A DNA stretch of 64,000 nucleotides from a bacterium (lineage in GTDB: Bacteria; Krumholzibacteriota; Krumholzibacteriia; LZORAL124-64-63), in NCBI GenBank assembly GCA_031441465.1, contig JANOEP010000011.1, positions 35,890 to 99,889 on the forward strand. Reading direction: 5' to 3'. Positions 1 to 64,000 of this stretch are shown piece by piece. Numbering within the stretch: the stretch's first letter is position 1; each line of letters opens with the position of its first letter. The position numbers and the translations under genes were made by a program. The notes below the pieces were generated by a model, which saw only the letters and a list, made by a program, of their open reading frames with translations, did no database searches and was not told the DNA's origin.

Positions 1-34
1 GGGCACGCCGGCGGCCGTCGTCGGCGCCAGTGTC

Positions 35-694
35 GTGGTCGGGTGGTTCCTGCGACGCCGGCTCGGCGAGCCGCCGGTGCGCGAGTACGCGACCGTCGAC
101 GAGGCCGTCGCGGCCATCGCGGCGGGCGCGGATCCATCCCCCGCCACGGCCGCGACGGTGCGAACTCAACACTCGCTCGCGGCGTTGTCCGGATTCCTCG
201 ATGTCCTCGGCGGCAGCGACTCCTCGGCCGAGTGGATCGAAGCCCTGACCGGGCTGCTGCGTCGCCATGGGTTGGGCCAGGATGCGCACCTGTTGCGTTG
301 TGAAGGCGACCGGCTGGTTCTGGACGGACACCTCGACGCGCTCGCGGACGCGGGCGGACGTCTGGGGCTGCTGCTCGCGGCCGCCGAGGCGCCCCTGACG
401 CTGCACGAGTTGGGTGTCGTGGACCTGCCGAAGCGCGAGCAGACCTTCCTGCGCTGGAGCGGCGCCGATGTCGTGGTGCCCCTGAAAGCGGCCGGCAGGC
501 TGCAGGGCGCCCTGTTCGTGCGCTCGGGCCAGGACGGCGGCCTTTTCACCTACCGACCGGGCGAGCTGTTCGGGCTGGGCCTGCTCGGTTGCCTGATCGC
601 CGGGCGCCTCGCGCAGCTGTCGCCGGTTCCCCCCGTCGCCGAACCTGCTGATTTCGCCGAAGTTGACGCCGAAGCCGTGCTCGTCGGCGCCTGA
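35..694 (+). CDS. Hypothetical protein, GAF-like C-terminal region. The reading frame is open to the window start, so this is probably a 5'-partial gene (listed start is GTG).
   Basis: Long ORF with plausible composition (GDRLVLDGHLDALADAGG...FVRSGQDGG). No stop upstream in frame. No strong family signature. Confidence 0.3.
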   Translation: MVGWFLRRRLGEPPVREYATVDEAVAAIAAGADPSPATAATVRTQHSLAALSGFLDVLGGSDSSAEWIEALTGLLRRHGLGQDAHLLRCEGDRLVLDGHLDALADAGGRLGLLLAAAEAPLTLHELGVVDLPKREQTFLRWSGADVVVPLKAAGRLQGALFVRSGQDGGLFTYRPGELFGLGLLGCLIAGRLAQLSPVPPVAEPADFAEVDAEAVLVGA

Positions 695-1059
695 AGCGAC
701 GGTCTCGTCCATGTCGCGGGACACGACTTTCCGGGTTACACCTCCGTAAATCCTTGCCCCCCAATATGATCACGCAGCTGTCACCCTAGGGTACCACCGG
801 GGTTGTCACTGTGTCGGCCATCGTTGACGACCCTCCGTTCGGCGTTCTGTCACCAAGGAACATGGTATCAACAGTTTGCGTCGTGGGTGGCGGACCGGGG
901 CCTCCTGGAGGCGTCCTTGCAGGAGCCGGGCGGGGGCGGTTGAGCGGGGCTGGGAGGACTCGCGAAGCCGCACGGCCTCAACCGGCGGGAGAGAGGGCGC
1001 CTCAGCTCTCCCGCCGGTGGCCACCCCGCCGAGGCGAAGCAACCTGTGGGGGGACGCGC

Positions 1060-1470
1060 ATGACGACCAAGGAAGTGAGGGGTTGTCTCGAGGCGGCGCT
1101 GGCGGGCACGCGCCGGCGGCTGCGCAGGGCCGGCGTGAACCTGGACGACTGGGGCCTGAACGAGCGGCCGCGGGAATGGGCGCTCTGGCTCGAGTGCCGC
1201 AACGACGAGCAAGCCGGACCTGGGTGCCGCCACCGTCCCGGCGATCCGCAGCGGTGCGGGCCGCCAGTCTGGCGCGCCGCCGCCGTCTGGCCGCGGACCC
1301 CGCGCGCGGGCCGGCGGCACGCTCTGGCGGCGCTGGCGCAGGTGTTGGCGGAGGTTGCGCTGTTGAGCGGCAAGGGGGCGGCGCTGTGGCGCGAGGAAGG
1401 AGCGGGATCTACCCGGGCTGGGCCGGCGCCGTCTCGACGCGCTCGCGCCCCTTCGAGGCGATGCGGTTGA
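1060..1470 (+). CDS. Small hypothetical protein (MTTKEVRGCLEAALAG...), doubtful.
   Basis: ATG preceded by a GGGGGGA RBS-like run. N-terminal 60 aa look protein-like. The C-terminus is R/P-rich and overlaps the cdaA 3' end convergently. Confidence 0.15.
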   Translation: MTTKEVRGCLEAALAGTRRRLRRAGVNLDDWGLNERPREWALWLECRNDEQAGPGCRHRPGDPQRCGPPVWRAAAVWPRTPRAGRRHALAALAQVLAEVALLSGKGAALWREEGAGSTRAGPAPSRRARAPSRRCG

Positions 1471-2200
1471 GTTCGGCGGTCAGATCCTCGACCGACAGGC
1501 CTCGCCGGATCTCGCCGGCGTGGGCCAGGGAGATGGCGCGCGTCTCCTCGGAAACGACGATGACCGCCGCGTCGGACACCTCGCTCAGACCGATGGCGGC
1601 GCGGTGGCGGGTGCCCAGGACGTAGCCCAGTTCGGAGCGCTCGGTGTTCGGCAGGATGCAGGACGCGGCGACGATCTTGTCCTGGCTGATCACGACGGCC
1701 CCGTCGTGCAGGGGGCCGGGCACGGTGAAGATCGACTCGAGCAGCTCGCACGAGATGTCCGCGTTGAGCGTCGTGCCGGTCTTGGCCCAGCGTCCGAGGC
1801 TGATCTCGCGCTCCAGCACGATCAGGGCGCCGAGGCCGCGGCGCGCGAGGCGTTCCACGGCGTGGACGATCTCCTGCTGGGCGGGGATCTCTTCCGGCGC
1901 GGCGAAGAACATGATCCCGCGGCGACGCCCCAGGTAGGTCAGGGCCGTGCGCAGCTCCGGCTGGAAGATGATGATGAAGGCCACGACCCAGACCGTCTGC
2001 AGAGAATCGAGGATCTGCTGGACGACGACCATGCCGATGCGCTCGGCGATCCAGGACAGCACCGCGAGCAGGCCGAGGCCGACGAACATCTGCGTCGCGC
2101 GCGTGCCGCGCACCAGCAGGAGCAGGCGGTAGAGCAGGAACGCCACGATCAGGATGTCGAGGATGTCGATGATCAGGGAGTCGGCCAGGAACTTCAGCAT
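1409..2200 (-). CDS. cdaA: Diadenylate cyclase CdaA (c-di-AMP synthase): N-terminal TM helices plus DAC domain.
   Basis: Translation contains DGAVVISQDKIVAASCILP, GTRHRAAIGLSE and VSEETRAISLA, typical of the DisA_N/DAC domain. Lies downstream of folP-ftsH as in the conserved ftsH-folP-cdaA arrangement. Confidence 0.85.
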   Translation of the reverse strand: MLKFLADSLIIDILDILIVAFLLYRLLLLVRGTRATQMFVGLGLLAVLSWIAERIGMVVVQQILDSLQTVWVVAFIIIFQPELRTALTYLGRRRGIMFFAAPEEIPAQQEIVHAVERLARRGLGALIVLEREISLGRWAKTGTTLNADISCELLESIFTVPGPLHDGAVVISQDKIVAASCILPNTERSELGYVLGTRHRAAIGLSEVSDAAVIVVSEETRAISLAHAGEIRRGLSVEDLTAELNRIASKGRERVETAPAQPG

Positions 2201-2270
2201 CGGTTCATCCCGGTGTCCGGGCCCGCGAGTGTGAGGTCGGAGCGCAGCATAGCAGCCGATCGCCGCCGGC

Positions 2271-3124
2271 TCAACGCCGTTCTCCCGCGGCGGCGATCGC
2301 CGCCAGGACCTCCAGCATCTGCACCGTCTCGGCCACGTCGTGGACCCTGACCGCGGCGGCGCCGGCCGCGAACGCGATCGCCGCCGCGGCCAGGCTGCCC
2401 GGCAGGCGTTGCTCCACGGGCGCGCCGGTGATGTCCGCGATGAACGACTTGCGCGACGCGCCGATCAGCGCCGGATGCCCGCCCGTCGCCTCGCGCACCC
2501 GCGCGAGCAGGGCCAGGTTGTGGCCGAGGTCCTTGCCGAAGCCGAGGCCGGGGTCGACCAGCAGCCGCGCCGGCGCCACGCCGGCGGCCAGCGCCGCGCG
2601 GACGCGCTCCTCGAGGTGGGCCGCCACCTCGGCGACGACGTCGCCGTAGCGCGGGTCCGCCTGCATGGTCGCGGGAGTGCCCTGCATGTGCATCAGCACC
2701 AGGCCGCAGCCCGCGGCGGCCGCCAGCGGCAGCAGTCCGGGGTCGCCGCGTCCGGCGGTGATGTCGTTCAAACCGTCGGCCCCGGCGTCCAGGGCGGCCC
2801 GGGCGGTGTCGGCGCGCCAGGTGTCCACGGTCAGGGGCACCGCGACGCGGCGGCGGACGGCGGCCAGGGCGGGCAGCAGGCGGGCGCGCTCGGCGTCGCC
2901 GTCGGCGGGCGTCGAGCCGGGCCGCGAGGATTCCGCGCCGAGGTCGAGCAGGTCGGCGCCGGCGGCGACCAGGGCCTCGGCGCGCCGCGCGGCCTCTTCG
3001 GCGCCGTCGGCGCGCGAGGCCGGGAAGAACGAATCCGGGGTCAGGTTCACCACCCCCATGACCAGGGGGCGGCGGCCGTAGTCCAGCGTCGCGCGGCCGA
3101 GATCCCAGACGCGCGGCGCGGCGG

Positions 3125-3128
<4 letters not shown>
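2271..3128 (-). CDS. folP: Dihydropteroate synthase.
   Basis: Pterin-binding DHPS motifs (MGVVNLTPDSF, DLGAESSRPG, VDPGLGFGK). 4-nt overlap with the ftsH stop. Confidence 0.85.
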
Positions 3129-5128
<2,000 letters not shown>

Positions 5129-5177
5129 GGGTCTCCATTCGCGCGAGGTGCGCCGGCGCCCGGGTGGCCGCCGGCGG

Positions 5178-6632
5178 TCATGGGAGGGCCGTATCGCCCG
5201 TCACTTCTCTTCCGTATCGGACCAGGAGTGTAACCGCGTCGAGGGTGGTCGGCAACAGCCGGGTCCGCTCGTCCCGAACCAGCCCGACGACCCAGAACGG
5301 CCCCGCCTCGTCCGCGGCGACCAGCACCCGCGCCCGCTCCGGCAGCGGCACGCGCATCTGCTGCAGCAGGTCGCCGACCTTGCGCCGGCCGGTCATCCCG
5401 AACGGCTTCAGCCGATCGCCGGGCCGCCACGGCCGGACGAGGGGCGCGCCGCGCAGGGCGGATCCCGGGCAGGTCAGCCGCCAGCCGTCCAGCGGCGGGG
5501 CCGTGCCCGCCGGCTCGGGGTCGCGCGCCGCCGCCTCGGCGGGCGTCGCCGCCCGCACCGTCAGCACCGCCGCCGGGGTCGGGCCGTCGCCGCCGGCGGC
5601 GGCGGGCGGATCGAAGCACAGGCGGTCGAAGTCGCGCCGCGCGCGCCACCCCCCGAGCAGGTCGACCTCGGCTCCGGAGCGACTCGCGCCCAGCCAGTCC
5701 AGCAGGCGAACGACGTGGACGCGGTCCAGATCGAGACCGCATTCCCCGCGCAGGTGCCGGCGCAGCGCCCGCGCCGCCAGTGGGCCGGGCAGGGCCGCCA
5801 GCGCCGCGACCGGCAGGGTGCCGTCGGGCCGCCCCCGCCGCAGCGCGCGCAGGGCCGCGGCGGACTGGGTCTCCAGTTCAGCGGCGTCGTCCCGCAGCAG
5901 GGCCGCCAGGCGGGCCGGCGTCGTCGCCGCGCCGGCGCCGAAGATGTCCCGCGCCAGCGGCAGCAACTCGCGCCGCACGCGGCCGCGCACGTTGCTGGCG
6001 TCGTCGTTGGTCGCGTCGCGCCGCCAGGGCTGCCCGAGGGCGGCGAGCCAGGCCTCGATCTCGGCGCGGCCGCACCCCAGCAGGGGGTGGATGAAGCGGC
6101 CGGCGCGCGGCCGGATCCCCTGCAGGCCTTCGGGACCCGTTCCGCGGAACAGGCGCATCACGACGGTCTCGGCCTGGTCGTCGCGCTGGTGGCCGGTGGC
6201 GCAGGCGGCCAGCGTCGGCCGCGTGTCCAGGACGCCGGTCAGGAACGCCCGGCGGGCCGCGCGCGCCGCCTCCTCGAGGCCGCGCCCCCGCGAGGCGGCG
6301 GCGGGCCGGGGGTCTTCCCGCTTCAGGTGCAGCGGGACGTCGAGGTCGCGGCAGAGGTCGCGGCAGAACCCGGCGTCGGCGTCGGCGTCGGCGCCGCGCA
6401 GTGCGTGGTCGAGGTGGGCGGCCTCCACGGGCGCGCCGCTCCGCTCGCGGTGCAGCACGGCCAGCCGCAGCAGCGCGGTCGAGTCCGCGCCGCCGGACAG
6501 GGCGACCAATACTCCCGGAGTCACGCCCGGCGCGCCGGCCGCCTCGCCGTTGCGAGCGGCGGCGCGCAGCAGGCGCGCGAGCTCGGGCAGCGCGCGCGCG
6601 GGGAAGGCCGTCAGGATGCGCTCGGTTGTCAT
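5178..6632 (-). CDS. tilS: tRNA(Ile)-lysidine synthetase TilS.
   Basis: PP-loop SGGADS motif at the N-terminus. Characteristic TilS substrate-binding C-terminal domain. Position upstream of ftsH is conserved. Confidence 0.85.
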   Translation of the reverse strand: MTTERILTAFPARALPELARLLRAAARNGEAAGAPGVTPGVLVALSGGADSTALLRLAVLHRERSGAPVEAAHLDHALRGADADADAGFCRDLCRDLDVPLHLKREDPRPAAASRGRGLEEAARAARRAFLTGVLDTRPTLAACATGHQRDDQAETVVMRLFRGTGPEGLQGIRPRAGRFIHPLLGCGRAEIEAWLAALGQPWRRDATNDDASNVRGRVRRELLPLARDIFGAGAATTPARLAALLRDDAAELETQSAAALRALRRGRPDGTLPVAALAALPGPLAARALRRHLRGECGLDLDRVHVVRLLDWLGASRSGAEVDLLGGWRARRDFDRLCFDPPAAAGGDGPTPAAVLTVRAATPAEAAARDPEPAGTAPPLDGWRLTCPGSALRGAPLVRPWRPGDRLKPFGMTGRRKVGDLLQQMRVPLPERARVLVAADEAGPFWVVGLVRDERTRLLPTTLDAVTLLVRYGREVTGDTALP

Positions 6633-6670
6633 GGGGGGCCGTCGGCGAGGGCCGGGGGCGAAAAAAAGGA

Positions 6671-6747
6671 TGGTAGCGGCTCAGGGATTCGAACCCCGGA
6701 CACACGGATTATGATTCCGTTGCTCTAACCAACTGAGCTAAGCCGCC
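6671..6747 (-). tRNA. tRNA with anticodon CAU, 77 nt including encoded CCA. Elongator Met or tRNA-Ile2 (k2C34).
   Basis: Hand-folded cloverleaf. Acceptor GGCGGCU/AGCCGCU has one G-U pair. D-arm is GCUC-AGUUGGUUA-GAGC. Anticodon stem ACGGA/UCCGU with loop AUCAUAA. T-arm CGGGG-UUCGAAU-CCCUG. Lacks the initiator features (3 GC pairs in the anticodon stem, 1:72 mismatch). Confidence 0.8.
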
Positions 6748-6809
6748 ACCATGACTTCTGCTTTTCGTTCTTCTGCGTCGAAGGCTCGGACTCCGTCCGA
6801 GGACCACCA

Positions 6810-6838
6810 ATTTATAGTCGCGCCCCGCCGGTGTCAAG
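6810..6838 (-). promoter_or_regulatory. Near-consensus sigma-70 promoter (TTGACA-N16-ATAAAT) reading into the tRNA(CAU)-tilS-ftsH operon.
   Basis: The minus-strand sequence TTGACAccggcggggcgcgactATAAAT lies ~55 nt upstream of the tRNA 5' end. Such an AT-rich consensus is unlikely by chance in 70% GC DNA. Confidence 0.5.
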
Positions 6839-6958
6839 ACGCCGCCCCGCCGCCTGCTCGCCCCTTGACGGCGGGCCGACCCTGGGCGACCATCGGCCCC
6901 GACGCCGTCGGGAGGGTCCGGCGGCGCGACGGGAGCAGGCTGCCAGGGGAGGCCGGGC

Positions 6959-7654
6959 ATGAGCGATACCATCGGCAAGAGATTCCTGACCATCGTCACC
7001 AACCCGGTCGCGGCCATGGCCGAGGTGAAGGAGAATCCGCGCTGGGTGATCGCCGCCTTGGCGGTGGCGCTCATGATCGGGCTGTTCTCCGCCGCCACGC
7101 TGCAGATCACGGGCCCGGAACAGCTGGACGTCATGAGGGACACCAAGTTCGGCCAGATGATGCCCGAGGAGGACCTGGCCGAGATGTACGCGAAGTACGA
7201 GGCGCCGACCACCTCCGCGCGCGTGATCCAGGGCGTCCAGAGCGGCGTCGGGGCCGCCGTGATGCTGTTCATCATGGCCCTGATCTACCTGCTGTTCTGC
7301 AGGCTCGCCGGCGGGAGGGGCACCCTGATCCAGACGGCCGCGGTGGTCTACTGGTCCTCGGTGGTCAGCCTCGGTCTGGCGTCGCTGGTCAAGTGGCCCC
7401 TGGTGCTGGCCAAGGGCTCCTCCCTGGGCGTGGCGATCGGACCGGCGGTGTTCGTGGCCGACCGGGGGCCCACGGACGCCCTGGTCCAGCTCCTGTCCAT
7501 CTTCGACCTGTTCACCGTCTGGGGCGTGCTGCTGATGGTGATCGGCCTGGGCCAAGTTCATGATTTCGCACGCAACAAGGCGACCACCGTCGTCGTAACC
7601 ACATGGTTGTTCCTGAGCCTGGTGCTGTTCGGCATCGGCCGGCTCTTTCTCTAG
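6959..7654 (+). CDS. Yip1-domain membrane protein.
   Basis: 231 aa with five hydrophobic segments. Yip1-like topology and composition. Confidence 0.55.
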   Translation: MSDTIGKRFLTIVTNPVAAMAEVKENPRWVIAALAVALMIGLFSAATLQITGPEQLDVMRDTKFGQMMPEEDLAEMYAKYEAPTTSARVIQGVQSGVGAAVMLFIMALIYLLFCRLAGGRGTLIQTAAVVYWSSVVSLGLASLVKWPLVLAKGSSLGVAIGPAVFVADRGPTDALVQLLSIFDLFTVWGVLLMVIGLGQVHDFARNKATTVVVTTWLFLSLVLFGIGRLFL

Positions 7655-7681
7655 TCGTCCGGTGCGTGACGGGAGGCATCC

Positions 7682-8944
7682 GTGAAGAAGTGGCTCATCA
7701 TCGGCGCCGCGGTCATCGTGGTCGCGCTGATTGCCGTGAACCTGCTCAGGTCGTCCCAGAAGGCGCTGAGCGTCGAGGCGGGCAAGGTCGCCCGCAAGGA
7801 TCTCGTCGAGGTCGTGACCGCGTCGGGGACCCTGACGCCGAAGCGCAAGGTCGACGTCAGCGCCTCGACGATCGGCAAAGTGACGCGCCTGGCCGTCCGC
7901 GAGGGGGACCGGGTCGAGCAGGGGCAACTGCTGCTGGAGATCGACCCGACCGAGTTCCGCTCCGTGGTCGACGGCCTGCAGGCCGCCGTGCGGACCGCGC
8001 GCGCCAACCTGGACCTCGCCCGTGCCGGCCGCGACAAGGCGAAGCAGGACCTCGAACGGGCCAGCTCCCTGTTCGGCAGCGGGCTGTCGTCGCAGGAACT
8101 GATCGACGGGGCCGAGGCCAACGCCCGCATCGAAGAGGCCCGCACCGCGTCCGCCGAGGCGTCCCTGCGCCAGACGGAGGCGAACCTCGCGCGGGCCCGC
8201 TACGACCTCGACAAGGTCACCATCACCTCGCCGATGGCCGGCGTGGTCACGCGGCTGAACGTCGAGGAGGGCGAGAACGCCATCATGGGCACCCTCAACA
8301 ACCCCGGCACCGTGCTGCTGACGGTGGCCGACCTGGCCACCATGGAGGCCGAGGTCGACGTGGACGAGACCGAGGTCGTGCGCGTGAAGCTCGGCCAGCC
8401 GGTCAAGGTCGAGGTGGACGCCTTCCCCGACACGTCCTTCGCCGGCACCGTGACCGAGATCGGCAACAGCCCCATCTACACCAGCACCGGGCAGAGCCAG
8501 CAGGCGGTGGACTTCAAGATCACCGTCACGCTCGACGACCCCATCCAGGACGTGCGCCCCGGCCTGACCGCCAAGGCCGAGATCACCGTGGCCGACACGA
8601 AGCAGGCCCTCTGCGTGCCCATCGGCGCGGTGACCGTGCGCGAGTGGCCGCCCCTGCCCAAGGTCGGCAAGGGCCGGCGACCCCGGCCCACGACCGCCGC
8701 CGCCGACTCGGTCAAGCGCGAGGAACTCGAGGGCGTCTTCGTGATCGAGGGGGGCAAGGCCGTGTTCAAGACGGTCGAGATCGGCATCACCGGCGAGGAG
8801 GACTTCGAGATCCTGACCGGCCTCACCGAGGGCCAGCAGATCGTCACCGGCCCGTTCCGCCTCCTGCGCGACCTGCAGCACGAGGAAGCGGTGAAGGTCG
8901 AGACCAAGAAGAAGAGCGCCGGCGCCGACAAGAAGCGGGACTGA
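7682..8944 (+). CDS. Efflux transporter periplasmic adaptor subunit (HlyD/MacA family).
   Basis: N-terminal TM anchor, coiled-coil hairpin, and beta-barrel/MP domains typical of RND/ABC adaptor proteins. Immediately followed by FtsX permeases. Confidence 0.8.
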   Translation: MKKWLIIGAAVIVVALIAVNLLRSSQKALSVEAGKVARKDLVEVVTASGTLTPKRKVDVSASTIGKVTRLAVREGDRVEQGQLLLEIDPTEFRSVVDGLQAAVRTARANLDLARAGRDKAKQDLERASSLFGSGLSSQELIDGAEANARIEEARTASAEASLRQTEANLARARYDLDKVTITSPMAGVVTRLNVEEGENAIMGTLNNPGTVLLTVADLATMEAEVDVDETEVVRVKLGQPVKVEVDAFPDTSFAGTVTEIGNSPIYTSTGQSQQAVDFKITVTLDDPIQDVRPGLTAKAEITVADTKQALCVPIGAVTVREWPPLPKVGKGRRPRPTTAAADSVKREELEGVFVIEGGKAVFKTVEIGITGEEDFEILTGLTEGQQIVTGPFRLLRDLQHEEAVKVETKKKSAGADKKRD

Positions 8945-8947
8945 TCC

Positions 8948-10177
8948 ATGAACCTGTGGGAAGGGGTCCGCATCGCCCTGTCCAGCCTCTGGACGCACAA
9001 GCTGCGGACCTTCCTGACCCTGCTCGGCAACATCGTCGGCACGATGAGCGTCATCGCCGTCGTGTCGCTGATCAACGGCGTCGACCTCTACGCGCGCCGC
9101 GAAGTCCTCTCCGAGGGCTCGAACGTGTTCACGGTTTCGCGCGTGAACTTCTTCGACATCCTCACCGACATGGACGCCTTCCTGGCCTCGCTGAACAACC
9201 CCGAGCTGACCCTGGAGGACCGCGACTACCTGCGCGACCACATGCAGATGGCCTCCGAGGTCGGAGCCTCGCTCGAACGCACGGCCGACCTGCGCGCCGG
9301 CGCCAAGGAGTCCCGCGGCATCGAAGTGCGCGGCAAGACCGACGACTACTCCCGGCTCGAGGACCTGCCCCTGCACAGCGGCCGCCACCTGGCCGAGCAC
9401 GACGTGTTCGCCAGCGCCCAGGTGGCGGTGATCGGCTGGGAGGTGGCCCAGGACCTGTTCCCCGGCGTGACCGACCCCGTCGGGCGCGACTTCAAGCTGT
9501 CCGGGCGGCACTTCCGCGTCATCGGCGTCGCCGACGACCGCGGCTCCATGCTCGGCAACAGCCGCAACCGTTTCGCGGTGGTGCCGATCACGGCCTGGAT
9601 GAAGTCCTTCGGCGGGCGCGAGTCGATCGACATCAAGATCGCCGCCGTCGACCTGCCCCTGCTCGCCGACGCCAAGGAGGAGGCGCGCCACCTGATGCGC
9701 CTGCGCCACCAGCTGCGCCCGAAGGAGAAGGACGACTTCGGCATCGTGACCATGGACGAGCTGCTCTCGCTCTGGTCGGGCATCTCCAAGGCCATCTACG
9801 GCGCGTTGGTGCCGCTGGTGGGGATCAGCCTGGTGGTGGGCGGCATCGTGCTGATGAACATCATGCTGGTGGCGGTGACCGAGCGGACCCGCGAGGTGGG
9901 CATCCGCAAGGCCGTCGGGGCGAGGCGGACGGCGATCCTCTGGCAGTTCCTGGTGGAGTCGATCACCCTGTCGATGACCGGCGGCGTGCTGGGCATCAGC
10001 ATCGGACTGGGGCTGGCCCTGCTCATCTCGGTGCTGTCGCCGCTGCCGTTCGCCTTCGCGAGCTGGTCGATCGGCGCGGGCCTCGCGGTGACCTTCGTCA
10101 TCGGGCTGGTCTTCGGCACCTACCCCGCCTGGAAAGCGGCCGGCCTCGACCCGGTGGAGGCGTTGCGCCATGAGTAG
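8948..10177 (+). CDS. ABC transporter permease, MacB-like, with FtsX domain and large periplasmic domain.
   Basis: N-terminal TM, periplasmic MacB_PCD-like domain, and C-terminal FtsX 3-TM bundle ending in a ...DPVEALRHE-type tail. Confidence 0.8.
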   Translation: MNLWEGVRIALSSLWTHKLRTFLTLLGNIVGTMSVIAVVSLINGVDLYARREVLSEGSNVFTVSRVNFFDILTDMDAFLASLNNPELTLEDRDYLRDHMQMASEVGASLERTADLRAGAKESRGIEVRGKTDDYSRLEDLPLHSGRHLAEHDVFASAQVAVIGWEVAQDLFPGVTDPVGRDFKLSGRHFRVIGVADDRGSMLGNSRNRFAVVPITAWMKSFGGRESIDIKIAAVDLPLLADAKEEARHLMRLRHQLRPKEKDDFGIVTMDELLSLWSGISKAIYGALVPLVGISLVVGGIVLMNIMLVAVTERTREVGIRKAVGARRTAILWQFLVESITLSMTGGVLGISIGLGLALLISVLSPLPFAFASWSIGAGLAVTFVIGLVFGTYPAWKAAGLDPVEALRHE

Positions 10178-11408
10178 CAGCGCCATGCACGCGCGCGAAG
10201 GGGTCCACCAGGCGCTCCTGACGATCCGGGGCCACCGGTTGCGCAGCGCCCTGTTGATCCTCGGCGTGGCCATCGGCGTGGCGACGCTGCTGGCGATCTA
10301 CACCATCGTCTCCGGCCTGAGCGGGCGCATCCGCAGCGACATCGTCTCCTCGGCCAAACCCTACCTCTACATCGCCCGGCACTCGGGCCTCGGCGGCGAG
10401 GACCCCGAGGAGGCCCTGCGCCGGCCACAGTTGATGCCGGAGCTGATCGCGCCCCTGGACGCGCTGCCCGGCGTGGACGGCGTGGACTACATGATCACCA
10501 GCGGGCGGGCGACGATCCTGACCTACGGCAAGGAGCGCACCAACCTGGTGCAGATCTTCGGCGCCTCGTCGAACTTCGCCTCGCTCTACTCGTTCACCCT
10601 GGCCGAGGGGCGCTACTTCACCTTCGACGAACAGGACTCCCGCACCCGCGTCTGCGTGCTCGGCAGCGGCCCGTCCGAGGCCCTGTTCCCCGGGATCGAC
10701 CCCGTCGGCAAGACCCTGCGCCTGTTCGGCACGGAGTACCGGGTCGTCGGCGCCATGGAGAGCCGCCGCCATATCTTCGGCGCGATGGGGGACAATTTCG
10801 TCGTGGTGCCGTGGACCTCCTACGAGAAGGACTTCTCGACCGGCGAGTACGACGACCGCACGCTGGCCGTCACGGTGGTCGACGGCTTCGAGACCGACGA
10901 CGTCGCCGCCGACGTCACCGGCGCCCTGCGCCGCGGGCGCGGCCTCAGGCCCGGCGAGAAGGACGACTTCGCGGTGGTCGCCTCGGAAACCTACGGCGAA
11001 CTCGTCGACAAGGTGACCCAGGGCGTCGCCCTGATGCTGGTGGTGCTGTCGAGCATCGGCCTGATGGTCGGCGGCATCGGCGTGATGAACATCATGCTGA
11101 TCTCGGTCACCGAGCGCACCCGGGAGATCGGCGTGCGCATGGCCATCGGCGCCCGTCGTCAGGACGTGCTGCGGCAGATCCTGGTCGAGGCCGCCACCCT
11201 GACCGCCATCGGCGGCGTCATCGGCGTCGTGCTGGGCTACCTCGCGGCCTGGGGCGGCACCAAGGTCCTGCGCTTCCCCTTCGCCCTGAGCCCCTGGATC
11301 GTGCTGATCGCGGTGCTGTTCTCCGCGGGGATCGGCATCGTCTTCGGGCTGTACCCCGCCAACCGCGCGGCGCGCATGGATCCCATCGAAGCCCTGCGCC
11401 ACGAGTAA
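10170..11408 (+). CDS. ABC transporter permease, second MacB-like FtsX-domain paralogue.
   Basis: Same architecture as the preceding gene, with the same MDPIEALRHE C-terminus. Overlaps the previous gene by 8 nt. No NBD gene in the window. Confidence 0.8.
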   Translation: MSSSAMHAREGVHQALLTIRGHRLRSALLILGVAIGVATLLAIYTIVSGLSGRIRSDIVSSAKPYLYIARHSGLGGEDPEEALRRPQLMPELIAPLDALPGVDGVDYMITSGRATILTYGKERTNLVQIFGASSNFASLYSFTLAEGRYFTFDEQDSRTRVCVLGSGPSEALFPGIDPVGKTLRLFGTEYRVVGAMESRRHIFGAMGDNFVVVPWTSYEKDFSTGEYDDRTLAVTVVDGFETDDVAADVTGALRRGRGLRPGEKDDFAVVASETYGELVDKVTQGVALMLVVLSSIGLMVGGIGVMNIMLISVTERTREIGVRMAIGARRQDVLRQILVEAATLTAIGGVIGVVLGYLAAWGGTKVLRFPFALSPWIVLIAVLFSAGIGIVFGLYPANRAARMDPIEALRHE

Positions 11409-11422
11409 CACACCCCGGTGAC

Positions 11423-11569
11423 GAACAGGACACACGGATCGTCCCGTCGCGGGGGGCGCTCGCCGGACACATCCTGTGTCCGGCTCGCTCGACTTGCGTC
11501 CCTCTGCGCCCTCCTGGCGCAGAGGGCCTCCAGACGCCCCCGCGACGGGACGATCCGTGTGTCCTGTTC
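11423..11569. repeat. Nested palindromic element: a ~35-bp outer inverted repeat enclosing two internal perfect hairpins.
   Basis: Arms GAACAGGACACACGGATCGTCCCGTCGCGGGGGGCG (11423-11458) and its reverse complement (11535-11569). Inner hairpins CCGGACACA-TCC-TGTGTCCGG (11463-11483) and CCCTCTGCGCC-CTCCT-GGCGCAGAGGG (11500-11526). Lies between convergent gene ends. Confidence 0.7.
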
Positions 11570-11705
11570 GTGGACCGGGGTGGATTGGGGGAGAGGTGGG
11601 GACGATGCGACCGGGCTCAGCGCACCAGGGACATCATGGTCGTCGCGACCGTGCCGGGCGAGGTAGGTGCCCGAGGGGTAGGTGCGGCAGCGCAACCGCC
11701 GCGGT

Positions 11706-12077
11706 TTATCGCCGCGCGAGGCAGGACGCGGCCAGCAACCCCCAGCCCGCCAGGAAGAACACCCCGCCGAAGGGCGTGACGATCCCCAGCTTGCGCAGGC
11801 CGGTGAGCGCGAGGGCGTAGAGGCTGCCCGAGAACAGCAGCGTGCCGGCGAGGAAGCACCAGCCGGCGGCGCGGGCGGGCGCCGGTGACGCCGCGCCGCC
11901 GCCGGCGGCCCAGGCGGCCGCGAGCAGGGCGAAGGCGTGGTACATCTGGTAGCGGGCGCCGGTCTCGAAGATCGTCAGCATCTCCGGCGTGAGCTTCGAC
12001 TTCAGGCCGTGGGCGGCGAACGCGCCCAGAGCGACGGCGACCAGGCCGGACACGGCGCCGGCGAACGCGAAGTTCAT
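11706..12077 (-). CDS. DUF423 (YgdD/TMEM256-like) small membrane protein.
   Basis: 123 aa with four TM helices and conserved HG...YH pattern. ATG overlaps the TGA of the upstream gene (ATGA). Confidence 0.65.
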   Translation of the reverse strand: MNFAFAGAVSGLVAVALGAFAAHGLKSKLTPEMLTIFETGARYQMYHAFALLAAAWAAGGGAASPAPARAAGWCFLAGTLLFSGSLYALALTGLRKLGIVTPFGGVFFLAGWGLLAASCLARR

Positions 12078-12889
12078 CAGATCTCCACCTTGAAGAGGCC
12101 CTTGACCGCCAGCCCGCCGGCGATCGAGAAGAGGCAGAAGCCCCACAGCCAGTCCGGCATGCCGAGACGGTTGCGGCCGCGCGCGGGCAGCTCGGCCCTG
12201 ATCCCGGTGATCGCGGCGCCGGCCGGCAGGGGCGATTCGGCGGGATGCAACAGGACGTGACGCCAGCCCGAGGCGACGCGGTCCGAGCCGAGGCGGCCCA
12301 GGGCGCGGTCGGGGGCGAGACGCTTTTCCCAGCGACCGGCGCCGTCGGAGACGGCGAGCGCCGCAGGTGCGTCGCGCTCGGCCCGCACACGCCACCAGAC
12401 GGCCCGACCGGCCCGGTCGCGCACGGGTCCGGCCGCCACGGCCAACCCGGGTCCGGGTTCGATCACGAGGCGGTCCGGCGCTGCGTCCGGCGCGTAGCGC
12501 GCCGTGACCAGGATCTCCTCGCCGGCCCGCAGGGCGCGGTGCTGATAGCGCGCGTCGAGCTGCACGATCACCAGCAACGCCAGCGGCAGCAGCACCAGCA
12601 GCGCGGGCAGCGACACCAGCAGGTAGCGCAGGTTCGCCACCAGCAGCCGCGCCTGCAGGCGCGCCATCACGGCCAACGAGTCCTGGTACAGGCTCAGCTC
12701 GTAGAGGCCGCCGGTCAGTTCGCGGCGGCGGCGGGCCAACAGGTCCTGGTTCGTCGTGAGCTTGAACAGCCACAGCATCGCGACGCCGGCGAGCGCCGAC
12801 ACGACGGCGAGGCCCGCCCACGGCGCGGCGCCGAAGGGGCGCAGCAGCAGGTCGAACAGGCCGTTCAGCAGCGAGGCGAACCAGGTCAC
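12077..12889 (-). CDS. Hypothetical integral membrane protein.
   Basis: 270 aa with multiple TM segments. Translationally coupled on both sides: the small RHH protein upstream ends 10 nt before its start, and its stop overlaps the DUF423 start. Confidence 0.55.
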   Translation of the reverse strand: MTWFASLLNGLFDLLLRPFGAAPWAGLAVVSALAGVAMLWLFKLTTNQDLLARRRRELTGGLYELSLYQDSLAVMARLQARLLVANLRYLLVSLPALLVLLPLALLVIVQLDARYQHRALRAGEEILVTARYAPDAAPDRLVIEPGPGLAVAAGPVRDRAGRAVWWRVRAERDAPAALAVSDGAGRWEKRLAPDRALGRLGSDRVASGWRHVLLHPAESPLPAGAAITGIRAELPARGRNRLGMPDWLWGFCLFSIAGGLAVKGLFKVEI

Positions 12890-12899
12890 CGCGGACTCC

Positions 12900-13094
12900 T
12901 CAGGAGATGTAGCCGAGGCCCTGCATGCGCTTGCGGATCTCGTCCTCGGAGGCGCCGCCTTCCTCGAACTTCGCGATCTCGCGCTCGAGCACGTGGCGGA
13001 CGAACTCCTCGGGCGAGGCGTAGCCGGCGATCCCCGAGTACTTGCGGATCTTGGCCAGGAGAGCCTTGTCGATCTTGACGGCGGGTCCGAACAT
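12900..13094 (-). CDS. Small ribbon-helix-helix (CopG/Arc-like) protein, 64 aa.
   Basis: MFGPAVKIDKALLAKIRKYSGIAGYASPEEFVRHVLEREI... Its ATG overlaps the stop of the upstream phosphodiesterase gene (ATGA). Confidence 0.5.
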   Translation of the reverse strand: MFGPAVKIDKALLAKIRKYSGIAGYASPEEFVRHVLEREIAKFEEGGASEDEIRKRMQGLGYIS

Positions 13095-15079
13095 CAGCGA
13101 CCTCCCGTGAAGAGGGGGCTGCCGACCATCTCCGGCAGCGGTGCGATCCCGAACAGGGAGAGGAACGTCGGGGCCAGGTCCAGCAGGGTCGGGTCGGTCT
13201 TGTCGATCCGCCGGCTGCTGATGATGATCCCAGGCACCTCGTCGGCGGCCATGCAGTGGTCGCCGCTCCACTTCATCATGTTGTCGACGAACAACGACGC
13301 GGGCACCTCGCCCAGGGCCGATTCGTTCGAGCCGCGGTAACCCCGGTAGTAGCCCAGGACGATGTCCGGGGCCTCGTGCGCGTGCTGGCCGTGGTAGACC
13401 TCGTCGGTGCGGTAGGCGTACTTGATCGCCCGCCGGCCGGTGACCGGATCGACCGCCGCCTCCAGGCCGGCGACCAGCTCCCGCAGCAGGGCCTCGCGCC
13501 CGGCGCCGGCGTCGACGATCCCGCGCGCCTCCCGCCCCTGCAGGTTGAGGTAGAGGCCGTTGATGCCGATGGCGTAGGCCCGGGTGCGGTCCCAGTCGAT
13601 CCCCGACAAGTACGTCACGTCACCCGGCGCGACGCCGGGCTGCAGGACCAGGTAGCCGTGATCGTACAGCCAGCGGTTGACATGGAAGGAGCGGTGGTAG
13701 GGCGCGAAGCCGTGGTCGCTCAGCACCAGCACCAGGGTCTCGTCGTCCGCGCGCTCCAGGGCCAGGCCCAGGGCGCGGTCGCAGGCCCGGTAGACGTCGC
13801 GGATGCGGTGCTCGTGGCGCTCGTCGTCGGGGTCGTGCAGGGGCGAGCCGTGGTCCATGTTGCGCCAGAAGGTGTGGCAGGTCTGGTCCGGGCTGTTGAA
13901 GTAGAAGAACAGGAAGCCGCTCTTCTGCGCGGCGAAGCGGGCGAGTTCGTGGCTCAGCTGCCGCTCGAGTTCCTCGAAGACCAGCGTCGACTGCGCCACG
14001 TAGTCGTCGTCGTCGAAGACGCCCTCTTCGAGCGCCTTGGTGTCGTCGGGCAGGCCCTGCGTGTAGAAGGGGCCCAGCGCCGCGGCCAGCTCGCGCGACC
14101 AGTCGGCGGGCGTGCTGATGGGCATCTCCGGCGCGGCGGGGTCGAGGTTCACCGGCGTGACGTACAGCTTGAACGTCGGCGACGCCTCCTTCAGGTAGAA
14201 GCGGCAGACGCCGCGCACGGTCTTCAGGGCGGGTACCAGCCGGAAGCGCAGCGTGACCCAGTCGCTCCACTCGCCCTGCTGCAGCAGGAAGCGCTCGCCG
14301 TCGACGTCGAACAGGGCGCTGCCGTGCTCGCGATCCACCACGACCTCGAAGGGCAGCCGCGATTCCGGGTCGCCCGCGCGGTAGGTGTTGGCCGGGCCGA
14401 TCAGTTCGGCCCACACGCGGCCGTCCCGCACCGCGACCGGCACGTGGCGGCCGCCGGACATCTCGATCTCTTCCGTGACGTCCTCGGTGAAGTAGCTATA
14501 GATGCCGTAGGTGCCCAGGATGTCGGGCGTTCCCATGCCGGACAGCGTGTGCGCCTCGCACTCGACCGGCGGGAAGTTCGCGGGCATCTTGAAGACCGTC
14601 GCCGGGACGCCCGCCGCGTCCAACAGCTGCCAGAAGGCGGCGCCGTCGCGCAGGTTCTCGACGCGGCTCTCGTCGCGGGGGAACTTCCAGGGCCCGATCT
14701 TCCACCAGCGCTGCGACTCCATGGCCTGGGCGGCCGACAAGTAGGGCGTCAGCGTGGCCGGGTTGCGGTGGATGAAGTCGAAGATGCCGTGGCCGCCGGG
14801 GTCCATGCCGGTGATGAAGTTCGACCAGGCCACCGGCGACTGGGGCGGGATCGCCGTGCCCAGCGGCCGGTAGTCGCCGCGCGCGATCAGGGCGTCGAAG
14901 TTGGGCATCGAGCCGTCGGCGCGGAACCGGTCCAGCAGCTGCGGGTCCATGCCGTCGAAACCGAGGCACAGCACCTTCGGCGGCGTCGCGGCGGTCGCCG
15001 CGCCGCAGACGGCGGCCACGAGCAGCAGGCCCAGGGCCGCGGCCGGCAGGTTGATCGGTCCGGCGCGGCGCGGGCTCAC
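13094..15079 (-). CDS. Alkaline-phosphatase-superfamily enzyme (type I phosphodiesterase / nucleotide pyrophosphatase-like), secreted. Paralogue B.
   Basis: GTG start overlapping the stop of paralogue A (GTGA). Signal peptide. GFDGMDPQL..., ...PQSPVAWSNFITG..., LVLSDHGF metal-site motifs of the AlkP core. Confidence 0.75.
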   Translation of the reverse strand: MSPRRAGPINLPAAALGLLLVAAVCGAATAATPPKVLCLGFDGMDPQLLDRFRADGSMPNFDALIARGDYRPLGTAIPPQSPVAWSNFITGMDPGGHGIFDFIHRNPATLTPYLSAAQAMESQRWWKIGPWKFPRDESRVENLRDGAAFWQLLDAAGVPATVFKMPANFPPVECEAHTLSGMGTPDILGTYGIYSYFTEDVTEEIEMSGGRHVPVAVRDGRVWAELIGPANTYRAGDPESRLPFEVVVDREHGSALFDVDGERFLLQQGEWSDWVTLRFRLVPALKTVRGVCRFYLKEASPTFKLYVTPVNLDPAAPEMPISTPADWSRELAAALGPFYTQGLPDDTKALEEGVFDDDDYVAQSTLVFEELERQLSHELARFAAQKSGFLFFYFNSPDQTCHTFWRNMDHGSPLHDPDDERHEHRIRDVYRACDRALGLALERADDETLVLVLSDHGFAPYHRSFHVNRWLYDHGYLVLQPGVAPGDVTYLSGIDWDRTRAYAIGINGLYLNLQGREARGIVDAGAGREALLRELVAGLEAAVDPVTGRRAIKYAYRTDEVYHGQHAHEAPDIVLGYYRGYRGSNESALGEVPASLFVDNMMKWSGDHCMAADEVPGIIISSRRIDKTDPTLLDLAPTFLSLFGIAPLPEMVGSPLFTGGR

Positions 15080-17286
15080 GAGGCACCTCCGTCGGGCAGC
15101 AGGCTCCGGCCGGTCATCCATTCCGGCTTCGCGATGCCGAACAGGTCCAGGATGGTCGGCGCCAGGTCGGTCAGCGCCGGCTTCGTCGCGGTGAACGGCA
15201 GCGACGAGAAGAGGATCCCCGGCACCAGGCGCGGGTCGACGCAGTGGTCGCCCGACCAGCTGCGGGTGTTGTCCTCGAAGACGTCGGCGGTGATGCGGCC
15301 CACCGCGGCGTCCCAGCCCGTGCGCCAGCCGACCTTGTAGCCGACCACCAGGTCGGGGCCGTTGCCGGTGTAGGGGCCGTGGTAGCACTCCCGCCCGTCC
15401 CAGACGCCGTTCACGCAGGTGCAGTGGCGCTCGGGGTCGCGCAGGTCCCGCAGCTTCGCCGCCAGTTCCAGCTTCAGCGCGTCGGCCGCGTCGGCCTCGA
15501 CGATCCCGCGGGCCTCGCGGCCCTTCAGGTTGAGGTAGAAACCGCCGAGGCCCGTGGCGTAGGCGCGGGTGCGCGACCAGTCGACGCGCGTCGGCTCGAC
15601 CCTGGCGCCCGGGGCGACGTCCGGCAACGGTCCGGCGGCGGGATCGTCCAGCAGGAACAGGTAGCCGTGCTCCCGCAGCCAGGTGTTGAGGTTCACGCAG
15701 CGCTGGAAGGTCTTGAAGCCGTGGTCCGAGACGACCAGCAGCACGTCGCCGGGCCGCATCTTGTCCATCGTCTCGCCCACCAGCGCGTCGGCGCGGTCGT
15801 AGAGGTCCCGGATGGCGTGGCGGTGGCGCTCGACGTCCTTGCCCGGGTTGGCCGGGTGCGCGGGGTCGAGGTAGCGGAAGAACATGTGCTGGATGCGGTC
15901 GGTGGCGTCGAACACGACCGAGATCGAGCCGGTGCGCTGGCGGTCGAGCGCGTGGAAGAACTGACGGCGGCGCTCCTCGTGGATCTCGTAGGCCTGGTCC
16001 AGGAAGGCCTGCTCGTCGATGACGCGCTCGTTCAGGGCCCAGGTGTCCTCCGCCAGGCCCAGCGTGGCGAAGGGGCCGTGGAGCTTGCCCAGGGCCACGG
16101 CGTAGTGGGCGGGGTGGGAGATGGCCAGGGCCGGCTTCTCGGGGTCGAGGTGCACCGGGGTCACGTAGAAGCCGACCGGCTCCTCGAAGCTGGTGACGCG
16201 GATCTTGCAGATGCCGTGAGCGGTCAGGCCCGGTCCGGCCCGGAAGGCCACCGGGATCCAGTCGCTGTTGCGGTCGGCGCCCAGCGTGAACGCGCGCTTG
16301 CCGACGCGGAAGTGCGCCAGGCGGGCCGCCGTGTCGAAGTTCGCTTCCAGGGGCACGCTCAGCGGCCGGCCGTCGAGATCGTCGGGGCCGGCCAAGCGCG
16401 CGCGGTAGGTGTCGCCGTCGCGGACGAGGCGGTTGCGCACCCCGCCGATCGTGTCGCTGTCGGCGACGGGGGCCACGCCGGCCGAGGCGCCGTCGATCGG
16501 GGCGCCGCCCGACGGGTCGGAACTGTACCAGGAAAAGGTGCCCTGGGTGCCGCGCAGGTCGGGCACGCACATCGCCGACAGCATCTGCCCGTCGACCTTT
16601 TCGGGCGGGAAGGTGATCGGCACCCGCAGCACCGTGGCCTTGACGCCGTGCTCGCCCAGCACCTGCCAGAAGGCCTTGCTGCGCCGCAGCAGTTCGAAGC
16701 GGGGCTTGCCCAGGGGCAACCGCCAGGAACCCAGCTTCAGCACGCGGTCCGACGGCGTGAGCCGGGTGGAGGAGAGCACCGGCAGGTAGGTGTGCAGGTC
16801 GCGGTTGAGGAAATCGAAGATGTTGTGGCGTCCGGCGTCGACGCCGGTGGCGAAGCCCGACCACGCGACCGGCGACATCGCCGGCGTGGTCGTGGACAGC
16901 GGCCGGAAACCGCCCCTTGCCTGGAGGCGCCGGAAACCGGGCAGGCGACCCTCGCGCAGGCCCTGCTTGACCAGGCCGGGATCGAGGCCGTCGAGACCCA
17001 GCACGATGACCCGGCGGGCTCGGGCTCGGCGCAGGCGCCGCCGGCCGCGCAGGTACCGCATCAGCGTGCGCAGGGGCCACAGCAGCAGCGCGCCCATCGC
17101 CACGAACAGGCCGGCCAACCCGAACAGCACCGAACCTCCCAGCGCGAAGCCGGCGCCGGGACCGATGTACGCCGCGGCGGGCGCGGCGGCGCCGAGCGCG
17201 GCCATCCCGGCGACGACGGCGAAACCGCGCCCGCGCACGGAACGAGGTCCACTCCCGGGGCAGGTCTGGGTCGTGCGGCGCGGCAT
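15076..17286 (-). CDS. Alkaline-phosphatase-superfamily enzyme (type I phosphodiesterase / nucleotide pyrophosphatase-like) with N-terminal TM. Paralogue A.
   Basis: 736 aa. VLGLDGLDPGL..., ...PAMSPVAWSGFATG..., LVVSDHGF. Same family as paralogue B at ~35-40% identity by eye. Confidence 0.75.
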   Translation of the reverse strand: MPRRTTQTCPGSGPRSVRGRGFAVVAGMAALGAAAPAAAYIGPGAGFALGGSVLFGLAGLFVAMGALLLWPLRTLMRYLRGRRRLRRARARRVIVLGLDGLDPGLVKQGLREGRLPGFRRLQARGGFRPLSTTTPAMSPVAWSGFATGVDAGRHNIFDFLNRDLHTYLPVLSSTRLTPSDRVLKLGSWRLPLGKPRFELLRRSKAFWQVLGEHGVKATVLRVPITFPPEKVDGQMLSAMCVPDLRGTQGTFSWYSSDPSGGAPIDGASAGVAPVADSDTIGGVRNRLVRDGDTYRARLAGPDDLDGRPLSVPLEANFDTAARLAHFRVGKRAFTLGADRNSDWIPVAFRAGPGLTAHGICKIRVTSFEEPVGFYVTPVHLDPEKPALAISHPAHYAVALGKLHGPFATLGLAEDTWALNERVIDEQAFLDQAYEIHEERRRQFFHALDRQRTGSISVVFDATDRIQHMFFRYLDPAHPANPGKDVERHRHAIRDLYDRADALVGETMDKMRPGDVLLVVSDHGFKTFQRCVNLNTWLREHGYLFLLDDPAAGPLPDVAPGARVEPTRVDWSRTRAYATGLGGFYLNLKGREARGIVEADAADALKLELAAKLRDLRDPERHCTCVNGVWDGRECYHGPYTGNGPDLVVGYKVGWRTGWDAAVGRITADVFEDNTRSWSGDHCVDPRLVPGILFSSLPFTATKPALTDLAPTILDLFGIAKPEWMTGRSLLPDGGAS

Positions 17287-17399
17287 GGCGTGTCCCGGTC
17301 AAGTGGTCCGGTGAACGTGGTGGGGACGACCGTTCAGGATAGGTGAACTGGGTCGCGTTGGCATCTTAAAACCAGCGCCGGGGAACCCGGCGACGACGG

Positions 17400-18230
17400 T
17401 CACTTCTGCAACGCGAAGGCCGCGATGACGCTGGCGGTGTAGTCGGGCTCCTCGAGCATCACGAAATGGCCGACCCCGGGCATCGTCTTGAAGCTGATGG
17501 TGCGCGCCCCGGCGTAGCCGTAGGCGTCGAGGAACTCCTGGGCTCGGTTGGGGTCGGGCAGCAGCGAATCGCTGCCGATCACCAGGATCGGGATGTCCTG
17601 GCCGTTCAACTCGTCGGTCAGGTCGAAATCGAAGCTGTTCAGCAGGAGTTGGGTGAAGGTGATCTGCTCGGTGCGCAGGGCCTGGTCCACGACACGGGCG
17701 ACGATCGTCTCGTCCTGGCTGAGCAGCCCGTAATAGTCGGCCAGGTACACGTCGTAGTTGAGGGACAGCTGGTCGGCGACCTGGATCTTCACCTCGCGCG
17801 TGGCCGATTGGCGCGGCGCGGCGTCGATCATCACCAGGCGCCGGACCTCCTGCGGGTGAGCGAAGGCGTAGGTCATGGCGACCATGCCGCCGAAGCCGTG
17901 GCCCACCAGCACCGGGGTGTGGATGCCCTTCTCCAGCAGGAAGCGGCCGAGGTCGGCGGCCACCGTGGCGATGGTCGCATCCTTGATCGGCGGGGTGCGG
18001 CCGTGGCCGGGCATCTCGTAGGCCCAGACCCGGAACCCCAGCTGCAGGTGGGGCAGCACGTCCTCCCAGATCGACGCGTCGGAGCCGAGCCCGTGGATCA
18101 GGACCATGTCGCTGCCGACCGGGTTGAACGGCGAGTCCGCTCCGGCGGTGGCCATGCCGGATCCCATCGTACCGCAGACGATCAGGGCGACCAGCAGCGG
18201 CAACAGCGCGGTCAGGGTCGCACGCTTCAT
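17400..18230 (-). CDS. Alpha/beta-fold hydrolase, secreted.
   Basis: Signal peptide MKRATLTALLPLLVAL, HG oxyanion motif (LIHGLGS), nucleophile elbow GHGFGG, and C-terminal His (GVGHF). Confidence 0.75.
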   Translation of the reverse strand: MKRATLTALLPLLVALIVCGTMGSGMATAGADSPFNPVGSDMVLIHGLGSDASIWEDVLPHLQLGFRVWAYEMPGHGRTPPIKDATIATVAADLGRFLLEKGIHTPVLVGHGFGGMVAMTYAFAHPQEVRRLVMIDAAPRQSATREVKIQVADQLSLNYDVYLADYYGLLSQDETIVARVVDQALRTEQITFTQLLLNSFDFDLTDELNGQDIPILVIGSDSLLPDPNRAQEFLDAYGYAGARTISFKTMPGVGHFVMLEEPDYTASVIAAFALQK

Positions 18231-18510
18231 GGGGGGCCTTTCACGGCTCGGGACAAGGAGGCGGGTCGTCGGCCGTTTCGTACAGATCGACGACGGACGC
18301 CACAACACCGCCGGCCTTCGCGTGTTCCCGCACCCGGGCCGGTGCCCGGGAGCAGCAGGAGGATCCTGGGGTACAAGCAAGGGCCGGAGCGGGCCGCGGT
18401 CAAGCGCCGGCAGCCGGTCGGGCGCCAGCACCCTGCTAGACACCCGCGTGTCCGCCGACTATCATGAGCCATCCGCGGCGGAGTGTGCCGACAGACCGGG
18501 AGCGAAGCTC

Positions 18511-20241
18511 ATGAAATCACGATGGTTCGTCACCGTCCTGCCGGCCGTCACGATGGCCGTCGTTAAGATGGCCGTCGTCACGCTGGCCGTCGTCATGATG
18601 ACCGCCGTCACCGTCAGCGCCCAACCGGCGCCGCCGGACTCCTCCGCCGCGCCCCCCCGTGCCGCCGTGAGCGACGCGGACAGGATCGCCGAGATCAACC
18701 GCCTCCTGGCGGAGAATCCCCGGAACGCCCAGCTCTACAACGAACTCGGTACGATCTACGCCGACCGCGAGAACTGGGTGGCCGCTCGCGACGCCATCAT
18801 CGCCGCCATCCAGTCCGACCCCCGCGCTCCGGACAGCCACCGGAATCTGGGTCTGGTCCTGATCAAGCTCGGCGAGCTGGACATGGCCCTGACCGAATTC
18901 GAAGCCTACCGCAAGCTGTCCCCCGAAGGCGGCCTCGACGCGTGGAAACTGATCGCCGAGGCCCGGCGGCGCGCCGGCGACCCGGCGGGCGCGGCCGCGG
19001 CCTACGAGACCGGGATCGCGGCCTACGGCGGGGTCTTCAACTCCGGGTCCTACGACCTGATCATGGGCCGCCTCGTGCTGGCGGAGGCGTCACCGGACCA
19101 GGAGGCCGCCGGCGCCGTGCTGGACCGCTTCGCCGGTGCGGCCCGCGACCACCTCGCCACGACCGGATTCGTCCCGGCCGACCGGACCGGCCTGGCGGCG
19201 CGCGCCCTGCTGGACCGGGCGCTGCGGCGCAAGCTCGAAGCCGCCCAGACCGCCGTCGACGCCGGCCGTCACGCCGAGGCGGCGGTCCTCTACGAAGCGG
19301 CGCTGGCGCTCGATCCCACCCGCCAGGATCTGCTGCCCCGCGCGGCCGGCGCCTGGTTCGACTCCGGCGACGCGCTGAAGTCGAAGGTGATGGCCCGCCG
19401 TGCGACCCAGGAGCACCCCGAGCGTCCGGACGGCTGGCTGGCCGTGGGCCGCATCGCCGAAGCGGAGAACCGGCCCCAGGACGCCATCACCGCCTACACG
19501 AACGCCTGGAATCTGGACAACTCGCAGCAACCCGTCGCGGCGAAGATCGGCACCCTCTACCTGCGAATGGGCGACAACGAAAGCGCCCGCAAGTTCGTGG
19601 GCGCGGTCGTCTCAGATCCCGAGACGACGGCGGAGATCCTCTTCCTCTACGGGTGCAGCCTGCAGCGGACCAACGATCACAAACTCGCGGTGCCCCCGCT
19701 GACCAGGGCGGTGGAGAAGGATCCCGGCCTGGTCGCGGCCTGGAAGGCCCTGGCGGTGTCCCTGCAGCAGCTCGAGCGCTGGCGCGAGGCGGCCGACGCC
19801 TACCGGCACGCCCTGGAGTCCGAGCAGGACGCCAAGCTGGCCTTCCAGCTCGGCGCCTGTCTGGTGAAGGACAACCGTCCCGAAGAGGCGATCGACGCCT
19901 ACTGGCTGGCCCTGGACCTGGATCCCACCTACACCAAAGCCTGGTCGAACCTGGGTGTGATCCAGTTGCAGCTCAAGGACTACGCCAACGCCTTGATCAC
20001 CTTCCGCACGCTGGCGACCCAGGGCGAGGATGTCTACCGCGCTCGACTGAACGAGGGCGTCTGCCTGTCCCAGCTCGGGCGGTTCGAAGAGGCCATGACG
20101 GCCTACGAGCAGGCTCTGGCACAGCAGGAAACGTCGGCCGTCTGGGACGCCATGGGCTACGTGTTCGACCAGCTGGGCGACAAGCCGAGCGCCGCGTCCT
20201 GCCTGGAGAAAGGCAAGCGCCTGAAGGCCGAGGGCAAGTGA
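18511..20241 (+). CDS. TPR-repeat protein with N-terminal signal/anchor.
   Basis: Multiple 34-aa TPR units (AxxYxxALxxDP... repeated). Hydrophobic, repetitive N-terminus. Confidence 0.75.
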   Translation: MKSRWFVTVLPAVTMAVVKMAVVTLAVVMMTAVTVSAQPAPPDSSAAPPRAAVSDADRIAEINRLLAENPRNAQLYNELGTIYADRENWVAARDAIIAAIQSDPRAPDSHRNLGLVLIKLGELDMALTEFEAYRKLSPEGGLDAWKLIAEARRRAGDPAGAAAAYETGIAAYGGVFNSGSYDLIMGRLVLAEASPDQEAAGAVLDRFAGAARDHLATTGFVPADRTGLAARALLDRALRRKLEAAQTAVDAGRHAEAAVLYEAALALDPTRQDLLPRAAGAWFDSGDALKSKVMARRATQEHPERPDGWLAVGRIAEAENRPQDAITAYTNAWNLDNSQQPVAAKIGTLYLRMGDNESARKFVGAVVSDPETTAEILFLYGCSLQRTNDHKLAVPPLTRAVEKDPGLVAAWKALAVSLQQLERWREAADAYRHALESEQDAKLAFQLGACLVKDNRPEEAIDAYWLALDLDPTYTKAWSNLGVIQLQLKDYANALITFRTLATQGEDVYRARLNEGVCLSQLGRFEEAMTAYEQALAQQETSAVWDAMGYVFDQLGDKPSAASCLEKGKRLKAEGK

Positions 20242-21308
20242 CGATCCGCGGCGTAGCAACCTGCCTGTGGGGCGCCGCCGCCGTCGCGGGGCTCCTGGCC
20301 CTCGGCGGTTGCGCCGCCGGCTTGCCGCCGGTGGACGCGGGTTACCCACGCTTCACTCCCGAGCAGTTGCGCGCCGACGGTTACCCCGACTCGCACCACG
20401 TGGTCGACCGCGCGGGCTGGATGCCCCGCCGCGATGCGACGGGACGGCCCTTCGGTCCTGGGACCGTCTGCAGCGGCCCCGTCTGGTTGGACCGGCCCGA
20501 CGCCGTCAAGAGCGGGGGCCGCCTGTCCCTGGGACCGTTCACCGTGGATTTCGACCCCGAGTACGACCCTTGCCAGATCGCCCCGTTGCTGGAGTATTGC
20601 GAAGCCGCCCTGGTCGACGTCGGCGGCCTGCTGGGCCTCGCGCCCGGCGACAGCCTGCCGATCCTCAACCCCGACAACCTCGACGACTACCTCCAGCTCA
20701 CGGGACAGGGACCCTGGCGCATGATGAGCTACCGGCACGGCGCCTGCACCGTCCAGCCGGTGCCGGTGCTGATCGCGCGCACGCTCCTGCCCCACGCCGC
20801 CTACGAACTGGTGGCGCGCTGGCTCCTGGACGCCAACGGCGGCGGCGCGCTGCCGACCTGGCTGCGCGAAGGCCTCGCGGTCTACGCCGCCGACCTCGGC
20901 GTCCACCTGAACAACTACATGGAGCAGTACCGACCGGACGGCCCGCCCCTGCTCTCGCCGGGCGACGCCGCGGCGTTGCTCGATGCCGCGCCCCTACCCG
21001 ATCCGGAGCTGGACCGCCAGATGCACCGTCGCGCCCACTACTCCGCGTTCGTCATGGTCTGGCGGCTGGTCGAGGACCACGGCGGACCGACCCGCCTGCG
21101 GACCTTCCTCGCGGCCGTCCGCGACGGCGTCGCGCCCGACGCCGCCTGCCGCGCCTCGTATGGCCTCGACCTGGCGGCGCTGGCCGCGCAGCTCGACGCC
21201 TCGCAGGGGCCGGAGCCTCTCGGCGACGCCGTGCAGTCGCGCAGCCCCCACTTGCCCGCTGCGGCCCGTGACGGTGCCGCGCCCGAGGAACGGACCAGCC
21301 ATGAGTGA
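20238..21308 (+). CDS. Hypothetical lipoprotein.
   Basis: GTG overlapping the TPR stop. Lipobox LALGGC. No family assigned. Confidence 0.5.
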   Translation: MTIRGVATCLWGAAAVAGLLALGGCAAGLPPVDAGYPRFTPEQLRADGYPDSHHVVDRAGWMPRRDATGRPFGPGTVCSGPVWLDRPDAVKSGGRLSLGPFTVDFDPEYDPCQIAPLLEYCEAALVDVGGLLGLAPGDSLPILNPDNLDDYLQLTGQGPWRMMSYRHGACTVQPVPVLIARTLLPHAAYELVARWLLDANGGGALPTWLREGLAVYAADLGVHLNNYMEQYRPDGPPLLSPGDAAALLDAAPLPDPELDRQMHRRAHYSAFVMVWRLVEDHGGPTRLRTFLAAVRDGVAPDAACRASYGLDLAALAAQLDASQGPEPLGDAVQSRSPHLPAAARDGAAPEERTSHE

Positions 21309-22782
21309 ACCGTCCGCCATCCGCCTGCGTTTCGCCCCCAGCCCCACGGGCTACCTCCACGTGGGCGGGGCGCGCACCGCCCTGTTCAACTGGCTCCACG
21401 CCCGCAAGACCGGCGGCGCCTTCATCCTGCGCATCGAGGACACCGACCAGGAACGCAGCACCGACGCCGCCTACCAGGCCATCCTGCGCAGCATGGAGTG
21501 GCTGGGCCTCGACTGGGACGAGGGCCCCGGCGTCGGCGGCCCCTGCGGTCCCTACCTGCAGTCCGAGCGGCTGGACGTCTACCAGCAGCAGGCCGCGGCG
21601 CTGCGCGGCAGCGGCCGCCTTTACCGGTGCTACTGCACCGGCGAGGAGATCGCGGCCCGCAACGTGGCGCGCGGCGAGAACGAGACCGCCGGTTACGACG
21701 GCCACTGCCGCGAACTCACCGCGCCGCAGGTCGCGGCCTTCACCGCCGCCGGCCGCGCGCCGAGCTGGCGCCTGCGCACCCCGGACGAGGGGGAGACCTT
21801 CTGGTACGACCTCGTCTACGAGAAGCGCGAGTTCCGCAACGACCTGATCACCGACCGCGTCGTGCTGAAGCAGGACGGCTTCCCCACCTACAACTTCGCG
21901 GTCGTGGTCGACGACCATCTCATGCGCATCAGCCACGTGCTGCGCGGCGACGACCACGTCAGCAACACGCCCTTCCAGTTGCAGATCTACGACGCGCTGG
22001 GCTGGGAGCGGCCCAAGTTCGGGCACATGCCGATGATCCTGGGCCCGGACCGCAAGCGCCTCAGCAAGCGTCACGGCGCCACCAGCGTCGAGGAGTTCCG
22101 CGACCAGGGCATCCTGCCCGACGCGATGATCAACTACCTGGCGTTGCTGGGCTGGTCGCCCGGCGCCTCGGGCGACGAGGTGTTCACGCGCGACGGGCTG
22201 GTCAAGGCGTTCAGCCTCAAGCGCGTCAACAGCTCGCCGGCGGCTTTCGACTACGACAAGCTGACCCACATCAACGCCCAGCACCTCAAGCGGCTCGGGC
22301 CGGACGACCGGCTCGCCCTCGCCGAGCCCATGCTCGACGCGCGCGGCTGGGCCCTGGACCCGGCCTGGCGCGCGCCCGCGGCCGACACGCGCGCCTACTT
22401 GACGCTGGTGCTCGCCATGCTCGGCGGCCGCTTCAGCGACCTGCGGCGCATTCCCGAGCAGGTCGGCTTCTTCTTCACCGACGACTTCCCGGTCGACCCC
22501 GAGGCGGCCGCGAACCTGACGGGGGAGGAGGTGCCCGGCCGGCTGCGGGCTCTGGCCGACCGGCTGGAGGCCGCGCTGCCGCCGCAGGACCCGGCGTCCC
22601 AGGACGTGTACGAGTCCGCGGTCCGCGGTCTCGCCGCCGACCTCTGCCTGGAAGCCGGCGACCTGATCCACCCCTGCCGGGTGGCCCTGACCGGCCTGAC
22701 GCGCAGCGCGGGGATGTTCGAAGTCATGTGGCTGATCGGCGGGCCGCGCACCGTCGCCCGGCTGCGCCGTGCGGCCGGCTAG
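21301..22782 (+). CDS. gltX: Glutamyl-tRNA synthetase.
   Basis: Class I HIGH motif (PSPTGYLHVGGART) and KMSKS (RLSKRHG). 493 aa. Confidence 0.9.
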   Translation: MSEPSAIRLRFAPSPTGYLHVGGARTALFNWLHARKTGGAFILRIEDTDQERSTDAAYQAILRSMEWLGLDWDEGPGVGGPCGPYLQSERLDVYQQQAAALRGSGRLYRCYCTGEEIAARNVARGENETAGYDGHCRELTAPQVAAFTAAGRAPSWRLRTPDEGETFWYDLVYEKREFRNDLITDRVVLKQDGFPTYNFAVVVDDHLMRISHVLRGDDHVSNTPFQLQIYDALGWERPKFGHMPMILGPDRKRLSKRHGATSVEEFRDQGILPDAMINYLALLGWSPGASGDEVFTRDGLVKAFSLKRVNSSPAAFDYDKLTHINAQHLKRLGPDDRLALAEPMLDARGWALDPAWRAPAADTRAYLTLVLAMLGGRFSDLRRIPEQVGFFFTDDFPVDPEAAANLTGEEVPGRLRALADRLEAALPPQDPASQDVYESAVRGLAADLCLEAGDLIHPCRVALTGLTRSAGMFEVMWLIGGPRTVARLRRAAG

Positions 22783-24856
22783 CGCTCCCGACCAGCGTGG
22801 AGGGAGGCGTCCGCTGTACCTGCGAATCCTGGCCCGCTACCTGATCGTGTGGGGCGTCTCGGCGGCTTCGCTGGCGCTCGTCGCGCTGCTGTTGCCGGGG
22901 ATCTGGATCGACACGGGTGTGCGCTGGTGGTGGTTGACCGCGGCGATGCTGCCGGTGGAGTTCGGTCTGCTGCTGCTGCTGCTGCGCCCCCTGCTCGTGC
23001 TGGCGACCCTGCCCTTGAACGCGGCCACCCTCGGCCTGCCGACCCTGCTGTTCAACGGTTTGATCCTCTACCTGACGGCCTTGACCTCGCGCGTCGTGAA
23101 CATCGGCAACCTCGGCGACGCCTTCCTGGGTCTGGTGGTGATGACCGTGGTGAACGGTGCGGTCACCGGCTGGCTGGGGATCGACGACGTCTACCCGTTC
23201 TTCCAGACGATCCTGCGCCGGGTCGGCCGCCGCTACGGGCCGCGGGCCCGGCCCGGTCAGGTGCGCGGGTTGCTGATCCTGCAGGTGGACGGGCTGTCGT
23301 GGCGCAGTTGCCGGCGCGCCCTGCGACGCGGCCGCATGCCGACGGTCGCCGCGCTGCGCGCGCTCGGGACGCACCGTCTGCACCGCTGGCACTGCGGCGT
23401 GCCCTCCAACACGCCGGCCGTGCAGAGCGGCATGTTCTACGGCACGCGGACCCGGCTGCCCGGCTACCGCTGGTACGACCGCCGCCACCGCCGCGTGATG
23501 GTCGCCAGCCGCGCCGAGGACCTGCGCGCGGCCGAGGCCGAGTTCGACTGTGGCGCCGGCCTGCTCGCGGGCGGCTCCTGCATCAACAGCATGATGTCGG
23601 GCGGCGCCGCCAAGCGTCTGATGACCCTCAGCGCGTTGCGTGAGTCGAACGATCACCGCCGGCCCGGCGAGCGCGCCGACTTCTCGCTCTTCTGGCTCAG
23701 CCCCTACGCCTACACCAGCGCCGTGACGGCCACGCTCTGGGACTTCCTGACGGCTTGTTTCTGGAACGTCCAATCCGGCTACCACCCGCGCAAGCGCGCC
23801 GTCCGCCGCAGCCTCCGCCAGGCCGCGATGCGGGCCGTCGGCAACGCGTTCCTGCGCGAGACGTCCTTCTTCTGGCTGGCGCAGGACGTGGTGCGGGGCG
23901 TGCCGGTGATCTACTCGAACTTCGTCGGCTACGACGAAGTCGCCCACCACGCCGGACCCGACGACGGCGAAGCCCTGGCGACGTTGACCGGCTTCGACCG
24001 CAAGCTGCAGAAGCTGCGCCGTCTGCTGCGCGACGCCGCCCCCATCGGCTACGACGTGGTCGTGCTGGCCGATCACGGGCAGAGCGCGTCGCTGCCCCTG
24101 CGCGCGTTCTGCGGCGAGACCCTCGAGGCGCTGGTCGCGCGCCTCGCCGGCCGCGTCCGGCCCGTGCTGCCGCCCCGGGACAGCGAGGCCGCCTACCTGG
24201 GCGCCCTGCTGGCGGAACTGCGTGACCAGGGACAGGACCGCCGGTCATGGCTGGCGTTCCAGAGCCGGATCACGCTCGAGCGCCTGCGGGACGACGAGCC
24301 CGATCACGACGCCGGCGCCGGTGAGGAGACGTCCCTGGTCGTGTGCGTTTCGGGCGGGCTCGCCCACATCTATCGCGAGGGCGCGCACCGCCCGCTGCGG
24401 CTGGCCGAGGTGTCCTCGCTCTACCCCGGACTGGTGGAAGGTCTCGCGAGCCACGCGGGCATCGGCTTCGTGCTGGCCCGCGATGACGACGGCGCGGCCT
24501 TGATGATCGGCCGCGACGGCGTGCGCAATCTCGACACCGGGGAGTTGCGGGGCGAGTCCGACCCCCTGGCCCCCTACTGGGACGAGCGGCTCTGGGCCGG
24601 CGAACTCTCGGCCCTGTTGTCCCACGCCCACGCCGGGGACCTGATCGTCAACGGGGCCCTGCTGCCGGACCGCCGGGTCGTGGTCTTCGAGGAACAGCTG
24701 GGCAGCCATGGCGGCCTCGGCGGTCCCCAGACCGAGCCGTTCATCCTGCTGCCGACCTCCTGGCACACCCGCCGCGACGACCTGCGCTCCCCCGAAGCCC
24801 TGCATGCCCACCTGAAGGCGCAGCTGGAGGGCGGGCCCGCCCCCGCGGCGCCCTGA
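22769..24856 (+). CDS. Membrane-anchored alkaline-phosphatase-superfamily protein: N-terminal holin-like 4-TM domain fused to an AlkP-core domain.
   Basis: The hydrophobic N-terminal ~130 aa resemble the phage-holin-4 family. ILQVDGLSW..., ...SNTPAVQSGMFYG..., VVLADHGQS metal-ligand motifs. Exact start is uncertain. Confidence 0.65.
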   Translation: MRPASAPDQRGGRRPLYLRILARYLIVWGVSAASLALVALLLPGIWIDTGVRWWWLTAAMLPVEFGLLLLLLRPLLVLATLPLNAATLGLPTLLFNGLILYLTALTSRVVNIGNLGDAFLGLVVMTVVNGAVTGWLGIDDVYPFFQTILRRVGRRYGPRARPGQVRGLLILQVDGLSWRSCRRALRRGRMPTVAALRALGTHRLHRWHCGVPSNTPAVQSGMFYGTRTRLPGYRWYDRRHRRVMVASRAEDLRAAEAEFDCGAGLLAGGSCINSMMSGGAAKRLMTLSALRESNDHRRPGERADFSLFWLSPYAYTSAVTATLWDFLTACFWNVQSGYHPRKRAVRRSLRQAAMRAVGNAFLRETSFFWLAQDVVRGVPVIYSNFVGYDEVAHHAGPDDGEALATLTGFDRKLQKLRRLLRDAAPIGYDVVVLADHGQSASLPLRAFCGETLEALVARLAGRVRPVLPPRDSEAAYLGALLAELRDQGQDRRSWLAFQSRITLERLRDDEPDHDAGAGEETSLVVCVSGGLAHIYREGAHRPLRLAEVSSLYPGLVEGLASHAGIGFVLARDDDGAALMIGRDGVRNLDTGELRGESDPLAPYWDERLWAGELSALLSHAHAGDLIVNGALLPDRRVVVFEEQLGSHGGLGGPQTEPFILLPTSWHTRRDDLRSPEALHAHLKAQLEGGPAPAAP

Positions 24857-24927
24857 AAGCGGCAGCGGCATGGTTCCGCCGCCGCAGGGGGGGAAGAAAT
24901 GATCCGGGGGAGGGGTTTGCTCGAATC

Positions 24928-24956
24928 TTGCGTTCCGGGTGGCCGTATTCTATATT
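24928..24956 (+). promoter_or_regulatory. Putative sigma-70 promoter for the tRNA-Gln/tRNA-Glu pair (TTGCGT-N17-TATATT).
   Basis: The AT-rich -10 hexamer sits 12 nt upstream of the tRNA-Gln 5' end. Confidence 0.35.
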
Positions 24957-24968
24957 CCTGCCCGTTGC

Positions 24969-25042
24969 TGCCCGGTCGTTCAATGGTAGGACTGCTGACT
25001 CTGGCTCAGTATATGGGGGTTCGAATCCTCCCCGGGCAACCA
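24969..25042 (+). tRNA. tRNA-Gln (anticodon CUG), CCA encoded.
   Basis: Hand-folded. U1:A72, which is typical of bacterial tRNA-Gln. Acceptor UGCCCGG/CCGGGCA. Anticodon loop CUCUGGC. T-arm GGGGG-UUCGAAU-CCUCC. Confidence 0.8.
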
Positions 25043-25082
25043 TGGAATACGACGACGGCCCCAGGGCTGTCGGCAGGATCGT

Positions 25083-25158
25083 GCCCCCTTCGTCTAGTGG
25101 CCTAGGACGCCGCCCTCTCACGGCGGTAACACGGGTTCGAGTCCCGTAGGGGGTACCA
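25083..25158 (+). tRNA. tRNA-Glu (anticodon CUC), CCA encoded.
   Basis: Closely matches the E. coli tRNA-Glu backbone (GUCU-AGUGGCCUA-GGAC D-arm; CCGCC-CUCUCAC-GGCGG anticodon arm). G1:U72. Confidence 0.8.
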
Positions 25159-25168
25159 TAGCGACGGC

Positions 25169-25198
25169 GAGCCGCCCCAGGGGCGGCTCGTTTTCTTT
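25169..25198 (+). terminator. Rho-independent terminator after the tRNA pair.
   Basis: GAGCCGCC-CCAGG-GGCGGCTC stem-loop followed by GTTTTCTTT. Confidence 0.7.
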
Positions 25199-25342
25199 GC
25201 TACCGCCTCGCGCCGGGCCTCCCTTGCGGGTCGCCGGGAATGCCGCTAGCTTCTGTCCGCGTTTTGGCACGGGCAGTTCATCGTACGACCGCGATCCCGC
25301 CACCCCTGACCGCCGGATCGCCCAGACCACACAGGAGGCTCC

Positions 25343-25936
25343 ATGTCCCAGTTCATCGGCCAGCAGGCTCCCGACTTCGCCGCCACCGCCGTCATGCCCG
25401 ACAACAGCGTCAAGGACGGCTTCAAGCTCAGCGACTACCGCGGCAAGTACGTGGTGCTGTTCTTCTACCCGCTGGACTTCACCTTCGTGTGCCCGACCGA
25501 GATCATCGAGTTCAACCGCAAGCTCAAGGAGTTCGCGGCGCGCGACGCGCAGGTCATCGGCGTGTCCATCGACAGCCAGTTCAGCCACGTCGCGTGGAAG
25601 GAGAAGCCGGTCGAGCAGGGGGGCATCGGCATGATCCAGTACCCGCTGGTCGCCGACCTCACCAAGCAGATCAGCCGCGACTACGGCGTCCTGCTTGAAG
25701 ACAAGATCGCGCTGCGCGGCACCTTCCTGATCGACAAGAACGGCGTGATCCAGCACCTGGTGGTCAACAACCTCGGTCTCGGCCGCAACATCGACGAGGT
25801 CCTGCGCATGGTCGACGCGCTGCAGCACCTCGAGAAGCACGGCGAGGTCTGCCCCGCGGGCTGGCACAAGGGCGAGGACGCCATGAGCCCCACCGCGAAG
25901 GGCGTCGCCACCTACCTGGCGAAGCACGGCAAGTAG
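25343..25936 (+). CDS. ahpC: 2-Cys peroxiredoxin (AhpC/Prx1 subfamily).
   Basis: FTFVCPTEI peroxidatic Cys motif and C-terminal resolving Cys (EVCPAGW). Confidence 0.9.
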   Translation: MSQFIGQQAPDFAATAVMPDNSVKDGFKLSDYRGKYVVLFFYPLDFTFVCPTEIIEFNRKLKEFAARDAQVIGVSIDSQFSHVAWKEKPVEQGGIGMIQYPLVADLTKQISRDYGVLLEDKIALRGTFLIDKNGVIQHLVVNNLGLGRNIDEVLRMVDALQHLEKHGEVCPAGWHKGEDAMSPTAKGVATYLAKHGK

Positions 25937-25939
25937 CCC

Positions 25940-26881
25940 TTGCCGCCGGCGCGCGACACGCCCGACGGGGTCGGAGGCCGCGCTTCCGACCCCGTTGCGC
26001 GTCCGCGGCGGGCCCTGCTGATCTTCGTCGACGGCCTGGGCTGGGGCGGCGGCGATCCCGCCGTCGACCCCTGCCGCGGCTACGGCGGCACCCTCTTCGA
26101 CTTCGCCCACACCGACGCCGGATGCCGGCCAATCGACGCCTGTCTGGGCGTCGACGGCCTGCCCCAGAGCGCCACCGGCCAGACCACGCTGCTGTGCGGC
26201 GTCAACGCCCAGGCGGCCGTGGGCCGGCACGTGCCGGGCTTCCCCACGGCGCCGCTGCGCGACATCCTGCGCGAGAAGTCGATCTTCGTGCAGTTGCGTG
26301 ATTCCGGCCGCGACGGCAGCTTCTTGAATGCCTTCCGTCCGCTCTTCTTCCGCCTGCCGCGCGCGATGCAGGGAAGGCTCTCGGCCACGACGGTCGCCCA
26401 CCTCGCTGCGGACCGGCCCTTCTTCGGTCTGGATGACCTGCGCGCTGGCCGCGCCGTCTACCAGGAGTTCACCAACCGTGAACTGATCGGCAAGGGCTTC
26501 GACGTGCCGGAGTTCACGCCGGAGCAGGCCGGCCGCATCCTGGGCCGCGAAACGCTGCGGCGCGACTTCACCCTCTACGAGTACTTCCAGACCGACCGCG
26601 CCGGCCACGCCCGTGATCGCCCGCGCGCCCACGCCGTCCTGCAAGACCTGGAGACCTTCGTGCGCGCCGCCCTCTCCGAAATCACGGCGCAAGGCTCCAA
26701 CTCCCAAACCCTCGTCCTGCTCACCAGCGACCACGGCAACCTCGAAGACCTCTCCACCCGTTCCCACACCCGCAACCCGGTCCCCCTGCTCGCCTGGGGC
26801 CCCGGCGCCGCCGCCCTGCTCGCCCGCTGCACCCGCCTCGACGAAGTCACCCCCGCCCTGCTCTGCCTTCTGCTGAATTGA
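25940..26881 (+). CDS. Alkaline-phosphatase-like metalloenzyme (cofactor-independent phosphoglycerate mutase / phosphopentomutase-like core).
   Basis: LIFVDGLGWGG N-terminal metal motif and LLTSDHGN C-terminal motif. Confidence 0.6.
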   Translation: MPPARDTPDGVGGRASDPVARPRRALLIFVDGLGWGGGDPAVDPCRGYGGTLFDFAHTDAGCRPIDACLGVDGLPQSATGQTTLLCGVNAQAAVGRHVPGFPTAPLRDILREKSIFVQLRDSGRDGSFLNAFRPLFFRLPRAMQGRLSATTVAHLAADRPFFGLDDLRAGRAVYQEFTNRELIGKGFDVPEFTPEQAGRILGRETLRRDFTLYEYFQTDRAGHARDRPRAHAVLQDLETFVRAALSEITAQGSNSQTLVLLTSDHGNLEDLSTRSHTRNPVPLLAWGPGAAALLARCTRLDEVTPALLCLLLN

Positions 26882-26886
26882 GAGGG

Positions 26887-27038
26887 GTTTCTATCCCGAG
26901 GGACGCTCCCCTTGGTTCCCACCTCGGAGAGACATACAGAGGCCCCGCGCTGCGATTTCCTTCCAGGCATGAGCAGCGCGGGGCCTCTGTATGTCTCTCC
27001 GAGGTGCCGAACTAGGGGAGCCGTCCCTCGAGATAGAA
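26887..27038. repeat. Very large palindrome: a perfect 31-bp stem with a 21-nt loop and imperfect outer extensions. Sits between convergent genes and is a probable bidirectional terminator or structured element.
   Basis: CCTCGGAGAGACATACAGAGGCCCCGCGCTG (26921-26951) and its exact reverse complement (27001-27033... core 26973-27003). Outer partial matches run 26887-26911 and 27013-27038. Confidence 0.7.
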
Positions 27039-27905
27039 CACCTCGAAAACCTTTTCATGGAAGATGGGGCCATGCCCGAAGTACCCGTCCTCGCCGAACA
27101 GCTCCCCGTGGTCGGACATCACCATGAAGTAGGTGTTGCGCGGGCAACGCTGCATGAACTCGCCCACGACCCGGTCGAGGTGCTCCACGCAGACGACCTG
27201 CTTGTCGTAGAAGGCGCGGAACTGCGCCGGCGTGAAGAACTCGTCCTCTTTCTTGTCCTGCATGAATTCCGAGGGGTTCTTCAGGAAGTCGTCGAGGTGC
27301 TTGAAGACGCCGTGGACGCCGGAGATGTGCGGCAGGTCGCCGGGCTTCTCGCCGGGCAGCAGGTAGGGGTAGTGCGTCTCGCCGGTGTTGAGGAAGAAGA
27401 ACGAGGGCCGGTCGTCGCGGAACTGCAGCTGCTGGAAGATCAGGCTCAGGTCGTTGTGGCTGGGGGCCAGCTCGTACTTGTCGAAGTGCTGGCTCATGCT
27501 GGTCATCGGGTTGAGGACCGGCAGGCTGACCCAGCCCTCGTTCCAGTAGCCGGCCGCCTTCAGGAAGTGCGGCAGTGAGAGCTGGGGCACGAACTTCCCG
27601 AATTCCACGTCGGGCATGTTCAGTCGGTGGCTCCACAGGGCGAACTCCTCGCGGTAGACGTTGCTGGCGAAGACCCCCTTGGGGCTCAGGTGGGGCACCA
27701 TGCCCATCAGGAAGGTGTAGTGGCTGGGGCTGGTCCAGCTGGCGTAGCTGTAGCGCGGCTCGGCCGACGCGATGCGGTCGAGGTTGGGCGTGCGGGCCGC
27801 CTGGTAGGCGTCCCAGCGGCAGCTGTCGAAGACGATGAACACCAGGTTGTTGAGCTTGCCGCCGCCGGCGATGAGGCTCTTGACCCTGTCGATGAGGCCG
27901 GCCAT
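27012..27905 (-). CDS. AlkP-superfamily hydrolase (sulfatase/phosphodiesterase-like), cytoplasmic.
   Basis: NLVFIVFDSCRWD N-terminal metal motif and FMVMSDHGE. The F/Y/K-rich composition and lower local GC are atypical for this genome. Confidence 0.6.
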   Translation of the reverse strand: MAGLIDRVKSLIAGGGKLNNLVFIVFDSCRWDAYQAARTPNLDRIASAEPRYSYASWTSPSHYTFLMGMVPHLSPKGVFASNVYREEFALWSHRLNMPDVEFGKFVPQLSLPHFLKAAGYWNEGWVSLPVLNPMTSMSQHFDKYELAPSHNDLSLIFQQLQFRDDRPSFFFLNTGETHYPYLLPGEKPGDLPHISGVHGVFKHLDDFLKNPSEFMQDKKEDEFFTPAQFRAFYDKQVVCVEHLDRVVGEFMQRCPRNTYFMVMSDHGELFGEDGYFGHGPIFHEKVFEVFYLEGRLP

Positions 27906-28025
27906 GCGCGCTTCCTCCCGGTCGCAGAGGGGGGGATCCCGTCGCGCACATGATCAGCGTTCCCGACAGCGCGGTCAAGGCCGTCGCCCCGACCGCGATC
28001 TGCGCTCTCCTGCCGGAACCTCAGC

Positions 28026-28349
28026 TCACAGAGCCGCGTCGAGAGCCTGGGCCAGTTCGGCTTTGGGCCGCATCCCCACCAGGGAGGCCACGGGTTTGCC
28101 GCCCTTGAAGACCATCACCGTCGGGATGCCGCGGATGCCGTACTTCGTCGCCAGGTCCTGGTTGTCGTCCACGTTGATCTTCACGACCTTCGCCTTGCCG
28201 TCGTAGTCGCGGGCCAGTTCCTCGATGGTCGGGGTCAGCAGTTTGCAGGGGCCGCACCACGGGGCCCAGAAGTCCACCATCACGGGCAGGGCGCTGTCGA
28301 GCACTTCGCCTTGGAACGTCCCGCTCTCGACCTTGATCGCTTCGCTCAC
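28026..28349 (-). CDS. trxA: Thioredoxin.
   Basis: WCGPC active site. 107 aa. Confidence 0.95.
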   Translation of the reverse strand: MSEAIKVESGTFQGEVLDSALPVMVDFWAPWCGPCKLLTPTIEELARDYDGKAKVVKINVDDNQDLATKYGIRGIPTVMVFKGGKPVASLVGMRPKAELAQALDAAL

Positions 28350-28403
28350 GTCGTCACCTCGTTGCCGGTGGTTGATTCCGTTCAGAGAACATCAGCAATG
28401 AAA

Positions 28404-28418
28404 GGCACGATACGTGCC
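28404..28418. promoter_or_regulatory. Perfect palindrome GGCACGATACGTGCC in the trxA / activator intergenic region. Its GGCAC-N7-TGC spacing resembles a sigma-54 -24/-12 element in either orientation.
   Basis: 6-bp arms with a 3-bp spacer. GG and GC are offset by 12 nt, as in TGGCAC-N5-TTGC. Confidence 0.3.
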
Positions 28419-28505
28419 AATGCCGACAGCTTGTTGAATGTTTACAAGCCATAATCAACAAACAGGTTAGCCTGGATAGCGGCACAATGTGTAGGCGTTG
28501 CTACG

Positions 28506-28547
28506 TTGCATGCAACGGTATTGATGCAACAATACCGTTGCGTGCAA
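28506..28547. promoter_or_regulatory. 42-bp palindromic operator-like site (TTGCATGCAACGGTATTG-ATGCAA-CAATACCGTTGCGTGCAA) upstream of the sigma-54 activator gene.
   Basis: Perfect 12-bp arms GCAACGGTATTG/CAATACCGTTGC around a 6-bp centre. Arms extend to 18 bp with one mismatch. TGCAAC is repeated three times. Confidence 0.5.
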
Positions 28548-28585
28548 CGCTGCTGGGGGGCATCTTGGAAGGCAGGGGAGGAACC

Positions 28586-29950
28586 ATGGACAGACTCGAC
28601 GCCCTGTGCCGATTCCGACCGTTGAGCGTGGCCGACATCCTCGACGCCTTGGCCGAAGGGGTCGTCGCCGTCGACGAGAACCTGCGTGTGCTGGGCATGA
28701 ACGCCAGGGCTCGGGCCTTGTTCGAGACGCCGGCGGACGGGCTCGGCGGCGCCTCGGTGTGTGAGCTGTTCGGAGAGGGAACCTGCCCGCTGGCGTGCCT
28801 GCGGGAAACGTTGACCACCGGCCGGCCCATCCGCGACTACCAGACACGGGTGAGGCTGGCGGGCGGCCGTCTCGGCGAGGTGCAGATCAGCACGATCCCG
28901 CTGGCGAGCGAGTCGGGCGTGGTGCACGGCGCGGCGATCATCATCAGCGACGTGACCGAGGTGACGATCCTGCGCAAGGAGGTCGACGCCCGGCACCGCC
29001 ACGGCGCCATCATCGGTCGCGACCGGCGCATGCTCGACCTGTACCGGCTGATCGAGGATGTCGGGCCGAGCCAGGCCACGGTCCTGATCCGCGGCGAGAG
29101 CGGCACCGGCAAGGAACTGGTGGCGCAGGCCGTCCACTACGCGTCCCATCGCGCCGACGGCCCGTTCGTGATGGTCAACTGCGCCGCTCTTTCCGAGGGG
29201 CTGCTCGAGAGCGAGTTGTTCGGCCACGTGCGCGGCGCCTTCACGGGTGCGATCGCGACGCGGCGGGGCCGCTTCGAGGAGGCGCGCGGCGGCACGCTGT
29301 TCCTGGACGAGATCGGCGACGTCAGCCCGGTGGTGCAGGTCAAACTGCTGCGCGTGCTCCAGGAGCGCGTCATCGAGCGCGTCGGCGACAACACGCCCGT
29401 GCCGGTGGACGTGCGCATTGTCTCGGCCACGAACCGGGATCTGGAAGACCTGGTCGCGCGCGGGCGGTTGCGCGAGGACTTCTATTACCGCATCAAGGTC
29501 GTGGTCCTGGACATCCCGCCCCTGCGCGAGCGCCGCGAGGACATCCCGCTGCTGGTCGATCACTTCCTGGCACGCAACCCGCAGGCCTCGCGCGGCGTCT
29601 CTACCGAAGCGCTGCGGGTGCTGATGGCCCATGCCTGGCCCGGGAACGTCCGCGAGCTGGAGAACTCGCTCGAACACGCCTTCGTCCTGTGCCGCGGCGG
29701 GATCATCGAACCCGCGCACCTGCCGCCGGAAGTGGCGGCGGGAGCGGCGGGCGGGCGCGTCCAGGCCGGGCTGCGCGGCCTGCCCCGCCACGGCGACACC
29801 GAGCGCGACGCGGTGCTGGCGGCGCTGGTGCGCCACGGCTGGCACCGCGTCCGCACCGCCCGCAGCCTGGGGGTTGACAGGACCACGCTGTGGCGCAAGA
29901 TCCGCGAGTACGGCCTGACGCCGCCGGATGCCGGCGCCGTCGGAAACTGA
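28586..29950 (+). CDS. Sigma-54-dependent transcriptional activator: PAS sensor, AAA+ sigma-54 interaction domain and Fis-type HTH. No receiver domain.
   Basis: RBS GGGGAGGAACC then [11 protein letters not shown] Walker A, GAFTGA sigma-54 contact motif, and a C-terminal HTH ([24 protein letters not shown]). Confidence 0.85.
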
Positions 29951-29964
29951 TCCGAGGGGGGAAC

Positions 29965-30837
29965 ATGGCGGGCAAGAACAACTGGCTGCTGGGCTGCGGG
30001 ATCGGCTGCCTCGCGGTGATCGTGATCTCGGTCCTGGGCGGCGTCCTGCTGTTCAACACCGGCAAGAAGGTCGTGGCGCGCTTCGAGGAGCTGGGCGACA
30101 CCCAGCGCGCGCTCGCCGACCGCTTCGGCGCAGTCGCGGATTACGTCCCGCCCGCCGCCGGCGCCCTGCCGGCCGAGCGGGTCGAGATCTTCCTGCGCGT
30201 CCAGGAGACGCTCCACGAGACGGGCCAACAACTCGTCGGCCACGGCCGAGCCCTCCAAGAACTCGAACACCAGAAGGGCAAGGGCATCGGCCCGGCCAGC
30301 ATCCTGCGCGGGATCCGCGGCGTGGTGGGCATCGGCCGCTACGCCGCCGAGTACCTGCAGGAGCGCAACGAGGCTCTGTTGGCGGCGGGGATGGGCCTGG
30401 GCGAGTATTCCTACCTGTATGTCCTGGGTTACCACAGTTGGCTCGGCCGCGAGTTCGATCCCACGTTCGGCGAACCCTCCACGCGGGTCGATGCCGACCA
30501 CGGGGCGCGGATCGAGATCGGCGACCGTGACGACGAGCGCCGTTCCGAGCGCCTGCAGGGTTTGTTCCGCAACTGGTCGACGAACCAGCACCAGGCCGCG
30601 GTCGCGGCCGGCCTCGACGCTGCATGGTGCGAGCGCCTGGCCGCCGAGGCCCTCGCCGCGGCGTCGGCCGACAGCCTGCGCCTGCCCTGGACCGGCGGCT
30701 TGCCGGCGCCCATCACGTCCAGCCTCGACCCGTTCCGGTCGCGCTTCGAAGCGACGTACCAGCCCCTGGATCCCCTGGTGGGGGTGGGGGTCGAGCAGGA
30801 TCATGACGGGCAGGGGTACGACTTCAAGATTGAGTGA
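29965..30837 (+). CDS. Hypothetical membrane-anchored protein.
   Basis: N-terminal TM (LLGCGIGCLAVIVISVLGGVLLF). No recognisable family. Confidence 0.45.
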   Translation: MAGKNNWLLGCGIGCLAVIVISVLGGVLLFNTGKKVVARFEELGDTQRALADRFGAVADYVPPAAGALPAERVEIFLRVQETLHETGQQLVGHGRALQELEHQKGKGIGPASILRGIRGVVGIGRYAAEYLQERNEALLAAGMGLGEYSYLYVLGYHSWLGREFDPTFGEPSTRVDADHGARIEIGDRDDERRSERLQGLFRNWSTNQHQAAVAAGLDAAWCERLAAEALAAASADSLRLPWTGGLPAPITSSLDPFRSRFEATYQPLDPLVGVGVEQDHDGQGYDFKIE

Positions 30838-30873
30838 GCCGACGATCGTCGACGGCCGATCCAGCAGGGCGCC

Positions 30874-30905
30874 CTCTCCCTTTCGGGAAGAGGGCGCTTG
30901 CATGT
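30874..30905. terminator. Hairpin between convergent genes (GCGCCCTCTCCC-TTTC-GGGAAGAGGGCGC).
   Basis: 12-bp GC-rich stem with a 4-nt loop, and a short T run in the loop region only. No clear U-tract. Confidence 0.35.
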
Positions 30906-30921
30906 TCAGCCCTCGCGTTCA

Positions 30922-31095
30922 TCACTCCCGCTCGTCCGGGGGCGGCGGCGCACGTCCGGTCCGCTTGCGCACCGCCTCGCGCAGCAGGTACTCGATCTGG
31001 CCGTTCACGCTGCGGAATTCCTGGTCGGCCCAACGCCGCAGCTCTTCGTAGAGTTCGGGACTCAGGCGCAGCGGGAAGGACTTGCGATCGGCCAC
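30922..31095 (-). CDS. Arc/MetJ-type ribbon-helix-helix DNA-binding protein, ~57 aa. Not in the ORF track.
   Basis: Minus-strand translation [57 protein letters not shown]. Classic Arc-family beta-strand/helix pattern. GTG start 4 nt after the upstream stop. Confidence 0.5.
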
Positions 31096-31099
31096 GAGG

Positions 31100-31558
31100 T
31101 CACGCTCCGCTTCGCTGCGGGAGGTGTGCGCGCGCCTTCTCGACGGCCTTCAGCAGTTCGTCGGGGTCCGGCGCGCTGATGATGACCGGCAGACCGGAAT
31201 CCAGCGTTACCACGACGCCCCGACGGCCGCTCATCCGGAATTCACCCCTCTGGGGGTGCACTCCGGCCTCCAGATTCGCCAACCACCGGCCCTGGAACGT
31301 CGCGCAGCTGCGGATTCGCGAGATCGGGATCCGGCGCCCGGGGAAGCCGAACAGACAGCGGATCTTCAACTCCTCGTAGGTCACGGTGACGGTCATCACG
31401 CCGAAGATCACCGGCGTGGCGAGCATGACCGTGTAGACCCACCAGGGGGCGCCTTCCCCGGGATCGCCCAGGCTGAGGACCCCGATGAAGACGAGCATGA
31501 CGATGCAGATGCCCAGCATGACCCAGCTGATCTGCCGCGACTGGTAGAGGGGTGTCAC
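31100..31558 (-). CDS. Membrane protein with two TM helices and a bacterial PH-like (bPH_2/DUF304-type) domain.
   Basis: Two N-terminal TM segments followed by a ~90-aa soluble domain. Immediately downstream of the SPFH gene. Confidence 0.5.
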
Positions 31559-31567
31559 CGCCGCCTC

Positions 31568-32443
31568 CTACTGGTAGAGGGTCCCGGTGTTGATCACGGG
31601 CTGGGTCGCGTGGTTGCTGCACAGCACGACCAGGAGGTTCGAGACCATGGCCGCCTTGCGCTCATCGTCCAGCTCGATGATGGATTTCGAGCTGAGTTCC
31701 TGCAGGGCGCGCTCGACCATGCCGACGGCGCCCTCGACGATCAACTGGCGCGCCGCGACTACGGCGCTGGCCTGCTGGCGCTGCAGCATGGCGCCGGCGA
31801 TCTCGGAGGCGTACGCCAGGTGGCTCAGCCGCGCTTCGATGACCTCGACGCCGGCCCGGGACAGACGCTCGTGCAGTTCCTTTTCGAGTCGGTGGTTGAT
31901 CTCCTCGGTGGTGCCGCGCAGGGTCAGTTCGTTCTCGCCGCCGTCGTAGGGGAAGGCGCTCGCGAGGTGGCGCAGCGCGGCCTCGCTCTGCGTGTGGATG
32001 TAGTCCTCGTAGTGGTCGACCTCGAACAGGGCGCCGGTCGTGTCGACCACGCGCCAGACGACCACCGCGGCGATCTCGATCGGGTTGCCCGTGAGGTCGT
32101 TGACCTTGATCCTCTCGCCGTTGAGGTTGCGCGCCCGCAGCGAGATCTTGATCTTCGTGTAGAAGGGGTTGGCCCAGCAGAAACCGTTCTGCTTCACCGT
32201 GCCGCGGTAGTCGCCGAACAGCAGGACCACGGCCGCCTCGTTCGGATTCACCACGAACAGCCCCGCCAGCAGGAAGATGCTCACGACCATGGCCGAGAGC
32301 GCCGTGATCAGCATCCAGATCACATGGCTGGTGATCGCGTTGACGAACAGCCAGATCGACCCGCCCAGCAAGAGCAGCAGGAAGGGCAGGAAGAACAGGC
32401 CCGAAGCGACCTTCAGCGTCTTCTCGGTGTGCATCGGTGGCAT
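31568..32443 (-). CDS. SPFH/Band-7 family protein (stomatin/HflK-C-like).
   Basis: N-terminal TM, SPFH core, and a C-terminal coiled-coil region ([23 protein letters not shown]). Confidence 0.8.
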
Positions 32444-32587
32444 CCTCCGCGTTGGGGCCCCGGCGGGGCCTCGGTTGAGTGATGTAGAAATGATATCATA
32501 AAGAGATCATACGCGCAAACCGATTCCATGTTGCACCATCAAACGCCGGCCAGGTCGCAACCCCCGCCCCGAGTCAGGTACCGGTGT

Positions 32588-32729
32588 CCCGGATCTGCAC
32601 ATCCTGCGGTATCGGGGGCGTCTGAAGGCCTCCGGCGCCAGGAGGGCGCCGGAGGCCGGAAGTCGAGCGGGCCGGGCACAGGATGTTCCCGGCCCGCGTC
32701 CCCCGCTACGGCAGGATGTGCAGATCTGG
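32588..32729. repeat. Second nested palindromic element: 19-bp outer inverted repeat (CCGGATCTGCACATCCTGC ... GCAGGATGTGCAGATCTGG) enclosing a perfect 13-bp-stem hairpin GGCCTCCGGCGCC-AGGA-GGCGCCGGAGGCC.
   Basis: Shares the ACATCCTG/CAGGATGT core with the element at 11423-11569. Lies between the pepT stop and the SPFH start. Confidence 0.65.
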
Positions 32730-32734
32730 AACTC

Positions 32735-34009
<1,275 letters not shown>

Positions 34010-34110
34010 GCAGGGGTCTCCTTAGTGGGCGTCGTCCGGGTGGCGGGGGGGGGACCGGGATCGGTGCCAGGAGACAAAGTAGGCCCCTTGTGGGGGGCGG
34101 GCAAGTTCCT

Positions 34111-35436
34111 TCAGAGAGCGATGATTTCTTGGATATCCGCCTGATCGCCTCCGAATACGATGCCGATCTCCCTCAGCAGGGGGAACGGCGGATCGCCGCC
34201 GGCGAAGATGAAGACGAAATCGTTCGGCAGGATGGCGGGACCGGTCGTCGTGGTCAGCGCCACGGTGTCGGCCTGGATCGCGGTCAGCTGCGAGTCGCCC
34301 AGGAAGCGCACGGCTCCGGAGGCGATCAGGGCCTCGACCTTGTCCGCGTTGCGTTTCTTGATGCGCAGCAGACGGGGCTTGCGGTAGGAAAGCGTCACTT
34401 CGATGTCCGGCTGGCTGGCCAGGGCGACCGCGGCTTCGACGGCGCTGTCGCCCCCGCCGACGACCAGCACCCGGTTACCCCGGTACAGCGAGGCGTCGAT
34501 GAGGCGGTAGGCCACCTTCGCGGCGTCTTCGCCGGCGATGCCGAGCTTGCGCGGCGTGCCACGGCGGCCCAGGGCGAGCACCACGTTCCGGGCGCGATGG
34601 TCGCCGGCCGTCGTGTGGACTTTCAGGTCGCCGTGGCTGCCCGTGATGCTCAGCAGGCGCTCGTCGGTGTGGATCTTCAGGTCGTGCTCCGTGTGCAGGC
34701 GCAGCCAGATATCCAGCAGGTCCTCCTTGCTGTACTCCTTCTGCAGCAACGGGCCGTACAGGGGGATCACGACCGGCTGGACCAGCACCAGCTTGCGACG
34801 GGGGTATTGCAGGATGGTGCCGCCCGGTCCCTGTTGGTCCAGCACCAGGCAGCGCAGGCCGTGCTGGCGCGCCGTCAGCGCCGCGCTCAGGCCGCCGGGT
34901 CCCGCGCCCACGACGATCGCGTCCCAGCACGCGTCGCCGGCAGGGAAGGGGCCGCGGGCGACGATCGCCTCCATGGCGCGGCGTCCCTGGTCCACGGCGT
35001 TGCTCACCAGAGCGAACCCGCCCAACTCGCCGGCGACGAAGATCCCCGGCCGGCTGGTCTCGAGTTCCGGGCTGAGCACGGGGATGTCGTCGCGGGTCGT
35101 GATGTCTCCCAGACCGACCTTCAGCGCGCCGACGGGGCAGGCTTCGGCGCAGCGGCCGTGGCCGATGCACCGGGCGCCGTTGGTGATCACGGCCTTGCCG
35201 CCGACGATGCCGAGCACGTCGCCTTCCGGGCAGGCCGCCACGCAGGAGCCGCAGCCGATGCAGGCGTTGGCGTCGATGAGCGGGTACTGGCCGACGGGCC
35301 GGTTCATGCCGAGCGCCACGGTCTCGTCCCGCCGGGCGGCGTCCCGGATCCGGGTGGCGCGGAAGCGCAGGAAGTAGGGAACGAACAGGCCGGCGCCCAG
35401 CAGGAGGGCACAGCCCCAGATCAGCAACGATTCCAT
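34111..35436 (-). CDS. Membrane-anchored 4Fe-4S ferredoxin-domain / FAD-dependent pyridine-nucleotide-disulfide oxidoreductase (thioredoxin-reductase-like).
   Basis: N-terminal TM. CIGCGSCVAACP and CIGHGRCAEACP cluster motifs. GAGPGG and GGGDSAVE dinucleotide-binding motifs. Confidence 0.75.
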   Translation of the reverse strand: MESLLIWGCALLLGAGLFVPYFLRFRATRIRDAARRDETVALGMNRPVGQYPLIDANACIGCGSCVAACPEGDVLGIVGGKAVITNGARCIGHGRCAEACPVGALKVGLGDITTRDDIPVLSPELETSRPGIFVAGELGGFALVSNAVDQGRRAMEAIVARGPFPAGDACWDAIVVGAGPGGLSAALTARQHGLRCLVLDQQGPGGTILQYPRRKLVLVQPVVIPLYGPLLQKEYSKEDLLDIWLRLHTEHDLKIHTDERLLSITGSHGDLKVHTTAGDHRARNVVLALGRRGTPRKLGIAGEDAAKVAYRLIDASLYRGNRVLVVGGGDSAVEAAVALASQPDIEVTLSYRKPRLLRIKKRNADKVEALIASGAVRFLGDSQLTAIQADTVALTTTTGPAILPNDFVFIFAGGDPPFPLLREIGIVFGGDQADIQEIIAL

Positions 35437-35453
35437 GTCCCCCCCATGCCGAT

Positions 35454-37076
35454 TCAGAAACGCAGCGAGAGATCGGCGCGCAGACGGTCGGCCTGGAGAT
35501 CGTCGCCGCCGTCCCGCTCGTACTCCAGGCCCGCCAGCCAGGCCCGATTCAGGACCTTCCGCGCGCCGATCCTGGCCCAGTGCGAGTTGCGCGTCGCGGC
35601 GCCGGTGAGGTCGTAGTTGTAGAGCCCGGCCGCAAACTGCAGGTCCAGCCCGTCGCGCAGAGCATGATCCAGCCGCAGGGAAGGTGTCAATCCGGACACC
35701 CGCGGGCCGTCGAAGCCCCGCAGGTCCAGGGTCAGGTGGTTGCCGGCTCCCAGGATGCCGGCGCGTCCTACGCCGAAGCCCCAGCTCCAGGTGTCGCCGT
35801 CGCGGCCGGCGCCGCCGCGCACGCCGCCGTCGGCGCTCAACGACCAACCGGCGCCTCCGGTCCAGCGCGTCCGCAGTCGCAGGCCCATCCGCTCGGCGTC
35901 GCGGAAGAGGCTGTCGGGGAGCGAACGGTTCGTCCAAGTGCGGTACAGCTCGCGGCGGTCGTGACTCAGCGAGGCGCTCAGGTTCGGCGTGAATCGCGCG
36001 GAGAGGCTGGTGACCGAGTTGCTCAGGGCGAAGCGACGGCCTTCCGTCGCGTACCGCCAGCCCCGGTTGACTTCCAGTTCGGCGCTCTGGTGCAGGCGGA
36101 AGGCGCCCGTGCGGCCGAGGTCGCCGTCCAGCAGGAGGTACTCGCGGCTGGCTTCGCTGCCGTGGTACTCCCCGACCGCGGCCAGGACGAGATTCCAGGA
36201 CCGGTCGGCGCCGTCGTCGTCGGTCCAGGCCAGGAAACCGCCACCCTTGCGCTCGTCGCTGCTCGGCTCGCTGGTGCGCGGGTCGGGCGTGAAGCCCGCG
36301 AAGGCGCCGACCCGCGTGCCGGCGGCCAGGCGCCGGCTGGCCAGGACCCCGTCGAGCTGGCCGAAACCGCTGACGGCCCGGCTGGTGATCCTGCCCAGGC
36401 TGTAGTGCCAGTCGTCGGCTGGAAGCTCGTGCGAAAGGGTGAAGAGGTAGACGCGGTTGCGCCACTCGTTCTCGGCGGCGGACGAGTAGCCGGCGGCGCG
36501 GCGGTTCTGGCGCAGGGTGCCCCGCACCTGCAGTTCGTGGCCGCCGGCGAACGGTTCGCGAGACCGCAGGTCGAAGCGCAGCGCCGGCTGGGTCAAGTCG
36601 AGGTCGGCCTCGCTGCGGTCGTTGCTGTGCAGCCACTGCAGGGCGAGTCGGCCGCGCAGGAAGAAAGGCTGCCGCGGCGCCGTCGCCGCCGGTCGCGGCA
36701 CGGGCGCGATCGACCCGGCGCCGGCGGCGGGCTCCGTGACGGCCTCGGTGTCGGCCGGCGCGGGCGCGGGGCCTTGCCGGATCACGGTGGCCGTGTCGCC
36801 GGGTTGGACGTCCGCCGGCGCACCCGTGATCCGGCAAGAGGCCGAATGCTCGGCCAGGTGCTCGAGCGTGATCTCGGTGACGGGCGCGTCGCGGCGCAGG
36901 ATCTGCAACACGTCGCCCGCGCGCAGGCCGTCGGCGCGGCCGGCGTCGAGGTAGACCTGATCGGCGGACACGTAGCTGACCTTGGCGCGCGGCAGGTCGT
37001 CCGCCCGCGCCGCCGGGGACGCGAGACCGAGGATCAAGATCCCGGCCAGCAACCAAGGGTGCTGTCGCTGTGTCAT
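35454..37076 (-). CDS. Outer-membrane beta-barrel protein, a putative porin component of a porin-cytochrome complex.
   Basis: Signal peptide. Alternating amphipathic beta-strand pattern over ~450 aa. C-terminal ...DLSLRF with terminal Phe, typical of OMPs. ATG overlaps the stop of the upstream cytochrome gene. Confidence 0.65.
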   Translation of the reverse strand: MTQRQHPWLLAGILILGLASPAARADDLPRAKVSYVSADQVYLDAGRADGLRAGDVLQILRRDAPVTEITLEHLAEHSASCRITGAPADVQPGDTATVIRQGPAPAPADTEAVTEPAAGAGSIAPVPRPAATAPRQPFFLRGRLALQWLHSNDRSEADLDLTQPALRFDLRSREPFAGGHELQVRGTLRQNRRAAGYSSAAENEWRNRVYLFTLSHELPADDWHYSLGRITSRAVSGFGQLDGVLASRRLAAGTRVGAFAGFTPDPRTSEPSSDERKGGGFLAWTDDDGADRSWNLVLAAVGEYHGSEASREYLLLDGDLGRTGAFRLHQSAELEVNRGWRYATEGRRFALSNSVTSLSARFTPNLSASLSHDRRELYRTWTNRSLPDSLFRDAERMGLRLRTRWTGGAGWSLSADGGVRGGAGRDGDTWSWGFGVGRAGILGAGNHLTLDLRGFDGPRVSGLTPSLRLDHALRDGLDLQFAAGLYNYDLTGAATRNSHWARIGARKVLNRAWLAGLEYERDGGDDLQADRLRADLSLRF

Positions 37077-38101
37077 CAGTTACCTCGGGGGTGGCACTGG
37101 AAGCAGGCGGCGCTCTGGTAGGCGTAGCCGTTCTCGCCCTGGTGTCGCTGGTCCGTTTCCGTGCGGTTGTGCTCGTGGCAGAAGATGCACTCGAACACGG
37201 CATAGTTCGTCGGCGTCACGTGGCAGTCGACGCAGGCGTTCCACTCGTTGTTGTGCCGGCCCGAGTAGATCGGGAACAGCGTGTCGTGGTTCCAGTTCGA
37301 CGGCTGCCAGACCGAGGTCGTGTGGCAGGAGGCGCACTGGGTGTTGAAGCCGGCGGCGACGTGGCCGGGATCGTTGGCCGCCTCGTAGTCGGGGCGGTGG
37401 CAGGCGTAGCAGTCGGTCGGCGTGCCCGTGTAGCCCGCGGTGTGGCAGGAGGCGCAGGTCGCAGCGGCGTGGGCGCCGGTCAGCGGGAAGGCCGCCGAGT
37501 GGATGAAGGAGCCGGAGCCCCAATCGCTCGCCGTCATCCCGTGGCAGCTGGAGCAGTCCGTGCTGAAGCCGTTGGCCGCGTGGTCGGGATCGCGCGTCGC
37601 TTCGTAGTCGGTGTCGTGGCAACCGAGGCAGTCGGCGGCGATCGCGGTGTGCTCCTCGCCGGGCGATCCCTGGTGGCAGGCGTCGCAGTCCGCGACGGCG
37701 TGGGCGCCGAGCAGGGGGAAGCCGGTGGCGGGGTGGCGGTTGCGGCTCGCGTCGCGGACGTCCCAGCCGGAGGTGTCGTGGCAGTCTTCGCAGTTCGTGC
37801 CGAAGCGCCGGCGGTGCACGTCGAGGTGGCAGTCGGCGCAGGCCGACGCGACCCGGCGGAACTGCAGGTCCTGATGGCACCCGGAGCAGACGGCCTGGGC
37901 GTGCCGGCCGGTCAGGGCGTAGCCGGTCGTCGTGTGGTCGAACGAGGGCGGCGGCCAGGACACGTTCCACGACGAGGCGTCGTGACAGGCCTCGCAGCGC
38001 ACGTCGATGTCCCCGTGGGGGCTGAGGTCCGGGGTCTGGGCTGGAGCCCGGACCGCGACGGACAGGAGGAACGACAACGGCAGCAGCCAGCGTCGGGTCA
38101 T
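37076..38101 (-). CDS. Multiheme cytochrome c, 13 CxxCH motifs, secreted.
   Basis: Signal peptide MTRRWLLPLSFLLSVAVRAPAQ. 13 CxxCH motifs in 341 aa. ATGA overlap with the upstream gene. Confidence 0.85.
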   Translation of the reverse strand: MTRRWLLPLSFLLSVAVRAPAQTPDLSPHGDIDVRCEACHDASSWNVSWPPPSFDHTTTGYALTGRHAQAVCSGCHQDLQFRRVASACADCHLDVHRRRFGTNCEDCHDTSGWDVRDASRNRHPATGFPLLGAHAVADCDACHQGSPGEEHTAIAADCLGCHDTDYEATRDPDHAANGFSTDCSSCHGMTASDWGSGSFIHSAAFPLTGAHAAATCASCHTAGYTGTPTDCYACHRPDYEAANDPGHVAAGFNTQCASCHTTSVWQPSNWNHDTLFPIYSGRHNNEWNACVDCHVTPTNYAVFECIFCHEHNRTETDQRHQGENGYAYQSAACFQCHPRGN

Positions 38102-39825
38102 GGCCGGTCTCCCTTGGGTTTCGATTCGAGGAACCCCTGCGTGTGGCAGGCCTCGCAGCGCTTGTCGACCGGGCGGTACCGGACCAGGAAGTCGTCGGCG
38201 TCGCCCTCGCGGAGATGGCAGGCCTGGCAGGCCACGTGCTGATGGCCGCCGGCGAGCGGGAAGGTGGTGTCGCGATCGTGGACGAAGCGCTCCGCTTTCC
38301 AGCCGGCGGCGGTGGTGTGGCAGCGGGTGCAGTCGGTGGCGGGCGGGGTCGTCGCCGCGGCGAACTGGCCGCGGTGCGGATCCTGGTGGCACGCGTCGCA
38401 GCGTTCCGGGGTGGGGCTGAAGCGCAGGCTGTCCGAGGCGGCCCGCCGATCCGGCGCGGCCTGCCGATCCAGTGTGGCCTGCCGATCCTGTGGGGCGTGG
38501 CAGGCCCGGCAGGTGGTCGTCGCGTGCTTGCCCGAGAGCGGGAAGCGCGTGCGGCCGTGGTCGTAGGCCACCTGCCGCCACGAGGCGACGTCGTGGCAGA
38601 GCCGGCAACCCGCTTCGGCCTTCTGCGCCGTGCTCGTGCCGGCGTGGGGATCCCGGTGGCAGTCCGTGCACGCCGCCGCCGGCCGCTGCAGGGGCGTCGG
38701 CGCCCCCTGGCGCGGCGGCGCGTGGCAGGCGCTGCAGGCCACGGCGAGGTGGGCGCCCTGCAGGCCGAAACCGGTGGAGTCGTGGCGCGCGACCGTGAAC
38801 GACGACGGTTTGAAGCCGTTCACGGTGTGGCAGCGGCTGCAGGCGTCGTAGGTGCGTCCCTCGGCGGCCTCCGGGTGGCGGTCTTGGTGGCAGCCGTCGC
38901 AGCGCGCGTAGACCAGGGCGCCGCGGGGCGCGTCCGCGCGGTGGCAGGCGTCGCAGCGCAGGGCCGTGTGGCGCCCCCGCAACGGGTAGCGGGTGCGATC
39001 GTGGTCGAAGTCGCCGCCGGCGACCCGCCGCCAGTCCGCGGGATCGTGGCAGCGGGCGCAATCGGCGCCGAGGGAGCCGGCGTGGGGGTCCTTGTGGCAG
39101 GCCGCGCAGCTCGCGTGCTCGACGGGGCGGTAACGGTGCCAGGTGTCGGCAACGCCTTCGACGGTCTCGGTCGTCGCCCGGTGGCAGCGGTCGCAGGCCA
39201 GGTCGCGGTGTTTCCCTGCGAGGACGAAGTCGGCCTTGGCGTGGTCGAACCCGGGAGCGGGCTTCCAGGCGTCCGGCGTGTGGCAGGTCGTGCAGGCGCC
39301 TTCGAACTGGCCACGGTGTTCGTCGCGGTGGCAGTCCAGGCAACCGGCGCCGAGGCCCAGGTAGGTGCGGCCGGGGTTCTTGCCGCGGTCGCGGACGAGG
39401 GAGACGTCCTGGAGCAGATCCGCCCGGTGGCACTTCCGGCAGTCCAGCTTCCGGTGGGCTCCCGCCAGCGGCCACCCAGCCGCAGCGTGGTCGAAGGCGG
39501 CCGGGCCGGCCGGCCAGTGGATCAGGTCGAAGTCGCGACCCTGGTGCTCGACGTGGCAGGTTGTGCAGCGTTCGTGGCCGGCGGTGGCGTGGAGTCCGCG
39601 TCCCGCGGCCACCCGCGTGGCGATCTCCTGGTGGCAGGCCAGGCACTTCGGGCCGACTTTCTGGTCGCCCAGCTCGTGGCAGGACGTGCACGCACGGACG
39701 CCCTCCAGGTGCTCGTGAACGCGGGAGAGCTTGCCGGGCGACAGCTGCGCCGCGGCGAGGACCGGGAATCCCGCAATCAGGACAATATTGATCGCAAAAT
39801 GAGACACACGTCTCAGAACACCCAT
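38098..39825 (-). CDS. Multiheme cytochrome c, ~20 CxxCH motifs, with N-terminal signal/anchor.
   Basis: 575 aa with ~20 CxxCH heme-binding motifs spaced ~20-30 aa apart. Confidence 0.85.
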   Translation of the reverse strand: MGVLRRVSHFAINIVLIAGFPVLAAAQLSPGKLSRVHEHLEGVRACTSCHELGDQKVGPKCLACHQEIATRVAAGRGLHATAGHERCTTCHVEHQGRDFDLIHWPAGPAAFDHAAAGWPLAGAHRKLDCRKCHRADLLQDVSLVRDRGKNPGRTYLGLGAGCLDCHRDEHRGQFEGACTTCHTPDAWKPAPGFDHAKADFVLAGKHRDLACDRCHRATTETVEGVADTWHRYRPVEHASCAACHKDPHAGSLGADCARCHDPADWRRVAGGDFDHDRTRYPLRGRHTALRCDACHRADAPRGALVYARCDGCHQDRHPEAAEGRTYDACSRCHTVNGFKPSSFTVARHDSTGFGLQGAHLAVACSACHAPPRQGAPTPLQRPAAACTDCHRDPHAGTSTAQKAEAGCRLCHDVASWRQVAYDHGRTRFPLSGKHATTTCRACHAPQDRQATLDRQAAPDRRAASDSLRFSPTPERCDACHQDPHRGQFAAATTPPATDCTRCHTTAAGWKAERFVHDRDTTFPLAGGHQHVACQACHLREGDADDFLVRYRPVDKRCEACHTQGFLESKPKGDRP

Positions 39826-40646
39826 CGGTACCCCAGGGCCACGGTTACGGCCACGTGGATCACCATGATGACCAACATGAGGTAAGCAAAGGGTTTGTGG
39901 ATGACGTGCCAATAGTGGAACAACTCCCGGATGCGGTTGTGGAACAGGATTCGACGACCGAGCAAGACCCGCGCCTTGGCGGCCGCCAGGACCGTCATGG
40001 AGGCCCCGGCCGGCAACTGCTTTCGTAACCGCATGCCCAGCAACATGTTGCTCAGAGGCAGGCGCCACAGGCTGCCGCTCGCCGTGGTGGCGGTCGCCAG
40101 GGTGGACATCGTGCGCGCGTCCAGCCCGTGAGCCTCGCGCAGCAGACGGTCGGCCTCCTCGAGCTGGAGCTGGATCTGTTCGATGGTCATGGCTTCGCCC
40201 AGCACGTTGCGCGGCAGTTGCAGGTACAGATACCGTCCGAACACGCCGCTGAGCGCCACGGCCATCATGGACCAGTAGCTCACTGCGACCAGGCCCTGGA
40301 CCTTGAGCGAAGTGTGCAGCGTCACCAGCAGAGGTCCCGAGATTCCCAGGAAGATGTGCCCGTCGAGCCAGCGCGCGATGTGCCCTTTGCCGGCAAGCCC
40401 GTGCCAGCGCTTGCGCAGGGAGTAGAGCAGCAGCAGCAGGATCTGCAGGCTGCCGACGATGCCCAGGCCGTGGCCCACCGTGCCGGCCGGACGCAGGCTG
40501 CGGAAATCCGGGTGGTGGGGGCGCAGGTCCAACGGCAGGCTGTAGTAGTCGATTCCGACCACGAGCAGCCAGGTGATCGCGGCGGCGAGCAGGAGATAAC
40601 TGAATCGCAGCACGATGCGGAACCCGCGGGTGCTCCCGGCGGCCAT
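39813..40646 (-). CDS. Integral membrane protein with His-rich TM helices, a candidate b-type cytochrome / quinol-oxidising electron-entry component.
   Basis: 277 aa with ~6 TM segments. Conserved His within the helices (HGLGIVG, HIFLGISG, HYWHVIHKPF). Overlaps the start of the 20-heme gene by 13 nt. Confidence 0.5.
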   Translation of the reverse strand: MAAGSTRGFRIVLRFSYLLLAAAITWLLVVGIDYYSLPLDLRPHHPDFRSLRPAGTVGHGLGIVGSLQILLLLLYSLRKRWHGLAGKGHIARWLDGHIFLGISGPLLVTLHTSLKVQGLVAVSYWSMMAVALSGVFGRYLYLQLPRNVLGEAMTIEQIQLQLEEADRLLREAHGLDARTMSTLATATTASGSLWRLPLSNMLLGMRLRKQLPAGASMTVLAAAKARVLLGRRILFHNRIRELFHYWHVIHKPFAYLMLVIMVIHVAVTVALGYRWVF

Positions 40647-40822
40647 GGCGTCTCCTTGTCGGTCAACGGATTCGGGCGGCATCATTCTAGGCTCTCTTGC
40701 TTCCGATACAACCAGTATGTCGTGTCGCAAATGGTTGTCCTGGAGCGGCGGAGGTGATAGTTTTCCCCACATGCCCGGTGCCCCGGCGGAGCGATCCCGG
40801 GGCGCCCCTTTTTCCGCGTGTG

Positions 40823-42847
40823 ATGACGGAGGTGTCCATGGACGTCAGCGGCAAGGCCAAGAGCCTCCCCGAGAACGCCTACCGCAAGCTCAAGCCCGGC
40901 GAGGAATACATCCCCGTCGTGCCTGCCGGTCGGATCGTACCCGAGCTGACACCCTACTCCCTGATCTGGGGTCTGGTGTTCGCGGTGATCTTCTCGGCGG
41001 CGGCCGCCTACCTGGGCCTGAAGATCGGCCAGGTGTTCGAAGCGGCCATCCCCATCACGATCCTGGCGATCGGCCTGAGCGCGAAGCGCAAGGACGCCCT
41101 GCAGCAGAACGTGATGATCCAGTCCATCGGCTCCGCCTCGGGCGTGGTCGTGGCCGGCGCCATCTTCACGCTGCCCGGCATCTACATCCTGAACCTGTCG
41201 GACAAGACCAATTTCATGCAGATGTGCCTGGCCTCCCTGCTGGGCGGCTTCCTGGGCATCCTGTTCCTGATCCCGTTCCGCCGCTTCTTCGTCAAGGAGA
41301 TGCACGGCGAGTTCCCGTTCCCCGAGGCCACCGCCAGCACCGAGGTGCTGATGGCGGGCGAGGCCGGCGGCGGCCAGGCGAGCGTGCTGGTCAAGAGCGG
41401 TCTGCTGGCCGGCGGTTTCCAGCTGTTCTCGCAGACGTGCGGCCTGTGGCGCGAGACCTTCGGCACGCCCGCCTTCGCGTGGGGCGAGTCGCTTTCGAGG
41501 AAGGTGCGCCTGGAGTTCCACATGATGACCGAGGCCGCGATCATCGGCCTGGGCTACATCATCGGCCTGCGCTACGCGCTGATCATCGCCTGCGGTTCGT
41601 TCCTGTCGTGGTGGGTCATGACTCCCATGATCGGCATCCTGGGCAAGGGCGTGACGGTCGCCGGCACGCTGTACCGCCTGGAAGCCCTCGACGGTCTGGA
41701 CACGCTCATGATCTTCCGCAACTTCGTGCGGCCGGTGGGCATCGGCGCGATCGCGATGAGCGGTCTGATCGGCGTCTGGAAGAGCCGCAGCATCATCCTG
41801 GGCGCCTTCAAGCTGGCGGCCGGCGGCGCGGCGGCCAAGTCCGCGGCCGGTGGCGTCGTCGAGCGCACGCAGCGCGACCTGCCCATGAACATCGTGACCT
41901 CGGGCCTGATCATGACCCTGTTGGCGGTGTTCTGCTTCTTCTGGTTCATGGTGCCCGGCGTGGGCATGGGCCAGGCCCTGGCCGGCCTGGCGGTCGTGGC
42001 CGGCATCTCGTTCCTGTTCACGACGGTCGCCGCGCGCGCCATCGCCATCGTGGGCACCAACCCGGTGTCCGGCATGACCCTGATGACCCTGATCATCAGC
42101 TCGGTGGTCCTGAAGGCCGTGGGCCTGCAGGGCCAGGAGGGCATCGTGGCGGCGCTGTTGATCGGCGGCGTGGTCTGCACCGCGCTCTCGATGAGCGGCG
42201 GCTTCGTCAGCGACCTGAAGATCGGCTACTGGCTGGGCACGACGCCCTCCACCCAGGAGAAATGGAAGTTCCTGGGCACGGTCGTGGCGGCCGTCTCGGT
42301 GACCGCGGTGATCATGATCCTGAACACCAGCTACGGCTTCTCCGGGGAGGGCGCCCTGCCCGCGCCCCAGGCCAACGCGATGGTGGCCGTGATCGAGCCC
42401 CTGATGACCGGCCAGCCGGCCCCTTGGCTGCTGTACATGGCCGGCATCTTCATGGCGCTGATCCTGCAGTGGACGGGCCTGCCGGCGCTCGCCTTCGCCC
42501 TGGGCATGTACCTGCCCCTGGAGGTCAACACGCCGGTGTTGGCCGGCGGTCTGATCGCCTACTGGGTCGGCAAGGGCGGCAGCGAAGCGGCGCAGACCGC
42601 GCGCAAGGATCGCGGCACGCTGATCGCGAGCGGCTTCGTGGCCGGCGGCGCCATCATGGGCGTCATTGCCTCGATCATCAAGTTCGCGGGGATCCAGTCG
42701 TCCGGCGACGCCAAGTGGAGCGTGGACCGTGTCCTGGGCACGGACGGGTGGCTCGAGAACCCCGCTTCGGCCGTGCTGACGCTGGTGATGTTCTGCCTCC
42801 TGGGCTACTACCTGTACCGCAGCTCGCGGTCGGCCGCCAAGGACTGA
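40823..42847 (+). CDS. OPT-family oligopeptide transporter.
   Basis: ~16 TM segments with OPT signature regions. 674 aa. Confidence 0.8.
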   Translation: MTEVSMDVSGKAKSLPENAYRKLKPGEEYIPVVPAGRIVPELTPYSLIWGLVFAVIFSAAAAYLGLKIGQVFEAAIPITILAIGLSAKRKDALQQNVMIQSIGSASGVVVAGAIFTLPGIYILNLSDKTNFMQMCLASLLGGFLGILFLIPFRRFFVKEMHGEFPFPEATASTEVLMAGEAGGGQASVLVKSGLLAGGFQLFSQTCGLWRETFGTPAFAWGESLSRKVRLEFHMMTEAAIIGLGYIIGLRYALIIACGSFLSWWVMTPMIGILGKGVTVAGTLYRLEALDGLDTLMIFRNFVRPVGIGAIAMSGLIGVWKSRSIILGAFKLAAGGAAAKSAAGGVVERTQRDLPMNIVTSGLIMTLLAVFCFFWFMVPGVGMGQALAGLAVVAGISFLFTTVAARAIAIVGTNPVSGMTLMTLIISSVVLKAVGLQGQEGIVAALLIGGVVCTALSMSGGFVSDLKIGYWLGTTPSTQEKWKFLGTVVAAVSVTAVIMILNTSYGFSGEGALPAPQANAMVAVIEPLMTGQPAPWLLYMAGIFMALILQWTGLPALAFALGMYLPLEVNTPVLAGGLIAYWVGKGGSEAAQTARKDRGTLIASGFVAGGAIMGVIASIIKFAGIQSSGDAKWSVDRVLGTDGWLENPASAVLTLVMFCLLGYYLYRSSRSAAKD

Positions 42848-42918
42848 CCCGGGGCCGGCTCGGGCCGAACGGCGATGGGGCGGCCGCGGGGCCGCCCCCT
42901 TCCATCCGGGAGACGACG

Positions 42919-43458
42919 ATGAACGCAACGACGATGCGACGGTCCTGCCTAGCGGCGGCCCTCCTGCTGGGAGTGTGCGCCGGCTGTGGCGGCAAGGGGC
43001 CGCAGACGTTGGCCACCCATGCCTTCGACGACGGGACGGGGTTGCTCGACCTGGGATTCGACGCGGCCCTCGAGACCGGTTCCGATGGCGGCGTGCTGCG
43101 GATCGAGGCAGCGCAGGATCGCGTGCTGGTCAACATCTGCGAATTGGCGGGACCGAAGGGCGACGTCGAGGCGATCGCCGTCGGCTGCCGCATCCGCAGC
43201 GAACTGCTCAGTCACCATGTCTTCCTGGATCTCTGGATCTTCCCGCGCGACGGCGAGCCGCGCCTGACGCGCACCGCCCTGCAGAACATCCGCCGGACCG
43301 TGCCCTGGACCGACATCGCGGTGCGGGTGCCGCTCAAGACGGGGGAGCAGCCCGAAAAGCTGCGCGTCGCCATCTATGCCGACGGCTCCGGCCGCATCTG
43401 GCTGGACGACCTCGTCGTCCGCGCCGGTCTCTCGGCGGATTTCGACGGCGGCCGGTGA
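42919..43458 (+). CDS. Hypothetical lipoprotein.
   Basis: Lipobox LLLGVCAGC. 179 aa. Confidence 0.5.
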   Translation: MNATTMRRSCLAAALLLGVCAGCGGKGPQTLATHAFDDGTGLLDLGFDAALETGSDGGVLRIEAAQDRVLVNICELAGPKGDVEAIAVGCRIRSELLSHHVFLDLWIFPRDGEPRLTRTALQNIRRTVPWTDIAVRVPLKTGEQPEKLRVAIYADGSGRIWLDDLVVRAGLSADFDGGR

Positions 43459-43459
43459 C

Positions 43460-44542
43460 GTGAACCGCGTCTGGATTTCCCGCCGTGGCGGTCCCGAAAC
43501 GCTGGTCCTGCGCGAGGAACCCGATCCCTCGCCGCGTCCCGGCGAGGTGCGCCTGCGCGTCGACGCCGCCGGCGTCAACTTCGCGGACGTGATGATCCGC
43601 ATCGGTCTGTATCCCGGCGCGCCGCGCTTGCCCATGGTCCCCGGTTACGAGGTCGCGGGCGTCGTGGACGCGCTGGGCGAGGGGGCGCCGGCGGACCTCG
43701 CCGGGCGTCGCGCGCTGGCCTTCTGCGAATTCGGCGGCTATGCCGACGTGGTCTGCGTGCCGGCCGGCGCCGTTTTTCCCCTGCCCGATTCCGTGAGCAC
43801 GGTCGAAGCCGCCGCGTTGCCGGTGAACTTCCTGACCGCCTGGCAGATGCTCGAGGTCATGGCTCCGGCCGGACCCGGCGACACGGTGCTGATCCACGGC
43901 GCCGCCGGCGGGGTGGGCACGGCGGCGACGCAGCTGGCGCGCCGCCGCGGCGCCCGCGTGCTGGGCAGCGCCTCGCCGTCGAAGCACGCCTGGCTGCGGG
44001 AGCGGGGCGTGGAGCTGTGCCTGGACTCGCGCCGGCGCAGTTTCGCCGCGGAGGTGCGGGAAGCGACGGGCGGGCGCGGCGCGGACGTGGTGCTCGAGCC
44101 GCGCCACGGACGCTGGATCCGCGAGAGCTACGAGAGCCTCGCGCCCACGGGCCGACTGGTGCTGTTCGGCTTCGCCGACGCGGCGACGCTCAACGGCTCG
44201 CGCCTGGCGCCGTTGCGGACGCTGATCGGCGTGCCGTGGCTGCTGATGAATCCGCTCCGGCTGGTGAACGACAACCGGGGCGTCCTGGGCGTGAACCTGG
44301 GTCGCCTGTGGGACGACCACGCCCGTGTCGCCGGCTGGATGCGGCGCATCCTCGCGCTGGCGGCGGCGGGCGAGGTGCGTCCGGTGATCGACCGCGCGTA
44401 CCGTTTTCGCGACGCCGACCGCGCCCACCTCGCATTGCAGCTGCGGCACAACCGCGGCAAGATCCTGCTGGTCAGCGACGACGCCGCCGCGCGCGGCGAT
44501 CTCGGCTGCCCGGTGGGCGACCAGGAGGAATCCCGATCATGA
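43460..44542 (+). CDS. Zn-independent MDR-family quinone oxidoreductase / NADPH:quinone reductase-like.
   Basis: GTG start 1 nt after the previous stop. GAAGGVG Rossmann motif. MDR fold. Confidence 0.75.
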   Translation: MNRVWISRRGGPETLVLREEPDPSPRPGEVRLRVDAAGVNFADVMIRIGLYPGAPRLPMVPGYEVAGVVDALGEGAPADLAGRRALAFCEFGGYADVVCVPAGAVFPLPDSVSTVEAAALPVNFLTAWQMLEVMAPAGPGDTVLIHGAAGGVGTAATQLARRRGARVLGSASPSKHAWLRERGVELCLDSRRRSFAAEVREATGGRGADVVLEPRHGRWIRESYESLAPTGRLVLFGFADAATLNGSRLAPLRTLIGVPWLLMNPLRLVNDNRGVLGVNLGRLWDDHARVAGWMRRILALAAAGEVRPVIDRAYRFRDADRAHLALQLRHNRGKILLVSDDAAARGDLGCPVGDQEESRS

Positions 44543-45660
44543 GACATTTGCTCCAGCCGCGCCTGCGCGCCGTCGCCCTCACCACCCTCATCTTGGCCAC
44601 CCTCGTCCTGGCCGCCCTCGCGGTCGACGCCGGGGCCGCGACACCGGCGCAGCGGGTCGCCGCCGTCGCGGCGACGCTCGCCCAGGCCAGGGAACTCGGC
44701 GCCGACAAGCGCTGCCCCGACGACTACCGCACGGCCGAAGCCGCGAACGACGTGGCGGTCGGCTGCGTGAACGGGGGCGGCGATTGCAACAGCACCCTGA
44801 CCGCCGCCGAACTGGCGGCCGCGCGCGCGCTCAGCCGCATCCGCTTCATCGAGGACCTGCGGTCGGCGCGCCACGACTGGCAGGAGGCGGCCGAGCGCTA
44901 CGACCGCCTCGTCGAGCGCGTCGCCACCGTCGCGGGCCTGGTGGTCGACCCGGCGCTCTCGGGCGAAGCGGCCGGCCGGCGCGTGCTCGCGGACCTCGAC
45001 CGGATGATGACCGCGCTGCGCGTCCGGGCGGATTCGCTCGAGGCGGTCAACCGCGGCTTCGGGGCCTGGGTCGAGGGCGGTCGCGCCGTCCAGGACTCGA
45101 CCATCGCCGAATTGAGGCGCGAGCTGACCACGTCGCGGCACGCGCTCTGGGAGATGCAACTGCGGGCGGGCGTGGCCGAGGCCGACCTCTCCGCCGTCGA
45201 ATCGAGGGAGACCCGCGTGCAGGACCGCGAAACGGAGGTGCGCAGCCTCGGGCAGCTCTTCACCCCGGAAGAGGGGCAGGTCTGGCTGACCCCTGAGGGT
45301 GACGTGCGGGTGCGGCTGACGGGTTTGAAGTTCGCTTCGGGCAACGCCTGGCTGAACCCGAAGTACGACGCGCTGCTGGACAAGGCCGCCGAGGCGGTTC
45401 GCCGCTTCCCCGACCTGGTCCCTGGTGTGGAAGGCCACACCGACGACACCGGCCCCCGCGCCGCCAACCAGAAGCTGTCGCTGGCCCGCGCGCAGGCCGT
45501 GGCGGCGGCGCTGGCCAAGCGGCTGGACGCGACGACGGCGTCCCTGGCGGCGGTGGGCATGGGGCCGGACCAGCCGGTCGCCCCGAACAAGACCGACGAG
45601 GGCAAGGCCCGCAACCGGCGTATCGAGCTGGTGCTGAAGGCGGCGCGCGACGGGAATTGA
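44539..45660 (+). CDS. OmpA-family protein with N-terminal coiled-coil region.
   Basis: Signal peptide. C-terminal OmpA peptidoglycan-binding domain (GHTDDTG...NQKLSLARAQAV...RRIEL). ATGA overlap with the upstream gene. Confidence 0.8.
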   Translation: MRHLLQPRLRAVALTTLILATLVLAALAVDAGAATPAQRVAAVAATLAQARELGADKRCPDDYRTAEAANDVAVGCVNGGGDCNSTLTAAELAAARALSRIRFIEDLRSARHDWQEAAERYDRLVERVATVAGLVVDPALSGEAAGRRVLADLDRMMTALRVRADSLEAVNRGFGAWVEGGRAVQDSTIAELRRELTTSRHALWEMQLRAGVAEADLSAVESRETRVQDRETEVRSLGQLFTPEEGQVWLTPEGDVRVRLTGLKFASGNAWLNPKYDALLDKAAEAVRRFPDLVPGVEGHTDDTGPRAANQKLSLARAQAVAAALAKRLDATTASLAAVGMGPDQPVAPNKTDEGKARNRRIELVLKAARDGN

Positions 45661-45666
45661 GCGGAC

Positions 45667-46281
45667 TCAGCGCCGGTTCGCCTCCTGGGGCGCGGCGGTC
45701 GCCGGTGCGCCCGGCAGGGGATTCTCCTTGAGGATGGCGGACACGGCCTGGAAATCCTCGGTCCGCGCCACCTTGAGGATCTCGAACATCACCATCTCGG
45801 CGGTCATCACCTGGGCGCCGATGTCGCGCAGGTAGGCCAGGCCGAGGTTGCGGTTGCTGACCTGCCGCGACGAGACGGCGTCGGCCGCCACCGCCACCTG
45901 ATATCCCGCCTCGAGCAGGTCGCGCGCCGTCTGGTAGACGCACACGTGCGCCTCGATCCCGCACAGCACGATCTGGTCGCGGTTCAGGCTCTTGAGCCGG
46001 CGGTTGAAGTTGTGGTCCGCGGCGCAGGAGAAGCTGATCTTCTCGATGGGCTCGTAGCGCCGCGGCAACGCGGCGAGTTCCTCGACGGTGCCGCCCAGAC
46101 CGCGCGGGTAGTGCTCGGTGACCAGGACCGGGACGTCCAGCCGGTCGCAGAAGCGGATCAGGCGCGAGCAATTGGCCAGCACCAGGCCCATCTCGTGGAT
46201 CAGCGGCCGGAACTGTTCCTGGACGTCGATGACGACCAGGGCGGTGCGGTTCTTTTCCAGGCGCGGCGGCGGCTTGGGCAT
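45667..46281 (-). CDS. Isochorismatase-family cysteine hydrolase.
   Basis: ALVVIDVQ N-terminal motif and the catalytic Cys context LCGIEAHVCV. Confidence 0.8.
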   Translation of the reverse strand: MPKPPPRLEKNRTALVVIDVQEQFRPLIHEMGLVLANCSRLIRFCDRLDVPVLVTEHYPRGLGGTVEELAALPRRYEPIEKISFSCAADHNFNRRLKSLNRDQIVLCGIEAHVCVYQTARDLLEAGYQVAVAADAVSSRQVSNRNLGLAYLRDIGAQVMTAEMVMFEILKVARTEDFQAVSAILKENPLPGAPATAAPQEANRR

Positions 46282-46314
46282 CGGCGGTCCTTTCGTGGCG
46301 CGACGGCGCCGCGT

Positions 46315-47529
46315 TCATTCGCCGCGCGGCGGCGGCGCGTAGTCGGCGCAGGGATCCACGACTTCGGCGTAAGGGCTGTTCCAGCTCGTGTCGAACCAGC
46401 GCGCCAGGTCCCCGGCGACCGGCCCGCCGGCGATGAAGAAGCTCAAGTTGCGGGACTCGTGGAAGTAGTCACGTCCCCAGTTGGCGGTGCCCAGCCAGGC
46501 TTCGTCCCCGTCCTTGACCAGGTACTTCGGGTGCTCCACGCGCGCGAACGGGATGTAGCCGCCGGACCATTCCGGGATGTTCGTGAAGCGGACCTCGACG
46601 TTGTCGAGCACGGCGAGGCTCTTGATGTGCGGCAGCGCGGCGGCGCGTTTGGCCCAGTTCGACAGGATGACCTTCACCTGCACGCCGCGCGCCGCGGCGC
46701 GGCGCAGGGCGGCGTCCAGGGTCGCGTAGTAGGTCCCGTCGCGTTCGGTGACGCCGTAGCTCAGCAGGTGCAGGCGCACCTCATGCGCGGCGCGGTCGAT
46801 CAGGTCGACCAGCAGCGGCTCGTCGTGCGGCACGCCGGGCGGCAGCGCCGGCGGCGGGCTGGCCGCGAAGCGGACCGTCGCCGGCGCGTCGCCGCCCGCT
46901 TCCAGGATCCAGGGGCCGGAGTCGGTGGCGACCGCCGGCGGCGGCTCGCCGCCGGCCAGGGCCCAATCGTGCGCGAAGACGGCACCGACGGCCGTCGCGA
47001 CCGCGACCGATTCGAACCGCGCACCTAGTTCGTGGATGTGCTCGAGGGCCCGGTAATCCCAGTTCTGGCTGCCGACGAAGCAGGCGCGGTCGTCCACAAC
47101 GAAGAACTTGGCGTGCTGCACGCCGCCCCACAGGCGGCGCGCGTCGAGCAAGCGCGCCTCGGCCCCGGGCAGCGCCCCGACGGCGTCGACCCATTCGGGG
47201 TAGGTCTTGTGGAAGCCCAGGTCGGCGAGCAACCGGACGCGCACGCCGCGGGCGGCCGCCGCGGACACCGCCGCCAGCACGACGTCCAAGGCGTCGTCCC
47301 GCGCGGGATCGGCGCTGATGTAGAAGACCTCGATGTCCAGGGAGCGGCGCGCCGACGCGATCATCGCAGGCCAGACGTCGCGGGCCTCGGGCAGGACGGG
47401 CTGATCCAGAACGGTCTCGGCGGGCACGCTTTCGACCAGCTGCATGGTGCCCTGCCGCACGGCCGCCGTCGCGACGGTGAACTGCAGGAGCGCGGCGAGC
47501 GCCAGCGTTGCGAAAAGGGGCGTCTTCAT
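46315..47529 (-). CDS. Phospholipase D-family protein with two HKD motifs, secreted.
   Basis: Signal peptide. HAKFFVVDD...GSQNWD and HPKYLVKDG...GTANW. Confidence 0.8.
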   Translation of the reverse strand: MKTPLFATLALAALLQFTVATAAVRQGTMQLVESVPAETVLDQPVLPEARDVWPAMIASARRSLDIEVFYISADPARDDALDVVLAAVSAAAARGVRVRLLADLGFHKTYPEWVDAVGALPGAEARLLDARRLWGGVQHAKFFVVDDRACFVGSQNWDYRALEHIHELGARFESVAVATAVGAVFAHDWALAGGEPPPAVATDSGPWILEAGGDAPATVRFAASPPPALPPGVPHDEPLLVDLIDRAAHEVRLHLLSYGVTERDGTYYATLDAALRRAAARGVQVKVILSNWAKRAAALPHIKSLAVLDNVEVRFTNIPEWSGGYIPFARVEHPKYLVKDGDEAWLGTANWGRDYFHESRNLSFFIAGGPVAGDLARWFDTSWNSPYAEVVDPCADYAPPPRGE

Positions 47530-47774
47530 GGTCGGCTCCATCCGGCTGGGATCGCCCCAAACTAGCACGATCCGCCGTGACCCGCGAGGGGGGATCGCCC
47601 CGCGGGGTTCGACGATCCTGGCGTCGACGCTAGCAAGAACCGCACCCGTGCGCGCCGGGTTCGCCGCCCGCCGCCGGCCTTCACGGATTTCACATTTGAC
47701 GCGGGGGGGAAGTTGGTATATCCATGCGGCGTCGCACCGCCGACGGCGCGACGGCTCTGCACAAGGAGGGAAAC

Positions 47775-48083
47775 ATGAGCCTCGAAATCCGTTACCTGAA
47801 GTCCCGTCCGATCTGCAAGGTGACGTTCCGTCTGCCCGCCGAGGCCGCGCCCGATGCCGAGTCCGTGCACCTGGTCGGCGAGTTCAACGACTGGAACACC
47901 ACGAACTGCCCCATGACGCGCCTCAAGGACGGCGCTTTCAAGGTCGCCCTGGATCTGGAGACCGGCCGCTCGTACGGCTTCCGTTACCTCATCGACGGCA
48001 AGATCTGGGAAAACGACTGGGAAGCCCATCGCTACGAGCCGGCGCTGTCCGGCGGCGTCGAGAACTCGATCGTCGAGGTCTGA
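47775..48083 (+). CDS. Small CBM48/E-set (glycogen-binding / AMPK-beta-like) domain protein.
   Basis: RBS AAGGAGGG. VHLVGEFNDWN...GRSYGFRYLIDGKIWENDWEAH is typical of the CBM48 / isoamylase N-domain. Confidence 0.65.
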   Translation: MSLEIRYLKSRPICKVTFRLPAEAAPDAESVHLVGEFNDWNTTNCPMTRLKDGAFKVALDLETGRSYGFRYLIDGKIWENDWEAHRYEPALSGGVENSIVEV

Positions 48084-48168
48084 TCGCGCCCGCACCCGAG
48101 GGTGCCCGACGGCAGGAAGCCCCCGTCCGGACAGGACGGGGGCTTCTGCGTCCACCGGCGGCCGTGGG

Positions 48169-48669
48169 CTAGAGCAGGGCCTTCAGGACAGCCTCGTAGT
48201 CCGGCTCCGCCGTGGTCTCGGGGCAGAGCTGGCTGTGGGTGATCTTGCCGGCGGCGTCGATCACCAGGACCGAACGGGCCAGCAGTCCGGCCAGGGGGCC
48301 GTCGGCGATGCGCACGCCGTAGGCGCGGCCGAACCCGCCGTTGCGGAAGTCGGACACCGAGACGACGGCGTCGAGACCCTCGGCGCCGCAGAATCGCTTG
48401 TGGGCGAACGGCAGGTCCATCGAGGCGCACAGCACGACGGTGTCGGCGAGCTTGCCGGCCTCGACGTTGAAGCGGCGGACGCTCGCGGCGCACACGTCGG
48501 TGTCGATGCTCGGGAAGACGTTCAGGACGATGCGCTTGCCGCGCAGGTCGTCCAGGGTGACCTCCGAGAGATCGGTCTTGGTGAGCGTGAAGGACGGGGC
48601 GGTCGTCCCGACGGCCGGCAGCGCGCCGACGGTGTGGAAGGGGTTGCCCTTCAGCTTGAACTCGGCCAT
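48169..48669 (-). CDS. tpx: Thiol peroxidase Tpx (atypical 2-Cys peroxiredoxin).
   Basis: FPSIDTDVCAASVRRFN peroxidatic Cys motif and a resolving Cys ~35 aa later. 166 aa. Confidence 0.85.
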   Translation of the reverse strand: MAEFKLKGNPFHTVGALPAVGTTAPSFTLTKTDLSEVTLDDLRGKRIVLNVFPSIDTDVCAASVRRFNVEAGKLADTVVLCASMDLPFAHKRFCGAEGLDAVVSVSDFRNGGFGRAYGVRIADGPLAGLLARSVLVIDAAGKITHSQLCPETTAEPDYEAVLKALL

Positions 48670-48817
48670 GGCGGTCTCCTTCAAGTGGATGTTCGCGTTC
48701 ATTCCGCCCCCAATCTAGTGCCGGGGGCGCGGTTCGCCACCCCGCGACGCCGGGGACGCCGAAACGGCGGGGGCGGATCCCGCGGGATCCGCCCCCCGTC
48801 CGTCGCCGGCGGTCCGG

Positions 48818-51166
48818 TCAGGAACCGGCGGCCGCGCCGAGCATGCGCTGCAGCTCCGCCATGCGCGCCTCGTGGTCCCGCGCGAAGCGGATCACGCCCG
48901 CGGCCAGGCTCGCGGTGTCGATCCTCGCGTCCTCGCAGACGTCGTCCAGGGCGCCGCCCACGCGCCATTCGTCGTCCCAGTCGCTGCACATCGCGTAGCG
49001 GCGGGCCAGCGGGTTGAAGTCCCAGTCGTGCATGAGGCGCCGGGCCCGGTTGGTCACGAAGGTGCTGTTCATCCGGTCGGCCCCGGTGATGGTCCGCTCG
49101 CGGTAGGCCTCGTCCTGCAAGGCGAACAGTTGCGGGCACGGGACGGCCACCAGCTTGATGTTCACGCCGGCCTTGTCGATCTCGGGCAGGGCGCGGATGA
49201 GGTTGTAGGTCGACATCGTGCCCTGCACGAAGAAGCAGCCCTGCCGGGGCCGGCCCTCCCGGTAATCGCGCAGGATGTAGGCGCCGCGCGCCGCTTCGAG
49301 GTGCGAGGCGAGACCCAGCGCCCGGCGGTCCACCGTCTCGATGGAGGGGCGGGTGAGGTGCAGCGCGACGATGGGCGCGTCGGTGAGCAAGGCCGCCGCC
49401 AGCAGCACCGGCACCTCGTTGAACTCGTAGGGGTGCAGGTCCATGACCTTGCCGTCGGGGAAGAGTTGCGTCACGCCGGGCGAGTAGACGCCGAAATGGG
49501 TCCGCGAATCCTCGGCCGTCTCGGGCCCGCTGTGGCCGGCGATCCAGATCGTCTTGCCGATCTTCAGCTCGCAGTCCGCCGCCAGCTGGCTGTACAGGCG
49601 CATGGGGCCGTACTTCAGGTAGCTGAACGCGCCGTAGGTGGAGCAGGCGGTGTAGAAACCGTTGAACTCCTGTTCGGGCCGGTCGCTGAAGTTGACGCTG
49701 GCCGCGCCGACGCACAGGCTCGCGTTCTGGAACTCGGTGATCTCCTGGGGCAGGACCACGCCCTCGGGCGCCGAGTCCCGCTCGTACCAGCCGTAGTTCG
49801 GTTTGTCCTCGTAGCTCTCGCCGAAGCCCGCGATGTTGGTCGAGCCGGCGAGGTCCGCCGAGCAGACCAGGAACAGGGGCCGGCCGTACTTCTCGCGGCA
49901 GGTGGCGTTGATCCAGCTGCCCCAGCGCGACAGCGCGGCGCGGTTGGGCTGGTTCTCGCCGGGCTTGGCCCACATCCCCGCCGGGTACTGGGCGACGTCG
50001 AACAGGGCCGGGTCCCGCAGCGGGTTCTGCGTTATGGGGATCCGGAAGCCCTTCAGCTCGGCGGGCACGCTGTCGCCCAGCTCGACCAGACGGTCGGCGA
50101 GCCAGGCCACGGTGGCGTCGTTCTGGCGCAAGGCGTCGAGGGCGACGTTCAGGTTCGCCGCGAACTGCTCGCGCAGGGCGGTCTTGTCCTTGGGCGCCGG
50201 CTGGTCCTGGCCGGCCCAGGTCACGCCGTACTTCTGGGCGAAATCCGCGCGGCACTGCCAGAACAGATCGCTGTTGAGGGCGTGGGGCGAGCCGTGGCTC
50301 TTGTTGTCGAACTTGTGATAGCCGCGCCCCTTGCGGGTCCGGCCCCACGTCATGCCCGGCCGCTGCCGCGGGTTGTCGCCTTCGACCATCTCCAGGATGG
50401 CGCGCGTGACGTCGGTCCAGTCGCTGCCGTCGGGCGCCTCGTGGGTGTGCCAGCCGTAGGGGGCGAACCAGTCCTGCGGCGAACCGTGGACCACCGAGGA
50501 GATCTTCTGGTCGTCGATGCCGTAGTCGTTCCAGTCCACCAGCACGAACATGTTGTCCAGGCCCAGGCCGTAGCCGGTGTTCTTCATCTCGTGCCAGCAA
50601 CCGGCGGTCAGGCCGCCCTCGCCCTCGATGCCGAAGACCTTGACCCCGTCGGCACCGGCGCGCTTGAGCGCCAGGGCCTCGCCGCACATCACCGGGCCGC
50701 CGTGGCCGCTCGGTCCCGTGTTGAACTTCACGAACAGGTTGTTGCCGGCCATCTCGACGTGTCCCGGCAGCCCGCCGTGATTGCGGAACTCCAGGAGGTT
50801 CTCCCAGGTCAGCTGGCGCTCCGGCGCGCCCGGCACCAGGTACTTCGGGTCGCCGGTGCGGCGGTGCATCTCGCGCAGGGCTTCGTTCAAGACGGCCATG
50901 GTGCCGTAGACCAGCGGCGCGGTGTGGCCGGCCACCAGGATGAACCGGTCGCCGAAGCGCTTGCCGGGGTTGCGGATGTCCCAGCGCATGGCGCCGCCGA
51001 GCAGCAGGCTGACGAACATGTGGACCTTCGAGCGGCTGCCACCGGGGTGCCCGCTCTGGCGGTAGTTCAGCATGAGGTCGATCTGCTGATCGATGACGTC
51101 CTTGATCAGTTCCCAGTGCCGGAAATTCGGCTGCTGGGCCTGGAAGAGATGGTCGACCTTGGACAC
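48818..51166 (-). CDS. Divergent transketolase-family TPP-dependent enzyme, 782 aa.
   Basis: SGHPGG TPP motif, GDRFILVAGH, GLPGHVE, TGPSGHGG, GEGGLTAG, DWNDYGIDD in transketolase order. RBS GAGAGGAGAC then GTG. Confidence 0.6.
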   Translation of the reverse strand: MSKVDHLFQAQQPNFRHWELIKDVIDQQIDLMLNYRQSGHPGGSRSKVHMFVSLLLGGAMRWDIRNPGKRFGDRFILVAGHTAPLVYGTMAVLNEALREMHRRTGDPKYLVPGAPERQLTWENLLEFRNHGGLPGHVEMAGNNLFVKFNTGPSGHGGPVMCGEALALKRAGADGVKVFGIEGEGGLTAGCWHEMKNTGYGLGLDNMFVLVDWNDYGIDDQKISSVVHGSPQDWFAPYGWHTHEAPDGSDWTDVTRAILEMVEGDNPRQRPGMTWGRTRKGRGYHKFDNKSHGSPHALNSDLFWQCRADFAQKYGVTWAGQDQPAPKDKTALREQFAANLNVALDALRQNDATVAWLADRLVELGDSVPAELKGFRIPITQNPLRDPALFDVAQYPAGMWAKPGENQPNRAALSRWGSWINATCREKYGRPLFLVCSADLAGSTNIAGFGESYEDKPNYGWYERDSAPEGVVLPQEITEFQNASLCVGAASVNFSDRPEQEFNGFYTACSTYGAFSYLKYGPMRLYSQLAADCELKIGKTIWIAGHSGPETAEDSRTHFGVYSPGVTQLFPDGKVMDLHPYEFNEVPVLLAAALLTDAPIVALHLTRPSIETVDRRALGLASHLEAARGAYILRDYREGRPRQGCFFVQGTMSTYNLIRALPEIDKAGVNIKLVAVPCPQLFALQDEAYRERTITGADRMNSTFVTNRARRLMHDWDFNPLARRYAMCSDWDDEWRVGGALDDVCEDARIDTASLAAGVIRFARDHEARMAELQRMLGAAAGS

Positions 51167-51284
51167 GCTGGTCTCCTCTCGGGACTGGTCCGGCGGGGTG
51201 CGCGGGTCGCCGCAGGGTAGGGGCGGTGTCGGAAATTTGCCAGTCGCCCGCGACCTCTGCAAGGGAATTCGGCCGCAGCCGGGT

Positions 51285-51869
51285 TCAGGCGCAGGGGTGA
51301 CCCAGGTGGTAGGTCTGCAGGATGGCGGCCGCCGCCCGCGCGTCGTCGACGGCCCGGTGCAGCTCGAAACCCCCGCAGATGCCCATCTTCTCGAGGATCG
51401 ATTCGAGGTTCTGGCCGCTGGTGCGGTGGTGGTTCGCGGCCAGCCAGGCGGTCGCCACGGCCCGGATGTCGAAGGCGCCGCCGGCGATGTGCGTGCGGTA
51501 ATCCAGGCCGCAGGCCTCGCACTCCCGCCGCAGCAGCGGGATGTCGTAGTAGACGCCGAAGGCGGCGATCATCGAGCGGTTGCGCGGTCCGTACCAGTCC
51601 AGGAAACGCCGGCCGACGACCGCGAAATCCGGGCGGTCGGCGACCATTTCCGGCGTGATCGAGGTCAGGCGCGTGATGAAGGGGGTGACCGGGTATTCCC
51701 GGGGCCGGACCAGCTCGCTGAAGACGTCGACGGTCTCGAGACTGCGGCGGTCCAGGCGGACGGCGCCGATCTCGATGATGTTGCTGCGCTCGACGGTGTT
51801 GTCGCCCTCGTCGGATTCGGGACAGGTGGCCTCGAGGTCGATCACGACGATGTCGGCGGAGTAGCGCAA
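51285..51869 (-). CDS. DnaQ-like 3'-5' exonuclease (DEDDh).
   Basis: VVIDLEAT Exo I motif, YYDIPLL, and HRAVDDARA Exo III motif. TTG start with a GGAGGG RBS. Confidence 0.65.
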   Translation of the reverse strand: MRYSADIVVIDLEATCPESDEGDNTVERSNIIEIGAVRLDRRSLETVDVFSELVRPREYPVTPFITRLTSITPEMVADRPDFAVVGRRFLDWYGPRNRSMIAAFGVYYDIPLLRRECEACGLDYRTHIAGGAFDIRAVATAWLAANHHRTSGQNLESILEKMGICGGFELHRAVDDARAAAAILQTYHLGHPCA

Positions 51870-51977
51870 GATTCCCTCCGGGATGCGGGCACGCGGCGGC
51901 CGCCACCGTAGCACGGCCGCGCCCGTCGCGCCAAGTCCGCGATTGACGGCGGATGGCGAGCGATTACTGTAGACCGC

Positions 51978-53879
51978 ATGCAGACCTACCTGCGCGTCTT
52001 GCGACTCGTGCGCCCGTACCTGCCTCAGGTGCTGGTGTCGATGACCTTCATGGCCGTCTTCTCGTTGCTGAGCGGCCTGAGCATCGTCATGCTCGCCCCC
52101 TTCCTCGACGCCCTGTTCGCCCCCGAGAACGCCACCTTCGTCGCCGCGCCGCCCCCCGTGGCGACGACCGCGCCGGCCGACACCCTCGCCGCCGCCGTCG
52201 CCGACCTCGGCGGGCGGGTGCAGCAGTTGCAGGACTCCTTCTCCATGAGCGGCCTGCGCGACCGGTTGCAGGGCGCGCTGAACGGCTGGCTGCTGCGCGG
52301 CTCGAAGGCAGAGTCCCTGTGGCGCATCGTGGTGGTGTTCTTCTGCCTGATGCTGCTGAAGAACGTCGCCGGCTACCTGCAGGCCGTGTTCACCGACTAC
52401 GTCCAGCTCAGCCTGATCCGGGACCTGCGCAACCGCCTCTACGAGCGCTTCACCGAGCTGCCGCTGGCGTTCTACCACCGGCACCGCGCCGGCGAGCTGA
52501 TCAGCCGCGCCACCAACGACGTCCTGGTCGTCAACCGCAGCGTCAACGTCAGCTTCACCAACACGGCGCGCGATCCGCTGCTGGTCGTGATGTACCTGGG
52601 ATTGGCCGTGCTGCTGAGCTGGAAGCTGACCCTGGTGGCGCTGGTCCTGCTGCCGCTGAGCCTGGTGATCATCGTGCGCATCGGCAAGACCCTGCGGCGG
52701 TACAGCCGGCGCCAGCAGGAGAAGATGGCCGTGCTGACCTCGCGCCTGCAGGAGACCATCGCGGGCATCCGGGTCGTCAAGGCCTTCACCAACGAGCCGG
52801 CCGAGAACGCCCGCTTCCGCGCCGAGTCGCAGATGCTGTTCCGCGACCTGTTCAAGATCGCCCGCGCGCAGCAGATCTCGTCGCCCCTGACCGAGCAGCT
52901 CTCGGTGCTGGTCGGCCTGTTCATCCTCTGGTACGGCGGCCGGCAGGTCCTGGCCGGCGGCGAGCTGCCGCCCCAGCTGTTCATGCTGTTCCTGTTCTGC
53001 ATCTTCTCCCTGGGCAAGCCCATCAAGGCGCTCAGCCAGGTCAACAACGCCGTCCAGGAGGGTATCGCCGCCGCCGAGCGCGTGTTCGCGATCCTGGACG
53101 AACCCCAGACGGTGGTCGAGAAGCCGGACGCGCTCGTGCTGGACGCGGTGCGCGGCGAGGTGGAGCTGCGCGGGGTGCGCTTCAGCTACGACACCGGCGA
53201 GGAGGTCCTGCGCGGCGTGGACCTGCACGTGCGGCCGGGGGAGGTGGTGGCCCTGGTCGGCCCCAGCGGGGCGGGCAAGTCGACGCTGATCGACCTGATC
53301 CCGCGGTTCTACGAGGCCACGGCGGGCGCCGTGCTGGTCGACGGCCACGACGTGCGCGACGTGACCCTGGCCTCGCTGCGCGGCGCCATGGGTCTGGTGA
53401 CGCAGGAAGTCATCCTGTTCAACGACTCCGTGCGCAACAACATCGCCTACGGCATGGCCTCGGCGCGGCAGGAGGAGATCGAGGCGGCGGCGAGCGCGGC
53501 CAACGCCCTGGACTTCATCCAGCAGCTGCCCCGGGGTTTCGACACGGTCATCGGCGACCGGGGCCTCAAGCTCTCCGGCGGGCAGCGGCAACGGCTCTCG
53601 ATCGCCCGGGCCATCCTGAAGAACCCGCCGATCCTGATTCTCGACGAGGCGACCAGCGCGCTGGACACCGAGAGCGAGCTGCTGGTCCAGCAGGCCATCG
53701 ACCGTCTGGTGCGCAACCGCACGACCATCGTCATCGCCCACCGGCTCAGCACCATCCAGAACGCCGATCGCATCTGCGTGCTCCAGGCGGGCCGCATCGT
53801 CCAGATGGGCTCCCACGTAGAGCTCCTGGCCCGCGGCGGCCCCTACCGCCAACTGCACGACCTCCAGTTCCGGGCCTGA
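51978..53879 (+). CDS. ABC exporter, fused permease and ATPase (MsbA/lipid A exporter family).
   Basis: 6-TM domain followed by an NBD with GPSGAGKST, LSGGQRQR and ILDEATSALD. Confidence 0.85.
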   Translation: MQTYLRVLRLVRPYLPQVLVSMTFMAVFSLLSGLSIVMLAPFLDALFAPENATFVAAPPPVATTAPADTLAAAVADLGGRVQQLQDSFSMSGLRDRLQGALNGWLLRGSKAESLWRIVVVFFCLMLLKNVAGYLQAVFTDYVQLSLIRDLRNRLYERFTELPLAFYHRHRAGELISRATNDVLVVNRSVNVSFTNTARDPLLVVMYLGLAVLLSWKLTLVALVLLPLSLVIIVRIGKTLRRYSRRQQEKMAVLTSRLQETIAGIRVVKAFTNEPAENARFRAESQMLFRDLFKIARAQQISSPLTEQLSVLVGLFILWYGGRQVLAGGELPPQLFMLFLFCIFSLGKPIKALSQVNNAVQEGIAAAERVFAILDEPQTVVEKPDALVLDAVRGEVELRGVRFSYDTGEEVLRGVDLHVRPGEVVALVGPSGAGKSTLIDLIPRFYEATAGAVLVDGHDVRDVTLASLRGAMGLVTQEVILFNDSVRNNIAYGMASARQEEIEAAASAANALDFIQQLPRGFDTVIGDRGLKLSGGQRQRLSIARAILKNPPILILDEATSALDTESELLVQQAIDRLVRNRTTIVIAHRLSTIQNADRICVLQAGRIVQMGSHVELLARGGPYRQLHDLQFRA

Positions 53880-53961
53880 GTTTCCGGATTCCCGTGCAAC
53901 TCCGGGCCGCGCGGCTGCGTAGCTACGCCACCGATCCAACGCCGCACCCGGAGGTTGAGCC

Positions 53962-54528
53962 ATGACCAGGACCCTACGACCCACCCTGTTCCTGATCGCC
54001 CTGCTGCTCGCCGCCCTCGCCGCGCTGCCCGCGGCGGCCCGCGACCGCGAGCGCGTCGTCACCGTCATCGACGAGGACGGCGAGACCTTCGTCTGCCGCT
54101 TCGAGGATGGCCAGGGCCTGCGCATCTTCGACAAGTCCTCGGGCGAGGAGGTCTTCGCCTTCGACGTCGCCGAGTTCGAGGCGACGCTCGGCGACGCGAT
54201 GAAGGAGGTGCAGGCGGTGATGGCCGACCTGGACCTGGACATCCGGGCCACGTCCGGCGGCGACCACGTGGTCTTCGCCTGCGACGGCGAGACGGTCGAA
54301 CTGGACCTCGAGGCCGCCATGGAGGGGGTCTTCACGACCCTGGCCGCGCTCGACGACATCGACATCGACGTCGGCGAGATCGTCCGCGAGGCCGGGGAAG
54401 AGCACGCTCACCGTCACGACGGCGCGGGCGGCGAGATGGGTTCCCTGCAGGAGGAGCTCGACCAGCTGCGCCGCGAGATCCGGGAGTTGAAGCAGGAGAT
54501 GCAGCAGGAGCGGGACAGGTCCCGCTAG
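53962..54528 (+). CDS. Hypothetical secreted acidic protein with C-terminal coiled coil.
   Basis: Signal peptide. No family. Confidence 0.4.
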   Translation: MTRTLRPTLFLIALLLAALAALPAAARDRERVVTVIDEDGETFVCRFEDGQGLRIFDKSSGEEVFAFDVAEFEATLGDAMKEVQAVMADLDLDIRATSGGDHVVFACDGETVELDLEAAMEGVFTTLAALDDIDIDVGEIVREAGEEHAHRHDGAGGEMGSLQEELDQLRREIRELKQEMQQERDRSR

Positions 54529-55226
54529 ACGGCGCCGTCGCGGTCGTCCAGCGGCAGCGTCAGCCAACCCAGCGGGCCGTCGACCGTCCAGTCGGCGGCC
54601 CGCAGTTCTGCCGTCGTCCCGAAGCCGTAGAGGCAGCCGACCGTCCGCGCCCCGGCCGCCCGCCCGGCGTCGAGATCGCTGGCGCGGTCCCCGACGACCA
54701 CCGTGCGCGACGGGTCGGCGGCCAGGACGCGCACCATGCCGGTCTTGTCGGTGGCCAGGCCCTGTGCCTCGGCTTCCCCGATGCAGAGCGAGCGCGCGAA
54801 GAAGCGGTCCAGGCCGTGAGCGGCGACGATCCCCCGGAAGTAGGGCGCGTCGGCGTTGGAGAACAGCAGCAATTCGTGGCCGCGGTCCCTCAGCCCGCCG
54901 AGGGCGGCTTCGACGCCGTCGTAGAGGGCGGTGCCGCCCGCCCGGATCGCGACGATTTCCTCTTCCGAAGTGAAGCGGGCGTACGCCGCCGCGAACTCGG
55001 CGCGCCGCGGGCCGGGCACCGTCCGCGGCGGGAAGGCCCGGGCAAAGTACTCCCGGCCGGGCAGGCCCATGCAGTCCTCGATCAGGCCGAGGTCCGGTGC
55101 GGCCGGCGGCAGGCCGCAGTGGGCGTAGGCGCGCCCGAGCGCCGCGGCCACGGCGCCGACGACGGCGCGCCGGCTGTCCAGCAGAGTCCCGTCCATGTCG
55201 AACAGGAAGGCGTAGGGGACCGTCAC
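54525..55226 (-). CDS. HAD-superfamily hydrolase (phosphoglycolate phosphatase-like).
   Basis: FLFDMDGTLLDS motif I. GTG start immediately after the selenoprotein stop. Confidence 0.75.
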   Translation of the reverse strand: MTVPYAFLFDMDGTLLDSRRAVVGAVAAALGRAYAHCGLPPAAPDLGLIEDCMGLPGREYFARAFPPRTVPGPRRAEFAAAYARFTSEEEIVAIRAGGTALYDGVEAALGGLRDRGHELLLFSNADAPYFRGIVAAHGLDRFFARSLCIGEAEAQGLATDKTGMVRVLAADPSRTVVVGDRASDLDAGRAAGARTVGCLYGFGTTAELRAADWTVDGPLGWLTLPLDDRDGAV

Positions 55227-55454
55227 TCAGCCACGCTCCCTCAGCAGCCGGGCCACCTCGCCCGGTTCGGCGTGACGTCCGGTCTCCCGCTTGGAATAGA
55301 CGAGGTCGCCGTCGGCGACGACCTCGAAGACGCCGCCGCTGGAGGGGATCATCTCGGCCGCGATCCCGAACTCCCGCGCCAGCTCCGCCGCCAGACCGGC
55401 GGCGATGGGGTCGTAGTTTCAGGTCCGGCAGAACTCGATGCTCAGCTTCTTCAC
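55227..55454 (-). CDS. selW: SelW/Rdx-family selenoprotein, 75 aa, with in-frame UGA (Sec) at 55419-55421.
   Basis: GGAGG-N6-GTG start. Translation VKKLSIEFCRT[U]NYDPIAAGLAAELAREFGIAAEMIPSSGGVFEVVADGDLVYSKRETG... has the CxxU motif and Rdx beta-alpha-beta signature. A candidate bSECIS hairpin CGCCGCC-GGTCT-GGCGGCG starts 17 nt after the UGA. The ORF track shows only a stop here. Confidence 0.7.
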
Positions 55455-55468
55455 GGTTGGCCTCCGGT

Positions 55469-56641
55469 TCAGAACTCGATCAGCAGCTTCGGCCACTGGG
55501 CGAGCTTCGCTGAAAACGCGTCGGGCTTGAAGTCGTCGATGTGCACGAGGGTCTCGTGGCCGCCGGCGAGGATGTCCTCGAGGATGTGCTTCTGGATGCC
55601 GTTGCTGCGGTCCTCGAGCAGGTTGCGCGTGATGTGCCAGGTCTCGAAGATGCGCCGGCCGACGACGCTGCGCAGGGTCAGGCCGTTGACGATCATGCGG
55701 TCGAGGTCCTGGATGTGGAAGTTGCCCTGCTTCAGGCCGAACAGCACGACCTCGCCGCCGCGGCGCGTCGACTGGATCGCGTTGTTGACGCTGCTGTTGA
55801 AGCCGGCCATCTCCAGCGAGACGTCCGCGCCGATGCCGCGCGAGGCTTCGCGCACGGCCCGCACGACGTCCTTGTCGGCGGCCCAGCCGTGGGCGGCCGC
55901 CTTCGCCGCGTCGAACCCGATCACCTCGTCGGCGCCCAGCGACAGGGCCAGCTCGCGGTTTTTGGCGACCGGCTCGACGCCGATGACGCGCGTGGCGCCC
56001 AGGGCCTTGGCGATCATGATCACGAACAGGCCGATCGTGCCGCAGCCGAACACGGCGACCGTCTTGCCCCGCAGGTCGGCCGCGGTGCAGGCGTGCACGG
56101 CGTTGCCGAAGGGCTCCTGCACGGCGGCCACCTTCAGCTTGATCTTGCGGCGGTCGGTGGGCCACAGCACGCCGGCGGGCAGCTTGATGTACTCGGCGAA
56201 GCAGCCGTCGCGGCTGATGCCGATGATCTGGTCGCGGGCGCAGATGTGGGTCTGGCCGATCTGGCACTGGTAGCACGTGCCGCAGATGATGTGCGACTCG
56301 GTCGAGACGAGGTCCTTGGGGCGGTAGCCGTGGCGCGCCTGCACGCGCGAGCCCGTCTCGACGATCTCGCCGATCATCTCGTGGCCGATGATGCGGGTGG
56401 TCGCGTTTTCGCGCTTGAGGCTCTCGAAGATGTGGCCCTTGAAGGCCGTGCGGTGCCAGATCCCGCGGTCGCTGCCGCAGAAGCCGGCGTAGATGACCTT
56501 GACGATCACGCGGTCGCCGTCGGACGGGTCGTGCGACTCGTCCAGCTCGGGGCGGGGCATTTCCTGCTTGATGAAGCCGCGGGTGGTGTCCCACGGCATG
56601 GTGGCCTTGTCGTAGACCAGGGCCTTCATCGTCTTCGGCAT
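55469..56641 (-). CDS. Zinc-dependent alcohol dehydrogenase (threonine/sorbitol dehydrogenase-like MDR).
   Basis: GHE catalytic Zn motif, the CGTCYQC structural Zn cluster, and a GCGTIG Rossmann motif. RBS AAGGAGG. Confidence 0.85.
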   Translation of the reverse strand: MPKTMKALVYDKATMPWDTTRGFIKQEMPRPELDESHDPSDGDRVIVKVIYAGFCGSDRGIWHRTAFKGHIFESLKRENATTRIIGHEMIGEIVETGSRVQARHGYRPKDLVSTESHIICGTCYQCQIGQTHICARDQIIGISRDGCFAEYIKLPAGVLWPTDRRKIKLKVAAVQEPFGNAVHACTAADLRGKTVAVFGCGTIGLFVIMIAKALGATRVIGVEPVAKNRELALSLGADEVIGFDAAKAAAHGWAADKDVVRAVREASRGIGADVSLEMAGFNSSVNNAIQSTRRGGEVVLFGLKQGNFHIQDLDRMIVNGLTLRSVVGRRIFETWHITRNLLEDRSNGIQKHILEDILAGGHETLVHIDDFKPDAFSAKLAQWPKLLIEF

Positions 56642-56749
56642 GGGGGGGAACCTCCTTGGCGCCCGGAAAGGCGGCGGCCGTCGCGACCGGCGCCGCCCGG
56701 ACTCCAAGGTACGCTCCCTTCGCCGCGCGATCAACCGCCGCGGCGGCTT

Positions 56750-57949
56750 TCAGTTGACGGTCTCGTAATAGTCGTCCCCGTAGCCCCAGCCGCCCTCCTC
56801 GTGGCGGCCGCGGGCGCCGTGCTCCTCCTCCTCGAGCAGGTCGTCGAGGGAGACCAGGTCCGTGGATGCCTCGAGGACCTCGTCCTCGCGATCCAGCAAC
56901 CCGGCGAAGCCCCCGGCGAGGTCGTCGCGGCGCAGATCCTCCAGCAGGCGGGCCGGGGAGCGGGGGCGCTCGTCGCTGCCGGCGGCCGACGCCAGGGCGG
57001 ACAGGCGGGGCGCCTCGGCCGCGTGGGGCGTGGCGAGCGCGTGCGGGTCCGGGATCGCGGCGACGACGCGGGCGGCGGGTCGCGGGGACGGGGCGGCCGC
57101 GTCCCGGCCGCGGCGTAGGCGGCGCACCAGGATCTCGTCCATGAGGTCGAAGTAGGCGCGACTGCCGCTGGACCGGCGGTCGAAGATCACCGTCGGCCGC
57201 CCGTCGACGGCCATCTCGGAGAGGCGCGTGTTGCGCGGGACGGTGGTCTCCAGGAGGCGGTCGCCGTACTCCTCGCCCAGCATCGCGGCCACGCGCCGGC
57301 TCATCCGCGTGCGGTGGTCGGTCATGGTCAGGAACAGGCCCTCGAGGCCGGCTGCGTCGGGCGACGCCGCGCTGAACTCCCGGACGTGGTCGAGCAGGCG
57401 CGCCAGGGAGTCGCGGCTCAGCTCCTCGGCCTGGACCGGGACCAGGAAGCCGTCGGCCGCCAGCAGCGAGGCGCGCGTCAAGGCCCCGAAGCCGGGCGGG
57501 CAGTCGATCAGGATGGTGTCGTACGACGCGCGCGCGTCGTCCACGGCCGCGACGAACGAGCGGGCCTGGCTGGTCATCAGGTCCTTGTACTGCTCCTCCT
57601 CGGACATCGTCCAGGCATCGGGAGAGACGACCTGCAGCCCGGGCAACACGGTGGCGTGCGCGACGTCGGTCAGCGGCAGCCCCGTCAACAAGACTTCGCG
57701 CAGCCCGCCCCGCAGCTGTTTTGGTCCCAGGCCCAGGCTGCGCGAGAGGCCGCACTGGGGGTCGGTGCCGATCACCAGCACGCGGTGGCCGTTCAGCGCG
57801 AAGCAGGCGCCCAGGTTCACCGTCGAGGTCGTCTTGCCGACGCCCCCCTTCTGGCTGACCAGGGCCAGCACGCGGGAGGCGGAGTCGTCCCAGGGGCGGA
57901 CGGCTGCGGTCGCCGACGCTTCGTCGTCGCGGGCGGAGGGGTTCAACAT
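56750..57949 (-). CDS. Orphan ParA/MinD-family P-loop ATPase with a ~130-aa acidic, low-complexity C-terminal extension.
   Basis: Deviant Walker A KGGVGKTT. ParA fold for ~270 aa. The C-terminus is rich in D/E/R and ends DDYYETVN. Confidence 0.75.
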   Translation of the reverse strand: MLNPSARDDEASATAAVRPWDDSASRVLALVSQKGGVGKTTSTVNLGACFALNGHRVLVIGTDPQCGLSRSLGLGPKQLRGGLREVLLTGLPLTDVAHATVLPGLQVVSPDAWTMSEEEQYKDLMTSQARSFVAAVDDARASYDTILIDCPPGFGALTRASLLAADGFLVPVQAEELSRDSLARLLDHVREFSAASPDAAGLEGLFLTMTDHRTRMSRRVAAMLGEEYGDRLLETTVPRNTRLSEMAVDGRPTVIFDRRSSGSRAYFDLMDEILVRRLRRGRDAAAPSPRPAARVVAAIPDPHALATPHAAEAPRLSALASAAGSDERPRSPARLLEDLRRDDLAGGFAGLLDREDEVLEASTDLVSLDDLLEEEEHGARGRHEEGGWGYGDDYYETVN

Positions 57950-57983
57950 CGTGGTTCCTTCTGGTTGCGAGTCCAAGGATGTT

Positions 57984-58658
57984 TCAGCAGAGGGCGAGCA
58001 CTTCGTCCACGAGCCTGCCGATGCCGTCGAACACTACGGAAATCCTGTCGGTGACCATGTAGGCCGGTGTGGTCACGACGCGGTTCACGCCGTCCACCAC
58101 CACCTCGTCGGCCGCGGCCGGCACGTGCCGGGCGCCCATCGCCTCCAGCGCCGCCGCCTGGCCGGGGTCGTCGCCGATGGTCAGTTTCACGGGCGGCCGC
58201 TCGTCACCCGTGCGGGTCCCCAGGACGCGGGCGACCAGGACCGGGGCGATGCAGGCCGCGCCGATGACCTTGCCCGCGCCGTGCATGGCGGCGAGGAACG
58301 CGGCCACCGACGGTTCGACCGTGCACGCTGCGCCCTCGGTGGCGAAGGTGCAGAGGTTCTTGGCGACGCCGAAGCCGCCCGGCAGCACCACCGCATCGAA
58401 ATCCTCGACGCACAGGTCCCTCACCTCGGCGACCGGTCCGCGCGCGATGCGCGCCGACTCGACGCGCATGTCGCGGGTCTCGCCCGCAGCGGGTTCCCGG
58501 CGCAGGTGGTCGATCACGTGCAGTTGCGGTCCCGAGGGGGCGGCGACGGTCACGCGCGCACCGGCCCGGTCGAGCGCGAGCAGCACGGCCGTGGCCTCGT
58601 GGATTTCCGAACCGTCGAACACGCCGGCGCCGCTCAGGATTACCGCCACGCGTTTCAT
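57984..58658 (-). CDS. elbB: DJ-1/PfpI-family protein ElbB (isoprenoid biosynthesis glyoxalase-like).
   Basis: MKRVAVILSG... N-terminus and DAVVLPGGFG nucleophile elbow. Confidence 0.75.
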   Translation of the reverse strand: MKRVAVILSGAGVFDGSEIHEATAVLLALDRAGARVTVAAPSGPQLHVIDHLRREPAAGETRDMRVESARIARGPVAEVRDLCVEDFDAVVLPGGFGVAKNLCTFATEGAACTVEPSVAAFLAAMHGAGKVIGAACIAPVLVARVLGTRTGDERPPVKLTIGDDPGQAAALEAMGARHVPAAADEVVVDGVNRVVTTPAYMVTDRISVVFDGIGRLVDEVLALC

Positions 58659-58823
58659 GGCGCCACCTCCCTCCAGGAAGAGTTGGGATTTTCGGGCCAT
58701 CGGCCCCGGATGTCAACCCCCCGCGGTCGGCCGGCAAGAGACTTTTTGGGGGCGTCGCCGGCGAGTACTACCTTGGGCCGTGATGCCGCGCGCAAACGCG
58801 CGCCGGCTCGACACGGAGGGGCG

Positions 58824-59297
58824 ATGTCGAAAATCGCGATCGGCGGGATGGTCGAAACGCCCGCCCTGGTGCTCCTGAAGGTCCTGGGCGCCCGCAAGGG
58901 ACCCGGCGTGGCCGGTCTGGCCCTGTCGACGCTCGGTGCGCACGGGGTCAACGTGCTGTGCGTGGTCTCGTCCTCGGACCGCTACGGCCGCGAGAACATG
59001 ACCGTGGCCGTGGGCCGCGACGATCTCGACCAGGCGCTGGGCCTGCTGCAAGCCGTCCGCGAGGAAATCGACTCGGAACGCATCGAAGTGGTGCGCAACT
59101 GCTGCCTGATCTCGGTCTACGGCCCCCACTTCAGCGAACGGCCGTCCATCGCCGGCATGATCTTCGACGCCCTGGCCGCCGGTAAAATCGACATCCATGC
59201 CATCAGCACTTCGGTTTCGACCGTTTCCTGCCTCATCGACCAGGACGACCTGGAACCCGCCCGCCGACAACTCCAGGCCGTCTTCTTAATGCCTTAA
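58824..59297 (+). CDS. ACT-domain protein (aspartokinase regulatory-domain-like).
   Basis: Two ACT-like repeats. The stop codon TAA lies inside the left IS terminal repeat. Confidence 0.55.
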   Translation: MSKIAIGGMVETPALVLLKVLGARKGPGVAGLALSTLGAHGVNVLCVVSSSDRYGRENMTVAVGRDDLDQALGLLQAVREEIDSERIEVVRNCCLISVYGPHFSERPSIAGMIFDALAAGKIDIHAISTSVSTVSCLIDQDDLEPARRQLQAVFLMP

Positions 59298-60517
59298 GTT
59301 GTGCCGTCGAGATTGTGTCCGGCCGCGCCATCGGTTAGCGCGGCCGGCTCTCGTTTCATCCTCTCACATCGCGTAGCTCAACTCATGCCGCCGCTGCCGC
59401 GGCAACACCCGCGTGCTGACCGTGCGCCAGTAGTACTCGGTCCAACGCGCCGGCAACTCGATGCGGCTCACGAACAACCGACGTTCCAGCAACTCACTCA
59501 CCGAGAGCCGCCTGTCGAACATCCCGCGCGCCTGCGCCGGCGTCGGGCTCCCGCGCTCCTTCTCCCGCCTGCCCTTCATGTAGTTCCGCCACACCAGGAA
59601 CACCGCCAATCGCTCCGCGCTCGACTGCCGGCGCTTCGACCACGCGATCGTCTCGCGCTTGTGGTTCGCGCTGCTGTGGCGGATCAACAGGTCCAGCAAG
59701 TTGAACGGGAACAACGGGTTGCCCGCATCCCGCCGCTCCCGGCTCGACGTCACTAGGTGGGTCGATTCGCAAGGCAACCCCTTCAGGACCCGCGGGTAGA
59801 TCTGGTGCTCGTCACTCAAGACGGTCACCCGCCGTTGCCCGCCGGTGACCACCTCCAGCAGATGCTTCACGTCCTTGAACACGGCCTTGGAGTCCGGCCG
59901 GCCAAGGCGGGCTTCCAGCCGCTGGCGCTTGCGCTTCTGCGCCTTGGTCATGCGGCCGCTGCGGCGGACCTCGCTTTCGGTGAAGTAGATCATGAAGTCG
60001 GTGTCCGTCTCTACGGCCAGGTGGTGGTGGAAGGGCCAGTACTGGGAATGCTCGAAAGAGACGAAGCCGTCGATGGCGAACTGGTCGGCCGGCTTGGCGG
60101 ACTGCATGCGTTGGGCGTGGTAGAGCAGGCAGTGGCGGCCGAGTCGGCCGAGTTGGCGGTCGATGGTCGAGGGCGCGACGAGCAGGTCCCTGGCGATCTG
60201 TCGGTTGGCCATGCAGCCGGTGGTCTTGGTCAGCAGTTGTGGGAGGATGTCGGGTCGTTTGAGCCAGTAGGAGGTGGCGAAGGTCTGGGAGCTGAAGGAA
60301 CGGCGGCAATGGAGGCAGAGGAACCGCTGGATACGGTTTGGGCTGAGGTGTCTACGGTAGTAGCCGATGCGTTTGAAGCGCCAGCCGGCGATCAACTGCT
60401 TGTGGTAGCAGCAGTTGGGGTTGGGGCAGTGGGGTGGAATGAATCTGGTGCCGATGGTGCGCATGTCCGGCCCGAGGCATCAAGCGGGCCGGACACATTT
60501 TCGACGGCACAACTCAA
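59294..60517 (-). mobile_element. Insertion sequence (IS1/IS1595 superfamily-like), 1224 bp with 31-bp terminal inverted repeats.
   Basis: IRL TTAAGTTGTGCCGTCGAGATTGTGTCCGGCC. The reverse complement of IRR is TTGAGTTGTGCCGTCGAAAATGTGTCCGGCC (28/31 match). Single transposase ORF. Local GC is lower than the flanks. No clear target-site duplication. Confidence 0.8.
59364..60464 (-). CDS. IS transposase with N-terminal zinc ribbon and DDE domain (IS1595/IS1-like).
   Basis: CPNPNC...QRFLCLHCRRSFS zinc ribbon, as in IS1 InsA / IS1595. Candidate DDE residues at FAIDGF, VLSDEH and a downstream E. Confidence 0.75.
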   Translation of the reverse strand: MRTIGTRFIPPHCPNPNCCYHKQLIAGWRFKRIGYYRRHLSPNRIQRFLCLHCRRSFSSQTFATSYWLKRPDILPQLLTKTTGCMANRQIARDLLVAPSTIDRQLGRLGRHCLLYHAQRMQSAKPADQFAIDGFVSFEHSQYWPFHHHLAVETDTDFMIYFTESEVRRSGRMTKAQKRKRQRLEARLGRPDSKAVFKDVKHLLEVVTGGQRRVTVLSDEHQIYPRVLKGLPCESTHLVTSSRERRDAGNPLFPFNLLDLLIRHSSANHKRETIAWSKRRQSSAERLAVFLVWRNYMKGRREKERGSPTPAQARGMFDRRLSVSELLERRLFVSRIELPARWTEYYWRTVSTRVLPRQRRHELSYAM

Positions 60518-62178
60518 TATTGGAATCCGCTCTCGCCGATGAATTCCCGCAGCAGCGAGGTCGGCGGCACCAGCCGCGCGTCGATCGGCAAGTGCAACCC
60601 CAGGAACTCCAGCAGCCCCCGCGCCCGCCCGAACGCCGCGTCCTGGGGCGGCACCGCCGCCAGGCGCGGTTCGGCCCACAGCTTCAGCACGCCCAGCTCG
60701 TACGGCAGGCCCGTGTTGAAGAACAGGTCCGCGTTCGACTGCCAGGGGAAGATGTATTTCTTCTCGCCTTCGCGCACGCTGTTCCAGCGCTGCAGGGTCG
60801 TCGCCGCCGGGTAGCCACGGTACTGGGCGTCGCGCACCAGGCGACGGAAGAGCCGCGGCAGGTGGGTGGGCATGTAGGTCAGGTCGTCGATGTTGGTGGG
60901 CGTGAGGGCCGAGACGTAGATGCGCAGCGTGTTGCGGCGCGGCACGTCGGCGGCGAGGCGCGCGTTCAGGGCGTGGATGCCCTCGACGATCAGGGGCGAG
61001 CCGGGCGGCAGGGAGGCGGGGCTCTCTCGCCAGACGCTGCGCCCGGTGTGGAAATCGTAGTGGGGCAGGCGCATGTCGCGGCCGGCCAGCAGCCCGTCGA
61101 GCGTTTCGGCCAGCAGGTCGAGGCGCAGGGCGTCGAGGGTCTCGTAATCGAAGGTGCCGGCGGCGTCGCGGGGCGTGTGCTCGCGGTCGACGAAGAAATC
61201 GTCCAGGGAGAGCGAAAGCGGGCGCAACCCGTGGTCGCGCAGCATCAGGGCGAGCTGCTTGGCGAAGGTCGTCTTGCCGCTGCTCGACGGGCCGGAGATC
61301 AGGACCAGACGGCCGTCGTCGGGCAGGGTGGCGACCCGGTCCGCGGCGCCGACCACCGCCCGCGTGTGCCGAGCCTCGCAGATCGCGATGAGTTCGCCGG
61401 CGCACCCCTCGGCGACCAGGCGGTTGATCGAGCCCAGATCGGGGATGCCCTGGCTCGTGGTCCAGGCGGTGTGATCCCGCAATGCCTGGAGCAGCTTGGG
61501 TTGCTGCGCGAAGGGTTGGACCGAATCCGGAGCGCCGGCCAGGTTGGGCATCAGCACGAAGCCGGGCGGCTCGGGCAGCAGGGCGAAGGCGCCCGCGAGG
61601 GCCGTCGAAGGCAGGTGCAGGCCCTGCAGCAGCAGCCGGCTGCCCTCGGGGCGGCAGAAGACCGCGGTGCCGACCGGGACGTAACGCGCCGCTTCGAGCG
61701 TGTGGCGGCGCGCCGAGTCGCGCAGCGCCCGCTGCAGGGCGCGGGGACCGTACAGCACGGGTTTCAGTTCCCGGTCGGCCGCGATGATCGCCCGCATGCG
61801 CGCCTCGAGCGCGGCGAGTTCGTCGGGCTGCAGGGGAGCGCCGCGGCGCAGCTCGCAGTACATCCCATCGCCGTAGGAGAAGTCCACGACGATCGCGTGT
61901 TCGGGATGCAGCTCCTCGCAGGCCATCGCCATGACCGTCACCAGCGTCCGCTGGACCGTGGAGTGGGATTTGGGATGGCTGCGGCGCATCAAGCCCACCG
62001 TCTCGCCGCCCCACAGCGGTTCGTTCAGGCAGGTGCGCTGGCCGTTGACCACGCCCAGGACGGCCGGGTCGGCGCCGCCGTCGAGTTCGTGGATGGCGAG
62101 CACCTCCAGCAGAGGGGTGCCGGGTACGATCTCGAACGGACGGCCTTCGATCCGGACCGTCGCGCTGCCGTTGGCCAT
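60514..62178 (-). CDS. TGS / ThrRS-N-like domain fused to a uridine kinase / phosphoribulokinase-family P-loop kinase.
   Basis: N-terminal ThrRS-like TGS and second additional domain. Kinase P-loop LISGPSSSGKTTF. RBS AAGGAGA. The stop codon lies inside the right IS terminal repeat. Confidence 0.7.
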   Translation of the reverse strand: MANGSATVRIEGRPFEIVPGTPLLEVLAIHELDGGADPAVLGVVNGQRTCLNEPLWGGETVGLMRRSHPKSHSTVQRTLVTVMAMACEELHPEHAIVVDFSYGDGMYCELRRGAPLQPDELAALEARMRAIIAADRELKPVLYGPRALQRALRDSARRHTLEAARYVPVGTAVFCRPEGSRLLLQGLHLPSTALAGAFALLPEPPGFVLMPNLAGAPDSVQPFAQQPKLLQALRDHTAWTTSQGIPDLGSINRLVAEGCAGELIAICEARHTRAVVGAADRVATLPDDGRLVLISGPSSSGKTTFAKQLALMLRDHGLRPLSLSLDDFFVDREHTPRDAAGTFDYETLDALRLDLLAETLDGLLAGRDMRLPHYDFHTGRSVWRESPASLPPGSPLIVEGIHALNARLAADVPRRNTLRIYVSALTPTNIDDLTYMPTHLPRLFRRLVRDAQYRGYPAATTLQRWNSVREGEKKYIFPWQSNADLFFNTGLPYELGVLKLWAEPRLAAVPPQDAAFGRARGLLEFLGLHLPIDARLVPPTSLLREFIGESGFQY

Positions 62179-62349
62179 GGTCGTCTCCTTGCCCGATGCG
62201 AGGGCGGCCTGATGGTAGGACCAGCGCGACGGCTTGTCCATCCCGGCGCCGGGCAGGGGAAAGCTCCGGTTGTACGGAGCCGGGTCGCCGTCTATACTGC
62301 TGCCCGCAAGAGGTCGCCACGAGACGATGCGAGACAAAGGGAGTGCACC

Positions 62350-63375
62350 ATGTCCGTGAAGCTGGGAATCATGGGGTTCGGTCGGCTGGGCCGGAACATG
62401 TTCCGGATCGCCCACGACGTTCCCGACATCACCTTCGCCGCGGTCAGCGACGTGGCCGGCGTCGAGACGCTGGCTTACCTGCTGAAGTACACCACGGTCG
62501 AAGGGCCCTTCAAGGGCGAGCTGCGCCAGAAGGGACACTACCTGGTCACCAAGCACCAGAACACCCGTGTGGTGCACGGCTCGCGTCCGGGCGACGTCCC
62601 CTGGGATGTGCTGGGCGTCGACATCGTGATCGAGGCCACCGGCATGTTCCGCACCCGCGCCGAGCTGCAGAAGCACCTCGACTCCGGGGCCAAGGGGGTC
62701 ATCCTCTCGACGCCGCCGGTGGGTGCGATCGACCGCATGATCGTCAACGGGGTCAACGACGACCAGCTGCAGCCGGGCGACCGCATCGTCTCCTGCGGCA
62801 GCAGCTCGTGCCACGCCCTGGCCGTGATCATGAAGGTCCTGCACGAGAAGATCGGCGTGAAGCGCGCGACGATGACCACCGTCCACGCCTACACCAGCGA
62901 CCAGCAGCTCAGCGACAACGCTCGCGGCGGCCTGCGCTGGAGCCGCTCGGCGGCCGAGAACATCATCCCGAACAGCAGCTGGGCGGCCGGCGCGGTCATG
63001 GACCTGATCCCCGAGCTGCGGGGCAAGCTGTCGGGCATGGCCCTGAACGTCCCGGTGTCCGCCGGCTCGAACCTCGACCTGGTCATCGAGCTGAACAAGC
63101 CGCTGTCGGCGGTGGAGTTCAACGCCGTGCTGGCCGAGGCGGCCGCCGGCCCCTACAAGGGCCTGATCGGCTACACCGACGAACCCATCGTCTCCAGCGA
63201 CGTGATCGGCAACTCCTGCTCGGCCGTCGTGGATTCGCAGGCCACCCTGTCGCTGGGCAACGGCCTGGTGAAGTGCATCGTCTGGTACGACAACGGCTGG
63301 GCCTACGCCTACCGCATGCTCGAGACCGCCCGCAAGCTGGCGGGCCTGATCCGGTCCCAGGAGGTCGCGTCATGA
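62350..63375 (+). CDS. GAPDH-family paralogue with an altered active site (catalytic Cys replaced).
   Basis: Full GAPDH fold (INGFGRIGR-like N-terminus, C-terminal WYDNEWGY-like WYDNGWAY). The canonical SNASCTTNCLAP is replaced by SCGSSSCHALAV. Confidence 0.7.
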   Translation: MSVKLGIMGFGRLGRNMFRIAHDVPDITFAAVSDVAGVETLAYLLKYTTVEGPFKGELRQKGHYLVTKHQNTRVVHGSRPGDVPWDVLGVDIVIEATGMFRTRAELQKHLDSGAKGVILSTPPVGAIDRMIVNGVNDDQLQPGDRIVSCGSSSCHALAVIMKVLHEKIGVKRATMTTVHAYTSDQQLSDNARGGLRWSRSAAENIIPNSSWAAGAVMDLIPELRGKLSGMALNVPVSAGSNLDLVIELNKPLSAVEFNAVLAEAAAGPYKGLIGYTDEPIVSSDVIGNSCSAVVDSQATLSLGNGLVKCIVWYDNGWAYAYRMLETARKLAGLIRSQEVAS

Positions 63376-64000
63376 GAATCGCCATCAACGGATTCGGGCG
63401 CATCGGGCGCGCGGTCTTTCGCCTGCTCAACAGCATGCCCGAGGTCGAGGTCGTGGCCATCAACGACCTGGCCGACCCCGCGGCGCTGGCCTACCTGCTG
63501 CGCCACGACACGGTCATGGGGCCCTTCCAGGGCGTCGCCCAAATGGACGGGGACCTGATGGTCACCAGCAGCCAGCGCGTGAAGATGACCCAGGTGCCCG
63601 ACCCGAAGCAGCTGCCCTGGCGCGAACTGGGCATCGACTACGTGGTCGAGGCCACCGGCCGCTTCCGCAAGCGGGCCGAGATCGCCCAGCACATCGAGGC
63701 GGGGGCGAGGAAGGTCCTGCTGACGGTGCCCTCGAAGGACGAGATCGACGCGACCATCGTCCTGGGCGTCAACGACGAGGAGCTCAAGCCCGAACACCAG
63801 ATCGTCTCGAACGCCTCCTGCACGACCAACTGCCTGGCGCCCCTGGCCTACGTGCTGGACAAGGAGTTCGGCATCGAGTACGGGCTGATGACCACCGTCC
63901 ACGCCTACACCAACGACCAGCGCCTGGCCGACGTGCCGCACAGCGACTGGCGGCGGTCCCGCGCCGCGGCCGAGAACACCATCCCGACCACCACCGGCGC
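63372..64000 (+). CDS. gap: Glyceraldehyde-3-phosphate dehydrogenase, canonical, 3'-partial at the window end.
   Basis: INGFGRIGR NAD motif and the SNASCTTNCLAP active site. ATGA overlap with the upstream paralogue. Confidence 0.9.
   Translation, partial: MRIAINGFGRIGRAVFRLLNSMPEVEVVAINDLADPAALAYLLRHDTVMGPFQGVAQMDGDLMVTSSQRVKMTQVPDPKQLPWRELGIDYVVEATGRFRKRAEIAQHIEAGARKVLLTVPSKDEIDATIVLGVNDEELKPEHQIVSNASCTTNCLAPLAYVLDKEFGIEYGLMTTVHAYTNDQRLADVPHSDWRRSRAAAENTIPTTTG

Follow-up and report, generated by a model that had tools for sequence, protein, structure and literature searches.

Nested palindromes with a conserved asymmetric core and locus-specific arms form a dispersed family in a narrow lineage of uncultured high-GC bacteria

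Introduction

Among described repeats, the REP, BIME and REPIN sequences of Proteobacteria come closest to the elements reported here. These are extragenic, GC-rich palindromes which are found at gene ends or between convergent genes, often as inverted pairs, and which are kept in synteny (see PMC3733652). They can fold alone or as one large hairpin, and they can act as 3′ barriers on mRNA. MITEs, among them the Correia/NEMIS, ERIC/IRU and RUP elements, are dispersed intergenic sequences of 100-250 bp which form long hairpins and alter the ends or the transcripts of neighbouring genes. The family which we report shares these traits, of which the action as a barrier on mRNA is predicted.

Inverted repeats are also known to be rewritten by template switching, which homogenises their arms, inverts their spacers and expands the arms (PMC8604942; PMC8794818; PMC13100816). 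Genuine RNA hairpins can be maintained by the same process (PMC8794818).

The window (the whole stretch of DNA that was analysed, 64,000 nt) contains two nested palindromes, elements I and II, which are separated by 21 kb and oriented on opposite strands. They are compared here with each other and with their homologues in other genomes.

Results

Structure and position of element I

Element I lies between two convergent genes and is enclosed by two outer arms of 35 nt (11421-11455 and 11537-11571, plus strand), which are complementary in 35 of 35 positions. The arm sequence is specific to this locus, and the left arm ends in GGGGG. Beyond the arms, which are 81 nt apart, a 9-nt extension on the left (CACCCCGGT, 11411-11419, plus strand) is 100% complementary to its partner on the right (ACCGGGGTG, 11574-11582, plus strand); it is paired in the MFE fold and brings the palindrome to about 172 nt. 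An initial sequence-only reading had described a 147-bp element in which a 35-bp outer inverted repeat encloses two perfect hairpins between convergent genes. The repeat, the hairpins and the setting are borne out, and the length has to be revised upwards because of the 9-bp repeat beyond the arms.

The interior, read on the plus strand, begins with the junction strand GCGCTC between outer arm and hairpin 1 (11456-11461), of which the GC at 11458-11459 pairs with the GC at 11487-11488 (helix 2, 98% of cells paired). Hairpin 1, GCCGGACACA-TCC-TGTGTCCGGC (11462-11484), has the 3-nt loop that had been read before, but its stem is of 10 bp rather than 9 bp and reaches up to 14 bp in other copies. 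A conserved linker, TCGACTTGCGT (11489-11499), follows, and its C11490 and G11491 pair with C11535 and G11536 to form the junction helix. Hairpin 2, CCCTCTGCGCC-CTCCT-GGCGCAGAGGG (11500-11526), has an 11-bp stem and a 5-nt loop, exactly as first described. The second conserved linker, CCTCCAGACG (11527-11536), carries the motif CAGACR in the consensus line of the aligned copies.

As RNA, the plus strand of element I folds with -149.6 kcal/mol (z = -15.5; none of 200 shuffles was as good) and the minus strand with -150.0 kcal/mol. As single-stranded DNA, the element folds with -94.4 kcal/mol (z = -16.5).

The gene for a MacB/FtsX-type permease ends at 11408, and the palindrome begins 3 nt past its stop codon. 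The convergent minus-strand gene on the 3′ side ends at 11706, a position which was placed by homology to locus L018. A terminator scan of 11000-12000 found no terminator-like site; the element I arm is followed by GGACCGGGG, with no U-tract. Scans for sigma-70 promoters and terminators around elements I and II returned nothing relevant.

Element II and the extent of the family

It had been noted before that a motif of the core, ACATCCTG, recurs in element II. The likeness goes further, and the entire core is homologous. Element II (32586-32732) is a full homologue of element I on the other strand; its outer stem is different, and its hairpin 2 has compensatory changes. Read on the minus strand, its 5′ outer arm (32700-32732) begins 3 nt past the stop codon of the peptidase T gene (pepT, 32735-34009, minus strand), its core (32614-32704) scores 109.1 bits with the covariance model described below, and its 3′ outer arm (32586-32618, 33 nt) is 88% complementary to its partner. 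Counted along the plus strand, hairpin 2 occupies 32627-32657 and hairpin 1 occupies 32667-32697. An exact look-up of the PepT and Band-7 proteins of the window returned no record.

A pattern extending from loop to loop detected 11 true copies in species-representative genomes, together with four chance matches inside coding DNA (L004, L009, L011 and L012), which were discarded. With a second pattern, in which hairpin 2 was left free, 10 more copies were obtained from metagenome contigs, all of them genuine. A covariance model was built from 21 copies and run on the fetched loci and on loci fetched via neighbouring proteins, where it found more diverged copies. Patterns and model together yield 29 full copies at about 14 distinct loci. 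Element I therefore belongs to a dispersed multi-copy family and is not a sequence without related copies, the outcome which the sequence-only reading had set against its own proposal.

All copies reside in DNA of 69-72% GC. Where protein-cluster names are given, the element-bearing MAGs form one close clade, with PepT and MacB more than 90% identical; the MAGs are labelled 'bacterium', Gemmatimonas sp. or Ca. Latescibacterota. At least 9 copies occur within five sampled loci of MAG GCA_016719645.1, and extrapolation from the sampled DNA would give tens to about 100 copies per genome. Inverted pairs of copies were encountered in L014, L019, L002 and L032.

Outside this clade the family was not encountered. 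Relatives with a MacB orthologue of 72-76% identity lack the element at the orthologous site, show no hairpin there and have no copy in 104 kb. The two pattern scans of viral contigs gave no match and one chance match in coding DNA, respectively, and blastn against the PLSDB plasmids gave none. No Rfam family fits at either gathering or permissive thresholds (the best score on the element is 13.9 bits against a threshold of 70), the matches in the window at threshold being three tRNAs only. The family, which had not been catalogued before, is confined to uncultured bacteria of one narrow lineage with 70% GC.

Anatomy and covariation of the core

The part common to all copies is an asymmetric core of about 91 nt, composed of hairpin 1, a linker, hairpin 2 and a 2-bp junction helix, which folds as a three-way junction. 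From 5′ to 3′ the family layout is an arm that usually ends in GGGGG, the junction strand R-CGC, hairpin 1, the linker GCUYGACUU, hairpin 2, the linker CAGACR and the partner arm starting with CCCCC. The two hairpins (23-31 nt) are unlike each other and always occur together. In hairpin 1 the top CAC-A-UCC-U-GUG is nearly invariant; the loop reads UCC (GGA on the other strand) in nearly all copies and UCG (CGA) in L032a and L013b. In hairpin 2 the lower stem is variable and covaries, the top GCGCC/GGCGC is invariant, and the loop is CUCCU with the variants AUCCU, AUCCG and AUCCA.

An analysis of covariation across relatives, which had been suggested along with the first description, shows that all helices covary. 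Double changes are seen in 30-31 of the 42-43 modelled pairs (7 of 10 in helix 3, which is hairpin 1, and 7 of 11 in helix 5, which is hairpin 2), and 95.8-96.5% of the cells are paired. None of 500 shuffles reached this level, and registers shifted by 1-3 columns were paired to about 43%. The junction pair 53-102 joins the Y of GCUYG to the R of CAGACR; 23 copies have C-G there, the other 6 have U-A, and no copy breaks the pair. From this pair and the covariation it follows that the three-way fold is real in some single-stranded form.

The types of pairs bear on whether this form is DNA or RNA. Over the three main helices there are 1050 Watson-Crick cells, 9 G-U, 14 A-C and 28 cells with other mismatches. 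G-U thus makes up less than 1% of the cells and is no commoner than A-C, which is G-U on the other strand, and both are rarer than transversion mismatches. Pairing is almost only of the Watson-Crick type, shows no strand bias and allows both strands to fold equally, a signature which points to DNA rather than RNA. Template switching can maintain RNA hairpins as well, so that Watson-Crick-only pairing is no strict exclusion of an RNA role.

The core is also conserved outside its stems. The mean frequency of the majority base is 0.87 for the unpaired loops and linkers and 0.87 for the stem columns. As a purely mutational or selfish palindrome would be expected to behave otherwise, the equal conservation of loops and stems suggests a candidate partner that recognises the core, and a host-level or partner-dependent function may be envisaged. 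It also keeps the protein-binding array, one of the options of the sequence-only reading, a candidate explanation. Core identity averages 92.5% within orthologous groups and 77.6% between groups, which indicates that most copies are old and have stayed in synteny. A few pairs of cores from different loci are 94-95% identical (up to 94.6%), which is above the identity to their own orthologues; these similarities suggest that copies at different loci may occasionally have exchanged sequence.

GACG, which reads CGTC on the opposite strand, is present at the 3′ border of the core in 23 of the 29 copies, and the other 6 have CAGACA. GACG is present at the 5′ border (GGGGGACGC) in roughly 60% of the copies, and the GTAG tag is absent. 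The two GACG borders were considered as a target duplication, an idea which was given up upon reading the aligned copies because the 5′ and 3′ variable bases do not co-vary.

One could regard the elements as ordinary factor-independent, bidirectional terminators, or as sequences stabilising the 3′ ends of mRNAs in a high-GC genome, which resemble each other owing to common constraints. Elements I and II directly follow stop codons, element I separates convergent genes, and the hairpins are extremely stable on both strands. The window also contains, at 26884-27040, a long palindrome without the core, which is again located between convergent genes and is kept in relatives. Yet a 91-nt asymmetric core, conserved linkers and a junction pair that are homologous over 14 loci are not explained by such convergence of form, a U-tract is absent, some copies reside in a 5′ UTR or precede genes, and slightly more distant relatives do without the element at the same site. 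We consider it quite improbable that the family is of this kind.

Divergence and extension of the arms

The arms behave in the opposite manner to the core. They range from 26 to more than 90 nt and are specific to their locus; complementarity is perfect next to the core and decays outwards, reaching 65-115 nt in several copies, and the stems are perfect, with no conserved bulges. Between loci, arm similarity is at shuffle level (mean score 12.1 versus 11.5), the sole exception being group A versus L022. A conserved outer-arm motif in the manner of MITE terminal inverted repeats was looked for and discarded, as no 8-mer is common to four or more loci.

Orthologous copies show how fast the arms change. 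The left arm of element I has compensatory differences to its orthologues in L001 and L008. In the trio of orthologues at locus II (window, L032 and L033), a computed alignment gives third-codon identities of 85-90% for pepT, 82-89% for the cores and about 62-64% for the arms, which in spite of this divergence are still complementary within each copy. By eye, these arms are recognisably homologous, and the adjoining unconstrained spacer is barely alignable. Arms that diverge far faster than the flanking genes and yet stay complementary argue for copying between the arms, as pairwise compensatory selection would be too slow.

In L032, a second, inverted copy (L032b) is situated between pepT and the Band-7 gene, and it is absent from the window and from L033. 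According to our reading of the sequences, one side of its outermost arm is the ancestral intergenic sequence and the other side is an inverted copy of it. Arms may also reach into genes. They contain stop codons in L002a, L013b, L032a and L033, and the PepT proteins of the clade with the element have the C-terminal tail (A/T)PGK, which is encoded by the arm and is absent from more distant homologues. We considered whether arms in general are plain copies of the end of the upstream gene and rejected this, since upon reading the sequences only L032b shows a host-derived outer arm. The (A/T)PGK tail is itself clade-specific, so that the direction of copying is ambiguous there.

Gene-sized insertions or deletions are also found directly beside copies. 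L014b occupies the site of a 2.2-kb ORF in L022. In five relatives, two genes, of which one encodes a chromate transporter, follow directly to the right of element I, and this segment of about 2.1 kb is missing from the window.

Orientation and genomic neighbourhood

When the copy in L015 and L016 is compared to that in L020, the flanks match in reverse complement (86.5%, 1103 nt) but the element itself matches in forward direction (92.5%). The core has thus been flipped relative to its surroundings, the one such case among about 7 orthologous groups. Orientation also differs with respect to the genes. The strand with UCC loops is the coding strand directly 3′ of a stop codon at loci A (element I), II, B, K and L020, and it is on the opposite strand at C, J and L015/L016. 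At L021, the strand with GGA loops lies between a promoter-like site (TTGACA-N17-TAAATA) and the start of a Fic gene. The neighbouring genes are mutually unrelated (MacB, PepT, Band 7, FGE-sulfatase, xanthine-dehydrogenase type, methyltransferase, Fic, Exo_endo_phos and chromate transporter).

These orientations have to be considered for the proposal that the element is a structured RNA which acts on one strand. It might be a 3′-UTR sRNA with loops that resemble an anti-Shine-Dalgarno sequence (CCUCCU, AUCCU) or, from the opposite strand, a decoy for CsrA/RsmA with the GGA hairpins ACAGGAUGU and CCAGGAGGG; the outer stem would then be a processing stem for RNase III. The first of these hairpins, ACAGGAUGU, presumably fits the CsrA SELEX consensus RUACARGGAUGU. 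The conserved loops with UCC/GGA in nearly all copies, the five loci where the element follows a stop codon on the same strand and the position of the GGA strand at L021 agree with this proposal. The very strong covariation agrees with it, too, as RNA stems can be maintained by template switching (PMC8794818), and the minus strand has weak, non-significant Rfam matches to RsmV (E about 5.5). The sequence-only reading had included a structured sRNA among its options, but that option is not supported: no Rfam family is reached at threshold, G-U is not enriched over A-C on either strand, and the orientation to the flanking genes varies. Since the core occurs in both orientations at orthologous loci, a given promoter outside it would transcribe different strands. 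Neither a conserved promoter nor a U-tract was found in the scans around elements I and II, and loop 1 is UCG/CGA in L032a and L013b. RNAs of the CsrB/RsmY/RsmZ type are discrete one-strand transcripts with their own promoter and terminator and several GGA loops; here most copies have two GGA loops on one strand, and this strand varies relative to the genes. A tblastn search with CsrA of E. coli and B. subtilis found no csrA in the 438 kb sampled, a result which is uninformative. Taken together, we consider an RNA function of this kind to be unlikely.

The inverted core raises a further possibility, namely that of a programmed DNA switch (inverton), in which the arms are the recombination sites and the flip toggles the content of neighbouring transcripts. 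Inverted repeats do flank the element, and the core of L020 is inverted relative to its flanks when compared to L015 and L016. The arms, however, differ at every locus, and a single site-specific recombinase could therefore not recognise them. No invertase gene is located near any copy, and one flip in about 7 orthologous groups is all that was seen. Known invertons are also far longer than the 81-nt spacer of element I. Inversion of a spacer is, moreover, an expected by-product of template switching (PMC8604942). We regard a programmed switch as very improbable; it and the plain terminator are each less likely than a palindromic DNA repeat.

Could the core alone be a mobile unit? It would then be a non-autonomous transposon, moved by an unseen HUH/Y1, RAYT-like or other transposase, which enters the tips of hairpins or makes the arms upon insertion. 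The copies are dispersed in unrelated contexts, are polymorphic for presence and absence, and form inverted pairs like those of REP dimers. In some cases, cores from different loci resemble each other more than their own orthologues. The GACG border recalls CGTC-tagged REPs, and these also occur without a dedicated transposase (PMC3733652).

On the other side, no transposase was detected at any sampled locus. In the annotated loci, no transposase, recombinase, reverse transcriptase or invertase gene is near a copy, and there is no RAYT there or in the window. A Pfam sweep of most of the window revealed housekeeping genes only, with no transposase, recombinase, reverse transcriptase or CsrA. 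An IS3-type HTH_Tnp_1 gene is present in L027, which derives from a genome that does not have the element. Target-site duplications were not seen either: there is no direct repeat at the borders of element I or between the filled and the empty site of L032b, where an inverted copy of the flank is found instead. It had been considered for the MacB locus that the core entered a terminator hairpin which was already in place, but the orthologous sites of the outgroup are devoid of any hairpin, which leaves the idea unsupported at that locus. The left-end and right-end hairpins of IS200/IS605 elements resemble each other, unlike the two hairpins of the core, the GTAG tag is missing, and most copies are old and syntenic. 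A transposon restricted to the core thus appears rather unlikely.

Discussion

We favour the interpretation that the family consists of palindromic DNA repeats of the REP/BIME/MITE kind, in which template switching during replication maintains the perfect arms, lengthens them and flips the element, and whose core is under sequence constraint. We put its probability at roughly 0.58. According to this model, the core would fold in single-stranded DNA at the replication fork or be extruded as a cruciform. The polymerase would then switch template between the arms, which would homogenise them, extend them into the flanking DNA and occasionally invert the spacer. The core would be held by sequence constraint, most likely because a structure- or sequence-specific protein recognises it, and occasional exchange between copies may also help to maintain it. 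When transcribed, a hairpin of about -150 kcal/mol may act as a 3′ barrier or terminator-like block on either strand, which would be a side effect and not the selected function.

Several observations are to be counted against this interpretation. The five loci with the UCC-loop strand directly after a stop codon could reflect selection at the RNA level, and transposase, recombinase, reverse transcriptase and target-site duplication were not found at the sampled loci. Nor would a purely selfish or mutational palindrome lead one to expect orthologous cores that are conserved in place and loops as conserved as stems.

A bolder reading is that the core is the seed of a system acting at the DNA level, in which a dedicated structure-specific protein binds or cuts the three-way junction and the palindromes extend and correct themselves and flip in the manner of a parvoviral terminal repeat, forming a new kind of module for recombination or mobility. 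We consider this doubtful. If it were true, the core would not be a passive repeat; it would spread into the ends of genes and demarcate gene-sized indels.

For the palindromic DNA repeat that we favour, several consequences can be envisaged. The family would be a natural case in which a structured DNA centre preserves perfect pairing in long palindromes that themselves diverge much more rapidly than the genes beside them. Its very strong covariation would stem from a mutational process and not from selection on RNA, which calls for caution where structured RNAs are predicted from covariation only. Palindromes which probably rewrite gene termini, as with the tail of PepT, and which sit at the borders of indels bear on genome plasticity in a poorly known, uncultured lineage that is frequent in wastewater communities. 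Conservation of the unpaired loops suggests a candidate partner, which could be sought by experiment.

Comparison with known systems

The family has many interspersed extragenic copies and inverted pairs and in this respect conforms to part of the definition of REPs. REP units are of 20-40 nt, carry a GTAG or CGTC tag, and their own sequence is the conserved stem. In contrast, it is an asymmetric 91-nt junction which is conserved here, and the long stem is locus-specific. MITEs are defined by conserved terminal inverted repeats and by target-site duplications. In our family the terminal repeats are the least conserved part and no duplication is seen, and it therefore falls outside that definition. 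The initial proposal of a REP/MITE-like mobile repeat is thus upheld as to a dispersed multi-copy family; conserved terminal repeats, a transposase and target duplications, which mobility of that kind would involve, were not found at the sampled loci.

REP dimers that lie within longer palindromes, such as GTAG-15 of Anabaena and CGTC-1 of Halothiobacillus, have small hairpins at the centre as our elements do (Di Nocera et al. 2013, PMC3733652). The enclosing palindromes of these two have one consensus per genome (PMC3733652), whereas those of our family are locus-specific, evolve fast and extend into host sequence. Quasipalindrome correction (PMC8604942; PMC8794818; PMC13100816) is characterised by homogenisation of arms, multi-base compensatory changes, expansion and spacer inversion, all of which recur in the family. 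The repeats described for template switching mostly have arms of less than 20 bp, spacers of a few nt and no conserved centre; here, a structured spacer of 81-91 nt is conserved.

Integron attC sites are imperfect R''-L''/L'-R' palindromes which form an array next to an integrase gene and have extrahelical bases, whereas our copies are not in arrays, no integrase was found and the stems are perfect. The inverted terminal repeat of parvoviruses (AAV) has about 145 nt, with a long stem around two small hairpins, a T/Y-shaped junction and an inner part that exists in flip and flop orientation. The likeness to our element is an analogy of shape only, with no sequence similarity. The AAV repeat is the terminus of a linear single-stranded DNA virus and is made by hairpin transfer, while our element has its place within a bacterial chromosome, and the scans of viral contigs did not retrieve it. 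The best-supported description is thus that of a layout unusual for sequences of the REP/BIME/MITE kind, in which a conserved asymmetric centre is combined with locus-specific arms.

Rearrangements at family copies

The palindrome family to which element I (window 11421-11571, locus A) and element II (window 32586-32732, minus strand) belong combines a conserved core with locus-specific outer arms. In close relatives, element I is directly followed on its right by about 2.1 kb that are missing from the window (window 11583-11697 compared with L018 3276-5436), and a border of this indel adjoins the palindrome. The segment absent from the window carries a 296-aa ORF without a Pfam match and a chromate transporter gene. 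This segment is likewise present in L005, L024 and L008; in L001 it amounts to about 1.1 kb.

A copy with mixed characteristics occurs in L022 (3565-3760), at another family site, locus D. Its core is of the D type, but the arms and the sequence right beside them are similar to those at locus A, the site of element I (window 11405-11590). This similarity reaches a score of 28, as compared with a 99th percentile of 18.8 among shuffles. L014a is the orthologue of this copy, and its arms are unrelated to those in L022. The L022 copy is followed by a 2.2-kb ORF without Pfam matches. This pattern suggests exchange or rearrangement between copies.

Family copies at gene borders and a probable promoter region

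The 3' end of pepT lies at window 32735-32750 on the minus strand, next to element II. In the clade that carries the element, peptidase T is extended at its C terminus by four residues, (A/T)PGK; more distant homologues end in ...WAEKES(A). In the L032 and L033 orthologues, the extra pepT codons and the stop codon fall within the arm of the element.

Upstream of the Band-7/SPFH gene there is an AT-rich stretch (window 32466-32520, minus strand; GTTTGCGCGTATGATCTCTTTATGATATCATT), which includes TTGCGC-N17-TATCAT and the palindrome TGATATCA. As this stretch is retained in L032 and L033, unlike the spacer around it, it probably represents the promoter and operator of the Band-7/SPFH gene. The TTGCGC-N17-TATCAT candidate is not among the sites given by the promoter scan.

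In L021 (6262-6560), a family copy has a promoter-like site on one side (TTGACA-N17-TAAATA, near-consensus) and the Shine-Dalgarno sequence and start of a Fic/DOC gene on the other. Being flanked in this way, the copy would be located within the 5' UTR of the Fic/DOC gene, with its GGA-loop strand predicted to be transcribed.

Other palindromes and tRNA genes in the window

A third long palindrome, which lacks the family core, is found at window 26884-27040 between convergent Metalloenzyme-type and Sulfatase-type genes. Its arms of about 72 nt, the inner 27 of which are perfect, enclose a 19-nt centre (GATTTCCTTCCAGGCATGA), and its single-stranded DNA fold has -79.9 kcal/mol (z = -17.6). The palindrome is kept at the same site in L032-L034 with 84-93% conservation, and its sequence is thus far more stable than that of the element II arms.

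A spacer-less 23+23-nt palindrome (CGTTGCATGCAACGGTATTGATG / CAACAATACCGTTGCGTGCAACG, 91% complementary) is located at window 28504-28549, in the region between a thioredoxin gene and a sigma-54 activator gene. A hairpin with 21-bp arms (window 25958-26002) directly follows the peroxiredoxin gene and sits within the Metalloenzyme-type ORF, very close to its start. The window also has three tRNA genes (24969-25155 and 6674-6747): a neighbouring pair on the plus strand and a single gene on the minus strand.

Taxonomic labels

Taxonomic names within the element-bearing clade are inconsistent. MAGs whose PepT and MacB proteins are more than 90% identical go under the names 'bacterium', Gemmatimonas sp. 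and Ca. Latescibacterota (loci L001, L007, L010 and L015; protein clusters of P0121 and P0001). The same elements are present in the 'Fibrobacter sp. IMS_BF' loci, which have 71% GC.

Follow-up and report, generated by a model that had tools for sequence, protein, structure and literature searches.

The window, that is, the whole 64,000-nucleotide stretch of DNA analysed, carries at 34111-40646 five co-directional genes on the minus strand, here named A to E (Table 1). Their arrangement is as tight as a preliminary description of this DNA had reported from ATGA and 13-nt overlaps: A and B overlap by 13 nt and B and C by 4 nt (ATGA), the C stop and the D start share 1 nt (TGATG), and 17 nt separate D from E. 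An AAGGAG motif lies 7 nt upstream of the ATG of A. The hairpin near the E stop (GCCCC-loop-GGGGC) is followed by a T-poor tail, and since the region holds 2 such sites as against 2.2 expected from shuffles, only its position after E is suggestive. No ORF other than B and C contains two or more CXXCH motifs anywhere in the 64 kb, so that multiple haem motifs are restricted to these two genes. The neighbouring genes encode peptide-uptake proteins and peptidases. Recurrence of this gene set in dozens of independent genomes shows that the five genes have not come together by chance.

Table 1. Features of the module and their positions in the window
Feature	Position	Strand	Description
Gene A	39813..40646	-	277 aa; predicted di-haem b inner-membrane electron carrier (PCC3/PCC4-type 'IMP')
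Gene B	38098..39825	-	575 aa; 20-haem-motif cytochrome c; predicted periplasm-spanning wire
Gene C	37076..38101	-	341 aa; 13-haem-motif cytochrome c; predicted barrel-associated or surface cytochrome
Gene D	35454..37076	-	540 aa; signal peptide and outer-membrane barrel (modelled)
Gene E	34111..35436	-	441 aa; anchor, ferredoxin and FAD/NAD(P)H domains; predicted cytoplasmic electron-input dehydrogenase
Terminator-like hairpin	34083..34098	-	13 nt past E stop; possible operon end (weak)

Predicted products of the five genes

The A protein has five helices and 13 His, with two invariant copies of W-x3-H-x13-H and an SGxxG motif; homologues of exactly 277 aa align with it at 100% coverage. Judged from the sequence, its loops obey the positive-inside rule with a cytoplasmic N-terminus. 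Pfam gave no match above threshold for A or D, and Ferric_reduct (PF01794) in particular did not match A. The best membrane-protein structural matches of A are CybB and FdnI, both di-haem b proteins. At the level of sequence, the motif set is the published inner-membrane-protein (IMP) signature of the predicted PCC3/PCC4 clusters, and A is predicted to be a di-haem b transmembrane electron carrier. The preliminary description had proposed a quinol-oxidising b-type cytochrome; the conserved four-His pattern agrees with the b-type part of that claim, whereas the quinol role is not the one best supported.

The two cytochromes, described earlier as having about 20 and 13 haems, contain exactly 20 and 13 CXXCH motifs, and their Pfam matches are to Cytochrome_C7, c3 and MtrC-domain families. 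For B, which has a Sec signal peptide, these score 83.5 bits (Cytochrome_C7), 60 bits (c3_2) and 48.6 bits (MtrC/MtrF domain); no solved relative was found by sequence. With 47 His and 1 Met in B, bis-His ligation is possible for every B haem, and C, with a signal peptide, 28 His and 2 Met, is similar, so that all haems of both proteins are potentially bis-His ligated. Such ligation usually means a low potential, which fits an NAD(P)H donor. The motif spacing in C (36,16,16 / 35,19,25 / 33,15,25 / 34,15,28) reads as 1 + 4 x 3, C is predicted to be composed of trihaem repeats, and a comparison with a 40-haem homologue from Emticicia revealed conservation at both ends. C has neither a lipobox nor a recognisable surface-sorting signal; its surface exposure is assumed.

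The D protein, previously noted as an outer-membrane protein ending in Phe, has a signal peptide ending in ARA/DD and the C-terminal residues LSLRF. In a confident model, residues from about 30 to 100 form a small periplasmic beta domain of six strands and residues 139-539 a barrel of 22 strands, with a Pro/Ala-rich linker (about 101-138) between the two; D is thus confidently modelled as an outer-membrane barrel and not as a protein lacking beta-strands. The model contains no plug domain, and neither TonB or Plug nor MtrB_PioB Pfam entries matched.

The E protein proved to be the membrane-anchored ferredoxin/FAD oxidoreductase that had been described. A hydrophobic helix (4-22), present as an N-terminal anchor in 38 of 41 homologues, is followed by an Arg-rich stretch and directly by the ferredoxin domain (4Fe-4S dicluster Fer4_10, 44.7 bits). 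The first cluster motif, C59xxC62xxC65xxxC69P, is invariant, and in the second, C90xxH93xxC96xxxC100P, an invariant His93 stands in for a Cys. The flavin domain (Pyr_redox_3, 125 bits) has GAGPGG (177), GGGDSA (327) and a conserved SYRK, and is devoid of the redox-active CxxC pair. The closest solved structures are YpdA/Bdr 7a7b (1.6e-19), thioredoxin reductases and ferredoxin-NADP reductases of the thioredoxin reductase type, and E is predicted to be a membrane-anchored NAD(P)H dehydrogenase of the thioredoxin reductase fold. The missing CxxC, together with the likeness to NADPH-dependent YpdA, thioredoxin reductases and ferredoxin-NADP reductases, counts in favour of NAD(P)H input via E.

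Distribution and conservation of the module

Relatives of A were found in at least 532 GTDB species. The family occurs in Krumholzibacteria, Calditrichota, Zixibacteria, Eisenbacteria, KSB1, Ignavibacteria, Gemmatimonadota and Acidobacteriota, as well as on plasmid pEMTOL02 of the cultured Bacteroidota member Emticicia oligotrophica (EMTOL_RS21090-21110). We compared the 55 loci having both A and D, in which the module recurs mostly in the orders A-c-c-D-E (29), E-A-c-c-D (8) and A-c-c-c-D-E (7), with a few others. E was found in 49 of these loci, and the remaining six end at or just after D, so that absence of E could be seen in none of the 55. Its relocation beside A in several lineages argues for a direct partnership between A and E. 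D is invariably present in the related loci and is usually translationally coupled to the cytochrome gene before it; in every locus examined the cytochrome genes lie with that of the barrel, and in none with genes for nitrite or sulfite reductases.

The number of haem motifs in B is 20 in 44 of the 55 loci, and such constancy across phyla fits a fixed distance, whereas the C position holds 13 to 85 haems, with 3n+1 motifs in 45 of 55. By analogy, the contrast matches the published idea that the 21-27-haem periplasmic cytochrome of PCC3 is able to span the periplasm.

The A profile also picks up, at 60-69 bits and with all four His aligned, more distant homologues in Sphingobium, Methylophaga and Legionella plasmids, each with an overlapping upstream gene for an NAD(P)H-type flavo-FeS protein. 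The partner combines Pyr_redox_3, cNMP and Fer4_11 domains in Sphingobium (825 aa) and FNR-like FAD_binding_6, NAD_binding_1 and Fer2 domains in Methylophaga (612 aa). Downstream lies a c-type cytochrome gene or, in Legionella, one for an unannotated protein of similar size. The case for NAD(P)H input rests most strongly on this exchange, beside A relatives, of unrelated dehydrogenases that have their chemistry in common.

Source and direction of the electrons

The reading that we favour, with a probability of roughly 0.5, is that of a PCC3-type trans-envelope multihaem conduit with its own cytoplasmic dehydrogenase, in which electrons most likely flow outward. E, held by its helix at the inner face of the membrane, would oxidise NAD(P)H on FAD and pass electrons to its two FeS clusters, and two b haems of A, placed between TM3 and TM5 with His97 and His250 on the cytoplasmic side and His111 and His264 on the periplasmic side, would then take them across the inner membrane. 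B, with 20 bis-His c haems, would bridge the periplasm, and C, in or through the plug-less 22-strand barrel of D, would expose haems at the cell surface, where metal oxides, humics, partner cells or other acceptors could be reduced; passage through the quinone pool would not be obligatory. NAD(P)H is suggested as the electron source by the obligate pairing of A with E together with the use of other NAD(P)H flavo-FeS proteins by distant A relatives. Since the electron would be exported and the proton left inside, such a route would dissipate membrane potential, and would presumably serve as an electron sink and not as energy-conserving respiration.

It is also possible, if rather doubtful, that the same PCC3-type conduit is coupled to quinones, A oxidising quinol or reducing quinone in the manner of the cytochrome b subunits of hydrogenases and formate dehydrogenases, and E being an accessory protein (acting for example in redox poising, repair or regulation) instead of the donor. 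He et al. (2017, PMC5566968) proposed a quinone-coupled IMP for PCC3/PCC4, the nearest structural matches of A are quinone-reactive, and the Sphingobium A homologue has a weak Ni_hydr_CYTB match. Against an accessory role, E is present in every locus where its position is visible and lies directly beside A in several lineages, the A homologues of other phyla show translational coupling to NAD(P)H flavo-FeS proteins of three unrelated kinds, and the E ferredoxin domain abuts the anchor, which would place the clusters at the membrane face. No quinone-site motif stood out among the motifs noted. Even with NAD(P)H as donor, the electron exchange between A and quinones that He et al. proposed may also take place.

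We consider it improbable that the module forms no conduit across the outer membrane, with A, E and B making up a periplasmic reductase or electron store and D secreting C or passing solutes as a cytochrome-free barrel. Porin-less triads of cytochrome, IMP and redox protein do occur in Proteobacteria, the layout of D, a periplasmic N-terminal domain and a large barrel, resembles that of ushers and TonB-dependent receptors, and C has no lipobox; however, the constant presence of D and its coupling to a cytochrome gene, its plug-less model and the want of a TonB or Plug match speak for a conduit, and if the constant 20-haem protein matches the periplasm in width, as it seems to, a 13-85-haem cytochrome would fit poorly there. 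Least probable is electron uptake, in which Fe(II), minerals, cathodes or partner cells outside the cell would supply electrons via C/D, B and A to E (NAD(P)+) or quinone: Gallionellaceae and Leptothrix, in which PCC3 was first found, oxidise Fe(II), an Fe(II) oxidase role was proposed for the cluster, and a Krumholzibacteria MAG with both iron-oxidation and iron-reduction markers rose in an iron-fed bioreactor, but S. lithotrophicus ES-1 lowered the expression of both its PCC3 clusters on Fe(II) and these were judged uninvolved, transfer from Fe(II) to NAD(P)+ (about -320 mV) is strongly uphill, inward electrons would oppose the inside-negative potential in a module devoid of an energy-coupling subunit, and a heterotrophic or fermentative life is predicted for most hosts, with peptide-uptake and peptidase genes flanking the module here.

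Relation to described systems

The preliminary description had likened the module to the Geobacter Pcc and Shewanella MtrCAB conduits, and the predicted parts of an envelope conduit are indeed present, although neither is the closest system. The MtrCAB barrel (6R2Q) has 26 strands against 22 in D, the DmsE/MtrA decahaem model scores 48 bits here against a cut-off of 192, the lipoprotein decahaem is absent and haem numbers are 20 + 13, and MtrCAB is fed by quinol via CymA, in contrast to the dedicated b-haem protein and flavoprotein seen here. Geobacter Pcc (OmaB-OmbB-OmcB) and Ext clusters likewise encode a porin-like barrel together with one periplasmic and one outer cytochrome, with c7-type haem domains, but Pcc has 8- and 12-haem cytochromes, the outer one a lipoprotein, a barrel predicted at about 20 strands, and no IMP or flavoprotein. 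The Ignavibacterium Pcc cluster IALB_1837-1840, with a 14-haem periplasmic cytochrome, is separate from the present module.

In NOX/FRE proteins and bacterial MsrQ-Fre, a cytoplasmic NAD(P)H flavoprotein passes electrons outward over a stack of two b haems, ligated by two pairs of His that are spaced 13 residues apart on two helices, the working principle proposed here for E and A, and the FAD_binding_6/NAD_binding_1 fold of NOX is shared by the Methylophaga-type partner. These proteins have six helices instead of five and the Ferric_reduct domain that A lacks; the dehydrogenase here is a separate polypeptide of another fold with extra FeS clusters, and the acceptor, directly O2 or Fe(III) in NOX/FRE, is a chain of at least 33 c haems. 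The comparison with NOX/FRE was also made by He et al. 2017 (PMC5566968).

In the PCC4 and porin-less clusters (He et al. 2017, Suppl. Table 6), an IMP with two H-x13-H motifs is accompanied by a cytochrome c and by one more redox protein, which is 412-425, 608-702 or 796-805 aa long. These sizes are matched by E (441 aa) and by the Methylophaga and Sphingobium partners, and the A profile recognises such proteobacterial IMPs with the scores given above, but the cytochromes of these clusters have 4-10 haems and a porin is mostly missing. He et al. considered a part in extracellular transfer improbable for these clusters, and did not recognise NAD(P)H dehydrogenases in the redox proteins.

PCC3, a bioinformatically predicted porin-cytochrome cluster with no biochemically characterised member (He et al. 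2017, PMC5566968; Gallionellaceae survey PMC9900912), is the nearest of the described systems, since IMP motifs, gene order, a periplasmic cytochrome of about 21 haems and a 22-strand porin all match; the likeness is one of motifs, order and counts. Order A-B-C-D is that of Sideroxydans Slit_1446-1449 (IMP, periplasmic cytochrome, extracellular cytochrome, porin), and the PCC3 IMP (about 300 aa) shares with A the five helices, the SGxxG of TM4 and the W-x3-H-x13-H of TM3 and TM5. Its periplasmic cytochrome has 21, 24 or 27 haems against 20 in B, its extracellular cytochrome is highly variable with up to 85 haems, the same upper value as at the C position, and for the porin of L. cholodnii the predicted strand number is 22, as in the model of D. 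PCC3 is known from Fe(II) oxidisers, where inward flow is assumed, and its published model is quinone-linked and inward. It has been reported only from Alpha-, Beta- and Gammaproteobacteria and lists no E, whereas the present family occurs in other phyla and has E as a fifth, obligate gene. The module thus looks like an uncharacterised version of PCC3, common across many uncultured bacterial phyla and equipped with its own NAD(P)H-type FeS flavoprotein.

Organization, surroundings and spread of the module

The module consists of five minus-strand genes, A to E, encoding a putative di-haem b inner-membrane protein (IMP; A), two multihaem cytochromes (B and C), a putative outer-membrane barrel (D) and a membrane-anchored FeS/FAD/NAD(P)H protein (E). 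The preliminary description had proposed five co-directional, coupled genes, and its coordinates, overlaps, haem counts of ~20 and 13, and the 540-aa length and terminal Phe of D were all borne out. A and B overlap by 13 nt, B and C by 4 nt (ATGA) and C and D by 1 nt, and a gap of 17 nt separates D from E. When all ORFs of the 64-kb window were examined, none other than B and C contained two or more CXXCH motifs. Sec-type signal peptides are present at the start of B, C and D, and a lipobox cysteine is absent from all three. A promoter and terminator scan found no promoter-like sites, and terminator-like sites occurred at chance level.

Genes of the module and their immediate neighbours in the window
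Gene	Position	Strand	Features
A	39813-40646	minus	277 aa
B	38098-39825	minus	575 aa, 20 CXXCH
C	37076-38101	minus	341 aa, 13 CXXCH
D	35454-37076	minus	540 aa, C-terminal LSLRF
E	34111-35436	minus	441 aa
OPT oligopeptide transporter	40697-42847	plus	divergent, upstream of module
Peptidase T	32735-34009	minus	downstream of module
Band-7 protein	31568-32443	minus	downstream of module

The flanking genes are ordinary and include, farther out, a sigma-54 activator, a sulfatase, peroxiredoxins and a GluRS/GlnRS-family tRNA synthetase. They are collinear with those of a Krumholzibacteriia MAG (locus L001: OPT, module, PepT, Band-7, sigma-54 activator, sulfatase), in which the module proteins are only ~38-52% identical to those of the window despite the same flanks. 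A link of the module to peptide catabolism may be meaningful, or may simply reflect conserved synteny. Elsewhere in the window, a plus-strand ORF (22736-24856) combines a Phage_holin_4_2 four-helix membrane domain with a type I phosphodiesterase/nucleotide pyrophosphatase, an unusual pairing. The plus-strand GC skew rises to as much as +0.12 at 36001-40000, where the barrel and cytochrome genes lie, versus ~0-0.05 in most of the window; this is probably due to the codon composition of these genes and is not a replication feature.

Relatives of A number at least 1,364 proteins in a set of 5.8 billion and occur in at least 532 species-level genomes. An exhaustive profile search with A gave 4,034 clusters at 50% identity (E <= 1e-3), with 653 at E <= 1e-30. 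A is much better conserved than D, for which a word-indexed search yielded no more than 48 proteins, all hypothetical and from MAGs of Krumholzibacteria, Latescibacteria and Acidobacteriia, on contigs carrying the same gene set as the window. Loci were then surveyed in the best 80 genome loci plus those found earlier, marking A, D and E by profiles and cytochromes by CXXCH counts. The synteny search that had been proposed as a check found the same gene set again in 55 loci containing both A and D. The order is A-cyt-cyt-D-E in 29 of these, E-A-cyt-cyt-D in eight and A-cyt-cyt-cyt-D-E in seven, and a small number have other arrangements. Of the 55 loci, 49 include E. Absence of E was never demonstrated, because five of the six loci without a visible E end no more than two bases from D and the sixth runs in a further cytochrome to the end of the locus.

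The record titles name Krumholzibacteria, Calditrichia/Calditrichota (including one MAG assigned to Caldithrix abyssi), Zixibacteria, Eisenbacteria, KSB1, Ignavibacteria, Gemmatimonadota, Neomarinimicrobiota, Thermoanaerobaculia and Acidobacteriia, and submitters labelled the closest MAGs inconsistently, as Latescibacterota, Fibrobacter, Gemmatimonas or plain 'bacterium'. A tblastn search of plasmids with A identified the whole module on pEMTOL02, a 100-kb plasmid of the cultured aerobic Bacteroidota strain Emticicia oligotrophica DSM 17448 (NC_018749.1, 78197-90781). There the module (EMTOL_RS21090-21110) directly follows ccsA (cytochrome-c biogenesis) and runs from A (37% identity) and E (39%) through cytochromes of 23 and then 40 haems to D, which scores 144.7 bits with the D profile; a gene for a GW-dipeptide protein comes next. 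Its presence on a plasmid suggests that the module is mobile. The Acidobacteriia MAG GCA_020072785.1 (locus L004) has a rearranged version, in which cytochromes with 23 and 28 haems and D are accompanied by an unknown protein of 276 aa, an A-like protein and an E with an added zinc-ribbon, adjoining genes for a trimethylamine-type methyltransferase and a corrinoid protein.

Features of the five proteins

The AF2 model of A (pLDDT 85.4) has five long helices (2-30, 56-80, 90-111, 119-149 and 217-270), in agreement with the hydropathy peaks, and a helical cytoplasmic insert. The motifs W93LDGH97...H111, S133GVFG137 and W246HVIH250...H264 are invariant in 44-120 homologues, and His59, 97, 111, 244, 247, 250 and 264 are invariant in 120. 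Two pairs can be recognized among them, His97/His111 and His250/His264, with 13 residues between the partners. No Pfam or NCBIfam model matched A above threshold: DUF4405 (PF14358) reached 16.2 bits (cut-off 26.7), and Ni_hydr_CYTB (PF01292) reached 22.1 bits in the Sphingobium homologue of A (cut-off 30.1). The A-family profile had no match among PDB sequences, and a Foldseek search of the PDB with the model gave no hit with E < 0.4; the modelled fold has a modest likeness to CybB and FdnI. The transmembrane domain of ferric reductases and NOX enzymes (PF01794), which has six helices with His pairs on helices 3 and 5, shares the His-pair geometry only: A has five helices, and no Pfam match to this domain was obtained at E <= 0.1. 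In three database proteins (P0268, P0285 and P0291) the first part of A is apparently fused to a multihaem cytochrome or a Pyr_redox domain. Real fusions would be direct evidence of partnership; however, these do not extend to TM5, making them probable frameshift or gene-calling chimeras, and they were kept out of the evidence.

Both cytochromes are made of c7/c3-type haem units (Pfam Cytochrome_C7, 83.5 bits in B and 56.1 in C). Membership of the DmsE/MtrA decahaem family was rejected, TIGR03508 scoring 48 bits in B and 20.9 in C against a cut-off of 192.2. B had no match among PDB sequences, and Emticicia was its sole match in a tblastn search of plasmids. With 47 His and one Met for 20 haems in B (28.8 aa per haem) and 28 His and two Met for 13 haems in C (26.2 aa per haem), bis-His ligation is possible for all haems of both proteins. 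The two behave differently across the 55 loci. In 44 of them the first cytochrome contains 20 haems, and in six it contains 17. For the second, the haem number lies between 13 and 85 and in 45 loci equals 1 modulo 3 (13, 16, 19, 22, 25, 28, 31, 46, 49, 58, 73 or 85), as for one haem plus n trihaem units; it thus varies by whole trihaem units. The CXXCH spacing in C itself fits one haem followed by four trihaem units, and C is the shortest common version. Its N- and C-terminal ends are conserved with the 40-haem Emticicia homologue. Some lineages carry an additional cytochrome of ~10 haems ahead of D, which the window lacks. The haem number of B hardly departs from 20, as would suit a fixed distance; since the ten haems of MtrA span ~8-10 nm (cited in PMC5566968), 20 would approach the width of the periplasm. 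C, on account of its freely variable repeat number, conserved ends and translational coupling to D, could be a wire associated with the barrel and reaching outward over a variable distance.

D had no Pfam or NCBIfam match above threshold. Its signal peptide, LSLRF end and a model with a 22-strand barrel agree with the outer-membrane location proposed for it in the preliminary description; the model also contains a 70-aa external beta domain and, in place of a plug, a disordered linker. D is not a TonB-dependent receptor, in which a Plug and a TonB box accompany a 22-strand barrel, as only the barrel aligns and no Plug or TonB_dep_Rec match was found in Pfam. In the absence of a plug or TonB-receptor signature, the lumen of the predicted barrel would be free.

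Residues 4-22 of E form a hydrophobic helix followed by an Arg-rich stretch so that, from the positive-inside rule for membrane-protein topology, the remainder of the protein should face the cytoplasm. This part comprises a two-cluster ferredoxin domain and a flavoprotein of the thioredoxin-reductase fold (Pyr_redox_3, 125 bits, cut-off 30), with FAD and NAD(P)H glycine motifs and a conserved SYRK after the second of these. The closest solved relatives are YpdA/Bdr, thioredoxin reductases and TrxR-type ferredoxin-NADP reductases. E shares the fold of YpdA and TrxR but is neither enzyme, because the equivalog scores fall below cut-off (YpdA 144.8 versus 339.9; TrxR 72.5 versus 343) and a redox-active CxxC is absent. 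As the ferredoxin domain directly follows the membrane anchor, the clusters would lie at the membrane surface. The second FeS motif (35137-35172, residues 89-100) reads C-x2-H-x2-C-x3-C-P, with His for the usual second Cys. This residue (His93) is invariant in all 41 family members compared, Emticicia included. The cluster here, probably sited where electrons leave for the membrane partner, may thus be a His-ligated [4Fe-4S] or a 3Fe type.

Electron source and direction of flow

Proteobacterial plasmids carry distant homologues of A (60-69 bits with the A profile) in which all four His and SGxxG are retained. Each is preceded, with overlapping stop and start codons, by a cytoplasmic flavo-FeS protein whose type differs by lineage. 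On plasmid pMSHV of Sphingobium herbicidovorans (813957-817324), an 825-aa protein with Pyr_redox_3, two cNMP-binding domains and Fer4_11 precedes the A-type protein, and the gene after the latter encodes a cytochrome with 10 haems and an FHA-like N-terminal domain; this set may represent the same input stage under cNMP control. In Methylophaga pinxianii the preceding protein is a NOX/FNR-type dehydrogenase (Pfam FAD_binding_6, NAD_binding_1 and a 2Fe-2S domain), and in Legionella pneumophila the equivalently placed gene is annotated as encoding a 2Fe-2S protein. The A-type protein has 252 aa in both and is followed by a c7-like cytochrome in Methylophaga and by an unannotated protein of similar size in Legionella. 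The neighbours of these triads are metal-handling genes, for a heavy-metal P-type ATPase and DUF411 in Methylophaga and a multicopper oxidase in Legionella. The triads may represent a periplasmic metal-reducing or detoxifying module. Seven Alteromonas macleodii plasmids yielded an A-type match only.

The strict linkage of A and E, together with the flavo-FeS partners beside the distant A homologues, points to NAD(P)H as the input of the module. That three unrelated dehydrogenase folds with the same chemistry occupy the same position argues that the A family would serve to pass electrons taken from NAD(P)H, by way of FeS clusters and two b haems, to c haems in the periplasm. A plus its dehydrogenase would then be a split version of the NOX/ferric-reductase principle. 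Bis-His haems typically have low potentials, and those possible in B and C would therefore be compatible with an NAD(P)H donor.

Energetic considerations favor outward electron flow, which from an inside-negative cell goes along with the membrane potential. Flow in the opposite direction, to NAD(P)+, is disfavored because it would be uphill both in redox terms and electrically, and the module has no coupling subunit. An outward route would dissipate membrane potential, and would thus act as an electron sink, in a metabolism that is fermentative or acceptor-limited, rather than as energy-conserving respiration. That the module is a trans-outer-membrane electron conduit is the main reading, to which we assign a probability of roughly 0.75. 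The full pathway, from NAD(P)H through E, A, B and C/D to the cell surface, is about evenly balanced.

Relation to known porin-cytochrome systems

The preliminary description had compared the module to the MtrCAB and Geobacter Pcc conduits. The porin-cytochrome module holds, but neither of these is the nearest type; the IMP motifs, gene order and haem count of B fit PCC3, a porin-cytochrome cluster predicted bioinformatically from the genomes of Fe(II) oxidizers (He et al. 2017, PMC5566968). MtrCAB was rejected because D does not show the 26 strands of MtrB/PioB porins, and because the haem counts are 20 and 13 and neither B nor C has a Cys lipobox, versus the lipoprotein decahaem cytochromes MtrC/OmcA. 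The Geobacter Pcc (OmaB-OmbB-OmcB: 8-haem, porin-like and 12-haem lipoprotein) differs in haem counts and lipobox, the two features compared.

In PCC3, the IMP has ~300 aa, five helices, SGXXG on TM4 and W-x3-H-x13-H on TM3 and TM5, with two b haems predicted (PMC5566968); A matches this with 277 aa, five helices, SGXXG and both WX3HX13H motifs. Kinship to the proteobacterial IMPs was scored on the plasmid homologues only, and the likeness to Slit_0867-0870 and Slit_1446-1449 is by description. The PCC3 periplasmic cytochrome (median 21 haems, PMC5566968; 21, 24 or 27 in Gallionellaceae, where it has been suggested to span the periplasm, PMC9900912), with its low aa-to-haem ratio, is matched by B. 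The 'extracellular' cytochrome of PCC3 (median 34 haems, up to 85; PMC5566968) is repeat-rich and variable; C is built of repeats and belongs to a family of 13-85 haems, but the window copy has only 13 and no lipobox, which makes it no more than a candidate extracellular cytochrome. The PCC3 porin, for which 22 strands are predicted in L. cholodnii, and the PCC3 gene order have their equivalents in A-B-C-D, an order identical to that of S. lithotrophicus ES-1: IMP (Slit_1446), periplasmic cytochrome with 24 haems, extracellular cytochrome with 28 haems, and porin. PCC3 has been reported from Proteobacteria only, is without biochemical characterization, and is down-regulated on Fe(II) in ES-1. 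He et al. also described porin-less clusters in which an H-x13-H IMP is encoded together with a small cytochrome and an 'other redox protein' (412-425, 608-702 or 796-805 aa), as well as an Fe-S gene beside the PCC4 IMP, and read PCC3, PCC4 and the porin-less clusters all as quinone-linked (PMC5566968).

The five-gene module is undescribed in the MHCscan survey, the Rifle bioanode genomes, the Pcc survey of Shi 2014 (whose Ignavibacterium Pcc is a different cluster), the Caldithrix abyssi genome paper, the peat EET preprint, the Krumholzibacteria bioreactor paper and the A. vinosum pyrite paper, and none of these describes NAD(P)H input to such a module. A full-text literature search for 'HX13H' with 'multiheme' returned He et al. 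2017 alone.

PCC3 has been an orphan prediction since 2017, widespread and with record haem counts but showing no Fe(II) response in the single isolate examined. In lineages of the Fibrobacterota-Chlorobiota-Bacteroidota (FCB) group and Acidobacteriota that dominate sediments, aquifers and wastewater, and of whose extracellular electron transfer (EET) little is known, this architecture is a standard and strongly conserved module. The module is of interest mainly for two reasons. It gives PCC3-like systems a concrete candidate electron source that can be put to the test, namely NAD(P)H acting by way of a dedicated FeS flavoprotein and a di-haem b protein, and it offers a cultured host, since the aerobic, easily grown E. 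oligotrophica DSM 17448 makes genetics and biochemistry feasible. More tentatively, many uncultured Gram-negative phyla might share a quinone-independent EET route, in which a split NOX-like input (membrane-anchored NAD(P)H:FeS flavoprotein and di-haem b protein), a 20-haem cytochrome across the periplasm and a porin-sheathed wire of adjustable length (13-85 haems) dump electrons from the cytoplasm directly on extracellular acceptors, the proteobacterial PCC3 and PCC4 (assumed Fe(II) oxidases) working alike. If true, this would give a functional handle on an IMP family of >4,000 sequence clusters and a new logic for Gram-negative EET that bypasses quinones. The CymA-MtrCAB route of Shewanella, by comparison, is quinol-fed. 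Judged on its sequence features, the module is a predicted porin-cytochrome system of the PCC3 type, in a previously undescribed FCB- and Acidobacteriota-wide form that always comes with a membrane-anchored FeS flavoprotein.

Follow-up and report, generated by a model that had tools for sequence, protein, structure and literature searches.

A probable SelW-like selenoprotein gene with an in-frame UGA and a covarying bacterial SECIS-type hairpin

On the minus strand of the window (the whole stretch of DNA analysed here, 64,000 nucleotides in length) a reading frame extends from a GTG start at 55454 to a TGA stop ending at 55227, and passes through an in-frame TGA (55421-55419) at codon 12. Does this TGA terminate translation, or does it specify selenocysteine (Sec) in a 75-residue product? 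A sequence-only reading of the locus had taken the second view and proposed a UGA-encoded selenoprotein of the SelW/Rdx family, and the 75-residue frame with a CxxU motif that it described is found upon translation of the minus strand: 55227-55454 reads VKKLSIEFCRT*NYDPIAAGLAAELAREFGIAAEMIPSSGGVFEVVADGDLVYSKRETGRHAEPGEVARLLRERG*, in which the first asterisk is the in-frame TGA, followed by 63 further codons up to the TGA stop at 55229-55227. As had also been claimed, the gene escaped the mechanical ORF listing, which at this locus contains just a 41-residue ORF (55227..55352), and the gene callers behind the NCBI, Logan and JGI records likewise gave only this 41-residue fragment. From the family assignment, the conservation of the UGA, the Cys forms of the family and a covarying bSECIS-type hairpin, we conclude that the locus is very likely a genuine selenoprotein gene, encoding a 75-residue SelW-like (Rdx) thiol/selenol oxidoreductase with a predicted Sec. 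Loci from relatives are given L numbers and database proteins P numbers; L001-L007 are exact and near relatives, among them GCA_016277765.1, GCA_016278185.1, a Latescibacterota MAG and a JGI metagenome contig. The features of the locus are:

55227..55454, minus strand: SelW-like (Rdx family) gene, very likely encoding a selenoprotein, from its translation, its matches to Pfam Rdx and TIGR02174, and a frame kept through the TGA in the syntenic loci L002-L007
55461..55465, minus strand: Shine-Dalgarno-like GGAGG, six nt upstream of the GTG at 55454-55452, read from the sequence
55422..55430, minus strand: codons C9-R10-T11, the resolving Cys and two spacer residues of CxxU, from the translation
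55419..55421, minus strand: in-frame UGA, proposed Sec codon, U12 of CxxU, with TGA found here in all 87 genes aligned
55386..55404, minus strand: hairpin of the bacterial SECIS type, lying within the coding region, from folding, bSECIS constraints and covariation, composed of CGCCGCC (55404-55398), the loop GGUCU (55397-55393) and GGCGGCG (55392-55386)
55227..55229, minus strand: true stop TGA of the proposed selenoprotein gene, within TGAGTG, abutting the GTG of the HAD gene at 55226
55469..56641, minus strand: Zn alcohol dehydrogenase (Zn-ADH), threonine-dehydrogenase-like, upstream, from matches to Tdh PRK05396 (1.7e-71) and TIGR00692, both below equivalog cut-offs
54525..55226, minus strand: HAD-family hydrolase, downstream, from the ORF list and from Pfam HAD, HAD_2 and Hydrolase matches on an identical product

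The good ribosome binding site, the GTG start and the exact stop/start junction with the HAD gene that had been noted before are thus all present at the locus. In relatives the Shine-Dalgarno position is occupied by GGGGG or GGAGG, and a TGAGTG-type junction recurs in L002-L007.

Assignment of the product to the SelW/Rdx family holds by curated HMM thresholds, and a fold test on a proxy agrees with it. With U scored as C, the protein matches Pfam Rdx at 61.5 bits (cut-off 22.6; E = 9e-17), with residues 4-72 lying on profile positions 2-73 of 74, and TIGR02174 (CXXU_selWTH; SelT/SelW/SelH) at 47.3 bits (cut-off 34.2). The equivalog NF041051 (SelTWH_Campy) was narrowly missed at 85.8 versus 88 bits, and the gene is not assigned there. 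Sequence matches in the PDB are the bacterial Rdx proteins 3DEX (8.8e-9), 2FA8 (5.5e-8), 2P0G, 2OKA, 2OJL and 2OBK, with the CxxU of the window protein aligned on the CxxC of 3DEX and 2FA8; mouse SelW (2NPB) is a weak sequence match (E = 0.046). The structural proxy is the database homologue P0001, which is 83% identical to the window protein and has W in place of U. Its AlphaFold model (pLDDT 95.3) has the order b1-a1-b2-b3-b4-a2, with beta-1 at residues 4-9, then the motif loop, and alpha-1 at residues 15-29. When this model was compared with the PDB using Foldseek, the best 21 matches were all SelW-related/Rdx structures (TM 0.79-0.91, rmsd 1.1-2.4 A), followed by MIEN1, mouse SelW and thioredoxins. 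The window product is predicted from this 83%-identical proxy to adopt a thioredoxin-like beta-alpha-beta-beta-beta-alpha fold.

A search of 5.8 billion proteins yielded 457 homologues, most of which span just 51-79% of the query and were thus called from starts downstream of the UGA. Full-length database homologues (P0001, P0003, P0004, P0008-P0013 and others) show W at the U position, often with a trailing W where the window gene has its TGA stop; the DNA, seen at L005:10034-10036, has TGA, and the W in these CxxW entries is a translation artefact, the TGA having been translated as Trp. A further full-length homologue, P0014 (NCBI, from a 1-kb contig), carries Arg in place of U (CVTR), for which a sequencing error or a TGA-to-CGA substitution may be responsible. 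A search through a collection with a single genome for each GTDB species, using a pattern that permitted any residue at the U codon, gave 80 loci, a set in which the relatives are mostly Gemmatimonadota. For the window and 85 loci taken together, TGA is present at the aligned codon in all 87 SelW-like genes, from about ten phyla. These loci come from Latescibacterota, Krumholzibacteriia MAGs, Gemmatimonadota, Chloroflexota, Actinomycetota, Desulfobacterota, Myxococcota and Bacillota (including the isolate Melghirimyces algeriensis DSM 45474), and also from Armatimonadota-like, Dormiibacterota, Methylomirabilota and Fibrobacteraceae members. In L002-L007 the TGA is kept while flanking residues vary in frame (K2R, F8Y, T11S/A, N13S/H), and none of the close homologues terminates at the UGA; all continue in frame. 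Alignment also reveals homologues with Cys at the U position, including 3DEX, 2FA8 and two database proteins, P0059 and P0104, in which the second Cys of CxxC aligns with U12; in the DNA of P0104 the corresponding codon is TGC, and such Cys forms are rarer than Sec forms in this part of the family. A Bacillota MAG (JAMNXV010000118.1) carries tandem SelW-like paralogues about 300 nt apart (L020:6799 and L020:7113), both with an in-frame TGA and a GGUCU-loop hairpin.

The conservation data bear directly on the simplest alternative, namely that the TGA is a genuine stop and the locus is a pseudogene, encodes an 11-residue peptide, or gives an N-terminally shortened product that starts at the internal ATG at 55352. 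Such a stop would agree with the NCBI, JGI and Logan gene callers, which give the 41-residue fragment alone, and with the finding of no Sec machinery in the 64-kb window (see below), but in-frame conservation extends to the 11 codons that precede the TGA, together with a start, a ribosome binding site and a Cys (C9) that is invariant in the broad homologue alignment, and the Rdx match begins at residue 4. Retention of TGA at the same codon across some ten phyla is not expected of a decaying pseudogene, and, judged by the proxy model, strand beta-1, helix alpha-1 and the redox motif would all be missing from the 41-residue product. We therefore regard a genuine stop as extremely unlikely and retain the reading of the locus as a selenoprotein gene.

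A 7-bp GC stem with a GGUCU loop had been noted 17 nt 3' of the UGA and compared in its placement with bacterial SECIS elements. The hairpin is present; it starts at +18 and spans +18 to +36 (U of UGA = +1), in the codons for I17-A-A-G-L-A-A23 at the start of helix alpha-1. The fold of a 66-nt stretch alone is not unusual for 70% GC DNA (z = -1.2), and the significance of the hairpin accordingly depends on comparative evidence. The published bSECIS model has a G within the first two loop positions, and the loop is usually N1-G-(G or U)-N-N2 with N1 and N2 pairing (PMC13188914). The window hairpin compares with this model as follows:

Apical loop: 3-9 nt in the model, 5 nt (GGUCU) in the window
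Upper stem: 4-16 bp in the model, 7 bp in the window
Loop sequence: N1-G-(G or U)-N-N2 in the model, G25-G26-U27-C28-U29 in the window, a match
UGA to loop: 16-37 nt in the model, 21 nt in the window
MFE: -7.5 kcal/mol or lower in the model, -15.5 kcal/mol in the window (fixed-register hairpin)

The window hairpin thus lies within all of the published bSECIS constraints, as the proposed SECIS placement had implied. Among 80 distinct relatives, the loop G is present in every one, the full loop pattern in 76 and a local MFE of -7.5 kcal/mol or lower in 73.

The locus could nonetheless be a selenoprotein gene in which this hairpin is a by-product of encoding an Ala-rich helix (AAGLAAE) at 70% GC, with the true SECIS located elsewhere or of a different type. 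The stem is made of GCC and GCG Ala codons, the single-sequence z is only -1.2, and some bacterial SECIS elements deviate from the consensus model (PMC13188914). The comparative evidence argues against this. It comes from a gap-free alignment of 45 nt from the UGA, the statistics of which ignore phylogeny and in which most sequences are from Gemmatimonadota. Stem pairing is observed in 89.7% of cells versus 17-58% with the 3' arm slid by 1-3 columns, and double-change cells number 45 in the true register versus 5-12 in the slid controls; the covariation score of 0.271 compares with 0.083 or less in slid registers and was reached by none of 500 column shuffles. The same helix is predicted independently by RNAalifold. 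The outermost stem pair is formed by two third-codon positions (Arg CGN and Ala GCN), and these silent bases covary, being Watson-Crick in 38 of 44 genes against 22.5 expected, mostly as CGG/GCC (27) and CGA/GCU (10), with a chi-square p of about 1e-9 when phylogeny is ignored. At the inner pairs, coordinated amino-acid replacements on the two arms preserve pairing (GUC/ACG, UCC/GAG, AUC/AUG, ACC/GUA), and the 27 sites that vary among five close relatives all lie outside +6..+38. The gene for the Cys form P0104, available as one unique sequence, encodes a related helix, yet only two of its seven pairs form in the hairpin register. We consider a by-product hairpin very unlikely; covariation of the stem across the relatives, and its near-absence from the Cys form, argue that the hairpin is selected as RNA and is tied to the UGA of the proposed selenoprotein gene.

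No tRNA-Sec was found in the 64-kb window by ARAGORN or Rfam, which gave only tRNA-Met, tRNA-Gln and tRNA-Glu, and an NCBIfam sweep of the approximately 50 GC3-called window genes revealed no selA, selB, selD or selU. Similarly, no tRNA-Sec is present in the loci of 85 relatives, with about 1.3 Mb of flanks, and tblastn with approximate E. coli SelD, SelA and SelB queries gave no match in the window or the relatives' loci, which is a weak negative. A tRNA-Sec-like candidate was considered in a Gemmatimonadales MAG about 8 kb from its SelW-like gene (L059:1599-1698, minus strand), where ARAGORN reports a 'tRNA-Arg (tcg)' of 100 nt; Rfam gave no match to it at E <= 0.01 and it folds into long GC hairpins instead of a cloverleaf, so that it is probably a false positive. 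The absence of Sec genes from the window and the relatives' flanks indicates that the machinery is unlinked to the SelW-like gene, and such separation of Sec machinery from selenoprotein genes is usual. Because it carries this probable selenoprotein gene, the source organism is very probably Sec-decoding. A literature search on selenocysteine in Latescibacteria returned nothing relevant.

The stop codons of the 49 called window genes are TGA in 36, TAG in 10 and TAA in three, a preference for TGA that fits the 70% GC content. An alternative code with UGA as a sense codon (table 4 or 25) was rejected on this count; UGA is a normal stop in the window, and readthrough at the SelW-like gene would thus be local and site-specific. 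A related alternative is that the UGA is read as Trp, Cys or Gly, by a reassigned code or near-cognate suppression, so that the product is a CxxW or CxxC protein. Database proteins of the SelW-like family do appear as CxxW, and neither tRNA-Sec nor SelB was found in the window or the relatives' flanks. However, the W is an artefact of records that also render the terminal TGA as W, the code is standard, and the UGA is followed by a conserved covarying hairpin with a SelB-type loop that is absent from the Cys form. The residue aligned with the UGA in homologues is, moreover, a redox Cys, a residue known to be replaced by Sec. Readthrough with an amino acid other than Sec accordingly appears to be a most improbable account of the locus, and insertion of Sec is the reading we follow here.

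Other candidates for UGA-interrupted genes were sought in the window as same-frame high-GC3 segments joined by TGA, and only ordinary adjacent gene pairs were found; ORFs at 34.1-35.4 kb and 37.6-39.7 kb, considered as interrupted genes, are antisense shadows of intact minus-strand genes. Two Cys-type thiol peroxidases, of the AhpC/Prx type and Tpx, are encoded at 25310-25933 (plus strand) and 48172-48714 (minus strand); neither is UGA-interrupted, which suggests that these families are not selenoproteins in the source organism.

We propose that the SelW-like gene is probably transcribed together with the ParA-like, Zn-ADH and HAD genes and that its translation would begin at the GTG at 55454. 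With the ribosome at the UGA of codon 12, the hairpin starting 14 nt beyond it would be bound by SelB carrying Sec-tRNA(Sec), such that selenocysteine is inserted instead of termination and translation runs on to the TGA at 55229-55227, where the TGAGTG junction would couple it to the HAD gene. In the folded product, the beta-1/alpha-1 loop would hold C9 and U12, and these two residues would alternate between selenol/thiol and selenenylsulfide states. For the source organism, SelB, tRNA(Sec), the incorporation of selenium and this redox chemistry are what we infer from the gene.

The stop codon of the Zn-ADH gene (55471-55469) lies 14 nt before the SelW-like GTG, and the two genes are probably in the same operon; translational coupling of the HAD gene to the SelW-like gene is predicted from the TGAGTG junction. 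No promoter-like or terminator-like sites were found between these genes. Adjacency of the ADH and SelW-like genes is kept in L002-L007, L012, L014, L035 and L054, and the SelW-HAD arrangement in L002-L007, L012 and L014; the ParA-like/ADH/SelW-like(/HAD) synteny reaches four further MAGs, one of them from Krumholzibacteriia, with approximately 73% ADH identity, and puts the source organism near Latescibacterota/Krumholzibacteriia. In 34 Gemmatimonadota loci (e.g. L008, L011 and L053) the SelW-like gene directly precedes a phosphofructokinase-like gene on the same strand, which has a GGDAPGLNA motif at about +180 nt from the UGA. No neighbour is common to all of the phyla, with the Pfk-like gene in Gemmatimonadota and ADH/HAD here, and the context thus yields no general functional clue. 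Within the Latescibacterota/Krumholzibacteriia-related clade, the conserved and apparently coupled unit of ParA-like ATPase, Zn-ADH, SelW-like and HAD genes raises the idea that the SelW-like protein is a dedicated redox partner of the ADH/HAD pair, and may for example keep the ADH cysteine ligands or a pathway intermediate reduced; we think this unlikely and offer it as speculation.

Several other genes of the window were noted. A 188-residue Asp/Glu-rich ORF (53962-54528, plus strand) converges on the HAD gene with a 4-nt overlap; it has no family match, and its conservation is confined to the closest relatives (72-86% identity). Tandem type I glyceraldehyde-3-phosphate dehydrogenase genes are present at 62131-63372 and 63240-64000 (both plus strand), the second of which leaves the window, and the pair is also found in L002 and L005. 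The gene at 34114-35610 (minus strand) encodes an unusual fusion of a 4Fe-4S ferredoxin-like segment (approximately residues 110-170) with a YpdA/thioredoxin-reductase-like flavoprotein domain (approximately residues 230-490). A large ORF at 38101-39930 (minus strand) has weak matches to the multihaem cytochromes HmcA and DmsE, and NCBIfam gave no match for its large neighbours at 35457-37079 and 37079-38251.

Bacterial SelW-like CxxU selenoproteins with a SECIS inside the ORF were described in 2005 (PMC1088965) and form the most abundant of the selenoprotein families known in bacteria (PMC1088965, PMC2398784). The scarcity of Cys forms among them was noted earlier (PMC1794560), and in the GOS data there are 427 Sec forms versus 56 Cys forms (PMC2398784). 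The window gene is a typical member of this family (PF10262, formerly PF05169; TIGR02174), sharing its small size, thioredoxin-like fold, N-terminal CxxU, UGA-encoded Sec, bSECIS immediately downstream within the ORF, and few Cys homologues. It does not differ in kind from the catalogued members, the window copy being one from a 70% GC lineage with a GTG start; the clade-specific ParA-like/Zn-ADH/SelW/HAD arrangement was not found reported in PMC1088965, PMC1794560 or PMC2398784.

The Cys Rdx structures 3DEX (SAV_2001), 2FA8 (Atu0228), 2OBK, 2OKA, 2OJL and 2P0G have the same fold (proxy TM 0.79-0.91) and motif position, but have CxxC rather than CxxU, are 20-30 residues longer, and are 26-40% identical to the window protein. 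Mammalian SelW (2NPB) and MIEN1 (2LJK) also have the Rdx fold, with a CxxU (SelW) or CxxC motif between beta-1 and alpha-1; mammalian SelW is distant from the window protein (proxy TM 0.70, 20% identity, in addition to the weak E value given above) and is a homologue rather than an orthologue. Decoding differs as well, with eukaryotic SelW using a 3'-UTR SECIS and SBP2/eEFSec, whereas the window gene has an in-ORF hairpin that would serve SelB. The reference SelB-binding element, the SECIS of E. coli fdhF, likewise forms its hairpin in the ORF, a short distance 3' of the UGA. The sequence of the apical loop, GGUCU, is the same as in the window, and SelB recognises the G-U in it; in the fdhF element the G-G-U is at +22..24 and the stem has a bulged U. 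The window hairpin differs from it in having G-G-U at +25..27, one codon further from the UGA, and in the absence of a bulged U.

Since SelW-like proteins have for two decades ranked as the most abundant selenoprotein family known in bacteria, the gene opens no new question. If the redox-partner reading were true, unlikely as it is, it would provide the first defined physiological context for bacterial SelW-like proteins. The main value of the finding is as an annotation fix, since the public records found for this lineage give a 41-residue fragment without the active site, and the CxxW rendering in the protein collection can mislead searches for CxxU and CxxC motifs. The gene also flags the organism as a probable user of Sec, such that other UGA-interrupted genes are worth seeking elsewhere in its genome.
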